Shown piece by piece: positions 1 to 64,000 of a stretch of 64,000 bases of DNA. The notes under the pieces were generated by a model. That model saw only the letters and a list, made by a program, of their open reading frames with translations. It was not told the DNA's origin and searched no databases. The stretch spans positions 64,001 to 128,000 of the forward strand of contig CAWKBC010000007.1 in assembly GCA_963847705.1 (NCBI GenBank), read 5' to 3'. A program made the translations under genes and the position numbers. Source of the DNA: an uncultured Pseudomonadota bacterium (GTDB taxonomy: Bacteria; Myxococcota_A; Polyangia; Fen-1088). Numbering within the stretch: the first letter of the stretch is position 1; each line of letters opens with the position of its first letter.

Positions 1-2640
<2,640 letters not shown>

Positions 2641-2770
2641 GCCGCTCGGCGACGCCGTCCCCGAACGAATGAAACGGCCGGAGGCGCCACGCCGCGCAGC
2701 GGACGCGGCGCCTCCCCCCAGACGATCGCCGATCGGTGGCTGATCGCGGGCTGATCGCTCTACCCGAACG

Positions 2771-4216
2771 CTACCCGCTGGTCCCGCTGGCACCGCCAGC
2801 ACCTGTGCCGCCGGTATAGAAGTAATAGTCGGCAGAGTAGCTGACGCTGGTCTCGGTGCTGACGGTGCTCGCGCCGCAGCCGTCGCTGGGTGCCGCGCCA
2901 CCCGTGGTGTTGAGTCGTTGCACCGAGGTGACGTTCGCGAACACGCCGGCCCCACCCGTCGACGTCGCCTTCAGCAGCAACCAAGGAATCGCGTCGCTGG
3001 CGGGGGAGTTGAGCTGCGCCAGCTTCGTCCCGCCAATCATGCTCCCGTCGGTGGAGGTCCAGGTGGGCCCCACCCCGTGTGTCCCCACCTGCGCGAAGCT
3101 CGCGTCGGAGAGGATCGCGCTCGGCCCCTTCAGCACCCAGGAATAGGTGACGGCCCCGGCGTCTGCGCCGCTGCCCCCGGCCCCGCCTGCCCCGCCGCTG
3201 GCGGTGCAGGTGTAGATCTGCGTGCCGACCCCGTGGTCATGAATGGCGAGCGTGCTCCCGGAGGGAACAGCGATCGCCGCCGGGACGCTGGCGGGTGGCG
3301 TGAGCCAGGCCGCGGCGCCGCCGCCCGTGTAGAAGTAGTACTCGGCCGTGTAGGAGACGCTGGTGTCCGTCCCCGACGTCGAGGCGTCGCAGCCCGTCGC
3401 GGGCGCAGCCCCGCCGCTGGTGTTCACGCGCTGGACGTAGGTGACGTTGCTGAAGACGCCCGTGCCGGTCGTCGACGACGCCCGCAGGAGCAGCCAGGGG
3501 ATCGCGTTCGTGGCCGTCGCCGGCGCGTTGACCTGCTCCACCTTGGTCCCGTTGACGACGCTGCCGTCGCTGGAGGTCCATTCGGGACCAATGCCGTGTG
3601 TCCCGACCTGGACACTGTTGACGTCGTACAGCTTCGCATCCGGCCCCTTGAGCACCCACGAATAGGTGATGGCCCCGGCGTCCGCGCCGCTGCCCGCAGC
3701 GCCGCCTGCGCCGCCGCTCGGTGTGCAGGTGTAGATCTGCACGCCGCTCCCGTGATCGTGGATGGCCAGCGTCGCGCCGAGCGGCACCGCCAGCGCCGGC
3801 GGAACGACCGGGAGTGTCAGCCACGCCGTACCCCCGACGCCACCCCCGCCCGCTCCGCCGGTCGCCCCACCTGTTCCGCCTGTCGCTCCGCCCGCGCCGC
3901 CCGTCGCCCCGCCCGCTCCGCCGGTCGCCCCACCCGCTCCGCCCGTCGCGCCACCTGCTCCGCCGGTCGCCCCACCTGCTCCGCCGGTCGCCCCACCTGC
4001 TCCGCCCGTCGCGCCACCTGCACCGCCGGTCGCGCCGCCCGTTCCGCTGCCGCCCGTCGCCGAGCCTCCGCTCCCTCCGGTCGCCTTCCCGCCCGCTCCT
4101 GAGCCGGCCACCCCGCCGCTGCCACCCGTCGCCATTCCGCCACCGCCCGATCCGCAGCCCGCCGCGAACAACAACGTTGCCGCCATTCCACCTATGGTCG
4201 TCTTTCTGAGTTTCAT
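2771..4216 (-). CDS. Lipoprotein with Gly-rich linker and two tandem DUF3455-like domains
   Basis: MKLRK... signal with lipobox FAAGC, a GGATGGA linker, then two copies of GxGxQIYTC...W...GP.A.L...GTH..GP.W...DGS...AIPWLLL...VQR.NT.GG.AP...C...Y.A.YYFY. GGAGG lies upstream of ATG 4216. Confidence 0.85.
   Translation of the reverse strand: MKLRKTTIGGMAATLLFAAGCGSGGGGMATGGSGGVAGSGAGGKATGGSGGSATGGSGTGGATGGAGGATGGAGGATGGAGGATGGAGGATGGAGGATGGAGGATGGAGGATGGTGGATGGAGGGGVGGTAWLTLPVVPPALAVPLGATLAIHDHGSGVQIYTCTPSGGAGGAAGSGADAGAITYSWVLKGPDAKLYDVNSVQVGTHGIGPEWTSSDGSVVNGTKVEQVNAPATATNAIPWLLLRASSTTGTGVFSNVTYVQRVNTSGGAAPATGCDASTSGTDTSVSYTAEYYFYTGGGAAAWLTPPASVPAAIAVPSGSTLAIHDHGVGTQIYTCTASGGAGGAGGSGADAGAVTYSWVLKGPSAILSDASFAQVGTHGVGPTWTSTDGSMIGGTKLAQLNSPASDAIPWLLLKATSTGGAGVFANVTSVQRLNTTGGAAPSDGCGASTVSTETSVSYSADYYFYTGGTGAGGASGTSG
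3850..4045 (-). repeat. 21-bp coding tandem repeat (GGATGGA)n in the lipoprotein linker
   Basis: Repeated ccgccggtcgccccacctgct-type units, about 9 copies; boundaries approximate. Confidence 0.85.
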
Positions 4217-4245
4217 CTCTTCACGCCTCCTCGCGTTGCGAGGGA

Positions 4246-4270
4246 TACGGCGCAAAGGTCAGCGAGTTTC
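4246..4270 (-). promoter_or_regulatory. Candidate ECF-type promoter of the DUF3455 lipoprotein gene
   Basis: Minus strand reads GAAAC-N16-CGTA, about 30 nt upstream of ATG 4216. Confidence 0.4.
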
Positions 4271-4459
4271 TGCCTCGGATCCGGTTTTTTCGGCGCAATC
4301 CGAACCGAATGGCCTTCAGCCGCGGAGCTGCTTGCGCAACGCCTCGGTGATTCGTGGACCTCAAACGGATCAGCGGGCTGAATTTCTCCTGCGCGTGCAT
4401 CCTCTGCCGGGACGATCGCAAGCGCCTCGGAGGGCAGCTCCAGCTCGCGATCCAGAGGT

Positions 4460-5326
4460 CTACATATCTTCCAGCGTCTTCAGCATCTCCGGCACGAAGT
4501 GCTGCCGGATCTCGATCAACGACGGCTCCTCGACGGGCGGAATGATCCGGATGGTCTCTCCGTCGGGACCGAGGACGCTGCCCTCGACGAGATCCTCACC
4601 GAAGACCATCCGCTGGGGGGGAGGCGCGACGTCCGTCGAGGGCGACGGGGAGACGACGATCTTGGGCACCGGCGTCCGCGGGGGCGCCCCGGCCGGGGCG
4701 CGCGACGCCGCGGCCATCACCCGCGTTCGGGCAAAGTGACGCCCGGCCCGGGGCGCAGCCATCGAGATCTCGGTGAGCGACAGCGTCCGCGCCGGCGTCA
4801 TCCCTGGCACGGCGGCCGCCACGAACACCAGCCCGAGCGCGCTCATCTGCACCCCCGGAAAGACGAAGATCGCGCGCAGCGCCCCCAGCCGCGCGCGCAA
4901 GGTGGCCAGGGCGCGATGAACCCGCGTGCGGGCGGTGATGGCCGGCGCACCAACCCGCAACGCCACCTCCTCGTACGGCAGCTCCGCATGAAACCGCGCC
5001 AGCGCCGCCCGCCGCTGCGCCCGCGGCAAGGCCGCCAGCGCCCGCCGCACCAACCCCCGCCGCTCGCGGCCGAGCAACGCCGACTCCGGATCGATCGGCG
5101 ACGATGGCAGGTCGATCTCGCTCGCCAACTCGTCGCGCCGCCGCTGAACGCGCCAGCGATCGATCGCTGCGTTCCGCCCCACCCGCTCCATCCAGGCCCC
5201 CGGATTCTCCGCCACCGCGCCCCGTTCCAGGGCCGCCACCATCAGGTCCTGTGCCAGATCGTCGCCGTCGCCCCGCCCATGGCGACCCGCAATCTCACGC
5301 GCCTCGCTCCAGAGCTTCCGGTTCAT
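4460..5326 (-). CDS. ECF sigma factor with C-terminal hydrophobic segment, Pro-rich linker and CglF/GltF-like tail
   Basis: Sigma2 (DDLAQD...AWMERVGRNAAIDRWR) and sigma4 (LPRAQRRA...YEEVA...TARTRVHRA) motifs. GGAGGTG RBS precedes ATG 5326 (alternative start 5332). Confidence 0.85.
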   Translation of the reverse strand: MNRKLWSEAREIAGRHGRGDGDDLAQDLMVAALERGAVAENPGAWMERVGRNAAIDRWRVQRRRDELASEIDLPSSPIDPESALLGRERRGLVRRALAALPRAQRRAALARFHAELPYEEVALRVGAPAITARTRVHRALATLRARLGALRAIFVFPGVQMSALGLVFVAAAVPGMTPARTLSLTEISMAAPRAGRHFARTRVMAAASRAPAGAPPRTPVPKIVVSPSPSTDVAPPPQRMVFGEDLVEGSVLGPDGETIRIIPPVEEPSLIEIRQHFVPEMLKTLEDM

Positions 5327-5348
5327 GCTCATCACCTCCAGCAGGATC

Positions 5349-5373
5349 GACGAGCCACCCGACCAACCGTTCC
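5349..5373 (-). promoter_or_regulatory. Candidate autoregulatory ECF promoter
   Basis: Minus strand reads GGAAC-N16-CGTC just upstream of the RBS of the ECF gene. Confidence 0.5.
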
Positions 5374-5409
5374 CTCGAATCGTACATCGGTCGAGCTCGG
5401 CGAAAACCA

Positions 5410-5441
5410 TTGACATAGTGACATAGATAGCTATATCACTA
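5410..5441 (+). promoter_or_regulatory. TTGACA -35 box overlapped by a YtrA/GntR-type inverted-repeat operator
   Basis: TTGACA at 5410-5415, then TAGTGACATAG-atag-CTATATCACTA (11-bp arms, one mismatch) ending 6 nt before the GntR start. Confidence 0.75.
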
Positions 5442-5447
5442 GGTCTC

Positions 5448-5864
5448 GTGTTCCTGTCTGTCGACCCAGGCTCCGGCTTCCCCGTTTACCGCCAGATCAT
5501 GGACCAGGTGCGTCGCATGATCGTCGCTGGACGACTGACGCCGGGGGAGAAGCTCCCGTCGATCAGGGAGCTCGCGGCCACGCTGCAGCTCAACCCGCTC
5601 ACGGTCGGAAAGGCCTACACCGAGCTCGAGCGCGGCGGGGTCATCGAGATGCGGCGCGGCCTCGGGATGTATGTCCGCCCGCCCGACGCGCGCGCCGCGA
5701 CCGATGCAGATGACGCACCGGCCACCGTCACGGGCGGCGCACAGCGCTTCGTGCTGGAAGCAGCGCAGGCGGGTCTCAGTCGCGCGGAAGCCCTGAAGGT
5801 CGTCGACGACGCCTGGCAGGAGCTGGTGATTGGTCCCGTGAAGAGCGTTCGGAGGCAACGATGA
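5448..5864 (+). CDS. GntR family (YtrA subfamily) transcriptional regulator
   Basis: PVYRQI...LTPGEKLPSIRELA...LNPLTVGKAYTELE; short C-terminus; leads an ABC operon. Confidence 0.92.
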   Translation: MFLSVDPGSGFPVYRQIMDQVRRMIVAGRLTPGEKLPSIRELAATLQLNPLTVGKAYTELERGGVIEMRRGLGMYVRPPDARAATDADDAPATVTGGAQRFVLEAAQAGLSRAEALKVVDDAWQELVIGPVKSVRRQR

Positions 5865-6769
5865 CCGACGTCAGCGCCGCATTTACCAATGTCACCAAGA
5901 GTTTTCGGGGCACGGAAGCGATCCGGGGCCTGACCTTGTCCGTTCCGAAGGGCAGCGTGTTTGGCTTGCTGGGACGAAACGGCGCCGGGAAATCGACGGC
6001 GCTGCGCTGCCTCGTCGGCCTCGAGCGACTGGACGACGGCGAGATCAGGGTTCTCGATCGCGATCCGTTGAAGCTCGACGTTTCGATGCGTCGACGCATC
6101 GGCTACCTCTCGGAAGAAGGCGTGCCGTTTCCCGCCGCGACCGCCGAGCAGATGATCCGACTCTGCGCGCCTCTCTATCCGACCTGGAGCCGTACCCTTG
6201 AGGAGCAGGTGCTTTCGCGGTTCCAGATCGACCCTCGACGCAAGCTTCGGGATCTCTCGCTCGGGCAGCGGCGCGCGGTGGCGCTGCTGCTGGCCGTCTG
6301 TCCGCAACCGGAGCTCTTGATCCTCGATGAGCCCGCGGCCAACCTCGACGCCGTCGTGCGGCGCGAGTTTCTCGAGACGGTCCTCACGCTGGCCGGTGAC
6401 GCCGAGCGCACCGTGATCTTCTCCAGTCACATCTTGAGCGACGTGGAGCGGATCGCCGACCGCGTGGCGATCCTCCACCGAGGACGATTGCTCCTCGAAC
6501 GGCCGCTCGACGAGCTGAAAGAGCAGGTCCGCCGGCTGCGCCTGCTGTTCGACGGCGAGTCGCCCGAGCATCTCGACGTTCCTGGGTTGCTCGCCGTGCG
6601 ACGCGCCCGCCGCGAAATGCTATTGACCGTGATCGGCTACGACCAAGAGGCCATCGGCCGTCTGGCTGACTCTCTTGGCGCACGCGTCGAGGTCCAGGCG
6701 CTCAATCTCGAAGAGCTCTTCATCGATCTGGTCGGGGACGGAGACCGCCCCGACTGGGCGGCGGTGTGA
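5861..6769 (+). CDS. ABC transporter ATP-binding protein (YtrB-like)
   Basis: Walker A GRNGAGKST, LSLGQ signature, LDEP, SSH; ATGA overlap with the GntR gene. Confidence 0.93.
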   Translation: MTDVSAAFTNVTKSFRGTEAIRGLTLSVPKGSVFGLLGRNGAGKSTALRCLVGLERLDDGEIRVLDRDPLKLDVSMRRRIGYLSEEGVPFPAATAEQMIRLCAPLYPTWSRTLEEQVLSRFQIDPRRKLRDLSLGQRRAVALLLAVCPQPELLILDEPAANLDAVVRREFLETVLTLAGDAERTVIFSSHILSDVERIADRVAILHRGRLLLERPLDELKEQVRRLRLLFDGESPEHLDVPGLLAVRRARREMLLTVIGYDQEAIGRLADSLGARVEVQALNLEELFIDLVGDGDRPDWAAV

Positions 6770-8199
6770 AGATGACGGCGGTGGAAACCCATCGGCGCGA
6801 CCGATTGAGTTTGTGGGAGACCATCCTCATGTTCCGCGCGGCGGGCGGCACCGCCGAAGCGATGGCACCCGTGGTCCTCCTGGTCGTGTTCGTGGTCGCC
6901 GCTGCCCTCGGTGCGATGATTCTGGCGCGGCACCAATCGCCGTCGGATCGCTTCTTCGTCCTGGCCGGGGTCTTGATCCCAATCTCGGCGATGCTCATGG
7001 TCCTGTTCGAGGTTCGTCGGATCGGCCCCCTGGCGTTCTTGCGAACCCTTCCCCAGCCACATGCGCCTCGATCGCTGCTGTTGCTGCCGGGGTGTGGACT
7101 GGGCCTCCTCGCCGCCCTCGCGTCGTTGTCGGTGCTGTCGGTTCTGGCCGCGGTGGCGCTCTTCGGTTGCTGGTGTTGGGCGACGGCGATCGGGCACCGG
7201 TTCGCCGGACGCTCCGGCTGGCTTCTGTTGTTCGTCGCCGTGCCGCTGGCGTACCTGGCTCTTTTGGTGGCGGCTTGGTCCTTTGCGGCAGGCGGCTTGA
7301 CGGCGGTGGCTGCCGTGTCGGCGGCGCTCGGCCTAGCGGGCTGCCTCGCTTCGCCGCGCGATCGCTTCCTCGCACTCGTGGCGACGGGATCCAAGCGACG
7401 GCCCGATGGCGCGCAGGTTGGAAGCGACGCGCTCGATCTCACGGTTCGCCAGGATCGCGGCGCGGGGCGGCGCTCGGCGGCCGGTCGCATCTTTCGGGTG
7501 GCTCTCCGCGCCAACCCTCGAGGCGCGAGCGGCATCTTGTGGTTCGCGCTGGCGATTGGCGGCGCCTGCTTCCTGCTGCTGACGATCGCGAGCCCCCTCA
7601 AACCCCTCACGGCCAGCCTGGTCTTTCAGATGACCCTCGCGAACTCGCTGGCGGCCTCCAACTCTCGAGGGGCACGCGAATTCCTCTCGACCAGACCAAT
7701 TCGTCGCCGGCTGCTGCTCCGCGCGGCAGTTCTGCCCTGGGTGCTGCTCGGTCTCCTTTTCCCGGCAGTCGCGCTGGTCAGCGCGGCGACGCGCACCACC
7801 GTGGCGCGCGACGACCTGTCGTCGCTTTCGTATCTCCGCGACCCCATCAAGCCGTCGCGCCCCTCCTCGTTCGGCGAGCATCAGCCCCGGCTTCCGGGGC
7901 GGCTGCTGGTCTCCCCTGCGATCCGTTCTGCGCTGGTCGGGCGCGTCCTCGGATCCGGCGTGCTGCAACTGGCGTGGTTTCTCTCTTTCGCCGCCTTCGG
8001 CATCACCAACGAGCGCCGGCGATGGAGCCACACGCGCTGGACGAGTCTCGCGCTCTTCCTGGTCGCAGGTGCTCTGATGACGCCCATGTTCGTCCCTTGG
8101 CTCAGGCTCCCTTGGGGGCCGCCGCCCATCTGGGTAGCCGGTCTGCTCGCCGCGGCGGGCGCCTACGTCCTCCAAAGGCGCCTGGCGGTCCCTGGTTGA
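6766..8199 (+). CDS. Polytopic membrane protein, probable ABC permease
   Basis: About 11-12 hydrophobic segments, EFLSTRPI motif, GTGA coupling to the ATPase gene. Confidence 0.7.
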   Translation: MKMTAVETHRRDRLSLWETILMFRAAGGTAEAMAPVVLLVVFVVAAALGAMILARHQSPSDRFFVLAGVLIPISAMLMVLFEVRRIGPLAFLRTLPQPHAPRSLLLLPGCGLGLLAALASLSVLSVLAAVALFGCWCWATAIGHRFAGRSGWLLLFVAVPLAYLALLVAAWSFAAGGLTAVAAVSAALGLAGCLASPRDRFLALVATGSKRRPDGAQVGSDALDLTVRQDRGAGRRSAAGRIFRVALRANPRGASGILWFALAIGGACFLLLTIASPLKPLTASLVFQMTLANSLAASNSRGAREFLSTRPIRRRLLLRAAVLPWVLLGLLFPAVALVSAATRTTVARDDLSSLSYLRDPIKPSRPSSFGEHQPRLPGRLLVSPAIRSALVGRVLGSGVLQLAWFLSFAAFGITNERRRWSHTRWTSLALFLVAGALMTPMFVPWLRLPWGPPPIWVAGLLAAAGAYVLQRRLAVPG

Positions 8200-8286
8200 C
8201 GACCCAATCCCCGACCGCGGACACCACCTGGCGCTCGCCGCGGAGGGGAACTACCCCCTCCGCGCGCGCAAGGTAACGCTTCTCGC

Positions 8287-8705
<419 letters not shown>

Positions 8706-8751
8706 GCGAGAAGCGCGAAGACTATACCGCGTTCAGCCGGCCAACGGGCGT

Positions 8752-9507
8752 TCAGCCCGCCGACGGGCGGGGCGACGAGGCGTCCTCGCCCTTGTCGTCC
8801 TTCATCAGATCTTCCCAGTAGATGATCCGATGGCAGGACGGACAGGTCTCGATCGTCTGCCCGCGCTGGATGATGATGTACAGCTGCGGCGGGATGTTCA
8901 TGTTGCATCCCTGGCAGGTGCCGTTGCGAACGCTGACCACCGCCAGCCCGCGGCGCATCCGGATGCTGGCGTAGCGCTTGAGCACGTCGGGCTTGACCTG
9001 GGCGGCCAGCTTGTCGCGCTCGGCCCGCTGCTCGGCGATCTTGGCCTCGATCTCGGCCATGCGCGCCTTGGCCGCCTCGCCGTCCTTGGCCATCGAGTCC
9101 TTCAGCGCCTGAACGTCGTTCGCCTTGTCGGCCAGCAGCTTCTTCTTGGCGTCGACCGCCTCGACCAGCTTGGCGATCTCCCCCTCGCGCGTCGTCAGCC
9201 CTTCGCGGCGCTGCTCGATCTCGCGCTGGGCGGCCATGTACTCCTTCGAGTTCTTGGCCTGGGCCAGCTTGTGCTTGGCGCCCGCGACCTGGATCTCGTC
9301 CTCGGTCAGGAGCCCCTTCTGCTCGGAGTAGTATTTCTCCGTCTCGCCCAGCGCCTGTCGCTCGGTGGCCAAGAGGCCCTCCACCCGAGCCACGTCGTTC
9401 TCGGCGGAGGCCAACTTGAGCGGGATGGCCTTGAGCGAGCTCTCCAGCTCCTGAATCTTCGCGTCGTGTGCCTGTAGCTCTTCGAGTCGCTTAAGCTGAT
9501 CGCGCAA
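8752..9507 (-). CDS. Coiled-coil protein with C4-type zinc ribbon (DUF164/CT398-like)
   Basis: Long coiled coil followed by CQGCNMNIPPQ...CPSCHRII; usual position upstream of rnpB. Confidence 0.9.
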   Translation of the reverse strand: MRDQLKRLEELQAHDAKIQELESSLKAIPLKLASAENDVARVEGLLATERQALGETEKYYSEQKGLLTEDEIQVAGAKHKLAQAKNSKEYMAAQREIEQRREGLTTREGEIAKLVEAVDAKKKLLADKANDVQALKDSMAKDGEAAKARMAEIEAKIAEQRAERDKLAAQVKPDVLKRYASIRMRRGLAVVSVRNGTCQGCNMNIPPQLYIIIQRGQTIETCPSCHRIIYWEDLMKDDKGEDASSPRPSAG

Positions 9508-9558
9508 TGCGTTCCTCCATATCGGGGACTATGACCGACGTAACCTTGGCGTCGAGAG

Positions 9559-9631
9559 TGGGCCCACCTGGATTCGAACCAGGGACCAGGCGGTTATGAG
9601 CCGCCAGCTCTGACCGCTGAGCTATGGGCCC
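9559..9631 (-). tRNA. tRNA-Ile2 (CAT anticodon, lysidine-modified); CCA not encoded
   Basis: GGGCCCATAGCTCAGCGGTCAGAGC-TGGCGG-CTCATAA-CCGCC-TGGTC-CCTGGTTCGAATCCAGG-TGGGCCCA cloverleaf. G1-C72 pairing and the acceptor sequence fit Ile2 rather than fMet. Confidence 0.9.
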
Positions 9632-9724
9632 AGCCTTGTACGGAAACGCCGTGTACAAAGAAGGGGGGAAATCTACACTGCCGATCCTCGACTGTCGAGG
9701 CGAAGGACCGACGGAAAGCGACGG

Positions 9725-11178
9725 TCAGGAGGCGGCCGGCCGCGCGGGGTCTCCTCGCCGGCGCCGTCGGCGGATGGCCGCCGCCCCCGCCACCAGCAAG
9801 AGACCGGCGAGGCCCGTCCCGACCGACGGCCCGCTGCCGTCCACCGCACAGAGACATCCCGAGCTGGCGGGGGCCGGCGTCCCGCCGTCGGCTGGCCCGC
9901 CGTCGACGCCCGTACAGACGGAGGTGTTCCAGATCGCTTGCGTCTCCTGGAAGTTGCAGCTGTCGAGGCAGACCTGCTGGGCGCACGGCTTGATCCCGGC
10001 GACCTGATCGTAGCTCATCACCGGCGTGACGGTCAGCCCTTCATCGGTCGAGATCGCCAGCGCCCATCCATCGCTGTAGTTCTTGCCCGACAGGTAGAGC
10101 GTCGACTGACCGGCGACCACGCGCTCGCCGAGACCGACCAGGTGGGGCTGGGGGTCGAGCGTCCAGGCTGAAAACGTCAGCGCCCCGTCGGTCGAGCGGT
10201 AGCCGGCGCCCATCGTGCCGCCGCCGCCGCCGGCGAGATTTATCAGCGCGCCCACCAGGACCGTACCGCTGGCGAGCCGCGCGAAGGCGCTCAGCGCCCC
10301 GTTTTGGATGGTCAGCGGCGTGGCGAAGGTCATCCCGCCGTCGCGGGTGACCGCCAGCGTCTCGGACCCCGTGGCGCTGGCCCGCAGGTAGACCAGATCG
10401 CTCTGGGCGCTGTCGACGGCCAGGATCCGCACGATGGTGGAGCCGAGCGAGCGGGAGCAGATCGGTGGGCGTCCAGCTCTGCCCCCCGTCGGTCGAGCGG
10501 ACCAGCACCGGGTCGTAGCCGGTGCTGGTTGCGGTCACGTAGGTCAGGTAGATGACCTGGGGATTGCTGCGCGCGATCTCGATCCCGACGATCGACGCGC
10601 CGGCGGGTGCGAGGTAAAGCGGCGTGGTGCCGAAGGTGGTGCCCCCGTCGGTCGACACGTAGACCGACGCCTGCGCCGCGCCGCCCCCGTCGGAAACGGC
10701 CGACGCCGCCGCCAGGACGTGCATCGGGTCGGAGGCGTCGGTGAAGAAGTCGGAGACCGACTCGCCGGCGAGGGCGCCGCCCGCGCTCTGCCAGCCGCAC
10801 GATTCGTCATCGGAAAAGGAGAGCCCCGTTACCGGCGAGAGCGCGTAGAACCGATTCGGCCGGCGGCGCGCCGACGGTATAGACGTTGGCCATCGAGGTG
10901 GCGGTCTGCTCGCAGGTCCAGACCCAGCTCTGGCCGCCGTCGTCCGACAAGATGAGGCCGAACGTCGTGGCGAGGCCAATCTCCTGCGGCTTGTCGACCG
11001 GCAGCAGGACCCCCAGCGATCCAGGAATGCCGTTGTTCGCGCGCGCGACGCCCCAGCCGAGGAGCGACGCCCCGGGCGCCCCGAACGAGGCGACGATCCC
11101 GGCGACGATCAAGCCAACGCCGAGGCGCAGCCGGCGGGCCCCCCGCGGAAAAGCGCGCTTTACTGGCGAGGCGCGCAT
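9725..11178 (-). pseudogene. Secreted BNR/Asp-box beta-propeller protein with MYXO-CTERM-like tail, interrupted by two +1 frameshifts (near 10858 and 10450)
   Basis: Three consecutive ORFs in successive frames join into one protein: signal peptide, repeated SxDGGxTW/F Asp-boxes, and a C-terminal SSGCLCAV...TM...RRRRRR. Confidence 0.75.
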
Positions 11179-11192
11179 CGATTCGTGCCATT

Positions 11193-12485
11193 ATGCCCGC
11201 GCTCGTCCCCGCGCCGATGCTCAAAATCGAGTTCGAAACGTACGCACTGGCCAACGGGCTACGGGTGATCCTCCACACGGATCGATCGAGCCCGCTCGTG
11301 GCCGTCGATCTCTGGTACCACGTCGGCTCCAAGGATGAGGTGCCCGGACGGACCGGCTTCGCGCACCTGTTCGAGCACCTGATGTTCATGGGGTCGCGCC
11401 ACGCCCCCTACCCGGCGTTCGACGCGATCATGGAGAGCTGGGGCGGACACAACAACGGCACCACCAGCAACGACCGCACGAACTACTACGAGATCGGGCC
11501 GCGCAACCTGCTGGAGACGTTCCTCTGGCTGGAGGCCGATCGCCTGGCCACGCTACCCGACGTGATCACCGCCGAGGAGCTGGAGAAGCAGCTCAAGGTG
11601 GTTCAGAACGAGCGGCGGCAATCCTACGAGAACCGCCCCTACGGACGCGCCGAGCTGGCCATTCCCGAGGCGATGTACCCGGCCGACCACCCCTACCACT
11701 GGCCGACCATCGGTTCGCACGAAGATCTGGAGGCGGCCACCGTCGACGACGTGCGGGCCTTCTTCGATCGGTTCTACCGCCCGTCGAACGCCAGTCTGGT
11801 GGTCGCGGGCGACTTCGATCCGGCTCAGGCGCGCGCGCTCATCGACCGTTACTTCGGCTGGCAGCCGAAGCGCGAGCCGGCCCAGCGCGCGCCGCACCCC
11901 GCGGCGCCCCGCCTGGCGGCCGACGTCGAGATCACGCTGACCGATCGGGTGCAGCTGCCGCGGCTGAGGCTGGCCTGGCACACGCCGGCGCTGTTCGCTC
12001 CGGGCGACGCCGACCTCGATCTGGCGGCGCACGTCCTGGGCGGCGGCAAGTCGAGCCGACTCTACCGCGCGCTGGTGTTCGAACGGCGCATCGCGCAGGA
12101 CGTCTTCGCCTACCAGGGGTCGCAGATGCTGGGCAGCGTCTTCCACATCGGCGCCACGGCCAAACCGGATCACGATCTCACCGAGATCGGCGCGGCGGTC
12201 GACGCCGAGATCGCGCGTCTCGCCTCCGACGGACCGACCGAGGCCGAGCTGGCGCGCGCCCGCAACACCCACCTGGCCGACTTCTACAAGGGGCTCGATC
12301 ACCTGCAGACGCGGGCCGATCTGCTGAACCACTACCAGAATTTGTTCGGCGATCCGGACGGTGTGGGACGCGACGTCGCCCGCTACGCCGACGCGACCTG
12401 CGCCTCGGTGCGCGACGCCTTCGCGCGCGCGCTGGCGGGAAAGCGGCTGGCGCTGCAGACGCTCCCCGACCCGGTGACGGCGTGA
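11193..12485 (+). CDS. M16 (pitrilysin-family) zinc peptidase, catalytic subunit
   Basis: LANGLRV...GSKDE...GFAHLFEHLMF (HxxEH); alternative start at 11217. Confidence 0.93.
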   Translation: MPALVPAPMLKIEFETYALANGLRVILHTDRSSPLVAVDLWYHVGSKDEVPGRTGFAHLFEHLMFMGSRHAPYPAFDAIMESWGGHNNGTTSNDRTNYYEIGPRNLLETFLWLEADRLATLPDVITAEELEKQLKVVQNERRQSYENRPYGRAELAIPEAMYPADHPYHWPTIGSHEDLEAATVDDVRAFFDRFYRPSNASLVVAGDFDPAQARALIDRYFGWQPKREPAQRAPHPAAPRLAADVEITLTDRVQLPRLRLAWHTPALFAPGDADLDLAAHVLGGGKSSRLYRALVFERRIAQDVFAYQGSQMLGSVFHIGATAKPDHDLTEIGAAVDAEIARLASDGPTEAELARARNTHLADFYKGLDHLQTRADLLNHYQNLFGDPDGVGRDVARYADATCASVRDAFARALAGKRLALQTLPDPVTA

Positions 12486-13858
12486 TCGAAGCGCCTGCGG
12501 CGATGGCCGCGGCGCCGGCCGTCGGGCCGCTGCCGAGCGTGATCCCTCCGACCGCCGACCGCTTCACGCTGTCGAACGGCCTCGAGGTGGTGACCGTGCG
12601 GCGCGACGTGGCGCCGATCGTCTCGGCGGCGCTCATGATCCGCAGCGGCGCGGGGAACGATGTGCCCGAGCTGTCGGGCCTGGCTTCACTGACCGCGGAG
12701 ATGCTCGACGAGGGGGCCGGCACGCGCGACGCCCTCACGCTGGCCGACGAGCTCGAACGGCTGGGCGCCGATCTCTGGTTGGGCAGCGGCCGCGACGGCT
12801 CGCAGCTCTCGGTCCAGGCGCCGCACGACACCTTCTTTGCGGCGCTGGACATCGCGGGCGACGTTCTCGTGCGCCCGCGCCTGACCGACTCCGACTGGGA
12901 GCGCGTGCTGGCCGATCGCAAGACCGCCAACGCGCAGCGCCGCGACCAGCCGGAAGCGGTCGTCAGCGTCGTCTCGGATCGGCTGCTGTTCGGAGAGTCC
13001 CACCCCTACGGCCGCCCGGTGGAGGGGTTCACCCGCACGCTCGAGCGCCTGTCGCTCGACGACGTCCGCGCCTTTCATGAAATGCACTGGCGGCCAAACC
13101 ACGCCTTTCTGGTGGTGGCCGGGGCCTTCGACCAGGGGAGCCTGCGCGCGCGGCTCGAGGCGGCCCTGGGCGCCTGGACCGGCACGGCCCCGCCCGAGCC
13201 GGCGGCGCCGCCGGCCTGGCCCGCGCGCCCACGCCTCTGCATCGTCGATCGCCCGGGCGCGCCCCAGAGCATCGTGCGGCTGGTGGCGCCGGGGACCGAT
13301 CGCCTGTCCCCCGATCGTCCGGGACTGGCGATGCTGAACGCCATCCTGGGCGGCAGCTTCACCAGCCGGCTCAACTTCAACCTGCGCGAGAAGAACGGCT
13401 TCACCTACGGCGCCTCGTCGAGCTTCGCCTTCCTGCGCCGGCCCGGCAGCTTCGCCGCGCGGGCCGCCGTGTTCGCCGAGTCGACCGCGCCAGCGGTCCG
13501 CGAGATGCTGAGCGAGCTCACCGGCCTGCACGAGCGCCCGGTGACGAGCGAGGAGCACGCCAAGGCGCGGGCCACCCTGTTGATGCGCGTCGCCGAGGGG
13601 TTGTCGACCACCGGCGGCATCGCCGCCAGCTTCGGCGACATCGGCCTTTACGGGCTGCCGCTCGACGAGCCGCTCCGCTTTGTCGCCGCGCTCGAGCGAA
13701 CCACCGCCGACGACCTGCGGGCGCTGGCCGCGCGCTACATCGACCCGGACGCGGCCAGCATCGTCATCGTGGGCGATCGCGCCGCCATCGAGCCGGGGCT
13801 GCGCGAGCTCGGCTTGCCCGCGCCCGAGATCCGCGACGCCGACGGCGACCCCGTTTAG
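12482..13858 (+). CDS. M16 peptidase, non-catalytic partner subunit
   Basis: LSNGLEV; lacks HxxEH (SLTAEML); LGGSFTSRLNFNLREKNGFTYG carries the R/Y pair; GTGA overlap. Confidence 0.92.
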   Translation: MIEAPAAMAAAPAVGPLPSVIPPTADRFTLSNGLEVVTVRRDVAPIVSAALMIRSGAGNDVPELSGLASLTAEMLDEGAGTRDALTLADELERLGADLWLGSGRDGSQLSVQAPHDTFFAALDIAGDVLVRPRLTDSDWERVLADRKTANAQRRDQPEAVVSVVSDRLLFGESHPYGRPVEGFTRTLERLSLDDVRAFHEMHWRPNHAFLVVAGAFDQGSLRARLEAALGAWTGTAPPEPAAPPAWPARPRLCIVDRPGAPQSIVRLVAPGTDRLSPDRPGLAMLNAILGGSFTSRLNFNLREKNGFTYGASSSFAFLRRPGSFAARAAVFAESTAPAVREMLSELTGLHERPVTSEEHAKARATLLMRVAEGLSTTGGIAASFGDIGLYGLPLDEPLRFVAALERTTADDLRALAARYIDPDAASIVIVGDRAAIEPGLRELGLPAPEIRDADGDPV

Positions 13859-13860
13859 GC

Positions 13861-14230
13861 GCTCCGCTCGGTTTCACTCGGGGGCGGCGGGGGCCGGGGA
13901 GCTCCTCGGCCTACGCACCTAAAAGGTTGGAATCGTCGGGCGGAACAACAGAGCCGCCCGACTCAGCTTCGGCCGAGGAGCTCCCCGGCCCCCGCCGCGC
14001 CTGCGTTCCACCTCGGCTCCGCTTCGGTCCGCTCCGGATCAGACCACCGAGCGGAACGTAGCGCGGCTCTCCGGCAAGCGAGAGGGCCGGGCGTTCGGTC
14101 GGCCGAAGCTGAGGACGGCGGCTCTGTTGTTCCGCCTGCCGATTCCAACCCCTCGGGTGCGTAGGCCGACCGAATACCCGTCCCCCTCGCCCCCGCCGCA
14201 GGGTCTGAGCGGAGCGGAGCGCAGCGAAGC
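13861..14230. repeat. Inverted duplicate of a 71-nt structured element, each copy closed by a long stem
   Basis: 13906-13976 and the reverse complement of 14099-14169 are identical except in two helix regions, where some changes are compensatory. Confidence 0.85.
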
Positions 14231-14238
14231 CGCGGTCG

Positions 14239-14736
14239 TCAGCCGCTGGAGGCGACGGTGCGGAGGGTCTGGCGGAGCTTGGTGCGGGCGCGCATCAGGC
14301 GGGTGCCGACCGTGGAACGCGGGATGGTGAGCTTGTCCGCGATCTCGTCGTAGCTGCAGTTCTCGAGCAGGCGCAGCTCGTACACCTCGCGGAACGGCCG
14401 CTCCAGATCGGCCAGCGCGGCATGGATCTGCTCCTGGGTGATCGTCTCCCAGGCCTCCGGTACGTAGGGCTCCGGGCCGGCCACCTCGTGGTCGTCCAGC
14501 GAGAACGAGCGGGGCTCGCGCGCCAGGCGGCGGCAGCGATCCAGAAACAGGTTGTACATGATGGTCATCAACCAGTGCCGCAGGTTGGTGCCCGGGGTGA
14601 AGCTCGCCTTCCCCCGCAGCGCCCGTTCGTAGGTGTCCTGAACGAGATCCAGTGCGTCCGACCGGCTGCGCAGGAGACGCATTGCGCGGGCATAGAGCAC
14701 CGGTTCGTACCGCGAGGCCATTTCATCTGGATGCAT
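14239..14736 (-). CDS. ECF RNA polymerase sigma factor
   Basis: DALDLVQDTYERA...FTPGTNLRHWLMTIMYNLFLD...SYDEIA...STVGTRLMRAR. Start is 14736 or 14721, constrained by the sigma54 promoter. Confidence 0.92.
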   Translation of the reverse strand: MHPDEMASRYEPVLYARAMRLLRSRSDALDLVQDTYERALRGKASFTPGTNLRHWLMTIMYNLFLDRCRRLAREPRSFSLDDHEVAGPEPYVPEAWETITQEQIHAALADLERPFREVYELRLLENCSYDEIADKLTIPRSTVGTRLMRARTKLRQTLRTVASSG

Positions 14737-14749
14737 GGGCTCTCTAATG

Positions 14750-14765
14750 AGCAACGGCTGTGCCA
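14750..14765 (-). promoter_or_regulatory. Sigma54 (-24/-12) promoter of the ECF gene
   Basis: Minus strand TGGCACAGCCGTTGCT matches TGGCAC-N5-TTGC. Confidence 0.8.
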
Positions 14766-14815
14766 TGCGTAAGTGACTGGAATTGTGTGAGATGTATCTC
14801 GACGCCCCGCGCGAC

Positions 14816-14842
14816 TTGCGCAAGGTTGCACAACTTGCGCAA
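14816..14842. promoter_or_regulatory. Candidate enhancer (UAS): three TTGCRCAA boxes
   Basis: TTGCGCAA at 14816, TTGCACAA at 14826 and TTGCGCAA at 14835, about 80-100 bp upstream of the predicted sigma54 start site. Confidence 0.55.
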
Positions 14843-14892
14843 CTGCCACTTGCCCCCGAGGGGCGCCGGTCGACATACTGCCGGGGAAGGCG

Positions 14893-16272
<1,380 letters not shown>

Positions 16273-16278
16273 AACCAG

Positions 16279-17922
16279 TCAGAGCTTGATGCGCAGCGCG
16301 ACGCCCAGATCGACGACCGGGTAGTCAGTGAGTGCCGCGGGGTAAGCGAGCGAGGCGAGGAGGGCCTGGTACTGCGTGGCTTGGGCGGTGGTCAGGGTGC
16401 TGGCGAAATTCGGCGGTATCTGGAAGCGAAACTCGCCGCCCAGGTTGCCGTAATGGACGCCGGCGAATGCCTCGACGGAGAGGTGGGTGAGGACGGTGAC
16501 GGAGTAATCGAGCCGCGTGACGAACGACCTGTCGGAGAGGTTGCCCAGCGTCGAGAGCGTGAAGGTGGTGTAGTTCCAGGAGTAGGGCGCCGGAAGCGTC
16601 AGGTAGACGGCGCCGTACTGCCTGCCCAGATAGAAGAACGGGAAGGCGGAGGTGTCGCCATTCAGGAATGCGGCCTGGAGCAGCGCCGGGTAGGCCGAGG
16701 CGTTGTCGTAGCCCGGGTGGTTGTAGAAGTACTCCACGCCGACGGTCCACATGTCGTTGTCGTTGTACTTGCGCGAATAGCCGATCCCGCCCACCGCCTG
16801 CGTCTCGTACCCCGTGAAGGGGTAGAGCATCGGGGTCGGCGAGCCCGAGACAGGGAACGCGTGCTCGAAGTCGCTGCCCGGTCGAACGGCGACGTCGGCG
16901 TAGACGTCGAAGTCGTAGATGCCCGTCGAGAGATCGAAGCCGTAACGCGGACTCTGGCCGCGGCGGAGGTAGGTATCGACGCCCATCTCGACCCCGGCCA
17001 GCACGACCTCGGCGCGAAACGCCCCCGCCACCTGCCCCAGCGAGGCGGTCGGGGCGTTGGGATCTTCGGCGATGCCGAAGGCGTAGAAGTTCCACCCCTT
17101 CTCTTCCCAGGGGATGTTCAGCTTGATCATCGTCGTCCCCGGGCGGGCGTCGAACACGTCGAGCGGGTTGCGCTTCTGCTCGTGCAGATAGTCGGTCGGC
17201 TGCCAGAACCGCCCCGTCCCCCAGCGCACGTGCTGCTTGCCGGCGGTGACGAAGACGTGATCGAGGATGTCGAACCGGATCCACATCTGATCGAGCAGCG
17301 TGGCCGGTCCACGGGTGTTGCTGAAGGTCGAAAAACCGGTGGGGCTGGTGGCGCTGGCGAACGCCCCGTTCGACATCATCTGGCCGCTCTGCGGCAGCAC
17401 CCCGCCGCCATTCGGCGGCAGCGTCGGATCGTAGCTCATGCGGCCGAGGATGAAGGCCCGCACGCGCGGGTTCGGACGGGCGTCGAGGTAGAGGTCGAGC
17501 AAACTGGGCGCCGAGAGCGACCAGTCGGCGGGGGCCTGCCCACCGTAGGCGGTGGTCTGCATGCGCAAATAGAGCTGCCCGCCGATCTGCAGCGGGTTCT
17601 CGGGCGCCACGTAGTCGGAGAGAAACTTGGCGTCGGCGCTGCCGCCCAGGAGCTCCTGATCGCGCGCGGTTCCGCCGGCGGCCTCGGAGGCGGGCGCGGC
17701 CGCGGGTGGCGCGGAGACGGCGGGCGATGGCGGACCCGGCGCGCCGGTGACGGGGGACGGGGGCGCGGTCGTGGCTGGTGCGCTGGGGGACGGTGACGGG
17801 CTCGGCGTGGAGGCGCCGCCTCCGAAAAGGTCCTGCTCGCTCGGTCGATCCTCCGCCCGCGCGCCACCACCGAGACCGGTCGCGAGCAGCGCGACGCCGA
17901 ACGCAGCGACCGATCGTCTCAT
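16279..17922 (-). CDS. Secreted, probable outer-membrane beta-barrel protein of the Lol-like operon
   Basis: Signal peptide MRRSVAAF...ARA, Pro-rich linker, GKQHVRWGTGRFWQPTD motif, alternating beta-strand C-terminus; ATGA coupling. Confidence 0.8.
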   Translation of the reverse strand: MRRSVAAFGVALLATGLGGGARAEDRPSEQDLFGGGASTPSPSPSPSAPATTAPPSPVTGAPGPPSPAVSAPPAAAPASEAAGGTARDQELLGGSADAKFLSDYVAPENPLQIGGQLYLRMQTTAYGGQAPADWSLSAPSLLDLYLDARPNPRVRAFILGRMSYDPTLPPNGGGVLPQSGQMMSNGAFASATSPTGFSTFSNTRGPATLLDQMWIRFDILDHVFVTAGKQHVRWGTGRFWQPTDYLHEQKRNPLDVFDARPGTTMIKLNIPWEEKGWNFYAFGIAEDPNAPTASLGQVAGAFRAEVVLAGVEMGVDTYLRRGQSPRYGFDLSTGIYDFDVYADVAVRPGSDFEHAFPVSGSPTPMLYPFTGYETQAVGGIGYSRKYNDNDMWTVGVEYFYNHPGYDNASAYPALLQAAFLNGDTSAFPFFYLGRQYGAVYLTLPAPYSWNYTTFTLSTLGNLSDRSFVTRLDYSVTVLTHLSVEAFAGVHYGNLGGEFRFQIPPNFASTLTTAQATQYQALLASLAYPAALTDYPVVDLGVALRIKL

Positions 17923-18743
17923 CTGCTCTTGCTCTCGAGCCAGGCCTTGGTGAACAGGTTCTGCGGCAGGGCGTTGGGATCGACCGCCTTGATGAGCACC
18001 AGCGTCTGGTTGGCCTTCTCCACCTCGTCGTAGAAGCGGATCTCCTCCGGGTACCAGGTGTCGCCGTTCTTCGACGGGCTCCAGATCTTCTTCCACTTGG
18101 TGTAGTACGAGGTCCGCAGGAGCCGGCCCGACAGCGCGTACTCCTGCCGCTTGAGGATGTTCTTGCTCTCCTTGTCGATCCAGATGTGGACGATCGGGAA
18201 GGCCAGGTCCTGGCCCGGCTTGCCGGTCAGCTTCAGCTTGATCGCCGTGTAGATGCCCAGCTTCTCTTCCCCTTCGTCGGCGGGGTCGTACTCTTCGGAC
18301 AGCCGCGACTCGTCGAAGTCGGAGCGGCGCGAGTTGGTCCCGCCGATCCGCTCGCGCTCGGTGCGCCGCTCCCACTTGCCGACCGACGGGTCGTAGAACC
18401 AGAGGTTCTTGTCGATGCGCAGGTAGCCCTGCCCGGCCGACGACTTGGGCGCGGTGAAGAGGATCATGAACTTCTGATCCGACGAGCGGCGGAAGTACTC
18501 CGTCTGGTAGACGGTGTCGACCTTGTCTTTCTCTTTCTGTTCGAGGTAGGCCTCCGCGCGCCAGTCGCCGTTGTTCTTCTGGCGATCGTCGACCATCTTG
18601 AGCAGGTCGACCATCTGCGCGCTGGTGAGGGCCGCGAGGGCGCGTCCCGGCGCGACGAAGCTCGGCAGCAGGTTCAAGGTCGTCGCGGCCGCCAGCGCCG
18701 CCAGGGTCAATCTCTTGGTTTGGTGGGTCATGGTTGATTTCAT
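17919..18743 (-). CDS. Outer-membrane lipoprotein-sorting (LolA-like) periplasmic protein
   Basis: Signal peptide; FTAPKSSAGQGYLRIDKNLWFYDP...GTNSRRSDF motif; ATGA coupling to the permease gene. Confidence 0.85.
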   Translation of the reverse strand: MKSTMTHQTKRLTLAALAAATTLNLLPSFVAPGRALAALTSAQMVDLLKMVDDRQKNNGDWRAEAYLEQKEKDKVDTVYQTEYFRRSSDQKFMILFTAPKSSAGQGYLRIDKNLWFYDPSVGKWERRTERERIGGTNSRRSDFDESRLSEEYDPADEGEEKLGIYTAIKLKLTGKPGQDLAFPIVHIWIDKESKNILKRQEYALSGRLLRTSYYTKWKKIWSPSKNGDTWYPEEIRFYDEVEKANQTLVLIKAVDPNALPQNLFTKAWLESKSR

Positions 18744-20071
18744 CCGAAGTGGGACATGGCGTCGACGGGCTGCAACCGCGCCGCCTTCAGCGAAGGGTAG
18801 AGCGCAGCCACCGCGGTGACGAGCGTGATGGTCACGACCGACTGCACCAGCAGCGATCCGTGCACGGAGAGATGCAGGTGCGGTGACATCAGAAAGAACT
18901 GCAGACCGGTCGGCACCGGGACGTGCGCCGCGTTGAGCCCGGCGGCGATGGCGGCCCCGGCGAGCACACCGCAGATGGTGGCGCCGAAGCCCAGCATGAT
19001 CGACTCGAGCAGGAACATCCAGAGCACCTCGCGCCGGTGCATCCCGATCGCGCGCAGCGTCCCGATCTCGCGGGTGCGCTCCCGGATGGCGATCCACATG
19101 GTGTTCATGATGCCGATGATGATGATGGCGATCAGAATGACGATCAGCACCGCCGACAACCCCTGCAGCGCCTTCAGCGTCCAGGTCATGAACGAGATCT
19201 CGTCCTCCCAGCTGGTGATGTCCAGCTTCTGTCCGGTCCAGTCCTCGCGCGAGACCGACTGGAACTTCATCCAGAACGCGCGCGGGTCGGGCTCCATCAG
19301 CCGATAGCCGGCCTGATCGAGCGCCAGCCGCAAGTTCGCGGCGATGGTGGGGATGCGATCGATGTCCTTCTGGTTGAGCAGGATCTGGATGACCCCCGTC
19401 GAGTCCTGATTGAGCTGGTAGAGCGCCCGCAGGCTGTCGATGGGGATGAAGGCGTTCCAGGTGCTGAGCAGCCCCAGGCTGTGCGCGATCGCCACCACCC
19501 GCACGTCGATGGTGTTGTTGGTGCCGCGCGTGGTGGGGGCGGAGATCGTCAGGGCGTCGCCCACCTTGGCACCCAGCTTCTCGGACTGGTTGTCGAAGAG
19601 GAGCATCGTTCCCGGCTGCGCCAGATCGTTCAGATTGCCGCTCACCAACTGCAGCACCTGGGCCACCTTCGGTTCGCTCTTGATGTCGATCCCGGTGATG
19701 CCGAGCTGCATCGACCCGGTGTCGGAGACGACCTTGGCCCACCCGCGCCCCCGCTGGACGGCGAAGGCCATCTCGGGGACCGTCTTCTTGACGATCTCCA
19801 GGACCTTCTTGTAGTCGGTCACCACCGGCGCCGCCTGCCCGGCGGTCACCTTGTAGAAGCCGCCCACGTTGACGTGCCCGGTGGAGAGCGTGGTGGCGGT
19901 GTCGATCATCGTCTCGCGCACGCCGGTGGACAGGCCGTTGAGCAGGACCAGGAGCGCCGTCACCGCGGCGATGGCCAGGCCGAGGAACAGCGTGCGCCGC
20001 CGGTGCTGCACCAGGTTGCGGAAGGCGATCGTCAGATCGACGTAGAGCTTGGAACCGACGTGGCTGGGCAT
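18740..20071 (-). CDS. FtsX/LolE-like ABC permease
   Basis: AFRNL..HRRRT and NTMWIAIRERTREIGTLRAIG motifs; 4-TM MacB/FtsX topology. Confidence 0.9.
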   Translation of the reverse strand: MPSHVGSKLYVDLTIAFRNLVQHRRRTLFLGLAIAAVTALLVLLNGLSTGVRETMIDTATTLSTGHVNVGGFYKVTAGQAAPVVTDYKKVLEIVKKTVPEMAFAVQRGRGWAKVVSDTGSMQLGITGIDIKSEPKVAQVLQLVSGNLNDLAQPGTMLLFDNQSEKLGAKVGDALTISAPTTRGTNNTIDVRVVAIAHSLGLLSTWNAFIPIDSLRALYQLNQDSTGVIQILLNQKDIDRIPTIAANLRLALDQAGYRLMEPDPRAFWMKFQSVSREDWTGQKLDITSWEDEISFMTWTLKALQGLSAVLIVILIAIIIIGIMNTMWIAIRERTREIGTLRAIGMHRREVLWMFLLESIMLGFGATICGVLAGAAIAAGLNAAHVPVPTGLQFFLMSPHLHLSVHGSLLVQSVVTITLVTAVAALYPSLKAARLQPVDAMSHFG

Positions 20072-20081
20072 GGCTGTTCCC

Positions 20082-22250
20082 TCATTCCTCTTCCGCCATC
20101 GCCTGGCGGGGTGTGACCCGCATGGCGATCCAGGCCGGGTAGAAGCTGGAAAAGGCGCTCACCAGCAGCACGATCACGAAGGCCGCGATGACGTTGCTGG
20201 TGCCGATGAAGGGGTAGAGGCGCGGCCCCGAGAAGAAGAAGAACCAGATGTCGGACTTGGCGGGGATGCCGATCTTGCCGACGATGGTGACGATGAGCGC
20301 CCCCAGCAGGGCACCGAGGCCGCCGAAGATGACGCCGACCACGATCGATTCGACCACCAGCATGGCCAGGATGAAGCGCCGCTGGGCGCCGATGGCGCGC
20401 AGCGTGCCGATCTCCTTCACCCGCTCCAGCGTGGCCATCACCAGCGCGTTGTTGATGATGACGAGCGCGATGATGAAGATGATCAGGATCGCCACGTAGA
20501 GCACCATCCGGATGACGTTGACGAACTGGCCGATGAGCCCCGCGGCCTGCTGCCAGTCGATCGCCTTGAGCGTCAGCCCGTCCGCCTTCCCCTGCGCCTC
20601 GATCGCCGCGATGGTCTCCTTGATCTTCTTGGGATCCTTGACGATCACCGCGGCGTTGAGCACCACCCCCTGCTCCACCTCGCCCGGCGGGAAGACCCGG
20701 CTGCGCGCCTCTTCGCGCTGCAGCTTGCCGCCCAGCGACTCCCCGAGATCGTGCGTCACGGCTGAGACGCCCGGGGTGGTGGTCGCCTCGATGTGACGGG
20801 GCGCCTTGGCCGCAGGCGCGGCCTCGGGCGCGTCGGCCTTGCCGAACAGCTCGGCCTCGGCGTTCTCCCGGCTGATGTCGCGCGCGCCCGCCTCCTTCTG
20901 CAGCGCCTTGATCTCGGCCAGCTTCTCACCGCTCATGAAGCCGTAGAGCTCGCGGAACGAGACCATGTCCATCAGGTTGAGCGCGCCCGCCAGCGTCGAC
21001 TTCTCCAGCCCCTGGAACTGGAAGGTGCCGTAGACGGGGACGTTCACCGACTGCACGTAGCCCGAACGGGTGAAGGCCTTGATGGTGAGCACGTCGCCGA
21101 TGCGCACGCGATAGAGCTCCAGCGACGGCGCCAGCTCTTTGTAGAAGAAGTCATAGCGCTGGTGGAAGTTCTGGTCGTCGGTCTGGAAGAAGTCGACCAG
21201 CAGCTTGCCGACGTCCGTCTCGGTGCTGGCCAGCTCGCCCTGCAGCTTGGCCCGGAAGTCGAGCGTCTTCTGCGCGTCGAGCTGCAGCAGGATCTCGCGC
21301 ACCTGCGAGGTGTTCTCCCGGACCATCCGCTTGAGATCGGGATCGGTGGCGATGGTCTCCCCCTGCGAATCGACCCCCTCTTTGATCTTGTCGAGCCGTC
21401 GCGCCGCCTTCAGCTTGAGCTGATCTTCGTAGACCTGCTTGGCGAAGAGGAACCCGCGCTTGCCGGCCGGGACCATGGTCCCCTCGACGATCTTCATGCG
21501 GTCGAACGACTTCTGGAAGGCCTGGAAGTCGGTGCCGACGTAGTTGAGAAACAGCAGGTCGGCGTCCGCCGCCTGGCTGGCGATCCGGTTCTCCAGGAAC
21601 TCGAGGGCTTCGAAGGGATCCTTGTCGAAGTCCTGCCAGAACCTGTCGGACGCCGCCCGGGTGACCGCCTCGGCGTCCGCGGGATCGATCGCCTTTTCGT
21701 CCAGCACCGCCTTGGCGTTCTTGAGATCGCCTTGCAGCACCGAGACGATCTGGCGGACATGCCCCTTCTCGGCGGCCATCTGCGCCTGCGCCCGCGCCCG
21801 GTCGGCGTCGGTCTTGGCGTCGCGCGCGGCCTTCACCGCGTTGCGCAGCTTCTCCAGCGCGAGATCGATGGTGTTGCCCGAGGTGACCAGCGCGCCGCTG
21901 ATCCCCATGGGGACGACCGACTTGACGTTCGGCACCTTCAGCAGCGAGGCCCGCACCTTGGAGAAGTCGTCGAGCTGACTGATGTCCGGATCGCCCATCA
22001 TCATCCGCCCCATCACCTCCAGCGGATCCTTGGACTTGGCGTTGTAGACCTGGATGTGGCCGGCGACGCTGCCGATCACGCTGCGGCTCATCGAGGCCAC
22101 CAGGCTGTCGAGCAGCGAGTTTCCGGTGACCACCAGCAGGCCGCCGAAGAAGATGATCCCGCCGACGATGATGGTCTTGAGGCGGCTGGCGAACAGATTC
22201 CGAAAGGCCATCTGCGCGACGACCCCCAGCGTGGCGAACCAGCCCCTCAC
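20082..22250 (-). CDS. FtsX/LolE-like ABC permease with enlarged periplasmic domain
   Basis: MAFRNLF...NALVMATLERVKEIGTLRAIG; 722 aa with helical insertions. Confidence 0.9.
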   Translation of the reverse strand: MRGWFATLGVVAQMAFRNLFASRLKTIIVGGIIFFGGLLVVTGNSLLDSLVASMSRSVIGSVAGHIQVYNAKSKDPLEVMGRMMMGDPDISQLDDFSKVRASLLKVPNVKSVVPMGISGALVTSGNTIDLALEKLRNAVKAARDAKTDADRARAQAQMAAEKGHVRQIVSVLQGDLKNAKAVLDEKAIDPADAEAVTRAASDRFWQDFDKDPFEALEFLENRIASQAADADLLFLNYVGTDFQAFQKSFDRMKIVEGTMVPAGKRGFLFAKQVYEDQLKLKAARRLDKIKEGVDSQGETIATDPDLKRMVRENTSQVREILLQLDAQKTLDFRAKLQGELASTETDVGKLLVDFFQTDDQNFHQRYDFFYKELAPSLELYRVRIGDVLTIKAFTRSGYVQSVNVPVYGTFQFQGLEKSTLAGALNLMDMVSFRELYGFMSGEKLAEIKALQKEAGARDISRENAEAELFGKADAPEAAPAAKAPRHIEATTTPGVSAVTHDLGESLGGKLQREEARSRVFPPGEVEQGVVLNAAVIVKDPKKIKETIAAIEAQGKADGLTLKAIDWQQAAGLIGQFVNVIRMVLYVAILIIFIIALVIINNALVMATLERVKEIGTLRAIGAQRRFILAMLVVESIVVGVIFGGLGALLGALIVTIVGKIGIPAKSDIWFFFFSGPRLYPFIGTSNVIAAFVIVLLVSAFSSFYPAWIAMRVTPRQAMAEEE

Positions 22251-22972
22251 ACCTGTGCTCCGTGCGGCTGCGAGGCCGCCACGCCGGGGGTCACGCGATC
22301 GACGAACTTGCCGTCGGCCAGCCGCACGATGGCGTTGGCGTTGGCCATCACCTTCTGGTCGTGCGTCGAGAAGATGAAGGTCGTCTTCTCGGTGCGATTG
22401 AGCTCCTTCATGAGATCGAGGATGTTCTGCCCGGTCACCGAGTCGAGGTTGGCGGTGGGCTCGTCGGCCAGCACCAGCTGGGGCCGGGTCACCAGCGCCC
22501 GCGCGATCGCCACGCGCTGGCGTTGCCCGCCCGACAGCTCGCTCGGCCGGTGATTGGTGTACTCGCGGATTCCGACCTTCTCCAGCAAGGCGAGAACGCG
22601 CGCCTTGCGCTCCGGTCCGGAGAGCTGGCGCTGCAGCAGCAGCGGCAATTCGATGTTCTGGAACACCGTCAGCACCGAGACCAGGTTGAAGCTCTGAAAG
22701 ATGAAGCCGATGGTGTGCAGCCTCAGCTCGGTCAGCGCGCGCTCGGAGAGCTGGCGGGTGTCCTTGCCGGCCACCTCCACCACGCCCGAGGTGGGCGTGT
22801 CGACGCAGCCGATCAGATTGAGCAGCGTGGTCTTCCCGCTCCCCGACGGACCGGCGATGGAGATGAAGTCGCCGGCCACGACGTCCAGCGTGACGCCCCG
22901 AAGCGCCGGCACCACGACCTTGCCGAGCGTGTAGTTCTTGACCGCATCACGAACCGAAACGATGGCCTTCAT
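22247..22972 (-). CDS. LolD/MacB-like ABC ATP-binding protein
   Basis: GPSGSGKTT, IGFIFQSFNL, LSGGQRQRVAIARAL, ADEPTANLD, STHD. Confidence 0.95.
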   Translation of the reverse strand: MKAIVSVRDAVKNYTLGKVVVPALRGVTLDVVAGDFISIAGPSGSGKTTLLNLIGCVDTPTSGVVEVAGKDTRQLSERALTELRLHTIGFIFQSFNLVSVLTVFQNIELPLLLQRQLSGPERKARVLALLEKVGIREYTNHRPSELSGGQRQRVAIARALVTRPQLVLADEPTANLDSVTGQNILDLMKELNRTEKTTFIFSTHDQKVMANANAIVRLADGKFVDRVTPGVAASQPHGAQV

Positions 22973-23184
22973 GGGGTCCTTTCCGACTGTCCAAACTTGC
23001 CCGAGATTTCCGGCTTGCCGAGCTTGCGCCCTTCCGACTCGCCAACTTCCGGCTTGGACAGGGCTCCGTCGCTCACGCGGCAATAGTCCGGCGTTTCCCC
23101 CCTGTCAAGGCGCAAAGCTGTTTCAATGCGACGCCAATCGACTACATTTGCGACCGTTTTCATCCCGTCGTCAGGAGAGACCAC

Positions 23185-24030
23185 ATGAACAAGCTCTGGT
23201 TCCCGTTCGCTGCCGTCATCCCGCTCGCCCTCGCCGTCTCCTCGACCGGTCAGGCCGCCGGAGAGAAGCCGCCAGCCGGTGCTGCTCCCACGGCCGCGGC
23301 CGCCCCCGCGCCCGCGGCGCCAACCGCCGCCGGCGCCACCACCGCGACCTGGTGGGGGCACGCGGCCTGGATCCTCACCACGCCGGCTGGCGCGACGATC
23401 GCCATCGATCCCTGGCTCGACAATCCGAACGCGCCCAAGATTGATCACCCGAAAACCCTGGACGCCATTCTGGTCACGCACGGCCACTTCGACCACGTCG
23501 GAAACGCCGCCGAGCTGGCCAAGGCGACCGGCGCCAAGCTGATCACCTCGTTCGAGCTGGCCACCCTGATCGGCGCGGCGAACGCCGAGGGGATGAACAT
23601 CGGCGGCACCATCACGGTCAAGGACGCCACCATTCACCTCGTCGAGGCGGTGCACTCCGGCGGGTTCGGACAGGACAAGACGGGGCCCAAGTACAGCGGT
23701 CCGGCCCTGGGCTTCGTCATCGAGATCGCCAAGGGGCCGACGCTCTATCACGCCGGCGACACCGACGTGTTCCCCGGGATGTCGCTCATCGCCGATCGCT
23801 ACCACCCGACGATCGCCATGCTCCCCATCGGGGGCCACTTCACGATGGACCCCGTCGGCGCCGCGCTGGCGGTCAAGCTGCTGAAGGTCAAGACGGTCAT
23901 CCCGATGCACTACGGGACTTTCCCCGCGCTCGCGGGCACGCCCGACGAGCTGCGCGCCGCCCTCAAGAAGGAGAAGAACGGCGCGAAGGTCGTCGAGTTC
24001 AAGCCGGGCGAGCCGCAGACGTTGAAGTAG
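23185..24030 (+). CDS. Metallo-beta-lactamase-fold hydrolase (UPF0173-like) with signal peptide
   Basis: WWGHA, IDPW, THGHFDH, HAGDT, LPIGGHFTM, IPMHYGTF; AGGAG RBS. Confidence 0.9.
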   Translation: MNKLWFPFAAVIPLALAVSSTGQAAGEKPPAGAAPTAAAAPAPAAPTAAGATTATWWGHAAWILTTPAGATIAIDPWLDNPNAPKIDHPKTLDAILVTHGHFDHVGNAAELAKATGAKLITSFELATLIGAANAEGMNIGGTITVKDATIHLVEAVHSGGFGQDKTGPKYSGPALGFVIEIAKGPTLYHAGDTDVFPGMSLIADRYHPTIAMLPIGGHFTMDPVGAALAVKLLKVKTVIPMHYGTFPALAGTPDELRAALKKEKNGAKVVEFKPGEPQTLK

Positions 24031-24143
24031 ATGCGCGGGGGCCGGCTCGCCCTCCCCGCGGGTGAGCGCGCAGAGCCGGCCTCGCCATTTCGCCTCGCCC
24101 GCCATTTGACCCAGGGCGATTATTCAAATTTGACTATGGCCGG

Positions 24144-24752
24144 TCAAGAGGATTTTTCGCGCTTGCGATGCCCGGCGCCCGGCCGCGAAACCGCGGCCGA
24201 TTTGCCCACCTCGTAGGTCCCCCGTTCGAGCCGCCCCATGAGCGTGCGGGCCCAGGGGATCTCGGCGTTCAAGATGGCGTGCATGCGATCGTAGAGCTCC
24301 TTGACGTGCTCGGGCGTCTCCGGCGGATGGATCTCCTTGCGCGAGAATTCCAGCTGCTTGAGCGCCCCCTCGAGCGCGGCGATCCGGTGCTCGAGCGCCG
24401 CCGACAGCTCGGCCGCGCTCAGGCTCGGCATGAAGCAGAGCGCCGGCATCAGCTCGTCGAGCGGCGGCGCCACCCTCCACCAGGTGGCGCGCAGGAGGGT
24501 CTGGTACTCCTTTTCGCCGTCGACCGTCAGGCTGTACTGCGTCCGCTCGGGGCGCCCGCCGATCTGCCCGGTGCCCACCACCTTGAGGAACTTCTCCTTC
24601 GTCAGCGTCTTGAGCGCGTTGTAGATGGAGCCGGGCGCCACGTTGGCCCACTTGTCGACCCGCCAGGTCAGGAGCTCGCGCCGCACGTCATAGCCGTGCA
24701 CCGGCTGGAAGAGGCGCACCGCGCCCAGAACCAGGAGCCGCGTCGACGACAT
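24144..24752 (-). CDS. PadR family transcriptional regulator
   Basis: LLVLG...PVHGYDV...PGSIYNALKTL...RPERTQYSLT. Confidence 0.9.
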   Translation of the reverse strand: MSSTRLLVLGAVRLFQPVHGYDVRRELLTWRVDKWANVAPGSIYNALKTLTKEKFLKVVGTGQIGGRPERTQYSLTVDGEKEYQTLLRATWWRVAPPLDELMPALCFMPSLSAAELSAALEHRIAALEGALKQLEFSRKEIHPPETPEHVKELYDRMHAILNAEIPWARTLMGRLERGTYEVGKSAAVSRPGAGHRKREKSS

Positions 24753-24758
24753 CGCCGC

Positions 24759-25271
24759 TCAGGTCAGCTTGATCTCGACGACCAGATCGTTCGCCAGCCG
24801 TTCCAGCTCGGCGCGCAACCTGGCCAGGTCGGTGGCAGGCGAGACGCGAACGTGCGCGTGGGCCTCGAACAGCATCTCCGCCGACATCGGCGCGCTCACC
24901 CGGTTGGTGGTCAGCTCTTCGACGTTGACCCCCTGGCCCGCCAGCAGCTGCGAGATCTCGCGGACGATCCCCGGCCGGTCGAGGCCGACCAGCTCGAGCT
25001 CCATGCTCTTCTCCGCCGGCGGGGCCGCCGGACGCGCCGCCGTCTCGACGATCACCTTGAGGCCGCGGCCTTCCAGCGCTGCCAGCGCCGCCGTCGCCGC
25101 CACCACCCGCTCCGTCGGCACCTCTGCGCGCAGGATCCCCGCGAACTTGCCGCAGAGATGGCTCATCCGGCTCTCCAGCCAGTTCCCGCCGTGCGCGGCG
25201 ATCACACCGGCCACGAGCTCGACGAGCCCCGGCCAATCGGGCCCCAACAACGTGAGCACCAGGTCCGTCAT
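24759..25271 (-). CDS. Tandem ACT-domain protein (GcvR-like)
   Basis: LTLLGPDWPGLV...GGNWLESRM...GKFAGIL and ELVGLDRPGIVREIS. Confidence 0.88.
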   Translation of the reverse strand: MTDLVLTLLGPDWPGLVELVAGVIAAHGGNWLESRMSHLCGKFAGILRAEVPTERVVAATAALAALEGRGLKVIVETAARPAAPPAEKSMELELVGLDRPGIVREISQLLAGQGVNVEELTTNRVSAPMSAEMLFEAHAHVRVSPATDLARLRAELERLANDLVVEIKLT

Positions 25272-25297
25272 GCGCGGGAGGATAGCGCATCGCCACT

Positions 25298-25415
25298 TTG
25301 GGAACCCTCGAAGGGTTCCCAAACCCTCCCGCGACGACTCCGCCGGGCGAAGCCCGCCTCCGTCCACGCCAACAACTTGGGAACCCTCAAAGGGTTCCCA
25401 AACCCTCCCGCGACG
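25298..25415. repeat. Two copies of a 39-bp REP-like hairpin (TTGGGAACCCT-cra-AGGGTTCCCAA-ACCCTCCCGCGACG)
   Basis: Copies at 25298-25336 and 25377-25415; related single copies near 33920-33956 and 46624-46656. Confidence 0.85.
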
Positions 25416-25430
25416 CGAGCGGCGCGGTCC

Positions 25431-26102
25431 CTACGGGGTGGCGCTGGCGTTCGGCGCGCCGGCGCGCGGACGCCCCAGCCGATCCAGGTCCCGCTTGGGC
25501 GCCTTGGCGGCACCACGCGAAGCGCAGACTGCGTCGACCAGATGACGTCCGCAGGTGCCTGCGCGCGTCTCGCTCCGCTTGCCCGGCCAGCTCGCCTCGA
25601 TGCTCTTCTCGTGGCAGTCGGCGACCGCCGTATAGATGGTGTCATCGGCGCTCGGCGCGATCCCGCCGGTCGGCGCCCAACGGAACAACGTCCCGCCGCC
25701 CATCTCCCGGACGGAGTCGCGATCGAACACCAGCCGATCGCCGGCCTCGCGCTCGCAGGCAACGTCCCAGGCGCCTGAGGCTGCGTCGTCGTCCTCCGGC
25801 ACGGTCACGCTCATCAACGCGCCCCGAGACGGACCTGCTGTCCCGATCGGCGGCCCAGCGACCACCTCGGTCGTGCTGCAAGCCTCCGCCCTCGTCCACC
25901 CGACATTGCTGACATTGCCGACATCGCCGTCGTCGCCGACACTCCCCTCGCCGCCCACGTTGCCCGCGGTCGCTGCGTCGGCCTCCTGCGCTTCACGCGC
26001 CTGCTGCACCTCCCGCCGCCATCCGAAGTCGTCGAACCCGTGTCCCTTCTCTCGAACCGCCGCTCCCGCCAACATCATCAACCCCGTCACCACGCTCCTC
26101 AT
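25431..26102 (-). CDS. Hypothetical protein with Cys-containing C-terminal domain
   Basis: ORF fills the intergenic gap and has a purine-rich leader; no recognisable family. Confidence 0.45.
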   Translation of the reverse strand: MRSVVTGLMMLAGAAVREKGHGFDDFGWRREVQQAREAQEADAATAGNVGGEGSVGDDGDVGNVSNVGWTRAEACSTTEVVAGPPIGTAGPSRGALMSVTVPEDDDAASGAWDVACEREAGDRLVFDRDSVREMGGGTLFRWAPTGGIAPSADDTIYTAVADCHEKSIEASWPGKRSETRAGTCGRHLVDAVCASRGAAKAPKRDLDRLGRPRAGAPNASATP

Positions 26103-26300
26103 GATCTTCCTGTCGTCCTTTCGTTTGCCTCAGCCTCTGCTTCGGCCTGCGTTTTCAGTTTTCAACTTCATCGCGATCGTACCGGTCATCGGTCCGACCT
26201 CAGGGAATGTTGAGGGCCAAAACACCGCGACGCAACCTTTCGCTCGAATGTTTACGGGCGGTTCACACCGCCGAAACCAAACCGCGACGTCAATGTTCTG

Positions 26301-28229
26301 TCAGGGCTCGACGGCGCCCGCGGCGCAGCCAGTTTGCGGGCGCGGCATGCCGCGCTGATCCGTCGCCGGACAGTCGACGCCGATGCCAAGCGCCGGGCTT
26401 CCAGCGGCCGGAACCTGCGTCTCGGTGTCGCCGCCGTTGTCCTGCAGCGCTCCGAGCTTCGCGTCGGCGAACTTCGTCGACGGCGTGCAGGGGGTGTCGG
26501 CGTCCGTGCAGACGGTGTGCGCCATCGGCCACTGGACGTTGCCGTCGCCGGTGCTGGCGCCGTCGGCGCAGGCCATCGGGGAGCCGCAGTCCATCGTCGT
26601 GTTGTTGGCGAAGATCGTATTTCGGATCGTCAGCGCGGTCCCGCCCGCGATCGCCGCCGCGAAGAGCCCCGCCCCACCCGGCGAGCTGTTGTCAGCGAAG
26701 GTGCAATTGACGATCGTGCCACCGTTTCCAAACAGCGCCAGCGCGCCCCCCAGGCCGTTGGTCGCGCTGTTCCCCGAGAAGGTGTCGTTGGTGAAATCGA
26801 ACGTCGTGCCGTCGGCCTGGATGGCGCCCGAGCCCTTCGCAGAGTTGCCCGCGAACGTCGAGCTGCTGATCACCAGCTCGGAGTTGTGAAGGTAGAGCGC
26901 GCCGCCGTTCATGGCCTGGTTGCCGGTGAAGGCGCAGAGGTTGAAGGTCGTGGTTCGCTGTGCGCCGTCCGGGGTGCGCCCGAGGGCGCCGCCCAACTCG
27001 TTGGCCACGTTGTTGGTGAAGGTGTCGCCACAGAACATGTCGTCGCCGTCGTCGCCGCCGTCGATCCCGATCGCCGCGGCGTTGCCGCCGTTGCCGATCT
27101 CGCCGCCCCGCACCGAGCACTTCGTGGTGTCGACGGTGTTCTCGCCGCTCCCCAGCGCTTTGTTCCCGGAGAACGCGCTGTCGACCACCTGCAGATCGGA
27201 GTTGAGCATTCCGATGGCGCCGCCGTTCGATCCGCTGTTGCCGGTGAAGGTGCTCCCCTGGACGATCACCCCCAGCGATCCGAGGGCGTAGATCGCGCCG
27301 CCACCCACGTCCGGGCCGAGCGCCGGCGCCTGATTGTTGGTGAAGACCGCGTCGATCACGTGCAGCAGGCCGTTGCGAACGTAGATCGCGGCACCCCCTC
27401 CGTCGGTGTCGGTCCCTTGCGAGCAGGGCGCCGGCGCGGTCGGGATCGCGGTTCCGGTCGAGCGACCGTTCGTAAGCGCGATCTGCTGCAGGGTGACCGT
27501 GACGTGGCTGGTCCGATAGTTCGGATCGCTGAAGCTCAGGAGACGGACGTTCCCGCCACCATCGAGCGTGATCCGGTTGCCGCCATCGATGGTCGTGTCG
27601 ACGTTGGTGGGGAGCGTGGCGGTCTGCGTGAGGACGATGGCCAGCGCGCCGCCGCAGTTGAAGGTGATCTTGCCGCCCAGCGCCGCGGCCGCACGGAACG
27701 CCGATTCGGTGCAGCTCGCGGCGGTGCCGGTGCCGACCACGTGGTCGGGCGTCGAGGTGTCGACCGGATCGAGAGGGGAGGGGCAGCTGGTCGGCGGCGC
27801 GCCGGTGCTTGCGCCTTGCCCCCCGCTGCCGCCTTGCCCCCCGCTGCCGCCTTGCCCCCCGCTGCCGCCTTGGCCCCCGCTGCCGCCTCGGGCGCCACTG
27901 CCGCCTTGGCCCGCGCTGCCGCCTTGGCCCGCGCTGCCGCCTTGGCCCCCGCTGCCGCCTTGGCCCGCGCTACCACCTTGGCCCCCGCTGCCGCCTTGGC
28001 CCGCGCTGCCACCGTGGCCCCCGCTGCCGCCTTGACCCACACTGCCGCCTGCGCCTCCGCTGCCGCCTGGGCCCCCGCTGCCGCCGCGACCGCTCGACGA
28101 GCTTCCGCTGCAGGCGCCCGAGACGAGCGCGAGCGAGAGCAGGAGCGCCGCGGGGCGCGGCCTCACGAGAGGGAGATGTCGAGGCCGGGCCGCGGCCGGG
28201 CGCAGATGGCGACGCCAGGAAAAGCTCAT
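26301..28229 (-). CDS. Secreted lipoprotein with Gly-rich linker and parallel beta-helix (Pmp-like GGAI/FxxN repeats, choice-of-anchor-Q-like end)
   Basis: Lipobox VSGAC; GGAI...FTGN repeats; LQDNGG.T...SPA...TDQRG.PR C-terminus; GGAGG RBS before ATG 28229. Confidence 0.85.
   Translation of the reverse strand: MSFSWRRHLRPAAARPRHLPLVRPRPAALLLSLALVSGACSGSSSSGRGGSGGPGGSGGAGGSVGQGGSGGHGGSAGQGGSGGQGGSAGQGGSGGQGGSAGQGGSAGQGGSGARGGSGGQGGSGGQGGSGGQGGSGGQGASTGAPPTSCPSPLDPVDTSTPDHVVGTGTAASCTESAFRAAAALGGKITFNCGGALAIVLTQTATLPTNVDTTIDGGNRITLDGGGNVRLLSFSDPNYRTSHVTVTLQQIALTNGRSTGTAIPTAPAPCSQGTDTDGGGAAIYVRNGLLHVIDAVFTNNQAPALGPDVGGGAIYALGSLGVIVQGSTFTGNSGSNGGAIGMLNSDLQVVDSAFSGNKALGSGENTVDTTKCSVRGGEIGNGGNAAAIGIDGGDDGDDMFCGDTFTNNVANELGGALGRTPDGAQRTTTFNLCAFTGNQAMNGGALYLHNSELVISSSTFAGNSAKGSGAIQADGTTFDFTNDTFSGNSATNGLGGALALFGNGGTIVNCTFADNSSPGGAGLFAAAIAGGTALTIRNTIFANNTTMDCGSPMACADGASTGDGNVQWPMAHTVCTDADTPCTPSTKFADAKLGALQDNGGDTETQVPAAGSPALGIGVDCPATDQRGMPRPQTGCAAGAVEP
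27812..28085 (-). repeat. 18-bp coding tandem repeat (GGSGGQ/GGSAGQ)
   Basis: About 14 units of ccttgSccccScgctgccg; boundaries approximate. Confidence 0.85.
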
Positions 28230-28269
28230 CGGAACCTCCAGGTGACCATCAGCGTAGCGGACGGCGGTC

Positions 28270-28317
28270 ATTGCGTAAAATGAATTGTTCGCGACCGTCC
28301 GTTGCGAGTTTTGCAAT
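28270..28317. promoter_or_regulatory. IlvY-type tandem operators (O2/O1)
   Basis: ATTGCGTAAAATGAAT and GTTGCGAGTTTTGCAAT, 31 bp apart, in the divergent intergenic region. The layout resembles the enterobacterial ilvY-ilvC region as I recall it. Confidence 0.65.
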
Positions 28318-28329
28318 ACTACGCGGACC

Positions 28330-29250
28330 ATGGACTACGACACGCTCCGGCTCTTCCTGCACCTGTCGCGCACGCTGCACTTCCTGCGCACGAGCCGCGC
28401 TTGCCACGTCAGCCCCTCCGCCCTCTCCCGCGCGGTGCAGCGCCTCGAGCGCCAGACCGGCTGGCCGCTCCTCGAGCGGGATCGCCGCTCGGTGCGCCTG
28501 ACGCCGGAGGGGGCGCGCTTCGCCGCGCACGCCCGCGAGACCCTGGAGCGCTGGGAGGAGCTGCAGCGCGACCTGCGCGGACGGCGCGAGACGCTGACCG
28601 GGACGATCGTCCTCTTTGCCTCGGTGACCGCCTGCCAGACGTTTCTCCCCGAGCTCCTCAGCGAGTTCCGCCAGCGTCACCCGGACATCCACATCCAGCT
28701 GGAGACCGGCTACGCGGCCGACGCGCTCGAGCGTCTGGCGGAAGGGCGCGTCGACGTGAGCATCGCCGCGATTCCGGCGCGGGTGCCGCGGGCGCTGGTG
28801 GCGCGCGTCCTCCTGCACACGCCGCTGGTCTTCGCGGCGCCGCGTGCGGCCTGCGAGGTCGAGCGCCTCTCCCACCGGCGGCCGATCCCCTGGGCCGAGC
28901 TGCCGATCGTCATGCCGGCCTCGGGCCAGGCCCGCGAGAGCGCGGATCGCTGGTTTCGCCGCCGGCGCATCGAACCTCGCATCTACGGCGAGCTCCCCGG
29001 CAGCGAGGCGATCCTGGCGCTCTGCAGTCTCGGTTGCGGCATCGGCATCGTGCCGCGCCTGGTGCTGGAGGAGAGCCCTCTCGCCTCCAAGGTGCGGATC
29101 CTCGACGCCGACGATGCCCGCGAGGCGCTGGGCGAATTCCGCGTCGGCGTCTGCACGCAGCGCAAGAAGCTCGGCTCCCCGCTGGTGCAAGCGCTGTGGG
29201 AGTCGTTCCGCGCCCACCCCGCACGCACGGCGGCGGTCTCCGCCCGCTAG
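28330..29250 (+). CDS. ilvY: LysR-type transcriptional activator IlvY
   Basis: LFLHLSRTLHF.RTSRACHVSPSALSR, LFASVTAC, IQLETG, EAILALCSLGCGIGIVP, FRVGVC. Confidence 0.85.
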   Translation: MDYDTLRLFLHLSRTLHFLRTSRACHVSPSALSRAVQRLERQTGWPLLERDRRSVRLTPEGARFAAHARETLERWEELQRDLRGRRETLTGTIVLFASVTACQTFLPELLSEFRQRHPDIHIQLETGYAADALERLAEGRVDVSIAAIPARVPRALVARVLLHTPLVFAAPRAACEVERLSHRRPIPWAELPIVMPASGQARESADRWFRRRRIEPRIYGELPGSEAILALCSLGCGIGIVPRLVLEESPLASKVRILDADDAREALGEFRVGVCTQRKKLGSPLVQALWESFRAHPARTAAVSAR

Positions 29251-29291
29251 CAGCGGCCTGGCGGGCGATTTGATGCAGGCAATGCATCAGG

Positions 29292-29489
29292 ATGATGTAC
29301 CCGCTGGCGATCGCCGCGTCGTTCCGGGCCGCCGGCAAGGGGAACGCGCCGCCGGCGGGCGACCGCGCGGTGCTGGCGACCTACCTGGCGCTGGTCGTGG
29401 GGCTGACGGCGTTGATGGTGGCGGCCCACCACGGCGCCGGTGACCTGCCGGTGCGAGCCCACGCCCAGGGGGCGGCGTTCAGCGTGTGA
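29292..29489 (+). CDS. Small hydrophobic ORF or gene remnant
   Basis: 65 aa with one hydrophobic segment and GC3-rich codons; overlaps the ilvD stop by 11 bp. Confidence 0.25.
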
Positions 29490-31140
29490 CCGGCAGCGTG
29501 ATGGCGCCTTCGGCCGCCGAGGAGACGGCGGCGGCGTACTTGGCCATCACGCCGGTGCGATAGCGCGGCGCCGGCGGCTGCCAGCTGCTCTCGCGCCGGC
29601 GGGCCTCGACGTCGAAGTCGACATCGATGCGGCGCGTGTCGACGTCGAGCGTGATGGTGTCGCCGTCGCGGACGAAGGCGATCGGACCACCCACCTGCGC
29701 CTCGGGGGCGACGTGCCCGACCATGAAGCCGTGGGTGGCGCCGGAGAATCGCCCGTCGGTGAGCAGCACGACGCTGTCGTCCAGCTTCTGCCCGACCAGC
29801 GCGCCGGTGACGCCCAGCATCTCGCGCATCCCCGGGCCGCCCTTGGGCCCCTCGTAGCGGATGATGACCACGTCGCCCGGCTTGATCTGGCGCGCCTGCA
29901 CGGCCGCGAAGCAGGCCTCCTCCGAATCGAACACGCGCGCCGGGCCGCTGTGCTGGCGGCGGTCGTGGCCTGCCAGCTTCACCACCGACCCGTCCGGGGC
30001 CAGCGAGCCGCGCATGATGGCGAAGCCGCCCCGCGGGCTGAGCGGCCTTCCCACCGGCCGGACGACCTCCTGGCCCGTCGTCTCGAGGGCGGTCTCGGCC
30101 TCCTCGACGATGCTGTTGCCGTTGACCGTCAGGCTCTCCTGCAGCATCCCCGCCTCGAGCAGGCGCTTGGCCACCAGGCGGACCCCGCCGGCGCGGTCGA
30201 AATCGGTGGCGAAGAACCGCCCGCCCGGCTTGAGGTCACCCAGCGTGGGCGTGCGCGCGGAGATCAGGTCGAAGTCTTCCAGCGTCAGCGGAACGTTGGC
30301 TTCCCTGGCCAGCGCCATCAGGTGCAGGACCGCGTTGGTCGAGCCGGCCGTGGTGGCCACGGCGGTGATGGCGTTCTCGAAGGCCGCGCGGGTGAGGATC
30401 TTGCTCGGCCGCAGATCCTCGGTGACGAGGCGCATGACGATCTTGCCGGCGCGGATCGCGGCGGCGCTCTTGCGCGCGTCGACCGCCGGGATGTCGTTGA
30501 GCCCCATCGGGGAGATCCCCAGCATCTCGGCCGCCATCGACATCGTGTTGGCGGTGAACTGACCGCCGCAGGCGCCGGCGCCCGGGCAGGCCACATCCTC
30601 CAGCGCGCGCAGCTCGCTCTCGGTGATGCGGCCGGCGGAGCAGGCGCCCACCGCCTCGAACACGTCCTGGATCGTCACCAGCTTGCCGCGAAAGTTTCCC
30701 GGCATGATCGACCCGCCGTAGAGCATCAGCCCGGGCAGGTCGAGGCGGGCCAGCGCCATCATGGTGCCGGGGATGGTCTTGTCGCAGCCCGACAGCGCGA
30801 TGACGCCGTCGCACATGGCGCCGCGCACGGCGAGCTCGATCGAATCGGCGATCACCTCGCGCGACACCAGCGAGGCCCGCATCCCCTCGGTCCCCATGCT
30901 GATCCCGTCGGAGACGACGATGGTGTTGAACTCGATCGGCGTGCCGCCGGCGGCGCGGATCCCCTCCTTGACGTGGACCGCCAGGTCCCGCAAATGCATG
31001 TTGCAGGGCGTGGCGTCGGTCCAGGTGTTGGCCACCGCGATGAGCGGCCTGGCGAGATCGGCGTCCTTGAGCCCGGTCGCCTTCAACATCGCGCGCGCCG
31101 GAGCGCGGTTGATCCCCTTGAGCAGCGCGTCGCTTTTCAC
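29479..31140 (-). CDS. ilvD: Dihydroxy-acid dehydratase
   Basis: [71 protein letters not shown]; probable GTG start. Confidence 0.97.
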
Positions 31141-31277
31141 TGCCGGCCAGTATGCCACGCCGAGCGCGAGGCGACGCTGGAAGCGGGCGGAGGAGCCAGG
31201 GCGCCTTCGGCCGCCACGTCGTGGGGCATATCGCTCTGCTCACCGTCGCCTCACGGCGACGCCCTGCTGGGCGACTG

Positions 31278-32603
31278 CTAGGCGACGCGGGCCGGCGCCT
31301 TGTCCAGTGAGCGGAAGGTGAGGCCGTACCAGGCGATGTAGACGTAGCAGAGGCCGGCCACCACGAAGCCGTGGTGGATCCCGATCGCATCGGCCAAGGC
31401 GCCCTGCACCACGGGGACGATGGCGCCCCCCACGATGGCCATGCAGAGGATGCCCGAGCCCTGGCTGGTGTGCCTCCCCAGCCCCTCGATCGCCAGCGTG
31501 AAGATGGTCGGGAACATGATCGAGTTGAAGAGTCCGACCGCGATGACGGACCACATCGCCACCGAGCCGTGCGTCGTCATCGTCACCAGGACCAGCGCGA
31601 CCACCGCCAGCGCATGGATCGTCAGCACCTTGGTCGGCTTCCAGATCCGCAGCGTCAGCGTCCCGATGAAGCGGCCCACCATCGCGCCGCCCCAGTAGAA
31701 CGAGACCAGCCGCGCGCCTGCCGATTCGGTCAGGCCGCCGATGGCCGGCTCCTTGAAGTAGTTGACGAGGAAGCTGCCGATGGCGACCTCGCCGCCGACG
31801 TAGAGAAAGATCGCCACCGCGCCGAGAACCAGGTGGCGGTAGCTCCAGGCGCTCTTGCGATCGTCGGCGCCACCGGCCTCGGAAAGAGGCGTGACGTCTT
31901 CGATCTTCGGGAGCCTGAACATCGCGATGGCGACCGCCAGCACGACCAGCGTCGCCGCCAGCCCGATGTACGGTCGCTGCACGGAGGAGGCCTCGGCGAG
32001 TCGATAGGCGTCGGCCGCTGTCGGGCTCATCTGGGCGATCTGGGCCGCCGATTTGGCGGCGGTGGAGAGAATCAACAGCGATCCGAACTGGGGCGCGATG
32101 GTCGTCCCCAGCGAGTTGAACGCCTGCGTGAGCGTGAGGCGCGAGGAGGCGGTCTCCGGCTTGCCGAGCGCGGCGACGAAGGGGTTCGCGGCGACCTGGA
32201 GCAGCGTGATTCCCGAGGCCAGCACGAAGAGCGCCAGCAAGAACAGGTTGTACGAGCGCGCCGCCGCCGCCGGATAAAACATCAGGCAGCCGGCCGCCGC
32301 TCCCCCGAGGCCGATGATGATTCCGTTCTTGTAGCCGAAGCGGGTGACGATCTTCCCCGACGGCAGAGACATCACGAAGTAGGCCGTGAAGAACGCGAAC
32401 TGGATCAGCATCGCCTTGGCGTAGCTCAGCTCGAACACCGCCTTGAGGTGCGGGATGATGATGTCGTTGAGGCAGGTCAGGAACCCCCACATGAAGAAGA
32501 GGGTCGTGAGGACCGCCAACGGCGCCGTGTAGTTCGCGTCCTGCCCTGCCCGCCGCATGGTTGCTGCGCGTTCAAGGGGGGTGACGGGAATCGTTCCGGC
32601 CAT
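31278..32603 (-). CDS. Glucose/galactose (FucP/GluP-type) MFS transporter
   Basis: [49 protein letters not shown]. Confidence 0.93.
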
Positions 32604-32687
32604 TTTTGCCCTTCCAGACGCGCGACGGCGCGGGGCGGCGACCATAACCGGCGCTCACCGCGCCGTCAAACGCGGCCGTGCAGCGTC

Positions 32688-32981
32688 TCAGGCCAGCGCG
32701 GACTGCGGCGGGCGCGGAGCGGGCGGCGGGGGCGCATCGGGCAGAACGATGTTGAGCTCGAGGACCTCGCAACCGCCGCTCTTGTCCAGGTTCACGGTCA
32801 CGTGCCCGAGGTCGATCTTCTCGTAGCGAGCGATGACGGCCAGCAGCTCCTGCTGCAGCTGAGGCAGGTAGTCGACACCGCTGCGGGTGCCGGCGCGCTC
32901 GCGCGCGACGATGATCGACAGGCGGTCCTTGGCCAACGTCGCCGATTTGGGAGCCTTCCGGAAGTAGTCGAAAAACGCCAT
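32688..32981 (-). CDS. minE: Cell division topological specificity factor MinE
   Basis: SATLAKDRLSIIVARER...YLPQLQQELLAVIARY...LELNIVLP. Confidence 0.95.
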   Translation of the reverse strand: MAFFDYFRKAPKSATLAKDRLSIIVARERAGTRSGVDYLPQLQQELLAVIARYEKIDLGHVTVNLDKSGGCEVLELNIVLPDAPPPPAPRPPQSALA

Positions 32982-33003
32982 GGTGGACCTCTCCTTCGGA
33001 CGG

Positions 33004-33822
33004 TTAGCCGAACAGGCGGCCGAAGAAACCGCGCTTCTCTTCCTCGATGAAGCGGTGTTCCCGCTCCTGCCCGAGGTAGCGGTAGACCACGTCGAGGTAG
33101 GCCTGCGCGACGTCGGTCGTCTCGTCGAGGATGGCCGGCGCGCCCTTGTTGGACGACTGCAGCACCGCCTTCGACTCGGGGATCACGCCGAGCAGCGGAA
33201 TCCCCAGCAGCTCGAGGACGTCGCCCACGCTCAGCATCTCGCCGCGCTTGACCATCATCGGCGAGTAGCGGGTGAGGAGGAGGTGGGTGCGGATGGCCGG
33301 ACCGCCGATCTCGGCGCGGCTGGTCTTGGCGGCGAGCAACCCGAGGACGCGGTCGGAGTCGCGCACCGACGAGACCTCGGGGTTGGTCACGACGATGGCC
33401 TCGTCGGCGAAGTACATGGCCATCTGGGCCCCCTTCTCGATGCCGGCGGGCGAGTCGCAGATGATGTACTCGAACCCCATCTGCTTGAGCTCCTCGATGA
33501 TCCGGCCGACCCCCTCGGGATCGAGCGCGTCCTTGTCGCGCGTCTGCGACGCCGGCAGGACGTAGAGGTTCTCGACCCGCTTGTCGCGGATCAGCGCCTG
33601 CTGCAGCTTGGCCTCGTTGCGCAGGACGTTGACGAAGTCGTAGACGACCCGCCGCTCGCATCCCATCACCAGATCGAGGTTGCGCAGCCCGACGTCGAAA
33701 TCGATCGCGACGGTCTTCTTCCCCTGGAGGGCGATCCCGGTCGAGATGTTGGCGCTGGTGGTGGTCTTGCCAACCCCGCCCTTGCCTGAAGTAACGACGA
33801 CGACTTTGGACGCATTCGACAC
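33004..33822 (-). CDS. minD: Septum site-determining ATPase MinD
   Basis: TSGKGGVGKTT, DFDVGLRNLDLVMGCERRVVYD, C-terminal membrane-targeting helix GFFGRLFG; AGGAGG RBS and GTG start. Confidence 0.97.
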   Translation of the reverse strand: MSNASKVVVVTSGKGGVGKTTTSANISTGIALQGKKTVAIDFDVGLRNLDLVMGCERRVVYDFVNVLRNEAKLQQALIRDKRVENLYVLPASQTRDKDALDPEGVGRIIEELKQMGFEYIICDSPAGIEKGAQMAMYFADEAIVVTNPEVSSVRDSDRVLGLLAAKTSRAEIGGPAIRTHLLLTRYSPMMVKRGEMLSVGDVLELLGIPLLGVIPESKAVLQSSNKGAPAILDETTDVAQAYLDVVYRYLGQEREHRFIEEEKRGFFGRLFG

Positions 33823-33917
33823 GTGAGCCTCCTTCATGCAGCTGCCTGACGTGCAGCCACCTGAGCTCCATTGAACGAGCGTTCCCGCGACGTTCCAAAT
33901 TTTTTGTGACTATTTTT

Positions 33918-33966
33918 GCGGAGACCCTGAGAGGGTTCCCGCGCCCTCCCACGACGGGCTCCGCCG
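33918..33966. repeat. REP-like hairpin copy between minC and minD
   Basis: GAGACCCT-gag-AGGGTTCC-cgcg-CCCTCCCACGACGGGCTC, similar to the 25.3 kb and 46.6 kb copies. Confidence 0.65.
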
Positions 33967-34042
33967 AGACCGGGGCCCCCGCCGATGTCCGCGTCGGCGG
34001 GGTGGCTTGAAGCTCGGCTCCGCCCAGGCGATCTTCTACGTT

Positions 34043-34861
34043 TCACAGCGCGGTGATCCGGCACTCGCCGTTTTCGAGGAAGACCTGGGCGGCGCGACCG
34101 CGCAACGCGGTCGGGATCTCCTCGGCCATCACGTAGGCGCCAGCGATCGCCACCAGCTCGGCCTCCAGCTTCTGGCAGAAGATGCGCGCGCCCGGCAGTC
34201 CGGCCGCGCCGGCCACCGCCCGCCCGCGCAGCGGCGCGTAGACGTGCAGGTGCCCGTCGGCGATCACTTGCGCGCCCGGGTTCACCGGCGCCAGCACGAC
34301 CAGATCGTTGTCACGCGCGTGGATCACCTGGCCGCCACGCACAGGCTTGGTCACCACCATCGGGCCGGCGTGCGGCGCCCGCGGGAGCGCCGCAGGAAGA
34401 GCAGCCGACGCGGTGGCGGTCGGGGCCGGCTCCGGCGCTGCGGCCTCGGCCGCCTCACTCTCGTCGGTGGCGCGCCCGCGCGGCGCGACGGGTGGGCGCC
34501 AGACCCCCAGGCCCGCCGCAGCGACGGCGCCACGGAGCTCCTCGGGGATGTTGGCCGCCGCCACCGGAACCAGCTTGCAGGCGCGCAGCGCTCTCACGAG
34601 ATCGTCGAGCACCAGCGACGACGCTCCCTCGCCGAGCCCGCCCAGATCGACCAGCACCGGCGCGTCGAGGAACAGGCTCGGCAGCTTGGCGACCTTGGCC
34701 CGCAGCTGCTGCTCGACCAGATCGACGTCCGTGCTGCGCAGCCGCAGCATCGTGAACGACGCCATCGTCCCCTTGAGGTCGAACGCCTCGGGCCGTCGCG
34801 ACTTCGCCGCCGCTTGAGACCCAGTCGATGGAGACAGAGGCAGAGCTGGTGAGGCCGTCAC
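34043..34861 (-). CDS. minC: Septum site-determining protein MinC
   Basis: FDLKG N-domain; PVRGGQVIHA..NDLVVLAPVNPGAQVIADGHLHVYAPLRGRAVAG...IFCQKLEAELVAIAG. Confidence 0.95.
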   Translation of the reverse strand: MTASPALPLSPSTGSQAAAKSRRPEAFDLKGTMASFTMLRLRSTDVDLVEQQLRAKVAKLPSLFLDAPVLVDLGGLGEGASSLVLDDLVRALRACKLVPVAAANIPEELRGAVAAAGLGVWRPPVAPRGRATDESEAAEAAAPEPAPTATASAALPAALPRAPHAGPMVVTKPVRGGQVIHARDNDLVVLAPVNPGAQVIADGHLHVYAPLRGRAVAGAAGLPGARIFCQKLEAELVAIAGAYVMAEEIPTALRGRAAQVFLENGECRITAL

Positions 34862-34904
34862 CAGCCCATTGTGAGGCGCCCGGCCCGCCCGTCAAAAAAT
34901 CGCT

Positions 34905-35003
34905 TCGGGCGAGGGACAGCCTTTGCTGGCCCCCGCCCATCGCGGGAGGTTCGCGTCGGGCGAGGGACAGCCTTTGCTGGCCCGCGCCCATCGCGGGAGA
35001 TTC
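34905..35003. repeat. Tandem duplication with 51-bp period, containing a hairpin
   Basis: Two copies of tcgggcgagggacagcctttgctggcccScgcccatcgcgggagRttc. Confidence 0.85.
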
Positions 35004-35006
35004 ACT

Positions 35007-37844
35007 TCAGCTGCAGGGGGGGTCGAGGCAGATCTTGATCTGGCAGTCGGCCGTGCACGAGGAGCCGGGGGTGCCGTTGGCGCTCCCCAGGTCGCACTGC
35101 TCGCCCTCGTCGGTGTCGACGACGGTGTCGCCGCAGCAGCTCGGGTTGGTGCAGGTCGAGGTGCAGCCCCCGCTGTTGCACGTCTTCGTGTAGGCGACGC
35201 CATTGTTGGCGCCGTCGTCGCACTGCTCGGGACCGTTGACCGTGCCGTCGCCGCAGAAGGGCCCGTAGGTGCACGACGTCGTGCATCCGTTGTAAGCGTT
35301 GTCGTCGTTGTTCATGCCGTTGCAGGAGGCGGCCTGGGTCGTGACCCCCGCGCTGCCGCAGTCGCACTCCTCGCCGCCGGTCTGCACGCCGTCGCCGCAG
35401 AAGGGCCCGCACTGCGTCTGCGTGGTCGAAAAACCGCTCAGCGTGAGCTGGAAGTTCGATTCAGACGGATGACCGTCCCGGGTAAAGATGGCGATCTCGT
35501 AGGTGCTTCCGGTCGTCAGCCCCAAGTTGAGGGGCCGGGTCCGGCAGTCGCAGGTCGCGCTGTCGCAGTTCGGTTCTGTCGTGCTGCCATTGCTGTTGAA
35601 CGCCACCTTGGTGACGGGATCGCTGCCGGTGCAGGGGATGAGATCGCCCACGTTGGCGCCCGCGGGAAGCGTCTGTCCCGGCAGATAGACCTCGCCTCCC
35701 TCTTGGGTGGTGGCCATGCCGGTTGCGTCGACATGCACCTTGCCCGGGAGGCGCTGGTGGACGCCACCCAGGTCGACGACCAGGATGCCGTTGATGAAGA
35801 CGAACGTATCGTCGTCGCCGTAGAACTGCAGGTCGAAGGGACCGTTGAAGGCAAAGAGGTAACGGGCCTCCGTCGAGAACCACGAGTCGTGGAACCAACC
35901 CTGCATCGTGGGGACCCAGTTGCCGTTCGGCTCGGTGGCGAAGGAGACGCTGGGCGGGAAGAGGTACTGGTCGCCCTTGCAGCCGGCGCCACCGCCGAAC
36001 GCCGTGGTGCTGGTGCTGTACGGGCTGTACCAGTAGGGCCACAGGTCGCAAAGCAGCTGCTCGCCCGAGGGCATCATGTGCGTCGCGCCCGGCCCGTTTG
36101 GGGTCCCGTTCAACGTGCCCGCGGCGCCGTTGTACACCAGGCCAGTCGTGGCGTTCATCCCCGTGAGCTCGGCGGCCGTGTAGTAGAGCGGGAACATGTT
36201 GGTCGTCGGATCGAGCGGGAAGAAGCCGCCGAAGACGCTGTTCTGCGCGCTCGAGAACTGGTAGTAGCCGGTGTTCCCGGCCAGCGTCGCCGGCGCCAGC
36301 TCGAGAACGCCGATGGCGTGTTTGCTGGCCGTGGTGCCGTCGCTCTCATAACTGCCGTCCTGCCACCACTGTCCGAAGGTGGTCGCGCTGGTCACGACGG
36401 GCGCGCAGCCGTGGTACATCGGGTGCCCGGACGCCCCCGAGGTGTACGTGAGGCCGTTGGTCGGGCCGTTGGCCGCCTGAGTGTAGCCCGGAACGTGGCC
36501 CCCATTGGTGTCATGGCTGAAGTCAGTGAACTGACAGTCGGCCAGCGTGGCGACGCCGTTGCAACCCATGCGTGAACTGTTGAACGTTGGCTTGCCGGTG
36601 CAGTCGAGGTTCGGCTTGGCGATATCCCACGCACGCGACGTCGAATCGTTGAGTCGGGCCGGACCGCTGGAGTTCGGAACGCAGTAGCGCTTGCTGAACG
36701 AGGTGGCCCCCGTCTGTCCCTGAACCCCGGTGATGCTGACGGCGGGGGAAACCGCCGCGCCCAGGAAGAAGAAGTCGGGGTGACCGCCGGTGACGCTCTC
36801 GTTCTTGAAGTCGCGGTACTTGACCGGGAGCTCGAGGCACTTGCCGCTGTTTCCGGCCTGCACGCAGTCGCTGGTATCAGCGATGGGGACGTTCTTGCAG
36901 GTGAACCCCGCCTCTTTCTTGCAGGTGCTGGAACAGCCGTCGCCCGACACGGTGTTGCCGTCATCGCAGTCTTCTCCCGCCTCGACGTTCCCGTTCCCGC
37001 AGACAGTCGAGCAGGCCTGCGTCGTTCCCGCCGTGCCTGCCGTGCAGGAAGCGACGGCGGCGCGGCAAATCGGCTCCTTGGTACACGTCTTGGAACAACC
37101 GGTCCCGTCGCCGTTGAAGAGGCCGTTGATTCCGGTGCAGCCGCTCGGCACCTTCGTCGGGTCGTTGCCGCAGTCGCACGATTCACCGGTTTCGACGACG
37201 CCATTGCCGCAGGTCGCGGTGGTGCACATCCCGGCCGCGGGAGCCCCTGACGCCGTCTTCGGACAGCTCGATGCGGGCTCGACCTGGCAGGTCGGCGAGC
37301 AACCATCACCCGCGGTCGTGTTGCCGTCATCGCAGGCTTCGGTCCCTTCGATGACGCCGTCGCCGCAGATCGGAATGCAGGGCTTTCCCGGAACGGGACA
37401 GCGCCACCCGGTCTCGACGGTCAGGCAGTCGCTCGAGCAACCGTCGCCGCTGGTCGTATTCCCGTCGTCGCAGGCCTCGGGCGCGGTGAGGATCCCGTCG
37501 CCACAGATGTCGTTGCGCATGCAGGGCTGCCCGACGGTCGGACAGATCCATCCTTTTTCGATCTGGCAGAGCGGCGTGCAGCCGTCGCCACCCACCTTGT
37601 TGCCGTCATCGCACTTCTCGCCGGGATCGAGCATCGAGTTCCCGCAGGTCATTGCGGCGTTCCCGATGTCGACGCTCCCGGCGTCGACGATGATGTGGCC
37701 GCCGCTCCCATTGTTGCCGCCCTTGCCGCTGCCGTTGCCGGAGCCGCCGGTGCCAGTGCCGGCTTTCGGTGTGACACCGGCGCAGCCAGCAACAATGAGC
37801 CCAAAGATAATCGCCGAAACACTTAAGCTACGGGGGAGCTTCAT
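35007..37844 (-). CDS. Lipoprotein with Myxococcus Cys-rich (DUF4215) repeats and fibro-slime domain
   Basis: Lipobox IVAGC; repeated CGDG...E.CDDGN...GDGCS..C; YRDF...HPDF, FYGDDDTFVFING.LVVDLGGVH and SNFQLTL fibro-slime motifs. Confidence 0.9.
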   Translation of the reverse strand: MKLPRSLSVSAIIFGLIVAGCAGVTPKAGTGTGGSGNGSGKGGNNGSGGHIIVDAGSVDIGNAAMTCGNSMLDPGEKCDDGNKVGGDGCTPLCQIEKGWICPTVGQPCMRNDICGDGILTAPEACDDGNTTSGDGCSSDCLTVETGWRCPVPGKPCIPICGDGVIEGTEACDDGNTTAGDGCSPTCQVEPASSCPKTASGAPAAGMCTTATCGNGVVETGESCDCGNDPTKVPSGCTGINGLFNGDGTGCSKTCTKEPICRAAVASCTAGTAGTTQACSTVCGNGNVEAGEDCDDGNTVSGDGCSSTCKKEAGFTCKNVPIADTSDCVQAGNSGKCLELPVKYRDFKNESVTGGHPDFFFLGAAVSPAVSITGVQGQTGATSFSKRYCVPNSSGPARLNDSTSRAWDIAKPNLDCTGKPTFNSSRMGCNGVATLADCQFTDFSHDTNGGHVPGYTQAANGPTNGLTYTSGASGHPMYHGCAPVVTSATTFGQWWQDGSYESDGTTASKHAIGVLELAPATLAGNTGYYQFSSAQNSVFGGFFPLDPTTNMFPLYYTAAELTGMNATTGLVYNGAAGTLNGTPNGPGATHMMPSGEQLLCDLWPYWYSPYSTSTTAFGGGAGCKGDQYLFPPSVSFATEPNGNWVPTMQGWFHDSWFSTEARYLFAFNGPFDLQFYGDDDTFVFINGILVVDLGGVHQRLPGKVHVDATGMATTQEGGEVYLPGQTLPAGANVGDLIPCTGSDPVTKVAFNSNGSTTEPNCDSATCDCRTRPLNLGLTTGSTYEIAIFTRDGHPSESNFQLTLSGFSTTQTQCGPFCGDGVQTGGEECDCGSAGVTTQAASCNGMNNDDNAYNGCTTSCTYGPFCGDGTVNGPEQCDDGANNGVAYTKTCNSGGCTSTCTNPSCCGDTVVDTDEGEQCDLGSANGTPGSSCTADCQIKICLDPPCS

Positions 37845-37935
37845 GCTGCGGACGATAGCTCTGCTGAATTCTCCTTGCGCAGACAAATGATCAACCCGAA
37901 ACAAATCGGGAGGATGACCTGCGACATGTGGGCGT

Positions 37936-38334
37936 TTATCGCCCTAGTCGGCCGCGCTCACGGGCTGCCCGCGCGATGGCCGCCCAGCGCCGGTTGTCGC
38001 CGGCCGCCTCGAGCTTCTCGGAACGAGACAACCCCTTGATTGCGCGTTCGATTCTGAGCGCCGTCCCCTGGTCCCGGCAGCGGTGGGCAGAGAGCAGAAC
38101 GATCGGCCCGCGCCCCCGGGTGTAGCGCGCCCCTTTCCCGGACCCATGAGCCGCGATCCGGGCCGGCACGTCGCGGGCGATACCGCAGTAGAGCGTCCCG
38201 TCCCCACAGCGCACGAGATAGACCCACCAGGCACCGCCAGCAACCGCTGTCCCGCCGGCAACCGCTGTCCCGCGGGCGACGGCTCTCCGGCCGGCGATCC
38301 CCGTCCCGTCGGCGACGGCTGTCCTGCCCGCCAC
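37936..38334 (-). CDS. GIY-YIG nuclease (YhbQ/UPF0213-like) with repeat-derived N-terminus
   Basis: WVYLVRCGDGTLYCGIARD...H.SGKGARYTRGRGP...ALRIERAIK; start uncertain. Confidence 0.85.
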   Translation of the reverse strand: MAGRTAVADGTGIAGRRAVARGTAVAGGTAVAGGAWWVYLVRCGDGTLYCGIARDVPARIAAHGSGKGARYTRGRGPIVLLSAHRCRDQGTALRIERAIKGLSRSEKLEAAGDNRRWAAIARAARERGRLGR

Positions 38335-38358
38335 GGCAGTCCCGCGCGCTACGGCAGT
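38240..38358. repeat. Degenerate 18-bp tandem repeat (about 6.5 units) running into the gltD stop codon
   Basis: Units begin at 38240, 38258, 38276, 38294, 38312, 38330 and 38348 (gcNacSgcWgtcccgcNN). Confidence 0.75.
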
Positions 38359-39833
38359 AACGTCTCGCCCATCAGATAGCGATCGACGCCGCGGGCGGCG
38401 GCGCGACCTTCGGCAATCGCCCAGACGATCAACGACTGGCCGCGCGCCATGTCGCCCGCCGCGAAGACGCCGCCGACGCTGGTCGCCTTCTCACCGTCGA
38501 CGGCGACGTTGCCGCGCCCGTCGAGGGTCACGCCGAGCTCGGTCAAGAGGCCCGGCTTCTCGGGACCGACGAATCCCATCGCCAGCAGCACCAGCTCCGC
38601 CGGCCAGACGCGCTCGCTGCCGGGCTTCTCTTTCATCGCCAGGCGGCCATCGCCGTTCTTCGCCCACTCGACCTCGATCGTGTGCAGCTCTTTGACGTTG
38701 CCGGCGCTGTCACCGACGAGCCCCTTGGTCACCGTCACGTACTGGCGCGGGTCGGCGCCGAAGAGGGCCGCCGCCTCCTCTTGCCCGTAGTCGAGCTTGT
38801 AGATGCGCGGCCACTGCGGCCAGGGGTTGTCGTCCGCGCGCAGCGTCGGCGGGCGCGGCAGGATCTCGAACTGCACCAGGCTCTTGCAGCCGTGGCGCAG
38901 GGAGGTCCCCACGCAGTCGGTGCCGGTGTCGCCGCCGCCGATCACGATGACGTTCTTCCCCTTGGCGTCGATGTACTGGCCGTCGGCGAAGTTGCTGTCG
39001 AGCAGGCTCTTGCAGCTCTTCTGCAGGAACTCCATGGCGAAGTGAACGCCGCCCAGGTTCCGCCCCTCGAGGGGGAGATCGCGGGCGGCGGTGGCGCCGC
39101 CGCAGAGCACGATGGCGTCGAACGACGCACGCAGCTTGTCGGTCGGATAGTTCTGCCCGATGTGCGCGCCGGTGACGAACTTGATCCCTTCCTCGGCCAG
39201 CAGGTTCACGCGCCGGTCGACGATCTGCTTCTCCAGCTTCATGGGCGGGATGCCGTACATCAAGAGGCCGCCGATCCGATCGTCGCGCTCGAACACGGTC
39301 ACCGTGTGGCCGGCCCGGTTGAGCTGCGCCGCGCAGGCCAGGCCGGCCGGTCCCGAGCCGACGACAGCGACCGTCTTGCCGGTCCGTCGCAGCGGCGGCT
39401 CGGCGACGATCCATCCCTCCGCGAACCCCTTGTCGACGATCGCGCACTCGATGCTCTTGATGCTGACCGCCGGCTCGCTGATGCCGAGCACGCACGAGCC
39501 TTCACAGGGCGCTGGACAGACGCGGCCGGTGAACTCGGGGAAGTTGTTGGTCTTGTGCAGGCGCAGCAAGGCCTCGTGCCACTGTCCGCGGTAGACGAGG
39601 TCATTCCACTCGGGGATGAGGTTGTTGATCGGACAACCCGAAGCCCCCCCCGGCAGGATGGTCCCCGTGTGGCAGAAGGGGACGCCGCAATCCATGCAGC
39701 GCGCGCCCTGCTCCTTCAGGGTCGCCTCCGGCAGGTGGTCGTGGAACTCCTTCCAGTCGCGCACGCGCGTGTGCGGATCGCGGCCGGGGTCCTCGCGCCG
39801 CTCGAACTCCATGAAGCCAGTCAGCTTACCCAT
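38349..39833 (-). CDS. gltD: Glutamate synthase small subunit
   Basis: [64 protein letters not shown]. Confidence 0.97.
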
Positions 39834-39839
39834 GACTGC

Positions 39840-42800
39840 CTACTTCCCCCCGAGGCGCGCGGTGTCTTTGGAATTCAGCTCGAAGGCGGCCATCTCGGCC
39901 TCCTCTGGCGAAAGGCCCTTGTCGCGCATCTTCTTTTGCGTCTCGAGGACGCGGCGGTAGTCGTTCGGCATGACGCGCACGAAGTACGGCACCCATTCCT
40001 TCCAGGTCGCCAGGATCTCCTCGGCGCGCTTGCTGCCGGTCAACTGCGCGTGGCGCAGGACCAGCCCGTGCACCAGCTTCGCCTCTTCGGGATCTTCCAG
40101 CTTGTCCAGGCCGACCATCTCCTTGTTGCAACGCTTGGCGAAGGTGCCCCCCTCGTCGAGCACGTAGGCGACGCCGCCCGACATCCCGGCGGCGAAGTTG
40201 CGACCGCTGTTGCCGATGATCACCACGCGGCCGCCGGTCATGTATTCGCAGCCGTGATCGCCAACCCCTTCGACGACCGCGTTGGCGCCGCTGTTGCGGA
40301 CGGCGAAGCGCTCCCCGGCCACGCCCCGGAAAAACGCCTCACCGGCGGTGGCGCCGTAGAGCGCCACATTGCCGATGAGGATGTTCTCCTCGGCGGCGAA
40401 GGTCGCTTCCTTCGACGGGTAAACGATGATCCGGCCCCCCGAGAGCCCCTTGCCGACGTAGTCGTTGGCGTCCCCTTCCAGCGTCAGCGTCATGCCGCGC
40501 GGGATGAACGCGCCGAAGCTCTGCCCGGCGGAGCCGGTGAACTTCAGCTTGATCGTGTCGTCGGGCAGTCCGTCCGGGCCGTACTTCCGCGTGATCTCGC
40601 TGCCGGTGATGGTGCCGACGACACGGTTGACGTTGCGGATCGGGATCGACGCCGCGACCTTCTCGCCGCGCGCGATGGCCGGCTCGCACAGCGGCAGGAT
40701 CGTCGTCATGTCGAGCGAGCTCTCCAGGCCATGGTCCTGGTCCATCGTCCGGTAACGTCCGACCTCGGGACCGACCTGTGGCTGGTAGAGGATCTTCGAG
40801 AGGTCGAGCCCCCGCGCCTTCCAGTGGTCGATCGCCGGCTTCATCTCCAGATGCTCGGTGTGCCCGATCATCTCGTTCAGGGTGCGGAAGCCGAGCTCCG
40901 CCATCAGCTCGCGGACCTCGGTGGCCACGAAGCGCATGAAGTTGACGGCGTTCTCCGGCTTGCCGGTGAACTTCTTCCGCAGCTCGGGGTTCTGCGTGGC
41001 CACACCGACCGGGCAGGTGTTGAGGTGACAGACCCGCATCATGATGCAGCCCACGGAGACCAGCGGCGCCGTCGAGAAGCCGAACTCCTCGGCCCCCAGC
41101 AGCGCGGCGACCACGACGTCGCGGCCGGTCTTCAGCTGCCCGTCCGTCTCGACGACGATCCGGCTGCGCAGGCCATTGAGCACCAGCACCTGGTGCGCCT
41201 CGGCCAGCCCCAGCTCCCAGGGCGCGCCCGCGTGCTTGAGGCTGGTGAGGGGCGACGCCCCGGTCCCGCCGTCGTGCCCGCTGATGAGCACCAGGTCGGC
41301 GTGCGCCTTGGCCACGCCGGCCGCGATCGTCCCCACGCCGACCTCGGCGACCAGCTTCACGCTGATGCGCGCGCGCGGGTTGGCGTTCTTGAGGTCGTGG
41401 ATGAGCTGCGCCAGGTCCTCGATCGAATAGATGTCGTGGTGGGGCGGCGGCGAGATGAGCCCCACGCCCGGCGTCGAGTAGCGAACCTTGGCAATCCAGG
41501 GATAGACCTTGGACCCGGGGAGCTGCCCCCCTTCGCCAGGCTTCGCTCCCTGCGCCATCTTGATCTGGATCTCGTCGGCGCTGATCAGGTACTGGCTGGT
41601 CACTCCGAAGCGGCCCGAAGCGACCTGCTTGATCGCGCTCCGCCGTGAATCGCCGTTGGCGTCGGGGACGAAGCGCGCCGGGTCCTCACCGCCCTCGCCG
41701 GTGTTGCTCTTGCCGCCGATGCGGTTCATGGCGATGGCCAGCGTCTCGTGCGCCTCCTTGCTGATCGAGCCGTACGACATGGCGCCGGTCTTGAAGCGCT
41801 TGAGGATCGCCTCCATCGGCTCGACCTCCTCGAGCGGCACCGGCTTGCGGGTGGACTTGAGGTCCATCAATCCGCGCAGCGTGCAGAGGTGCCTCGCCTG
41901 ATCGTCGATCAGCTTCGAATACTCCTTGAAGATCTTGAAGTCGCCGGTGCGGCAGGCGTACTGCAGCTTGTGGATGCTCTCCGGGTTGAAGAGGTGGTAC
42001 TCCCCGTTGCGCCGGTACTGGTACTGGCCGCCCGGCTCCAGGCTCTCCTCCGGCAGCGGCCGCTCCGGGAAGGCGCGCAGGTGGCGCTCGCGCACCTCGG
42101 CGGCGACCTCCTCGATGCCGATCCCCTCCACGCGCGAGGCGGTCCAGGTGAAGTACTCGTCGATGAACGGCTGGTTGAGGCCGATCGCCTCGAACACCTG
42201 GGCCCCGTGGTAGCTCTGAATGGTCGAGATCCCCATCTTCGAGCAGACCTTCACGATCCCCTTGGCGACCGCCTTGACGTACTTCTGCTCGGCCTTTTCG
42301 GCGTCTCCCGGCACGAGGCCCTGCTTGACCATGTCGTGGAGCGATTCGAACGCCAGATAGGGGTTCATGGCGCTGGCGCCGTACCCGAGCAGCAGCGCGA
42401 AGTGGTGCACCTCGCGCGGCTCACCGGTCTCGAGGACCAGCCCGACCCGCGTGCGCGACCCTTCGCGCAGGAGGTGGTGCTGCACCGACGCGACCGTCAG
42501 CAGCGACGGGATCGGGGCCCGCTGGCGGTCGTGCCCGCGGTCAGAGAGGATGATGATGTTGTACCCGTCGGCGATCGCCTTGCTGGCCGCGGCGCGCAGC
42601 GCCTCGATCCCGGCCCGCAGCCCTTCACCGCCCGCCGCCACGTCGTAGAGCGCCGGCAGGGTGATGCTCTTGAACCCGTGCGAGGTGGGACCACCGTCGA
42701 GGTTGCGCAGCTTCTCCAGCTCCTCGTTGCGCAGCACGGGCGTGGGGAGGCCGATCTGGCGCGCCGAGGCGGGCGTCGGCTCGAGCAGGTTCCCCTCGGG

Positions 42801-44453
42801 GCCGATCGCGGTGTCGACCGCCATGATGATCTCCTCGCGGATGGCGTCGACCGGGGGGTTGGTCACCTGGGCGAACAGCTGCTTGAAGTAGCTGAAGAGG
42901 AGCTGTGGTTTGTTCGACAGCACCGCCAGCGGCGTGTCGGTCCCCATCGAGCCGTTGGCCTCGACACCGTCGATCGCCATCGGCGCCACCAAGACCTTGA
43001 GGTCCTCGCTGGTGTAACCAAAGGCCTCCTGGCGGCGCAGCACCGTGTCGTGATCCGGCGAGATCACCGACGGAGGCTTGGGCAGATCGCCGATCGAGAT
43101 CAGGTTCTCCTTCAGCCACTGCCCGTAGGGGGCCGCGGAGGCCATCTCGTCCTTGATCTCGTCGTCGCCGATGATTCGTCCCTGAGCGGTGTCGACCAGG
43201 AACATGCGCCCCGGCTGCAGGCGCCCCTTCTCCAGAATGTTCTCGGGCGGGATGTCGAGCACGCCGACCTCGGAGGCCATCACCACCAGGCCGTCCTTGG
43301 TGACGTAGTAGCGCGACGGGCGCAGGCCGTTGCGGTCGAGCGTGGCGCCGATGCGAACGCCGTCGGTGAAGGCCACCGAGGCGGGACCATCCCAGGGCTC
43401 CATCAGGCAGCCGTGGAACTCGTAGAAGTCCTTGCGGGCGCGCGACATCGACTCGTGGTTCGACCACGGCTCGGGGATCATCATCATCATCGCGTGCGGC
43501 AGCGACCGCCCGGCCAGGAAGAGCAGCTCGAGGACGTTGTCGAACATCCCCGAGTCCGACCCCTCGGTGTCGACGACCGGGATGCACTTTTGCAGGTCGT
43601 CTCCGAACAGCTTGGAGGCGAACATGCTCTCGCGGGCGTGCATCCAGTTGACGTTGCCGCGCAGCGTGTTGATCTCGCCGTTGTGCGCGATCATCCGGTA
43701 AGGATGCGCGCGCGACCAGTTGGGGAAGGTGTTGGTCGAAAACCGCGAGTGAACCAGCGCCAGCGCCGACTCGACGCGCTCGTCCTGCAGGTCGGTGTAG
43801 AACGCGGTCAGTTGATCGCAGTTCAGCATCCCCTTGTAGACAATCGTCCGTGACGAGAGGCTGGAGACGTAGAAGGTCGCCTTCTCGGGAATGTCGAGGC
43901 GGCGGACTGCGTGGCGGGCGCGGCGACGGATGACGTAAAGCTTCCGCTCGAAGGCGTCCTCGTCGGGGATCGACGGGTGACGCGCGATGAAGAGCTGCTT
44001 CATGACCGGCTGCGACCTGCGGGCGGTCGGCCCCAGCATCCGGCTGTCGACCGGAACCTCGCGCCAGCCGAGCACACGCTGCCCCTCGTCGCGCACCACC
44101 TTCTCGAAGAGGTGCTCGCAGGCGGCCCGGCTGCCCGGATCGTTCGGCAAGAAAACCATACCGACGCCGTAGTGACCGACCGCGGGGAGCGTGATGTGCC
44201 CCTTGGCCTCGGCGCAGACGGCGGCCAAGAAGTCGTGCGGGATCTGAATGAGGATCCCGGCGCCGTCGCCGGTATTTTTTTCCGCCCCGCACGCACCACG
44301 GTGCTCGAGGTTCAAAAGGATCTGAACGCCATCGCGGACGATCTTGTTGGACTTGCGTCCCTTCAGATCGACAACGAAGCCAACCCCGCATGAGTCATGC
44401 TCATTTTGGGGATCATATAGACCTTGACGCGGTGGGTTGACGTGCTCTTCCAT
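39840..44453 (-). CDS. gltB: Glutamate synthase large subunit
   Basis: [14 protein letters not shown] (N-terminal nucleophile Cys), [39 protein letters not shown]. Confidence 0.98.
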
Positions 44454-44568
44454 GGCCTCGGTTTCCGGGAATATTGCCAAACGGCTCACTGTAGCACGCT
44501 GTGGGTGTTCCACGTCCAGCGGGTTTTGTACAGCCGGGCCCGCATAGGGGCCGGAGCTCGCTTCGGGC

Positions 44569-44719
44569 CGGCGTCGCTTCGCTCGCCGGGCCTCGCTCGC
44601 GGCCAGCTCCGCGGGCTCGCATCGGCTCGGCGTCGCTTCGCTCGCCGGGCCTCGCTCGCCGCCAGCTCCGCGGGGCTCGCATCGGCTCGGCGTCGCTTCG
44701 CTCGCCGGGCCTCGCTCGC
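44569..44719 (+). repeat. About 2.5 tandem copies of a 59/60-bp REP-like unit (CGGCGTCGCTTCGCTCGCCGGGCCTCGCTCGC...)
   Basis: Units start at 44569, 44628 and 44688; inverted copies at about 45085-45212. Confidence 0.9.
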
Positions 44720-44782
44720 TTGCCAGAGTTCGGCCCACCTCATTTGAAGCGCCCGGAACCCTGACGGGCGTCCGTCAGATCG

Positions 44783-44940
44783 GTGCGGATCGAGCGCCGC
44801 CGCCCGGACCGCGCCGAGGGCCGCACCGGACTTTTTCGGCGGCGTGGGCTGCGTCTCGCAATTGAAAGGGCAGCCCACGCCGCCGAAAAAGTTCCGCGCG
44901 GCCCTCGGCTTGGACCCGAGCAGCGGCGTTCATCCGCGCG
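44783..44940. repeat. Long imperfect palindrome with a perfect 23-bp core
   Basis: 44830-44852 is the exact reverse complement of 44870-44892 (17-nt loop); the arms extend imperfectly to about 70 bp. Confidence 0.85.
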
Positions 44941-44962
44941 TAATGGGGGTCGCCTTCGGCTC

Positions 44963-45212
44963 CGGGCATCTGGCGAGCGGGCGTCTGGCCGGCGAACGTC
45001 TGGCCGGCGGGCGTCTGGCGAGCGGGCGTCTGGCCGGCGGACGTCTGGCCGGCGGGCGAGCGAGGGGCCGGCGAGCGAGGGGCCGGCGAGCGAAGCGACG
45101 CCGGCCTCGATGCGAGCCCCGCGGAGCTGGCCGCGAGCGAGGCCCGGCGAGCGAAGCGACGCCGCGCCGATGCGAGCCGGCGAGCGAAGCGACGCCGGCC
45201 CCGATGCGAGCC
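44963..45212 (-). repeat. Six 15-bp tandem units followed by inverted copies of the 59/60-bp unit
   Basis: (cgggcgtctggccgg)x6 at 44963-45052, then three ccggcgagcgaagcgacgccg modules. Confidence 0.88.
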
Positions 45213-45239
45213 CGGCCCCGGGCCGCAAGCCCGGAGGGG

Positions 45240-46565
<1,326 letters not shown>

Positions 46566-46623
46566 GACGGGAAACATATCTTACCCGGAACCGGGCGAGG
46601 GTTCCGCAGCGTCGATCGTCGTC

Positions 46624-46661
46624 GGAACCCTCGAAGGGTTCCGCTCCTCCCGCGACGGGCT
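46624..46661. repeat. REP-like hairpin copy between divergent thrC and thrA
   Basis: GGAACCCT-cga-AGGGTTCC-gct-CCTCCCGCGACGGGCT. Confidence 0.75.
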
Positions 46662-46716
46662 CGGTCCAGCGGAGCTGGCCCTCCCCCACGCGATCCTGAT
46701 ACACCTTCGTCCGAAC

Positions 46717-49332
46717 ATGACCCCGAAGAATGTCTTTCCGAACGCCCGGAAGCTGGGCATCGAGATTCACAAGTTCGGTGGCGCGTCGCTGGCCGATGCG
46801 GCTGCTTTTCGGCGCGTCGTGGAGATCGTCAAGACGCGGAGCGCGCCGCGCATCGTGGTGGTGTCGGCGCCCGCCGGCGTGACCGACACGCTGCTGGGGC
46901 TCGCCAAGCGGGCGGCGGCCGGCGACGGCGAGGGCGGCGCGAAGGAGATCGACGATCTCGGTGGCCGCTATCTCGAAATCCTGCGCGGCGCGGCCAAACG
47001 CGGCACCAAGGAGGTGGCGGCCGAGATCGCGCGTTCGATGGATGAGCTGGAGCGGCTGCTCTCCAGCCTGGCCGTGCTCAAGGAGCTGACGCCGCGCACC
47101 CGCGACTTCATCGTCAGCCGGGGCGAGCGCCTCTCGGCGCGGCTGCTGACGGCGGCGCTGGGCGCGGCCGGCGTGCGGGCGCGCTACGTCGACGCCACCG
47201 AGGTCATCTTCACCGACGGACCGTTCGGCGGCGCCTCGCCCAACCTGATGTTGACCGACCTGGCCGCCCGCAAGCTGCTGCGCCCGCTCTGCGCCGCCGG
47301 GCTGACGCCGGTCATCCCCGGGTTCATCGGCGCCGCCAAGGTTGACGAACGAGACGGCGAGAGGGACGGCGACCACGGGCACGGGCAGGGCGACGCCCGG
47401 CGCGCGCTCGGCGTGGCCACGCTCGGACGCGGCGGGACCGATCTGACCGCCACCCTGCTCGGGCGCGCGCTGTCGGCGAAGGAGATCTGCCTCTGGAAGG
47501 ACGTCCCGGGACTGCTCACCGCCGATCCGCGGGTGGTCCCCGACGCCCGCGTGATCCCGCAGCTGCATGTCCGCGAGGCGGCCGAGCTGGCCTACTTCGG
47601 CGCCAAGGTCCTGCACCCGCGGGCGCTCATCCCCGTCTCCGGCCGCTCGATCCCGGTGTTCGTGCGGCCGTTCGCCGACGCGACCGCCGCCGGCACCGAG
47701 ATCTCCGCCCGCCGCACGCTCGATCGCTACCCGGTCAAGGCGCTCTCGGCGGTGGGGGGGCAGGCGCTGCTCACCGTCGCCGGGAACGGCATGCTGGGCG
47801 TGCCAGGGATCGCGGCGCGGACCTTCGAGGCGCTGCACCTCCAGGGGATCAGCGTCTCGCTCATCTCCCAGTCGTCGTCCGAGCAGTCGATCTGCTTCTC
47901 GGTCCCCGAGGGGGCGGCGCTGCGGGCCCGCGATCGGCTGACCGAGGAGTTCCGCGATCAGATCGCGCGCGGCGAGATCGACGGCATCGATTCGCTCTCC
48001 GGGCTGGCGACCGTGGCGGTGGTCGGGATCGGCATGGCCGGCCACCTGGGCATCGCGGCGCGCGTGTTCGCGGCCCTGGCCGAGGCCAAGATCAACATCG
48101 TCGCCATCGCGCAAGGGTCGTCAGAGCTCAACATCTCGTTCGTGGTGGCGGCCAAGGACGTGGGGGCCGCGCAGCGGGCGGTGCACGGCGCCTTTCAGCT
48201 GTCGAAGATCGGCGGAGGGGCCGCCGCGCGCGCGGCGCACACCGACACCGTGCTGCTCGGCTTCGGCCAGATCGGACGCGCCCTGGCCAAGATCATGGCC
48301 CAGGGCCAAAGCGGCAAGAACGGCAAGAACGGCAACAGCAGGAAGTCCAAGCTGCGCCTGGTTGCGGCCATCGATCGATCAGGGTTCGTCTTCGACCCCA
48401 ACGGGCTTTCCCCGCGCGTGGTGGCGGCGCTCTCCGCGGCCAAGGAGAAGGGGAAGTCGCTGGCGGAGGTGCCCGGCGGCCGCGCCGCGGCGCCCGCCGA
48501 CGCGCTGGCGGCGCTGGCCGAGCATGCGCTCGGCGATCCGATCCTGGTCGACGTCACCGCCGACGAGAGCACGCCGCTCATCCGCCAGGCGCTGGGCGCG
48601 GGAATGGACGTGGTGCTGGCCAACAAGCGGCCCATCTCGGGCCCGCGCGCCGAGAGCGAGGCGCTGGCGGCGCTGGCGGAGAGCGCCGGGCGGCGCCTCC
48701 TGACCGAGGCCACCGTCGGCGCCGGGCTGCCGATCTTCGACACGCACCGCAAGCTGGTCGAATCGGGCGATCGCGTCCTCAAGATCGAAGGCTGTCTCTC
48801 GGGGACGCTCGGCTTCGTGCTGACCGAGGTCGAGAAGGGGCGGTCGTTCTCCGCGGCGCTCGGCCGCGCGATGGCGCTCGGCTACACCGAGCCCGACCCG
48901 CGCGACGATCTCTCGGGCGTGGACGTCGGGCGCAAGGCGCTGATCCTCGGACGGCTGCTGGCCTTCGCTGGGGAGCCGGCCGACGTCGCGGTCGAGTCGC
49001 TGGTGCCGGCGGCGATGCAGGCGCTCCCCCGGGAGGCGTTCCTGGCGCGCCTCGCCGACGTCGACGCCGACTGGTCGCGCCGCGCCGCCGCGGCCAAGGC
49101 CAAGGGCGCCACGCTTCGCTACGTCGCGACGGTGACGAAGGACCGCATCTCCGTCGGGCTGAAGGTCGTCGACCGGTCGAGCCCCTTCTACGGCCTCAAG
49201 GGGACCGACAACCAGGTCGCCTTCACCACCTCGCGCTACCGCAAGAACCCGCTGGTCATCACCGGCCCCGGCGCCGGCCCGGCCGTCACGGCGGCCGGCG
49301 TGCTCAACGACATGCTCCGCGTCAGCGGCTGA
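46717..49332 (+). CDS. thrA: Bifunctional aspartate kinase / homoserine dehydrogenase
   Basis: KFGGASL, TLGRGGTD, DVPGLLTADPR, two ACT domains, GFGQIG, EATVGAGLP, GYTEPDPRDDLSG, GPGAG..VTAAGV. Confidence 0.93.
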   Translation: MTPKNVFPNARKLGIEIHKFGGASLADAAAFRRVVEIVKTRSAPRIVVVSAPAGVTDTLLGLAKRAAAGDGEGGAKEIDDLGGRYLEILRGAAKRGTKEVAAEIARSMDELERLLSSLAVLKELTPRTRDFIVSRGERLSARLLTAALGAAGVRARYVDATEVIFTDGPFGGASPNLMLTDLAARKLLRPLCAAGLTPVIPGFIGAAKVDERDGERDGDHGHGQGDARRALGVATLGRGGTDLTATLLGRALSAKEICLWKDVPGLLTADPRVVPDARVIPQLHVREAAELAYFGAKVLHPRALIPVSGRSIPVFVRPFADATAAGTEISARRTLDRYPVKALSAVGGQALLTVAGNGMLGVPGIAARTFEALHLQGISVSLISQSSSEQSICFSVPEGAALRARDRLTEEFRDQIARGEIDGIDSLSGLATVAVVGIGMAGHLGIAARVFAALAEAKINIVAIAQGSSELNISFVVAAKDVGAAQRAVHGAFQLSKIGGGAAARAAHTDTVLLGFGQIGRALAKIMAQGQSGKNGKNGNSRKSKLRLVAAIDRSGFVFDPNGLSPRVVAALSAAKEKGKSLAEVPGGRAAAPADALAALAEHALGDPILVDVTADESTPLIRQALGAGMDVVLANKRPISGPRAESEALAALAESAGRRLLTEATVGAGLPIFDTHRKLVESGDRVLKIEGCLSGTLGFVLTEVEKGRSFSAALGRAMALGYTEPDPRDDLSGVDVGRKALILGRLLAFAGEPADVAVESLVPAAMQALPREAFLARLADVDADWSRRAAAAKAKGATLRYVATVTKDRISVGLKVVDRSSPFYGLKGTDNQVAFTTSRYRKNPLVITGPGAGPAVTAAGVLNDMLRVSG

Positions 49333-49418
49333 GCTCGCCAGCAACTCCCTCCATCGTCGCGAAACAATGATCGCGTCGAGCGCAGGCGGGCTTTGCCCGC
49401 TGGAGCTCATCGCGGGAC

Positions 49419-49451
49419 AAAAAAAAACGGGAGGCCGAGGCCTCCCGTTTT
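49419..49451 (-). terminator. Intrinsic terminator (U9 tail on the minus strand, probably bidirectional)
   Basis: A9-CGGGAGGCC-ga-GGCCTCCCG-TTTT between convergent thrA and porin genes. Confidence 0.88.
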
Positions 49452-49484
49452 GTGCTGCCTAAGTCTTAACTGGTGATGCGGCGG

Positions 49485-50765
49485 CTAGAACCAGGTGAGG
49501 GCCGCGATTTCGCCGGTGATGGCGTCGGACTTTCCCGTCGCCCCACCGCCCTCGAGCACGGCCACGCCATCATCCTTGGCGGCAAAGTCGCCCCGAACCT
49601 CAGGGCGCAGCTCGAAGTTCTTACCCACGTCGATGCCCAGCATGATGGTTCCTTCTCCCTGCTTGGTGGTGATCGATCCCACCGGGCTCGCGTCGACATG
49701 GCTCGCCAAGAACTCGCCACGGGCCGCAACGTTCAGGTGGTCGCTGATCACGTAGCGTCCCATAAGGGAGGCGCCGACTTGGTAGTCGGCCGCGACGTCG
49801 TCGTAGGCCTTGATGTAGTCGATGTTCAGGTTGAGGCCGAAGTTGCTGTTGACCGTGTACGCGGCGACGATGTCGAGCAGGAAGCGCAGGTCACCCGGAG
49901 TGGCGCCCGGGTTCGGCTGCGGCTGCCCTTCCTTGCCGAAGTACGTGGTCGCGATGAGCGACAGTGCCGGAGAGGCGGTGACCGTCGCCGACAGGCCGAT
50001 CGTCTTCCAGGCATTGAAGTCGGGGTCGTTGTTCCAGCCGTTGACCACGCTGGCCTGGACGGTGACCATGTCGTTGATCTTCAAGTTGGCGCGAACACCG
50101 GTGTGGAGCAGCGGGATGGCGTTGAAGAGCAGCGAGCGGGAATAGAGCCAGTTCTTGTTGGCCTCGATGACCTCGGCGCCCGCCGTGGTGGTGAACTTAC
50201 CGAAGTCGAGGGTGAGGTTGCCCGGCAGCGAGATCTCGCCGAAGGCCTGCTCCACCAGGAAATTGTTTCCGGTTTGCGCTGACACCGCCGAGTTGGTGCC
50301 GGCCGTCGAATCGATCGAGTTATTGATGATCGTTCCGACCGACCCGTATCCAAGGTCGAGTTGGAGGGAGACCACATCCAGCGAAGCATTCATCGTCAAC
50401 TTGGCGAGCGCGAGCGTGAAGCTGTTCGCGTTGGTGTCGAACGCGCGGCCCACGGCCACCGGGAACGGCGGCTGAGGGAACTGCAGCGAGTTCGAGCCCG
50501 AGGGCGGGGTGAAGTTATAGAGGTAGTAGGTGTCGACCAACCCGCCGAAGACGAACTTCGGCGACGGGGCTGCCGGAGCCGCAGCGGGTGCCGGCGGCAC
50601 AGCCGGCGGCGCCACGACGACAGTCGGCGCCGGCGCGGGCGTGACCACCACCGCAGGCGGCGGGGGCGGCGGCGGAGCGGCGTCAGCCGGCGGCGGCGTT
50701 TGCGCGAACGCGCGAACTGGCACCACCACAGCAATCGCAAGCAGGCATGCACGAAGTCGCATCAA
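49485..50765 (-). CDS. Outer-membrane beta-barrel protein / porin (BBP2-like)
   Basis: Signal peptide, Pro-rich linker, G.VDTYY.YNF, GKF.T..GAEVIEA.KNWLYSRS, VNGW, C-terminal WF. Confidence 0.85.
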   Translation of the reverse strand: MMRLRACLLAIAVVVPVRAFAQTPPPADAAPPPPPPPAVVVTPAPAPTVVVAPPAVPPAPAAAPAAPSPKFVFGGLVDTYYLYNFTPPSGSNSLQFPQPPFPVAVGRAFDTNANSFTLALAKLTMNASLDVVSLQLDLGYGSVGTIINNSIDSTAGTNSAVSAQTGNNFLVEQAFGEISLPGNLTLDFGKFTTTAGAEVIEANKNWLYSRSLLFNAIPLLHTGVRANLKINDMVTVQASVVNGWNNDPDFNAWKTIGLSATVTASPALSLIATTYFGKEGQPQPNPGATPGDLRFLLDIVAAYTVNSNFGLNLNIDYIKAYDDVAADYQVGASLMGRYVISDHLNVAARGEFLASHVDASPVGSITTKQGEGTIMLGIDVGKNFELRPEVRGDFAAKDDGVAVLEGGGATGKSDAITGEIAALTWF

Positions 50766-50962
50766 TGATCCCTCCCAGGTTGATTTCTTTGATCTTGGTC
50801 GTCGCTAACTTCGCGGACCGTAGCTGCGGCTGGGGTTCATGTAAAGACTTTCAGGACATGCCTTAATAGATTTTGCTGGCGCGAAACTCCTTGGAAATAA
50901 GCCGGAAACGTCGCGGGTCGCGCGGTTGCAGAATGCCGTTAAAACCCGGCTATTTGGCTAGA

Positions 50963-52444
50963 TCAGGACGTCGGAAACAACGGGGTGTGATCTATCCCCG
51001 CCATCAAACGGATCAAGGATCCTTGCTCCGCTCCGCGCGGCAGCGCGCCGACCAGATGCCCTTCGCGCAGCACCAACATCCGGGTCGACAGCGCGATCAG
51101 CTCGGGCAGCTCGCTCGAGATCAGGAGGATTCCGGTTCCCGCCTCCGCGAGATCGTGGATCAGCGAATGGATTTCAGATTTCGCGCCGACGTCCACGCCG
51201 CGGGTCGGCTCGTCGAGGATCAGAAGCCGGCATCGCGTGGCCAGCCATTTGGCGAAGACGATCTTCTGCTGGTTCCCACCCGACAGCCCGACCGTCGCCG
51301 CGTCGAGGTTGGGGGTGCGCATGTTGAGGCGCTGGAAGGCCTCCTCGCCGAGCGCGCGCTCCGCTCCCGAGGGCAGCCATCCCCAGCGCGCGAGCTGCGG
51401 CAGCACGGGGAGCGCCAGGTTTTGATTGCCTGACATCTGAGGAATGAACCCCTGCCGTTTCCGATCTTCCGGCACCAGGCCGACGCCCGCCCGCATCGCC
51501 GCCAGGGGCGAGCCAGCAGAAAGCGCCTTCCCTTCGACCTCCACCCGACCGGCCGAGGCGTCGTCCAACCCAAAGATCGCCTTGGCCACGTCGGAGCGAC
51601 CGGCGCCCACCAAACCGGCCAGGCCGACGATCTCGCCGGCGCGGACCTCGAAGCTGACCTCGTGAAACTTGCCCGGGCTCGACAGCCGGTCGACCCGCAG
51701 GATCACCTCGCCCGGCGCGCGCCTGGCCTGCTTGGGAAGATAGAGGTCGAGGCGGCGTCCGATCATCAGCTCGACCAGGGCGGCCTCATCGAGCGCGCGC
51801 GTCGGCTGCGTCGTGACGTGCCGTCCGTCGCGCAGGACGGTGATGGTGTCGCAGAGGCGGAAGATCTCCGGCATCCGGTGCGAGACGTAGACGCAGGTGA
51901 CCCCGCGCTCGCGAAGCCGCCCCATCAGCCCATAGAGGTGGTGGGCCTCCTGTTCCGAGAGGCTGCTGGTCGGCTCGTCGAAGATGATGACGCGCGCGCC
52001 GCCGCCGACCGCCGAGGCGATCTGCACCACCTGCTGCTCGGCGACGGTCAGCTCGCCCACCAGCCGGTGGACGTCGATGGTCGCCTCGATCGCCTCCAGC
52101 AGCTGGCGGCCGCGCCGCTCCACCGCCGGGCGATCAACGAAGGGCCCGCGCCGCGGGAGCGCCCCCAGGCAGAGGTTCTCGGCCACCGACATGTTCTCGC
52201 AGAAGGCCAGCTCCTGATGGACCATGCCCACCCCGGCGCGGAGCGCGTCGCGCGGGCTGTCGAACCGGACCGGCCGGCCGTCGAGCAGGATCTCCCCGCC
52301 GTCCGGGGTGTCGATCCCCGCCAGCAGCTTGCCGAGCGTGCTCTTCCCGGCGCCGTTCTCGCCGCACAGCGCGTGGCACGAGCCGGCCGCGATGTCGAAG
52401 CTGACCTCCTCCAGCGCGCGCACGCCGGGGAAGCGCTTCTCCAC
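50963..52444 (-). CDS. Sugar ABC transporter ATP-binding protein (RbsA/MglA-like, two ABC domains)
   Basis: GENGAGKSTL, VPEDRK, LSGGNQQK, DEPTRGVDVGAK, SSELPEL; the true start may be a few codons upstream. Confidence 0.94.
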   Translation of the reverse strand: MEKRFPGVRALEEVSFDIAAGSCHALCGENGAGKSTLGKLLAGIDTPDGGEILLDGRPVRFDSPRDALRAGVGMVHQELAFCENMSVAENLCLGALPRRGPFVDRPAVERRGRQLLEAIEATIDVHRLVGELTVAEQQVVQIASAVGGGARVIIFDEPTSSLSEQEAHHLYGLMGRLRERGVTCVYVSHRMPEIFRLCDTITVLRDGRHVTTQPTRALDEAALVELMIGRRLDLYLPKQARRAPGEVILRVDRLSSPGKFHEVSFEVRAGEIVGLAGLVGAGRSDVAKAIFGLDDASAGRVEVEGKALSAGSPLAAMRAGVGLVPEDRKRQGFIPQMSGNQNLALPVLPQLARWGWLPSGAERALGEEAFQRLNMRTPNLDAATVGLSGGNQQKIVFAKWLATRCRLLILDEPTRGVDVGAKSEIHSLIHDLAEAGTGILLISSELPELIALSTRMLVLREGHLVGALPRGAEQGSLIRLMAGIDHTPLFPTS

Positions 52445-52484
52445 CCGCCGAAAGGAGATGATCGGGGCGTCGTCCAGGGCCCGC

Positions 52485-53573
52485 CTACTTCAGCTTCAGA
52501 TATTCCTCGGGGACGTCGGGGAAGCCCCACTGGCGGAGCTGGCGCGACCACGAGCCGAGCGTGTCGATGGTGACCCGCGCCGGGTCCATCGGGATGATCT
52601 CGGGGACGTCCTTCTTGTAGAAGAGCTTGTCGACGATCTTGGTGACCGCGACGTTCCCCCAGAGGTACGACGACTGCGCCAGCAGCACCGGCGCCAGCCC
52701 CTTCTCGACGTAAGGGAGCTCCGGCGGCAGCGCGTCGACGGCCACCAGCTTGATCTTCTTGGGGTCGAGATCGGTGAGCAGCGTCTTGGTGTAAAGCGCC
52801 CACCCGCCCGCCATCGCCCACCCCTTGATGCCCGGGTAGGCGTTGTTCACCCGGATCACCTCGGCGGCGGCGTCCTGTGGCGTCTCGTTGTGATAAAACG
52901 TTCCGACGATCTGGATCCCCTTGGATTTGGCCGCCTCCGCCTTGATCCCGTCGACCCGGCGCCGCAGGTTGGGGGCGTTCTGATTGCCGGCCAGGATGGC
53001 CACCTTCCCCTTGCCGTCGAGCAGCTTGGAGAGCTCCTCCATGACCTGCTCACCGACCCGGAAGTCGTCGATGCCGTAGTAGGCGAAGCGCTTGGACTTC
53101 GGCGCATCGCTGTCGAAGGTCATGACCGGCACGCCGCGCGCCACCGCGTCGTCGATGGCGCCGGTCAGCTTGCCGGCGTCGGAACAGGAGACCAGGACGG
53201 CGTTGGCCCCCTCGTTGACCGCCTGCGCGATCCGCTGCGCCTGAATCTGTCCGTCCTCGACGGGCGGGGTCAGCCAGACGATCTCGATGGGGACGCCGAT
53301 CTTGGCCGAGAGATCGCGCGCCGCCGTCTCGGCGCCGCGACGGGCCGAGAGAAAGACCGGGTTGGTCGAGCTCTTGGCGATCATGGCGATGCGGATCGGC
53401 TTCTGCGCGGGATGCGCCGGCTCGGGCGTGGCAGGGGCCGGCGGCGGCGCCTGGCTGGCCGGCTGGTGACACCCTGCGACGGCCACCGCCGCCAGCATCG
53501 CCAGGAGACCCACCCGAATCGCGCCAACGGCACCGACCGCGCGCGCGCGACCCACGAACCGAGCGTTCCTCAT
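52485..53573 (-). CDS. Sugar ABC transporter substrate-binding lipoprotein (RbsB-like)
   Basis: Lipobox AVAGC, KSSTNPVF, GVPVMTFDSD; ATGA coupling. Confidence 0.9.
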   Translation of the reverse strand: MRNARFVGRARAVGAVGAIRVGLLAMLAAVAVAGCHQPASQAPPPAPATPEPAHPAQKPIRIAMIAKSSTNPVFLSARRGAETAARDLSAKIGVPIEIVWLTPPVEDGQIQAQRIAQAVNEGANAVLVSCSDAGKLTGAIDDAVARGVPVMTFDSDAPKSKRFAYYGIDDFRVGEQVMEELSKLLDGKGKVAILAGNQNAPNLRRRVDGIKAEAAKSKGIQIVGTFYHNETPQDAAAEVIRVNNAYPGIKGWAMAGGWALYTKTLLTDLDPKKIKLVAVDALPPELPYVEKGLAPVLLAQSSYLWGNVAVTKIVDKLFYKKDVPEIIPMDPARVTIDTLGSWSRQLRQWGFPDVPEEYLKLK

Positions 53574-54604
53574 CTCTCCGTCCGCCCCCCTTCCGCCAGT
53601 CTGCGCGCCGCAAACCTGGCGCTCGCTTGATCGAGAACCACCGCAACGACAATGGCACATCCGATGATGATCCATTCGTAGTTCTGATCGAGGTGCAGCG
53701 TCCGGATGGACTGCCGGATGAGGACGATGAGGACGGCACCGAGCATCGCGTTGATGGCACTCCCACGACCGCCGCTCAACCGAGCGCCGCCGACGACCGC
53801 GGAGGCGATGACGTATAACTCATATCCAGTCGCGTCTCCACAGGAGACCGAGCCGTAGAAGCTGGCCCCCAGGAAGGCCGCCAGCCCGGCGGTCCCGCCG
53901 GCCAGGACGTAGACGCCGATCTGGATTCGCCCCAGGCGCAGCCCCGAATAGCGGCTGGCCTCGGCGTTCCCTCCCAGCGCGAAGACGTGGCGGCCCATCA
54001 CCGTCCGATCGAGGTAGAGCGCCCCCAGCGCCGCGACCGCCAGCATGCCCAGCATCGGCACCGGATAGAGCGCCGTCCCCAGGCCGAGCGGCGCCTTGGC
54101 GAAGTGGGCCAGCGATTCGGGAAGCATGATGCTCTCCGCCTTGCTGGTGACGAAGGCGATGCCGCGCAGGATCCACATGCTCCCCAGCGTGATGATGAAC
54201 GGGTGGACCTTCAGGCCGACCACCATCGCGCCGTTGACCGCGCCGGCGGCCAGACCGATCGCGACACAGATGAAGAGGCCCAGCCAGACGGCGCCCGGGC
54301 CGCCCGCGCTGTTGCGGAGGGCGAGGCCCATCACCACCCCGGCCAGCGCATAGACCGACCCCACCGAGAGGTCGATCCCCGCCGAGATGATCACCACCGT
54401 GGCGCCCACCGCCATGATGGCGATGAAGCTGGCGTCGGTGGCGGTCTGGATCAGCGTGTACGAGTTGAAGAAGTTGTTGACGGTCGCGCCGGTCGATTCG
54501 TCGACGTGCGACCCGGCCGCGATGGCCAGCGCGGCCATCAGCGCGGCGATGATGAGGAGGAGACCCGCTTGCTGCGAGCGCAGCAGCCGGCGCAAGACGA
54601 TCAT
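53570..54604 (-). CDS. Sugar ABC transporter permease (RbsC-like)
   Basis: AGIDLSVGS, PFIITLG, GGNAEASRYSG, YELYVIASAVVGG. Confidence 0.93.
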   Translation of the reverse strand: MIVLRRLLRSQQAGLLLIIAALMAALAIAAGSHVDESTGATVNNFFNSYTLIQTATDASFIAIMAVGATVVIISAGIDLSVGSVYALAGVVMGLALRNSAGGPGAVWLGLFICVAIGLAAGAVNGAMVVGLKVHPFIITLGSMWILRGIAFVTSKAESIMLPESLAHFAKAPLGLGTALYPVPMLGMLAVAALGALYLDRTVMGRHVFALGGNAEASRYSGLRLGRIQIGVYVLAGGTAGLAAFLGASFYGSVSCGDATGYELYVIASAVVGGARLSGGRGSAINAMLGAVLIVLIRQSIRTLHLDQNYEWIIIGCAIVVAVVLDQASARFAARRLAEGGRTER

Positions 54605-54686
54605 GGCGCGCGGCATTCTACCCGCGGCCCGTGGATTTCCCGAATTGAATCAACCCGGTGCTCACCGGATCCAAGCCGGAACAGGC

Positions 54687-57600
54687 TCACGACCCGGCGG
54701 GGGCTTCTTCAATCACGACCAGCAGGTCACCGGCCTCGACGCTCTCGCCGGCGCCGGCCACGATCTCCCGTACGGTCCCGCTGATGGGTGCCTTGATCAC
54801 CGTCTCCAGCTTCATCGCCTCGGTGACCAGCAGCTTCTGCCCGGCCTTCACCTGCTCGCCGACCTTGGTCACGAGATCGATCACCCGCCCGGGCATCGGC
54901 GCGCCGACCTCGCCCGGCTTGTCGGTGGCGCGGCGGTTCTTGGGGCCGGTCACCTTGGCGGCGTCATCGGCGACGCGCATCTGGCGCGACTGGCCGTTGA
55001 TCTCGAAGGTCAGCACGCGCGCGCCGTCGGGCTCGATCTCCCCGATCGAGAGCAGCTTGATGATGAGCGTCTTGCCCGGCTCGATGTCGATCCAGGCCTC
55101 CTCGCCGACCCGCAGGCCGTAGAAGAAGGTGGGCGTCGGCAGCACCGAGGTGTCGCCGTGCAGCGCGCGGTGCTCCATGTAGCCGCGCATCACCTTGGGG
55201 TAGAGCGCGTAGGAGACGAGATCGCGCCGGGCCACCTCGACGCCGGCCAGCGTCTCCACCTCGCGCTTGGCGCCGGCCCAGTCGTAGGGGGGCATGCTGG
55301 CGCCCGGACGCCCGTCGATCACGGCGGCGCCCTTGAGGATGTCGCTGCGCAGCGGCTCCGGGAAGCCGCCCGGCGGCTTGCCCATCGAGCCGCGCATGAA
55401 GTCGATCACCGACTCGGGGAAGGTCAGCTCCTTGGCCCGCGCCGCGACCGCCGCGCCGTCGAGCCCCTGTTTGACCATCCAGATCGCCATGTCGCCGACG
55501 ACCTTCGACGACGGCGTCACCTTGGGGATGTCGCCGAAGAGCTGGTTGACCTCGGCGTAGGCGTGCTTGACCGTCTCCCAGCCGTGGTCGCCGACCCCCA
55601 GCCCCTCGGCCTGCGCGCGCAGGTTCGAGTACTGCCCGCCCGGGATCTCGTGCTGGTAGACGTCGGCCGCCGGCGCCTTCAGCCCCGACTCGAACGGCGC
55701 GTAGTAGGCGCGGACCGGCTCCCAGTAGGCGGCCAGTTGCTCGAAGATCTCGGGCGCCATCCTGGGGTCGCGCGGCGCGCCTTGCAGCGCGAAGGCCATC
55801 GACGACAGCGACGGTTGCGAGGTCATGCCGCCCATGCTGCTGACCGCGCCGTCGATGACCGCCACACCCGCGTCGACCGCCGCCAAGTTGGAGGCGATGC
55901 TGTTCCCCGAGGTGTCGTGCATGTGCAGGTGAATCGGCACGTCGACCGCGTCGCGCAGCGCCTTGACCAGCATGGTCGCCGCCCGCGGCCGCAAGAGGCC
56001 CGCCATGTCCTTGATGCACAGCAGGTGCGTCCCGCGCTTGACGACCTCCTGGGCCAGGTTGACGTAGTACTTGAGGTCGTACTTGGTGCGGGTCGGGTCG
56101 GCGACGTCGCCGGTGTAGCAGATGGCCGTCTCCACGATCCGCCCGGTCTTCTGCGCCGCCTCGATCGCCACCTGCATGTTGTCGACGTCGTTGAGCGCGT
56201 CGAAGATCCGGAACACGTCCATCCCCGCCGCGGCCGCCTCCTCGATGAAGGCGACCACCACGTCGTCGGGGTAGTTGGTGTAGCCGACGGCGTTGGCGCC
56301 GCGGACCAGCATCTGGAACATCACGTTGGGGACCTGCCGGCGCAGCTCGTCGAGCCGCACCCAGGGATCCTCCGACAAGAAGCGATAGGCGACGTCGAAG
56401 GTGGCGCCCCCCCACATCTCCAGCGAGAACAGATCGTGCGCCAGGTGCGCGGTCGCCGGCGCCACGCGGGAGAGATCGTAGGTCCGCACGCGCGTCGCCA
56501 GCAGCGACTGGTGCGCGTCGCGCCAGGTGGTGTCGGTGAGGCGCACCCGCGCGTCGGCGCGCAGCATCTTGATGATCCCGGCCGGCCCCTCGCGATCGAG
56601 GAGCTGCTTGGTCCCCTCCGGGGGCGCCGTCTTGGGCGCGGGCGGCGGCGCCGCCTCCAGCGACAGCACCGAGAGCGGCGGCTTCGGCTTGCCGCGCACC
56701 GTGGGGTGGCCGTTGACGATGGTCGAGCCGACGTAGCGCAGGATCCGGGTCGCGCGATCGCGACGCGGCGCGTACTGCACCAGCTCGGGCGTCTCGTCGA
56801 TGAAGGTGGTGTGCGCCTTGCCGGCGGCGAAGGCAGGGTGCAAGAGGACGTTCTCCAGAAACGCCAGGTTCGTCTTCACGCCGCGGATGCGGAACTCACG
56901 CAGGGCGCGGACCACCTTGCGGCGGGCGTAGTCCCACTCGAGGCCGCTGGCGGTGATCTTCGCCAGCAACGAATCGTAGTAGGGCGAGACGCGCGCCCCG
57001 ACGTAGCCCGAGCCGTCGTCGAGGCGGATGCCGAGGCCCGCCGCCGGCCGGTAGACCTGGATCTTGCCGGTGTCGGGGAGAAAGTCGTTCCGGGGATCCT
57101 CGGCGGTGACACGGACCTGGATGGCGACGCCGCGCTGGACGATGTCCGCCTGGTGGGCGATGCCGATCTCGGGGTCGGCCAGCCGATAGCCCTCGGCGAC
57201 GCGCAGCTGCGCCTGGACCAGATCGCGGCCGGTGATGGCCTCGGTCACCGTGTGCTCGACCTGGATGCGCGGGTTGACCTCGATGAAGTAGTGCCCGCCG
57301 TCCTCGCCGACCAGGAACTCGACCGTGCCGGCGTTGGCGTAGCTCACCTGGCGCGCCACCTTGAGCGCGTCGTCCGCCAGTCGCGCCCGCAGCTCCTCGG
57401 GGAGCGACCAGGCCGGCGCATACTCCACCACCTTCTGGTGGCGCCGCTGCACCGAACAGTCGCGCTCGTAGAGGTGGACCAGGTTGCCGTAGTTGTCGCC
57501 GAGGACCTGCACCTCGATGTGCTTGGGCCGCAGGACCAGCTTCTCCAGAAAGACCGAGTCGTCGCCGAACGCCTTGCGGGCCTCGGAGCGCGCCCGCTCG

Positions 57601-58226
57601 AGCAGCTCGGGGAGCTCGCCGGCGCTGCGCACGACGCGCATCCCGCGCCCGCCGCCGCCGGCCGACGCCTTGATCATCACCGGGTAGCCGACGCTGTCGG
57701 CAAAGGCGCGCGCCGACTCCAGCGTCTTGATCGCCTCGGGCGTCCCCGGCACCGTCGGGACGCCGGCAGCGGCGGCGATCTTCCGCGCGGCCACCTTGTC
57801 GCCGAGCGCGTCGATCGCCTCCGCTGACGGCCCGACGAAGACGATCCCCGCCTCGCGGCACTTGCGCGCGAACGAGGCCCGCTCGGAGAGCAGGCCATAG
57901 CCCGGGTGGATCGCGTCGATGTCGTGCCGCTTGGCCAGCTCGACGATCTCGTCCTCGGCCAGGTAGGCCGCCACCGGCTCGAGCCCCTTGCCGACGAGAT
58001 ACGCCTCGTCGGCCTTGTAGCGATGCAGATGGACGCGATCCTCTTCCGAGAAGATCGCCACCGTGCGGAAGCCGAGCTCGGTGCAGGCACGGAAGACCCG
58101 GATGGCAATCTCCCCGCGGTTCGCGCAGAGGACGCGCTTGAACGGGCGAATCGAGCCGCGCTCGGCACGGCGGAGTCCGTCGCTGGGAGTCACGGGGACC
58201 CCGACTGGGGAAGAGACGATGGCCAT
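54687..58226 (-). CDS. pyc: Pyruvate carboxylase
   Basis: ANRGEIAIR, HPGYG, RDCSVQRRHQKV, DTTWRDAHQSLLATR, IKDMAG, HEIPGGQYSNL, biotin motif EAMKLE. Confidence 0.97.
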   Translation of the reverse strand: MAIVSSPVGVPVTPSDGLRRAERGSIRPFKRVLCANRGEIAIRVFRACTELGFRTVAIFSEEDRVHLHRYKADEAYLVGKGLEPVAAYLAEDEIVELAKRHDIDAIHPGYGLLSERASFARKCREAGIVFVGPSAEAIDALGDKVAARKIAAAAGVPTVPGTPEAIKTLESARAFADSVGYPVMIKASAGGGGRGMRVVRSAGELPELLERARSEARKAFGDDSVFLEKLVLRPKHIEVQVLGDNYGNLVHLYERDCSVQRRHQKVVEYAPAWSLPEELRARLADDALKVARQVSYANAGTVEFLVGEDGGHYFIEVNPRIQVEHTVTEAITGRDLVQAQLRVAEGYRLADPEIGIAHQADIVQRGVAIQVRVTAEDPRNDFLPDTGKIQVYRPAAGLGIRLDDGSGYVGARVSPYYDSLLAKITASGLEWDYARRKVVRALREFRIRGVKTNLAFLENVLLHPAFAAGKAHTTFIDETPELVQYAPRRDRATRILRYVGSTIVNGHPTVRGKPKPPLSVLSLEAAPPPAPKTAPPEGTKQLLDREGPAGIIKMLRADARVRLTDTTWRDAHQSLLATRVRTYDLSRVAPATAHLAHDLFSLEMWGGATFDVAYRFLSEDPWVRLDELRRQVPNVMFQMLVRGANAVGYTNYPDDVVVAFIEEAAAAGMDVFRIFDALNDVDNMQVAIEAAQKTGRIVETAICYTGDVADPTRTKYDLKYYVNLAQEVVKRGTHLLCIKDMAGLLRPRAATMLVKALRDAVDVPIHLHMHDTSGNSIASNLAAVDAGVAVIDGAVSSMGGMTSQPSLSSMAFALQGAPRDPRMAPEIFEQLAAYWEPVRAYYAPFESGLKAPAADVYQHEIPGGQYSNLRAQAEGLGVGDHGWETVKHAYAEVNQLFGDIPKVTPSSKVVGDMAIWMVKQGLDGAAVAARAKELTFPESVIDFMRGSMGKPPGGFPEPLRSDILKGAAVIDGRPGASMPPYDWAGAKREVETLAGVEVARRDLVSYALYPKVMRGYMEHRALHGDTSVLPTPTFFYGLRVGEEAWIDIEPGKTLIIKLLSIGEIEPDGARVLTFEINGQSRQMRVADDAAKVTGPKNRRATDKPGEVGAPMPGRVIDLVTKVGEQVKAGQKLLVTEAMKLETVIKAPISGTVREIVAGAGESVEAGDLLVVIEEAPAGS

Positions 58227-58274
58227 GGTGCGCCCGGGTAGTACCACCTTAGCGCGGGCGCTGGGAAGGGCAGG

Positions 58275-58679
58275 CTAGCGCTTTATGCCCAGCAGCAGAT
58301 CCATCGTCGCCTGATCGGCGGCGGGAAAACGGTAGTTCTCGAATTCGCTCGAGGCGACCCAGCGACAATCGGCGACCCGCACGGCCGTCGGTTCGGTCGC
58401 GCCGACGATCTCCGCCTGGTAGAGCGCCAGGTCGACCGAGTAGCCGTCGTAGTCGTGCGTGCGCCGGCCGATGTTGGCGCCGACGGTCACCTCGACACCG
58501 ACCCGCTCGCGCACCTCGCGCAGCAACGCCTCGGCGTCGCTCTCGCCTTCTTCGACGCGGCCGCCGGGGAACTCCCACAAGCCGGCCAGCACGGCCGTGG
58601 GGCGGCGCTGGGTGATGAGGTAGCGCTCGTTTCGCGCGATGACGGCCGCAACGACCCGCAGGTGGGGGACTTTCGCCAT
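58275..58679 (-). CDS. NUDIX (MutT/NudG-like) pyrophosphohydrolase
   Basis: WEFPGGRVEEGES.AEALLREVRE Nudix box (variant). Confidence 0.9.
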   Translation of the reverse strand: MAKVPHLRVVAAVIARNERYLITQRRPTAVLAGLWEFPGGRVEEGESDAEALLREVRERVGVEVTVGANIGRRTHDYDGYSVDLALYQAEIVGATEPTAVRVADCRWVASSEFENYRFPAADQATMDLLLGIKR

Positions 58680-58713
58680 GGGTGGGCCACTATATTGTGG
58701 TAACACCCGCTCC

Positions 58714-59139
58714 ATGGTCAAACGCGTGACCCCGTCCGAGGCTGCCGCGCTGCTCGCGGAAGGCTGGAGCTACCTGGATGTTCGATCAATTCCCGAATTC
58801 GAGGAAGGTCATCCGGTGGGAGCCGCCAACGTTCCGCTGCTGCACTTCACCGGCGGCCGGATGAGCCCGAACGGCGATTTCCAGAAGGTGGTCGCCGCCA
58901 ACTTCGCCCCCGACACCAAGCTGGTCGTCGGCTGCAAGGTAGGCGGGCGCTCACTGCAGGCGGCGGCGCTGCTCGAAGCAGCCGGCTACACCAGCGTGGT
59001 CGACATGCGCGGCGGCTTTCATGGCGAGCGCGACGGCATGGGGCGGGTCACCACGCCGGGCTGGCTGGAGTCGAACCTCCCTGTCGAGACGACCGCGCCG
59101 TCCGACAAGACCTACGCCGCGCTCTCGCAGAAAAAGTAG
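58714..59139 (+). CDS. Rhodanese-like domain protein
   Basis: LDVRS..EF..GHP.GA.NVP; active-site loop CKVGGRS. Confidence 0.92.
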   Translation: MVKRVTPSEAAALLAEGWSYLDVRSIPEFEEGHPVGAANVPLLHFTGGRMSPNGDFQKVVAANFAPDTKLVVGCKVGGRSLQAAALLEAAGYTSVVDMRGGFHGERDGMGRVTTPGWLESNLPVETTAPSDKTYAALSQKK

Positions 59140-59146
59140 AGCCTCT

Positions 59147-61129
59147 TCAGTCGCCGACGGCGATGCCGTTCTTCTGGCAGACGGCGTGGACCAGCGTCCG
59201 GTTCTTGTCGTCGAGCCGCGAATAGGCCCGTTCGGCCGCCTCGGCGTCCTTCAGCGAACAGGAGCAGACGGCCAGAATCTGGTAGGCGTCGGTCCAGCCC
59301 GGCTTGGCCCGCAGCGCTCGGCGCGACAAATCCATCGCCGCGCCGCACTGCTGGCGCAGCCAGGCCTCACGCGCCTGCTTCATCAGCGCCTCGGCATCCT
59401 CCGGCTCGGCGGCCGCCGCCGTCTCGGCGCGGGAGGGTTCGGTTCGGGCAGGCTCGCTCCGCCGCGCGGGTGACTCCGAACGCTCGGCGGCCGGCGCCGC
59501 CGCGACCGGCCGCGTCCGCGCCGCGCGCGACGTCGCTGCGACCGACTCCGGTCGTGCCCGGCAGAGGCGCGAGAGATCCCGGATCAGCTGGTTGTGCGGC
59601 TCGAGCCGGATGACCTCCATCGCCTCCTGGCGGACCTCGGCGCACCGACCCTCGGCACGATCCTTTTCGGCCGCGGTCATGTGCTCGGCCACCAGGAGCG
59701 TGCGCGCCTCTTCGTACCGCGGCTGGGCGCGCCGTTTGTACACGCTGTCGGTCGGGATCTGCTGGTAGCCGCTGAGGGCCGCCGCGTAGTTCTTGGCGTT
59801 CGCCGCCTCGTCGAACTTGGCAAACATCGAGGCACCCTGGCGCTCGACTTCGACGCGCCGGCCCAGCGCCGTGGCCTCGCGCCGGATGGCCGGATCGTCG
59901 GCGCTGGCAATTCGGGAGAGATCGCCCCGCGCCGTCTCCCAGTCCTCGGCCACCATGGCCTGCTTGGCTGCCGCCAGGATCGTGGCCGGTGTCTCGGGCG
60001 CAGGCGGCGCAGCGGGCGCAGCGGGCGGAGGAGGCGCGGCCGCCACCGGGGGCGTCGCGACCGCCGCTGGCGCCTGCGGGGGGGCCTCCGCAAAAGGGGC
60101 CTCGTTCGGGCTCGACCGATGAAGGAACAGCGCCGCCAGACCGATGAGGGCGAGCGCGCCGCCGCCCAGAGCGATCGCCTTCACCGGCAGCTGCCGGGGT
60201 TGTGGCGCGTGCGGATCGAACAGGAAGTCCTCGAGCGGCCCGACGAACCGGATCTTGACGTGGCCGAGCTCGATGACGTCCCCGGCGTTCAATTCGATCC
60301 GCTCGTAATCTTCACCGTTGACGCGGATGCCGTTGGCGCTCTGGAGATCGACGATCGTGTAGTGCTCGCCGTCGCGAACGATCTTCGCGTGGTGGCGCGA
60401 GATCGACCGGTGGTTGAGCAGGACGTCGTTCTCTTCGGTCCGACCGATCACCAGGGCAGCCTTGTTGAGCGGGATCTCCATCCCGGCGAGATCGGTCGTC
60501 AGCACGACCAGGCGCGCGGCGGGTCCCGGCGCTGGCTGGTGCCCAGCAGCTTTTTCTCCCAGGGCGCGCAGCGGGATGGTCGGCTGCCCCTCCACCAGCT
60601 CGGCCACCGCCCCGTCGATCTCCGGGACCGCGGTCATCGGTTTGGGGGGGGAGGTCTTCGTCCGCGAACGCGGCTGGGCCGCTGCCGGGTCGAGGGCCAG
60701 CTGCGGAGCGGGCGGCTGCGCGGCCATCGCGGCGACCGACGCCCGGGTGGGGATCGCCACCGGCCCCCCCACGGTCGCCAGCGGCGCCGTCGTGACCGCC
60801 GGAAGGCTGCGGGTCGTGGGCCGGTCGGTGACCGGAGGATGGTCCCCCCGCAGGACGAGCTTGTAGTCGCCGATCTGGACCTCGTCCCCTTCCCGCAGCG
60901 GCGTGGGCGAGGCGATCTTCGTCCCGTTGACGCGGACGCCCGTGAAGCTGGCCAGATCCTCGATGAAGAGCGCGCCGTTCTGGCGCGTGAGCCGCGCGTG
61001 CTTCCGCGACACGTTGCGCTCCGTCAGCCGGATGGTGTTGCCCTCCAGCCGACCCACGGTCATCTCGTCCCGCGCAAGCGGAACGACCGTGGTCTTACCC
61101 TCATCGTCCTCGATGCTCAGCTTGAACAC
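59147..61129 (-). CDS. Membrane-anchored protein with two cytoplasmic FHA domains and periplasmic TPR-like helices
   Basis: FHA1 (VGR...RNVSRKHA...FTGVRVNG), FHA2 (IGR...SISRHHA...SANG), TM segment AIALGGGALALIGLAALFL, Cys-containing helical C-terminus. Confidence 0.88.
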   Translation of the reverse strand: MFKLSIEDDEGKTTVVPLARDEMTVGRLEGNTIRLTERNVSRKHARLTRQNGALFIEDLASFTGVRVNGTKIASPTPLREGDEVQIGDYKLVLRGDHPPVTDRPTTRSLPAVTTAPLATVGGPVAIPTRASVAAMAAQPPAPQLALDPAAAQPRSRTKTSPPKPMTAVPEIDGAVAELVEGQPTIPLRALGEKAAGHQPAPGPAARLVVLTTDLAGMEIPLNKAALVIGRTEENDVLLNHRSISRHHAKIVRDGEHYTIVDLQSANGIRVNGEDYERIELNAGDVIELGHVKIRFVGPLEDFLFDPHAPQPRQLPVKAIALGGGALALIGLAALFLHRSSPNEAPFAEAPPQAPAAVATPPVAAAPPPPAAPAAPPAPETPATILAAAKQAMVAEDWETARGDLSRIASADDPAIRREATALGRRVEVERQGASMFAKFDEAANAKNYAAALSGYQQIPTDSVYKRRAQPRYEEARTLLVAEHMTAAEKDRAEGRCAEVRQEAMEVIRLEPHNQLIRDLSRLCRARPESVAATSRAARTRPVAAAPAAERSESPARRSEPARTEPSRAETAAAAEPEDAEALMKQAREAWLRQQCGAAMDLSRRALRAKPGWTDAYQILAVCSCSLKDAEAAERAYSRLDDKNRTLVHAVCQKNGIAVGD

Positions 61130-61219
61130 GGCGAGACTCTCGAAATCACCGGGCCTTTTGACTGTATCCGCCGTGCTCGGCCGGAGTCAATGGCGCGCTG
61201 GCGGTCGCCTGCCTGTCTT

Positions 61220-61447
61220 TTACCTGACGGTGGCGATTGCCGCGGCGATGACGATGCCCATTCCGATGACGAAAGCACCGGCCACGATGGCGACCGCCAG
61301 ATTCTTGTTCTCGTGGATTTCCCGCCGCAGGTTGTACGGCGTGATCATCTCCCACAGGTAGTAGCCGATAATCAGCAGCACGATCCCCGACAGGCCGAAC
61401 AGCGCGAAGTCGAGCAGCAGGCGTCCGAGCGGCGCTTGCGCGGGCAC
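61220..61447 (-). CDS. DUF350 small membrane protein
   Basis: ITPYNLRREI.ENKNLAVAIVAGAFVIG...IIAAAI-type motif. Confidence 0.85.
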   Translation of the reverse strand: MPAQAPLGRLLLDFALFGLSGIVLLIIGYYLWEMITPYNLRREIHENKNLAVAIVAGAFVIGMGIVIAAAIATVR

Positions 61448-61449
61448 GC

Positions 61450-62406
61450 TCAGAGGCTCCGCAGATCGGGGTAGGTGGTCATGACGTCGGTTTCCGTCAT
61501 CGAATCATTGGGATCGGCCGGTGTCCAGACCACTTCGATCCCCAGGATGGCGTCGGGCGAGACCCCCCCCAGCTCGGTGAGCAGCGCGCTGAGGTCTTCG
61601 GGCGAGCCGAATTTGTCGAGCGGCGTACGGGTCGCGACCACCAGGGTGACCACCACCAGCTCGAGCGCCTCTTTTCCTTCCTCGGCCGGCGCCGCCGAGC
61701 GCGACACCCGCCCGCCGGCCGCGCGGACCCGTTCGACCTGAAAGCGTCCCCGCTCGGCCAGGGCCATGGCGTTCATCGCCGTTTCGGCGTTGGTCAGGCT
61801 CATGGGACCGCGGGCGTCGGTGCCGAGGTAGCGGACCGAGTCCTTCTCCCGCAGGAGCTCGAGGGCGGTCTGCTGGAGCAGCGCCGCCAGCCCGGCCTCG
61901 GACTCGGTGTCCCCCTGGCCCGCGAAGTCGGCCAGCCGGTCCTGGATCCCGCGCGCCGAGCGCCCGAGCGCCAGCTGCAGGCGGTAAAGGTAGGCCCGCC
62001 CCGGCATCGCCACGACCTCGCCCTCCCCGTATCCGTCGCCGTAATAACCACGGTTTGCGCTGGCGGCCCGGCCGGCGCGCACCGCCCGGATCACCAGCCC
62101 CACCACGGCCACCGCCGCGAGCACGCCAAACAGCCCGAAGCCACCTCCGTAGCCCAGCCCATAGCCGCCGAAGCTGGGGAAAAACAGAAAGTGGGAGCCG
62201 CCGCCATAGCCGTACCCGCCTGAATAGGGGCTGCTGTAGCCGCCGCCCGAGTACCCAGGAGAGGGGCTGCTGTAGCCGCCGCCGGACCGAAAGCCCTGCC
62301 GGCTCCCGAAGCTCCCGCCCGAGCGTGGCCCCGCGAACGCGACCGCCGAGAGGAAGGTCGAGATCGCGACCAGCAGGACGGCCAGCCAGCGGGGGGCGCG
62401 GCTCAT
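61450..62406 (-). CDS. DUF1517 family protein
   Basis: Signal-like N-terminus, SGGSFG...YSSP Gly/Tyr-rich region, TM segment, LQLALGRSARGIQ, VVTLVVA, EVVWTP...D.MTE.D...YPDL. Confidence 0.85.
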   Translation of the reverse strand: MSRAPRWLAVLLVAISTFLSAVAFAGPRSGGSFGSRQGFRSGGGYSSPSPGYSGGGYSSPYSGGYGYGGGSHFLFFPSFGGYGLGYGGGFGLFGVLAAVAVVGLVIRAVRAGRAASANRGYYGDGYGEGEVVAMPGRAYLYRLQLALGRSARGIQDRLADFAGQGDTESEAGLAALLQQTALELLREKDSVRYLGTDARGPMSLTNAETAMNAMALAERGRFQVERVRAAGGRVSRSAAPAEEGKEALELVVVTLVVATRTPLDKFGSPEDLSALLTELGGVSPDAILGIEVVWTPADPNDSMTETDVMTTYPDLRSL

Positions 62407-62476
62407 GATTTCGTCACCTACATCGAGTCTATGACGCCGATCCCCCTGCCGCAATCAGACCTCGGCCGTGGCCCAA

Positions 62477-63736
62477 TCAGGCGCTGCGGCTGCGCGACAG
62501 ATCTTCGAAGTACTTACGCAGCGCCGGGAGCGCCGAGACCAGGCGCCGGAAATAATCCCGCCCCAGGAAGAGGACGCTGGTGGGCGCCACCGTGCGGACC
62601 TCTGCCGTGGTCGGGCTGTCGTCGAGCAGCGCCATCTCGCCGAACAGATCGCCGGCGCGCAGGCGAGCGACCGGCGCCCCGTGCCGGAGCACCTCGACCT
62701 CGCCGAGCAGGATCAGGAACAGCCCCTGCCCGATCTCGTTTTCCCGGATGATGGTCGTCCCGGGCGCGACGTCGATCCCCTCGAACCGGCGGACCAGCTC
62801 CATCTGCTGCTGGTTGTCGAACGGCTTGAACAGCGGCGAGGTGGCGATCAGGTTCTTCAGCAGCCGCTCGCGCACGAAGTGGTCGAGCCGCTCGGCCAGG
62901 ACCGGAACCGCGGCCGTCAGCTGGGCGACCGCCGCGCGGCTGATCTCCAGCAGATCGGCCTCGTCCAGGACCTGGATGGAAGCCGTGCGGGGCTGGTCGG
63001 TCATGAGCGCCATCTCGCCGAACAGGGCCCCCTCGAGCAGGCGGGTCAGCTCGACCGCGCGGGTGGGCCGGCCGGCGACCAGCAGTCCACCCGCCACCAC
63101 GCGCACCTCGCCCGCCGCCACGAAGTAGAACGCCGATCCGGGATCCCCCTCGCGGAAAACCAGCTCGCCGTCACGCACGCGCAGGAGGCGGGCCATCCGC
63201 ACCGCCGCGGGAAACAGCTCCGGCGGCAGCTCGGAAAAGAAGGCGACCGGCAGGAACTGCTCCGGGTACTGGACGAAGACCGAGAGATCGAGCGCGCGGG
63301 CGCGCGCCCGGGGCACCAGCTTGGCCAGATCGGCGGCCGCGGCCGGGGCGGGCGGCTCGATCGGCGCGTCGAGATCGACGGGCGCCTGACGGGCGGCGAA
63401 CTTTGCCAGCGTCGGTGCGCCGTGGGCGAAGTTGCGCGCCATCGCCGCCACCAGCTGGTCGGTGTTCTGGCCCAGCGACTCGAGCACCTTGCAGCCGACC
63501 AGCGCGGGCAGGAGGTGCCCCGAGCGAACATCGTGCATCGAGACGGTCCGGAAGACCTCGACGGCGCCGGCCCGATCCCCGAGCTGAAACAGCAGGTCGC
63601 CTATCTTCCGGCGGCTGTCGCCGTCCAGCGGATTGACCGCCAGCATCTGGTCGTGGGCGGCCAGCGCGGCGGCAAATTGGCCCGCCCGGGCCAGGTTGCG
63701 TGCCTCGGTCTTCAGATCGCGAAGCGGAAGCGCCAT
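62477..63736 (-). CDS. TPR plus two cyclic-nucleotide-binding domains protein
   Basis: N-terminal TPR-like helices; FREGD...FGEMAL....RTAS and a second FGEMALL domain. Confidence 0.88.
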   Translation of the reverse strand: MALPLRDLKTEARNLARAGQFAAALAAHDQMLAVNPLDGDSRRKIGDLLFQLGDRAGAVEVFRTVSMHDVRSGHLLPALVGCKVLESLGQNTDQLVAAMARNFAHGAPTLAKFAARQAPVDLDAPIEPPAPAAAADLAKLVPRARARALDLSVFVQYPEQFLPVAFFSELPPELFPAAVRMARLLRVRDGELVFREGDPGSAFYFVAAGEVRVVAGGLLVAGRPTRAVELTRLLEGALFGEMALMTDQPRTASIQVLDEADLLEISRAAVAQLTAAVPVLAERLDHFVRERLLKNLIATSPLFKPFDNQQQMELVRRFEGIDVAPGTTIIRENEIGQGLFLILLGEVEVLRHGAPVARLRAGDLFGEMALLDDSPTTAEVRTVAPTSVLFLGRDYFRRLVSALPALRKYFEDLSRSRSA

Positions 63737-63806
63737 TGCGCAGACGTTATCCGGAGCGTGAAATGGGGTCAAAGAGGTGCAAGTGCCAGGCGAAGCAGAC
63801 GATCCG

Positions 63807-64000
63807 ATGGCCCGTCTCGCGGCGGTGGAGGCGCTCGGCCTGCCCGAGATCGGGCGCTCGACGCTGGGGCGGCCGATCTTCGCGCAGCGGTTCGGCGGCG
63901 GCGGCCCGCCACTCCTGGTGATGGGGGGCATCCACGGCGACGAGCCCGCCAGCGTCGATCTGCTGGTCGAGCTCTGCGGCCGGTTGGCGGGCAGGCAGAG
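63807..64000 (+). CDS. M14 zinc carboxypeptidase / murein peptide amidase A-like protein (partial, runs off the window)
   Basis: IGRSTLGRPI...LVMGGIHGDEP (HxxE zinc motif). Confidence 0.8.
   Translation, partial: MARLAAVEALGLPEIGRSTLGRPIFAQRFGGGGPPLLVMGGIHGDEPASVDLLVELCGRLAGRQ

What the first reader, a model, noticed from the sequence alone, without database searches (positions are those of the whole stretch)
13884..14190. Inverted twin of a covarying three-way-junction element with a kink-turn-like motif between convergent genes (candidate new structured RNA or ssDNA motif)
Seen: a 71-nt core occurs twice in opposite orientation (13906-13976 and 14099-14169). Read as UCGGCC-GAA-GCU-GA-[stem]-CUCUGUUGUU-[stem]-GA-UUC-CA-ACC(N5)GGU-GCGUA-GGCCGA, the linkers and the large loop are identical. 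The differences sit in the two hairpins and include compensatory swaps: acct/aggt vs accc/gggt, and t-a vs g-c at the base of the long hairpin, although copy B also has two mismatches there. The closing stems have different sequences yet both pair (perfect 22-bp extension in copy A, imperfect ~21 bp in copy B). Established: a helix, a 3-nt bulge ending in U and tandem G.A/A.G pairs define a kink-turn, and GAA-GCU-GA-G...C-GA-UUC fits this. Inference: this is a selected structure such as a ncRNA, 3'-UTR regulator, ribozyme-like or REP/HUH-type ssDNA element. A read-through transcript from either convergent gene (M16 peptidase pair or ECF sigma) would carry one sense copy.
Basis: partly seen in the sequence, partly recalled or inferred. 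Interest (0 to 1): 0.75.

Follow-up and report, generated by a model that had tools for sequence, protein, structure and literature searches.

The report
Branched-hairpin jumping DNA repeat pair
The two inverted cores are two units of a ~170-base repeat found 12 times in this genome and at many different gene ends across one bacterial genus; it is likely a REP-like jumping element read as folded single-stranded DNA rather than an RNA gene, and the enzyme that would move it was not found.

Summary
It has 12 copies here, occurs in 14 of 26 genomes of the genus and was not found in 140 other genomes of the phylum (68, low sensitivity). Rfam has no match. The fold covaries strongly: 32 of 42 pairs change on both sides. 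This site is empty in 16 of 19 congeners, inverted in one and reduced to a tail in one. Units sit between convergent genes (84 of 100 loci, baseline 17%). All 47 pairs lie 5'-to-5' with their tails outward; tails usually face stop codons, TAG enriched. One strand carries 310 versus 11 GCGNAGC DNA mini-hairpins and folds best with DNA parameters. Best reading: a REP/REPIN-like non-autonomous ssDNA element. No cognate enzyme was found among seven families tested.

The parts
12482..13858 (+). M16 peptidase gene (second of a pair); its TAG stop lies 1-2 nt from unit A's tail
   Evidence: PF05193, PF00675
13859..13871 (-). 3' tail of unit A (GAGCG repeat containing a GCGGAGC mini-hairpin motif)
   Evidence: sequence; conserved in the family
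13884..13998 (-). unit A: 28-bp stalk (22 bp plus 6 bp of the core) closing the branched head
   Evidence: model hit 13878-13997 minus, 138 bits
13906..13976 (-). head of A: GNA/GNA internal loop, 2-bp helix P1b, TGA, P2 with a 10-nt conserved loop, GATTCCA, P3 with a TTT loop
14010..14027 (-). 5' leader of unit A (GCGGAGC motif followed by CGAGGT)
14028..14048 (.). short spacer between the 5' ends of A and B; variable in length and sequence across doublets
14049..14064 (+). 5' leader of unit B (two GNA motifs)
14078..14190 (+). unit B: imperfect stalk of about 27 bp with the B-type base of the head
   Evidence: model hit 14078-14197 plus, 116 bits
14099..14169 (+). head of B: P1b 14108-09 with 14159-60; P2 14113-21 with 14132-40; loop 14122-31; GATTCCA 14141-47; P3 14148-58
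14207..14230 (+). 3' tail of unit B: tandem GAGCG with four GCGNAGC motifs
   Evidence: sequence
14239..14721 (-). ECF sigma factor gene, convergent; its TGA stop lies 8 nt beyond B's tail
   Evidence: PF04542, PF08281

Best explanation
The pair is an A+B doublet of a genus-restricted, multi-copy repeat whose presence and orientation vary between relatives at this site, and it is likely a non-autonomous REP/REPIN-like mobile element that acts as folded single-stranded DNA. SHOWN: copy number, genus restriction among the genomes searched, empty, inverted and remnant alleles, covariation of the stalk and three-way head, 5'-to-5' doublets, tails facing stop codons of convergent genes, and one-strand bias of GCGNAGC motifs and G.T/G.A pairs. 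INFERRED: when that strand is single-stranded (replication fork or supercoiling between convergent genes), the ~27-bp stalk and head fold and the GCGNAGC caps form DNA mini-hairpins. A trans-acting nuclease, most likely HUH/RAYT-like (about 35%; not identified), would bind the conserved unpaired head bases, nick at CT-type sites a variable distance beyond the tail, and transfer the strand into CTA-type sites, which are plentiful at TAG stops between convergent genes. The free 3' end would also prime fold-back template switches, giving the appended 3' half-units, inversions and deletions. Any effect on host mRNA ends would be secondary.
For: 12 copies in G000; 14 of 26 congeners; 61 of 80 metagenome loci. 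Of 19 congeners with the M16|sigma junction, 2 carry the doublet (G021 in the opposite orientation), 1 a 27-nt tail remnant, 16 nothing; five metagenome alleles show A+B, A+B+half-A, B+B, tail+B and one cut by the contig end. 114 flanking genes form 87 unrelated clusters. 47 of 47 pairs are 5'-to-5'; about 40 are A+B after correcting 8 mistyped calls by eye. Heads are more alike within genomes (90%) than between them (83%), with lineage-specific compensatory states. 84 of 100 loci are convergent versus 846 of 4928 gene pairs in G000. TAG at 94 of 176 adjacent stops and 29 of 41 within 6 nt, versus 40%. GCGNAGC 310 versus 11 in 164 units; these 7-mers form DNA mini-hairpins with Tm 70-76 C, and the RNA hairpin tested there was far weaker (PMC13037366, passages). 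With DNA parameters the junction is recovered on that strand in 34 of 69 versus 3 of 69 on the other; with RNA parameters 15 versus 16. IS110 elements sit inside heads at 2 loci, as for REPs (PMC3733652, passage). REP heterodimers and convergent positions within 20 bp of ORFs are described (PMC3733652); TnpA-REP cuts at CT on either side and far from the hairpin (PMC3479197).
Against: No enzyme gene lies beside any copy examined. PF01797 finds nothing in G000. A TIR-flanked Y1 HUH element has 3 copies in G000, but none of 30 such loci carries the repeat, and its distribution does not match: absent from repeat-rich G018 and G003, abundant in G008, G015 and G004, which have no model hit. There is no GTAG or CGTC foot, and units are 4-8 times longer than REPs. 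Strand asymmetry is weak when distinct variants are counted (G.T 15 vs A.C 13, G.A 11 vs C.T 9; 27 vs 12 and 7 vs 5). Folding results depend on parameters. The TAG baseline comes from G000 only and loci are not independent. Many loci are shared between species, so turnover may be slow and partly loss rather than gain. Single units are common, so the mobile unit (monomer or doublet) is unsettled. Fold-back products could come from host repair alone.
Confidence: 0.62

Rival explanations
1. A structured RNA (k-junction-like 3'-UTR or antisense module) that a protein or ligand binds, spread and kept for an effect on mRNA ends.
For: Tandem G.A/A.G in 62 of 69 heads, an invariant U at the L3 position, and P3 continuous with P1b match the k-junction layout in PMC4005666 (passages). 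Conserved unpaired bases. Position at 3' ends. Element-like contigs occur in a soil RNA library.
Against: A repeated variant replaces the 1b.1n G.A by A.C (6 of 69). G013-type and type-2 heads lack the tandem. The site is empty in most relatives. The folded strand is antisense to the upstream gene in 9 of 12 co-directional singles, though these are only 3 versus 3 independent loci. No promoter-like site and no U-tract after the stalks. No Rfam hit. RNA contigs give no strand or level.
Confidence: 0.15
2. A retro-mobile element: an RNA copied by a reverse transcriptase (msDNA-like or target-primed), leaving 5'-truncated copies with a fixed 3' tail.
For: Appended partial copies keep the 3' tail and have variable 5' ends. 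The size is near myxobacterial msDNA (162 nt). msd-like repeats are reported in Nannocystis (PMC6868368, passages and reference list).
Against: None of 8 RT loci in 5 genomes has the repeat nearby. Half-units usually join by short microhomology and often copy the partner at the same locus (30, 61), which fits fold-back or slippage.
Confidence: 0.08
3. A classical MITE moved by a DDE transposase with a CTAG-type target duplication.
For: The G013 composite has CTAG-based direct repeats on both sides, up to 10 nt at L386. TAG enrichment.
Against: No terminal inverted repeats at the outer ends, only subterminal GAGCG motifs at variable distance from the junction. Such a transposase would not need a one-strand branched fold. 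No IS with matching ends was seen; empty sites were too diverged to score duplications.
Confidence: 0.07
4. Old hairpin debris kept similar by gene conversion and host repair, with no dedicated enzyme today.
For: No enzyme found. Many deletions, chimeras and tandem halves. The genome holds several other GAGCG-type repeat families.
Against: Two-sided changes in 32 of 42 pairs with conserved unpaired bases, near-identical lineage-specific expansions such as G013, and presence at new loci.
Confidence: 0.05
5. A new self-cleaving ribozyme or a natural DNA catalyst.
For: A compact junction with conserved unpaired bases; some truncated copies begin near GATTCC (22, 30).
Against: No Rfam ribozyme hit at E up to 10 (4). 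The hammerhead GAAA is absent on the folded strand (0 of 69). Truncation points vary widely.
Confidence: 0.03

Closest known systems
REP / REPIN / BIME elements with RAYT (TnpA-REP) HUH nucleases
   Same: Intergenic, multi-copy, inverted doublets that are often heterodimers, near 3' ends of convergent genes, patchy among relatives, targeted by IS110 (PMC3733652, PMC3116915, PMC3479197, passages).
   Different: Units are about 170 nt with a three-way head rather than 20-40-nt hairpins; no GTAG foot; each unit folds on its own; GCGNAGC caps at both ends; no flanked RAYT found.
CGTC REPs and TIR/TIRYT repeats (PMC3733652)
   Same: Repeats in dimers, some without a known transposase.
   Different: No CGTC tag; the Y1 element in this genus has its own unrelated terminal repeats.
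Long MITE-like repeats (ERIC, RUP, SPRITE, bcr1; PMC3184786)
   Same: 100-250 nt, stable folds, 3'-end or convergent bias.
   Different: No terminal inverted repeats, one-strand fold, A+B pairing, conserved branched head.
Kink-turn / k-junction RNA motif (PMC4005666)
   Same: Three bases then tandem G.A/A.G next to a helix, with a third helix in the opposite strand.
Phage and plasmid single-strand initiation hairpins (G4 origin, RSF1010 ssiA, N4 promoter; PMC13037366)
   Same: GCGNAGC-type DNA mini-hairpins in one-strand structures.
   Different: Chromosomal and dispersed; no Prim-Pol found in 5 genomes; the RepB' search was uninformative.

Membership tests
REP/REPIN (RAYT system) | multi-copy extragenic palindromic repeat | tested here: met
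REP/REPIN (RAYT system) | inverted doublets, often heterodimeric | tested here: met
   47 of 47 pairs inverted 5'-to-5', about 40 A+B
REP/REPIN (RAYT system) | 20-40 nt hairpin with a GTAG/GTGG (or CGTC) tetranucleotide at the 5' foot | tested here: not met
   units about 170 nt with GCGNAGC leaders
REP/REPIN (RAYT system) | cognate Y1 HUH gene flanked by the repeat | tested here: inconclusive
   none, but genomes are 68-95% complete and repeats often end contigs
REP/REPIN (RAYT system) | cleavage and strand transfer at CT on ssDNA | not testable with these tools
   only indirect: TAG/CTA enrichment
MITE (DDE) | terminal inverted repeats at the outer ends | tested here: not met
MITE (DDE) | fixed target-site duplication | tested here: inconclusive
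   CTAG-based direct repeats in G013 only; empty sites too diverged
kink-turn (standard) | canonical C helix 5' of an unpaired 3-nt bulge | tested here: not met
   0 of 3 pairs covary; L1/L2 pair elsewhere
k-junction | tandem G.A/A.G on the NC helix with a third helix in the non-bulged strand | tested here: inconclusive
   62 of 69 type-1 heads; A.C variant and sister types lack it
k-junction | RNA molecule that kinks with Mg or L7Ae | not testable with these tools
   no stranded reads were available
retron msr-msd | ncRNA next to a retron RT gene | tested here: not met
   8 RT loci in 5 genomes without the repeat
any Rfam family | match at gathering score | tested here: not met

The most novel reading that the evidence does not exclude
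This is the visible part of an undescribed class of modular ssDNA mobile elements: interchangeable 170-250-nt branched units (A, B, type 2, C) that share GCGNAGC-capped ends, pair 5'-to-5', target stop codons of convergent genes, and are moved by an enzyme outside the RAYT, IS91, IS110, RT, DUF559 and GIY-YIG groups tested. The head would be a naturally evolved, covarying DNA three-way junction.
Probability: 0.2. Interest if true: 0.8.

Novelty: new variant of a known kind. Interest (0 to 1): 0.48.

Why it matters
Natural structured single-stranded DNA motifs with deep covariation are few, and the known REP hairpins are small. This family gives a large alignment of a likely DNA three-way junction in which G.A pairs replace Watson-Crick pairs, plus many natural rearrangement products at one site, so REP-type spread without a neighbouring RAYT can be studied. 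It is also a caution for RNA-motif screens: strong covariation and a k-turn-like pattern can come from a mobile DNA repeat.

Tried and rejected
Rfam at E up to 10 gave only unrelated hairpin families below their cut-offs; six family loci and the whole window gave nothing at gathering score for the repeat. Enzyme searches, each checked for the repeat nearby and negative: Y1 PF01797 (4 loci), Y1-like TIR element (30 loci), RT (8 loci), DUF559 (4 loci, flanked by a different repeat in two), GIY-YIG (13 loci), IS91 (8 loci), IS110 elsewhere in genomes (8 loci), Prim-Pol (0 of 5 genomes). RepB' (84) rang in no control and says nothing. Pfam on 56 of 146 flanking proteins showed no mobile-element family; the 105 metagenome flanking proteins were clustered but not scanned as a set. 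A single-copy gene next to some copies (P0001) is in 25 of 26 congeners and so does not track the repeat. The 13 non-Polyangia genome hits and 3 viral hits of the pattern scan lack the stalk and are chance. RNA runs share under 0.1 of words and are contigs only; depth over the repeat is summed from many loci and shows neither strand nor level. A likeness to the TPP riboswitch motifs (recalled, not from a call) had no Rfam support. A gene-orientation rule beyond convergent position was not shown: co-directional singles give 3 versus 3 independent loci. Filled-versus-empty comparison for three G013 loci could not define a target duplication.

Full report
1. Observation. The two 71-nt cores are present at the stated coordinates and differ at 9 positions, all in the two hairpins; the closing stems extend 22 bp (perfect) and about 21 bp (imperfect). 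Both arms fold far better than shuffles. They lie in a 380-nt gap between an M16 peptidase gene and a convergent ECF sigma gene. Rfam has no match.

2. It is a dispersed repeat. The genome holds 7 close copies and 5 copies of a sister type. Each unit is about 170 nt: a 5' leader with GCGNAGC motifs, a stalk of about 27 bp, the head, and a GAGCG tail. I call the strand that reads this way the folded strand (minus for A, plus for B). BLAST finds it in 15 of 24 same-genus relatives. A covariance model finds it in 14 of 26 genomes of the genus including this one and in 0 of 140 others of the phylum (only 25 candidates were scored per genome). A pattern scan of the species-level genome collection gave 60 loci; the 13 whose titles were not Polyangia or unclassified proteobacterium, and 3 viral hits, lack the stalk. 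The host is therefore inferred to be a Polyangia (Myxococcota) genus. Of 80 listed metagenome loci (88 found), 61 carry the unit. On a one-gene tree the repeat-rich genomes fall in several separate clades.

3. Structure. In 69 aligned type-1 heads, 96.2% of 2887 cells pair, 32 of 42 pairs change on both sides, no shuffle of 500 reaches this, and slid controls pair at 41-48% (kin are not independent). The supported fold is: stalk, GNA/GNA internal loop, 2-bp helix P1b, junction TGA, P2 (9 bp, conserved 10-nt loop), junction GATTCCA, P3 (2-3-nt pyrimidine loop). G.A replaces Watson-Crick pairs in P1, P1b and P2, and the GNA/GNA loop is occasionally fully paired. A k-junction, with the third helix in the non-bulged strand and L1/L2 paired (PMC4005666, passages), still fits 62 of 69 heads. 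However, 6 heads have A.C at the 1b.1n position, and the G013 and type-2 heads lack the tandem.

4. DNA or RNA. GCGNAGC occurs 310 times on the folded strand and 11 times on the other in 164 units, with all four N. These 7-mers form DNA mini-hairpins of Tm 70-76 C, while the RNA hairpin tested there melted at 39 C (PMC13037366, passages). G.T and G.A mismatches outnumber their mirror images on that strand (84 vs 12 and 36 vs 5 by sequence, but only 27 vs 12 and 7 vs 5 by distinct variant). DNA parameters recover the junction on the folded strand in 34 of 69 and on the other in 3; RNA parameters give 15 and 16. There is no promoter-like site and no U-tract after either stalk. Public RNA data were contigs only and are uninformative. 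The DNA reading is thus favoured but indirect.

5. Mobility. Of 22 sigma orthologues, 19 had the M16 gene adjacent: 2 carry the doublet (G021 inverted), 1 keeps a 27-nt tail remnant, and 16 lack it, one of these holding a different repeat. Five metagenome alleles of the same site show A+B, A+B+half-A, B+B, tail+B and one cut by the contig end. The 114 genes facing outer tails form 87 clusters, and 105 face with their stop codon. 84 of 100 loci are convergent against 17% of gene pairs in G000; in convergent singles the tail is the nearer end in 34 of 38 (medians 18.5 and 86 nt; five loci were left out as duplicates, IS-split or ambiguous). All 47 neighbouring full-length pairs are 5'-to-5'; the script typed 32 as A+B and I corrected 8 more by eye, leaving one chimera, one A+A locus seen twice, one B+B and three involving type 2. 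Heads are 90% alike within and 83% between genomes. TAG is over-represented at adjacent stops (94 of 176; 29 of 41 within 6 nt; baseline 40%). In G013, B travels in a ~460-nt composite with another branched partner, C, which shares the tail, with CTAG at both ends. Extra 3' half-units are appended after tails, joined by microhomology and often copied from the partner. Two different IS110 elements sit inside heads.

6. Mechanism. These traits match REP/REPIN biology: heterodimers, convergent positions within 20 bp of ORFs and IS targeting (PMC3733652, passages), doublets as mobile units (PMC3116915, passages), and TnpA-REP cutting ssDNA at CT on either side and far from the hairpin (PMC3479197, passages). 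I infer a trans-acting nuclease, most likely HUH, that binds the folded head, nicks beyond the tail and joins at CTA-type sites; the free 3' end explains fold-back halves. The enzyme is not shown. No Y1, RT, DUF559, GIY-YIG, IS91, IS110 or Prim-Pol locus examined was flanked by the repeat, and the Y1-like element of this genus has a mismatched distribution. The genomes are 68-95% complete.

7. Known or new. It works like a REPIN but fails the REP size and GTAG/CGTC tests, so it is not filed as a REP. Searches found no description of this family; the library lacks most subscription papers, and no supplements were read. Papers seen as passages: PMC3733652, PMC3116915, PMC6006769, PMC3479197, PMC13037366, PMC4005666, PMC3184786, PMC6868368. 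PMC1525189 was seen only as a listing with the start of its abstract. The scan's index gave nothing relevant.

8. Verdict. A real, strongly covarying and apparently undescribed repeat family; most likely a long, branched REP/REPIN-like ssDNA element rather than a new RNA gene. Interest 0.48; new variant of a known kind.

Noticed in passing
window 8284-8704 (minus) and 9559-9631 (minus): RNase P class A RNA and a tRNA gene.
   Followed up: no
window ~44760-44960 (G000:C7:108830-108892): A second long-hairpin repeat family with CTTTTT...AAAAAG stalks: 12 copies seen in G000, matches in 12 of 26 congeners. Its stalk resembles partner C.
   Followed up: partly
L387:1225-1470; G013, G022, G018: Unit C: a branched hairpin with an AT-rich head that shares the GAGCG tail and pairs with B, A or C.
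   Followed up: partly
L006:571-1617 (P0001); G000:C18:6834-7865: Single-copy gene in 25 of 26 congeners, 70-90% identical, no Pfam hit. It looks like an IS21 IstA lacking catalytic acidic residues (recalled likeness, untested). Its 3' gap holds different repeat families in different species.
   Followed up: partly
G000:C2:31464-32087, C29:169520-170143, C47:43889-44512: TIR-flanked Y1 HUH element missed by the PF01797 search in G000; up to 40 matches per genome in congeners. The C47 copy abuts a 74-nt GAGCG-type repeat.
   Followed up: partly
L261:700-2170; L292:160-1640: Two different IS110-family elements inserted inside the repeat head.
   Followed up: partly
L186, L187: DUF559 nuclease genes flanked on both sides by their own hairpin repeats, in a REPtron-like layout; similar repeats stand alone at gene ends in G004 and G022.
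   Followed up: no
G000 intergenic regions, e.g. C31:1-340, C16:33200-33450, C14:25100-25450: Several further short repeat families carrying GAGCGNAGC, some in tandem arrays.
   Followed up: no
L094, L095, L100: A 440-480-aa reverse transcriptase with a long N-terminal extension in G001, G019 and G021; class not determined.
   Followed up: no
L012, L026, L043, L047, L066, L163, L289: A Fic-domain gene is followed by the repeat in seven loci, with type 1 in some species and type 2 in others: a hotspot or replacement in place.
   Followed up: partly
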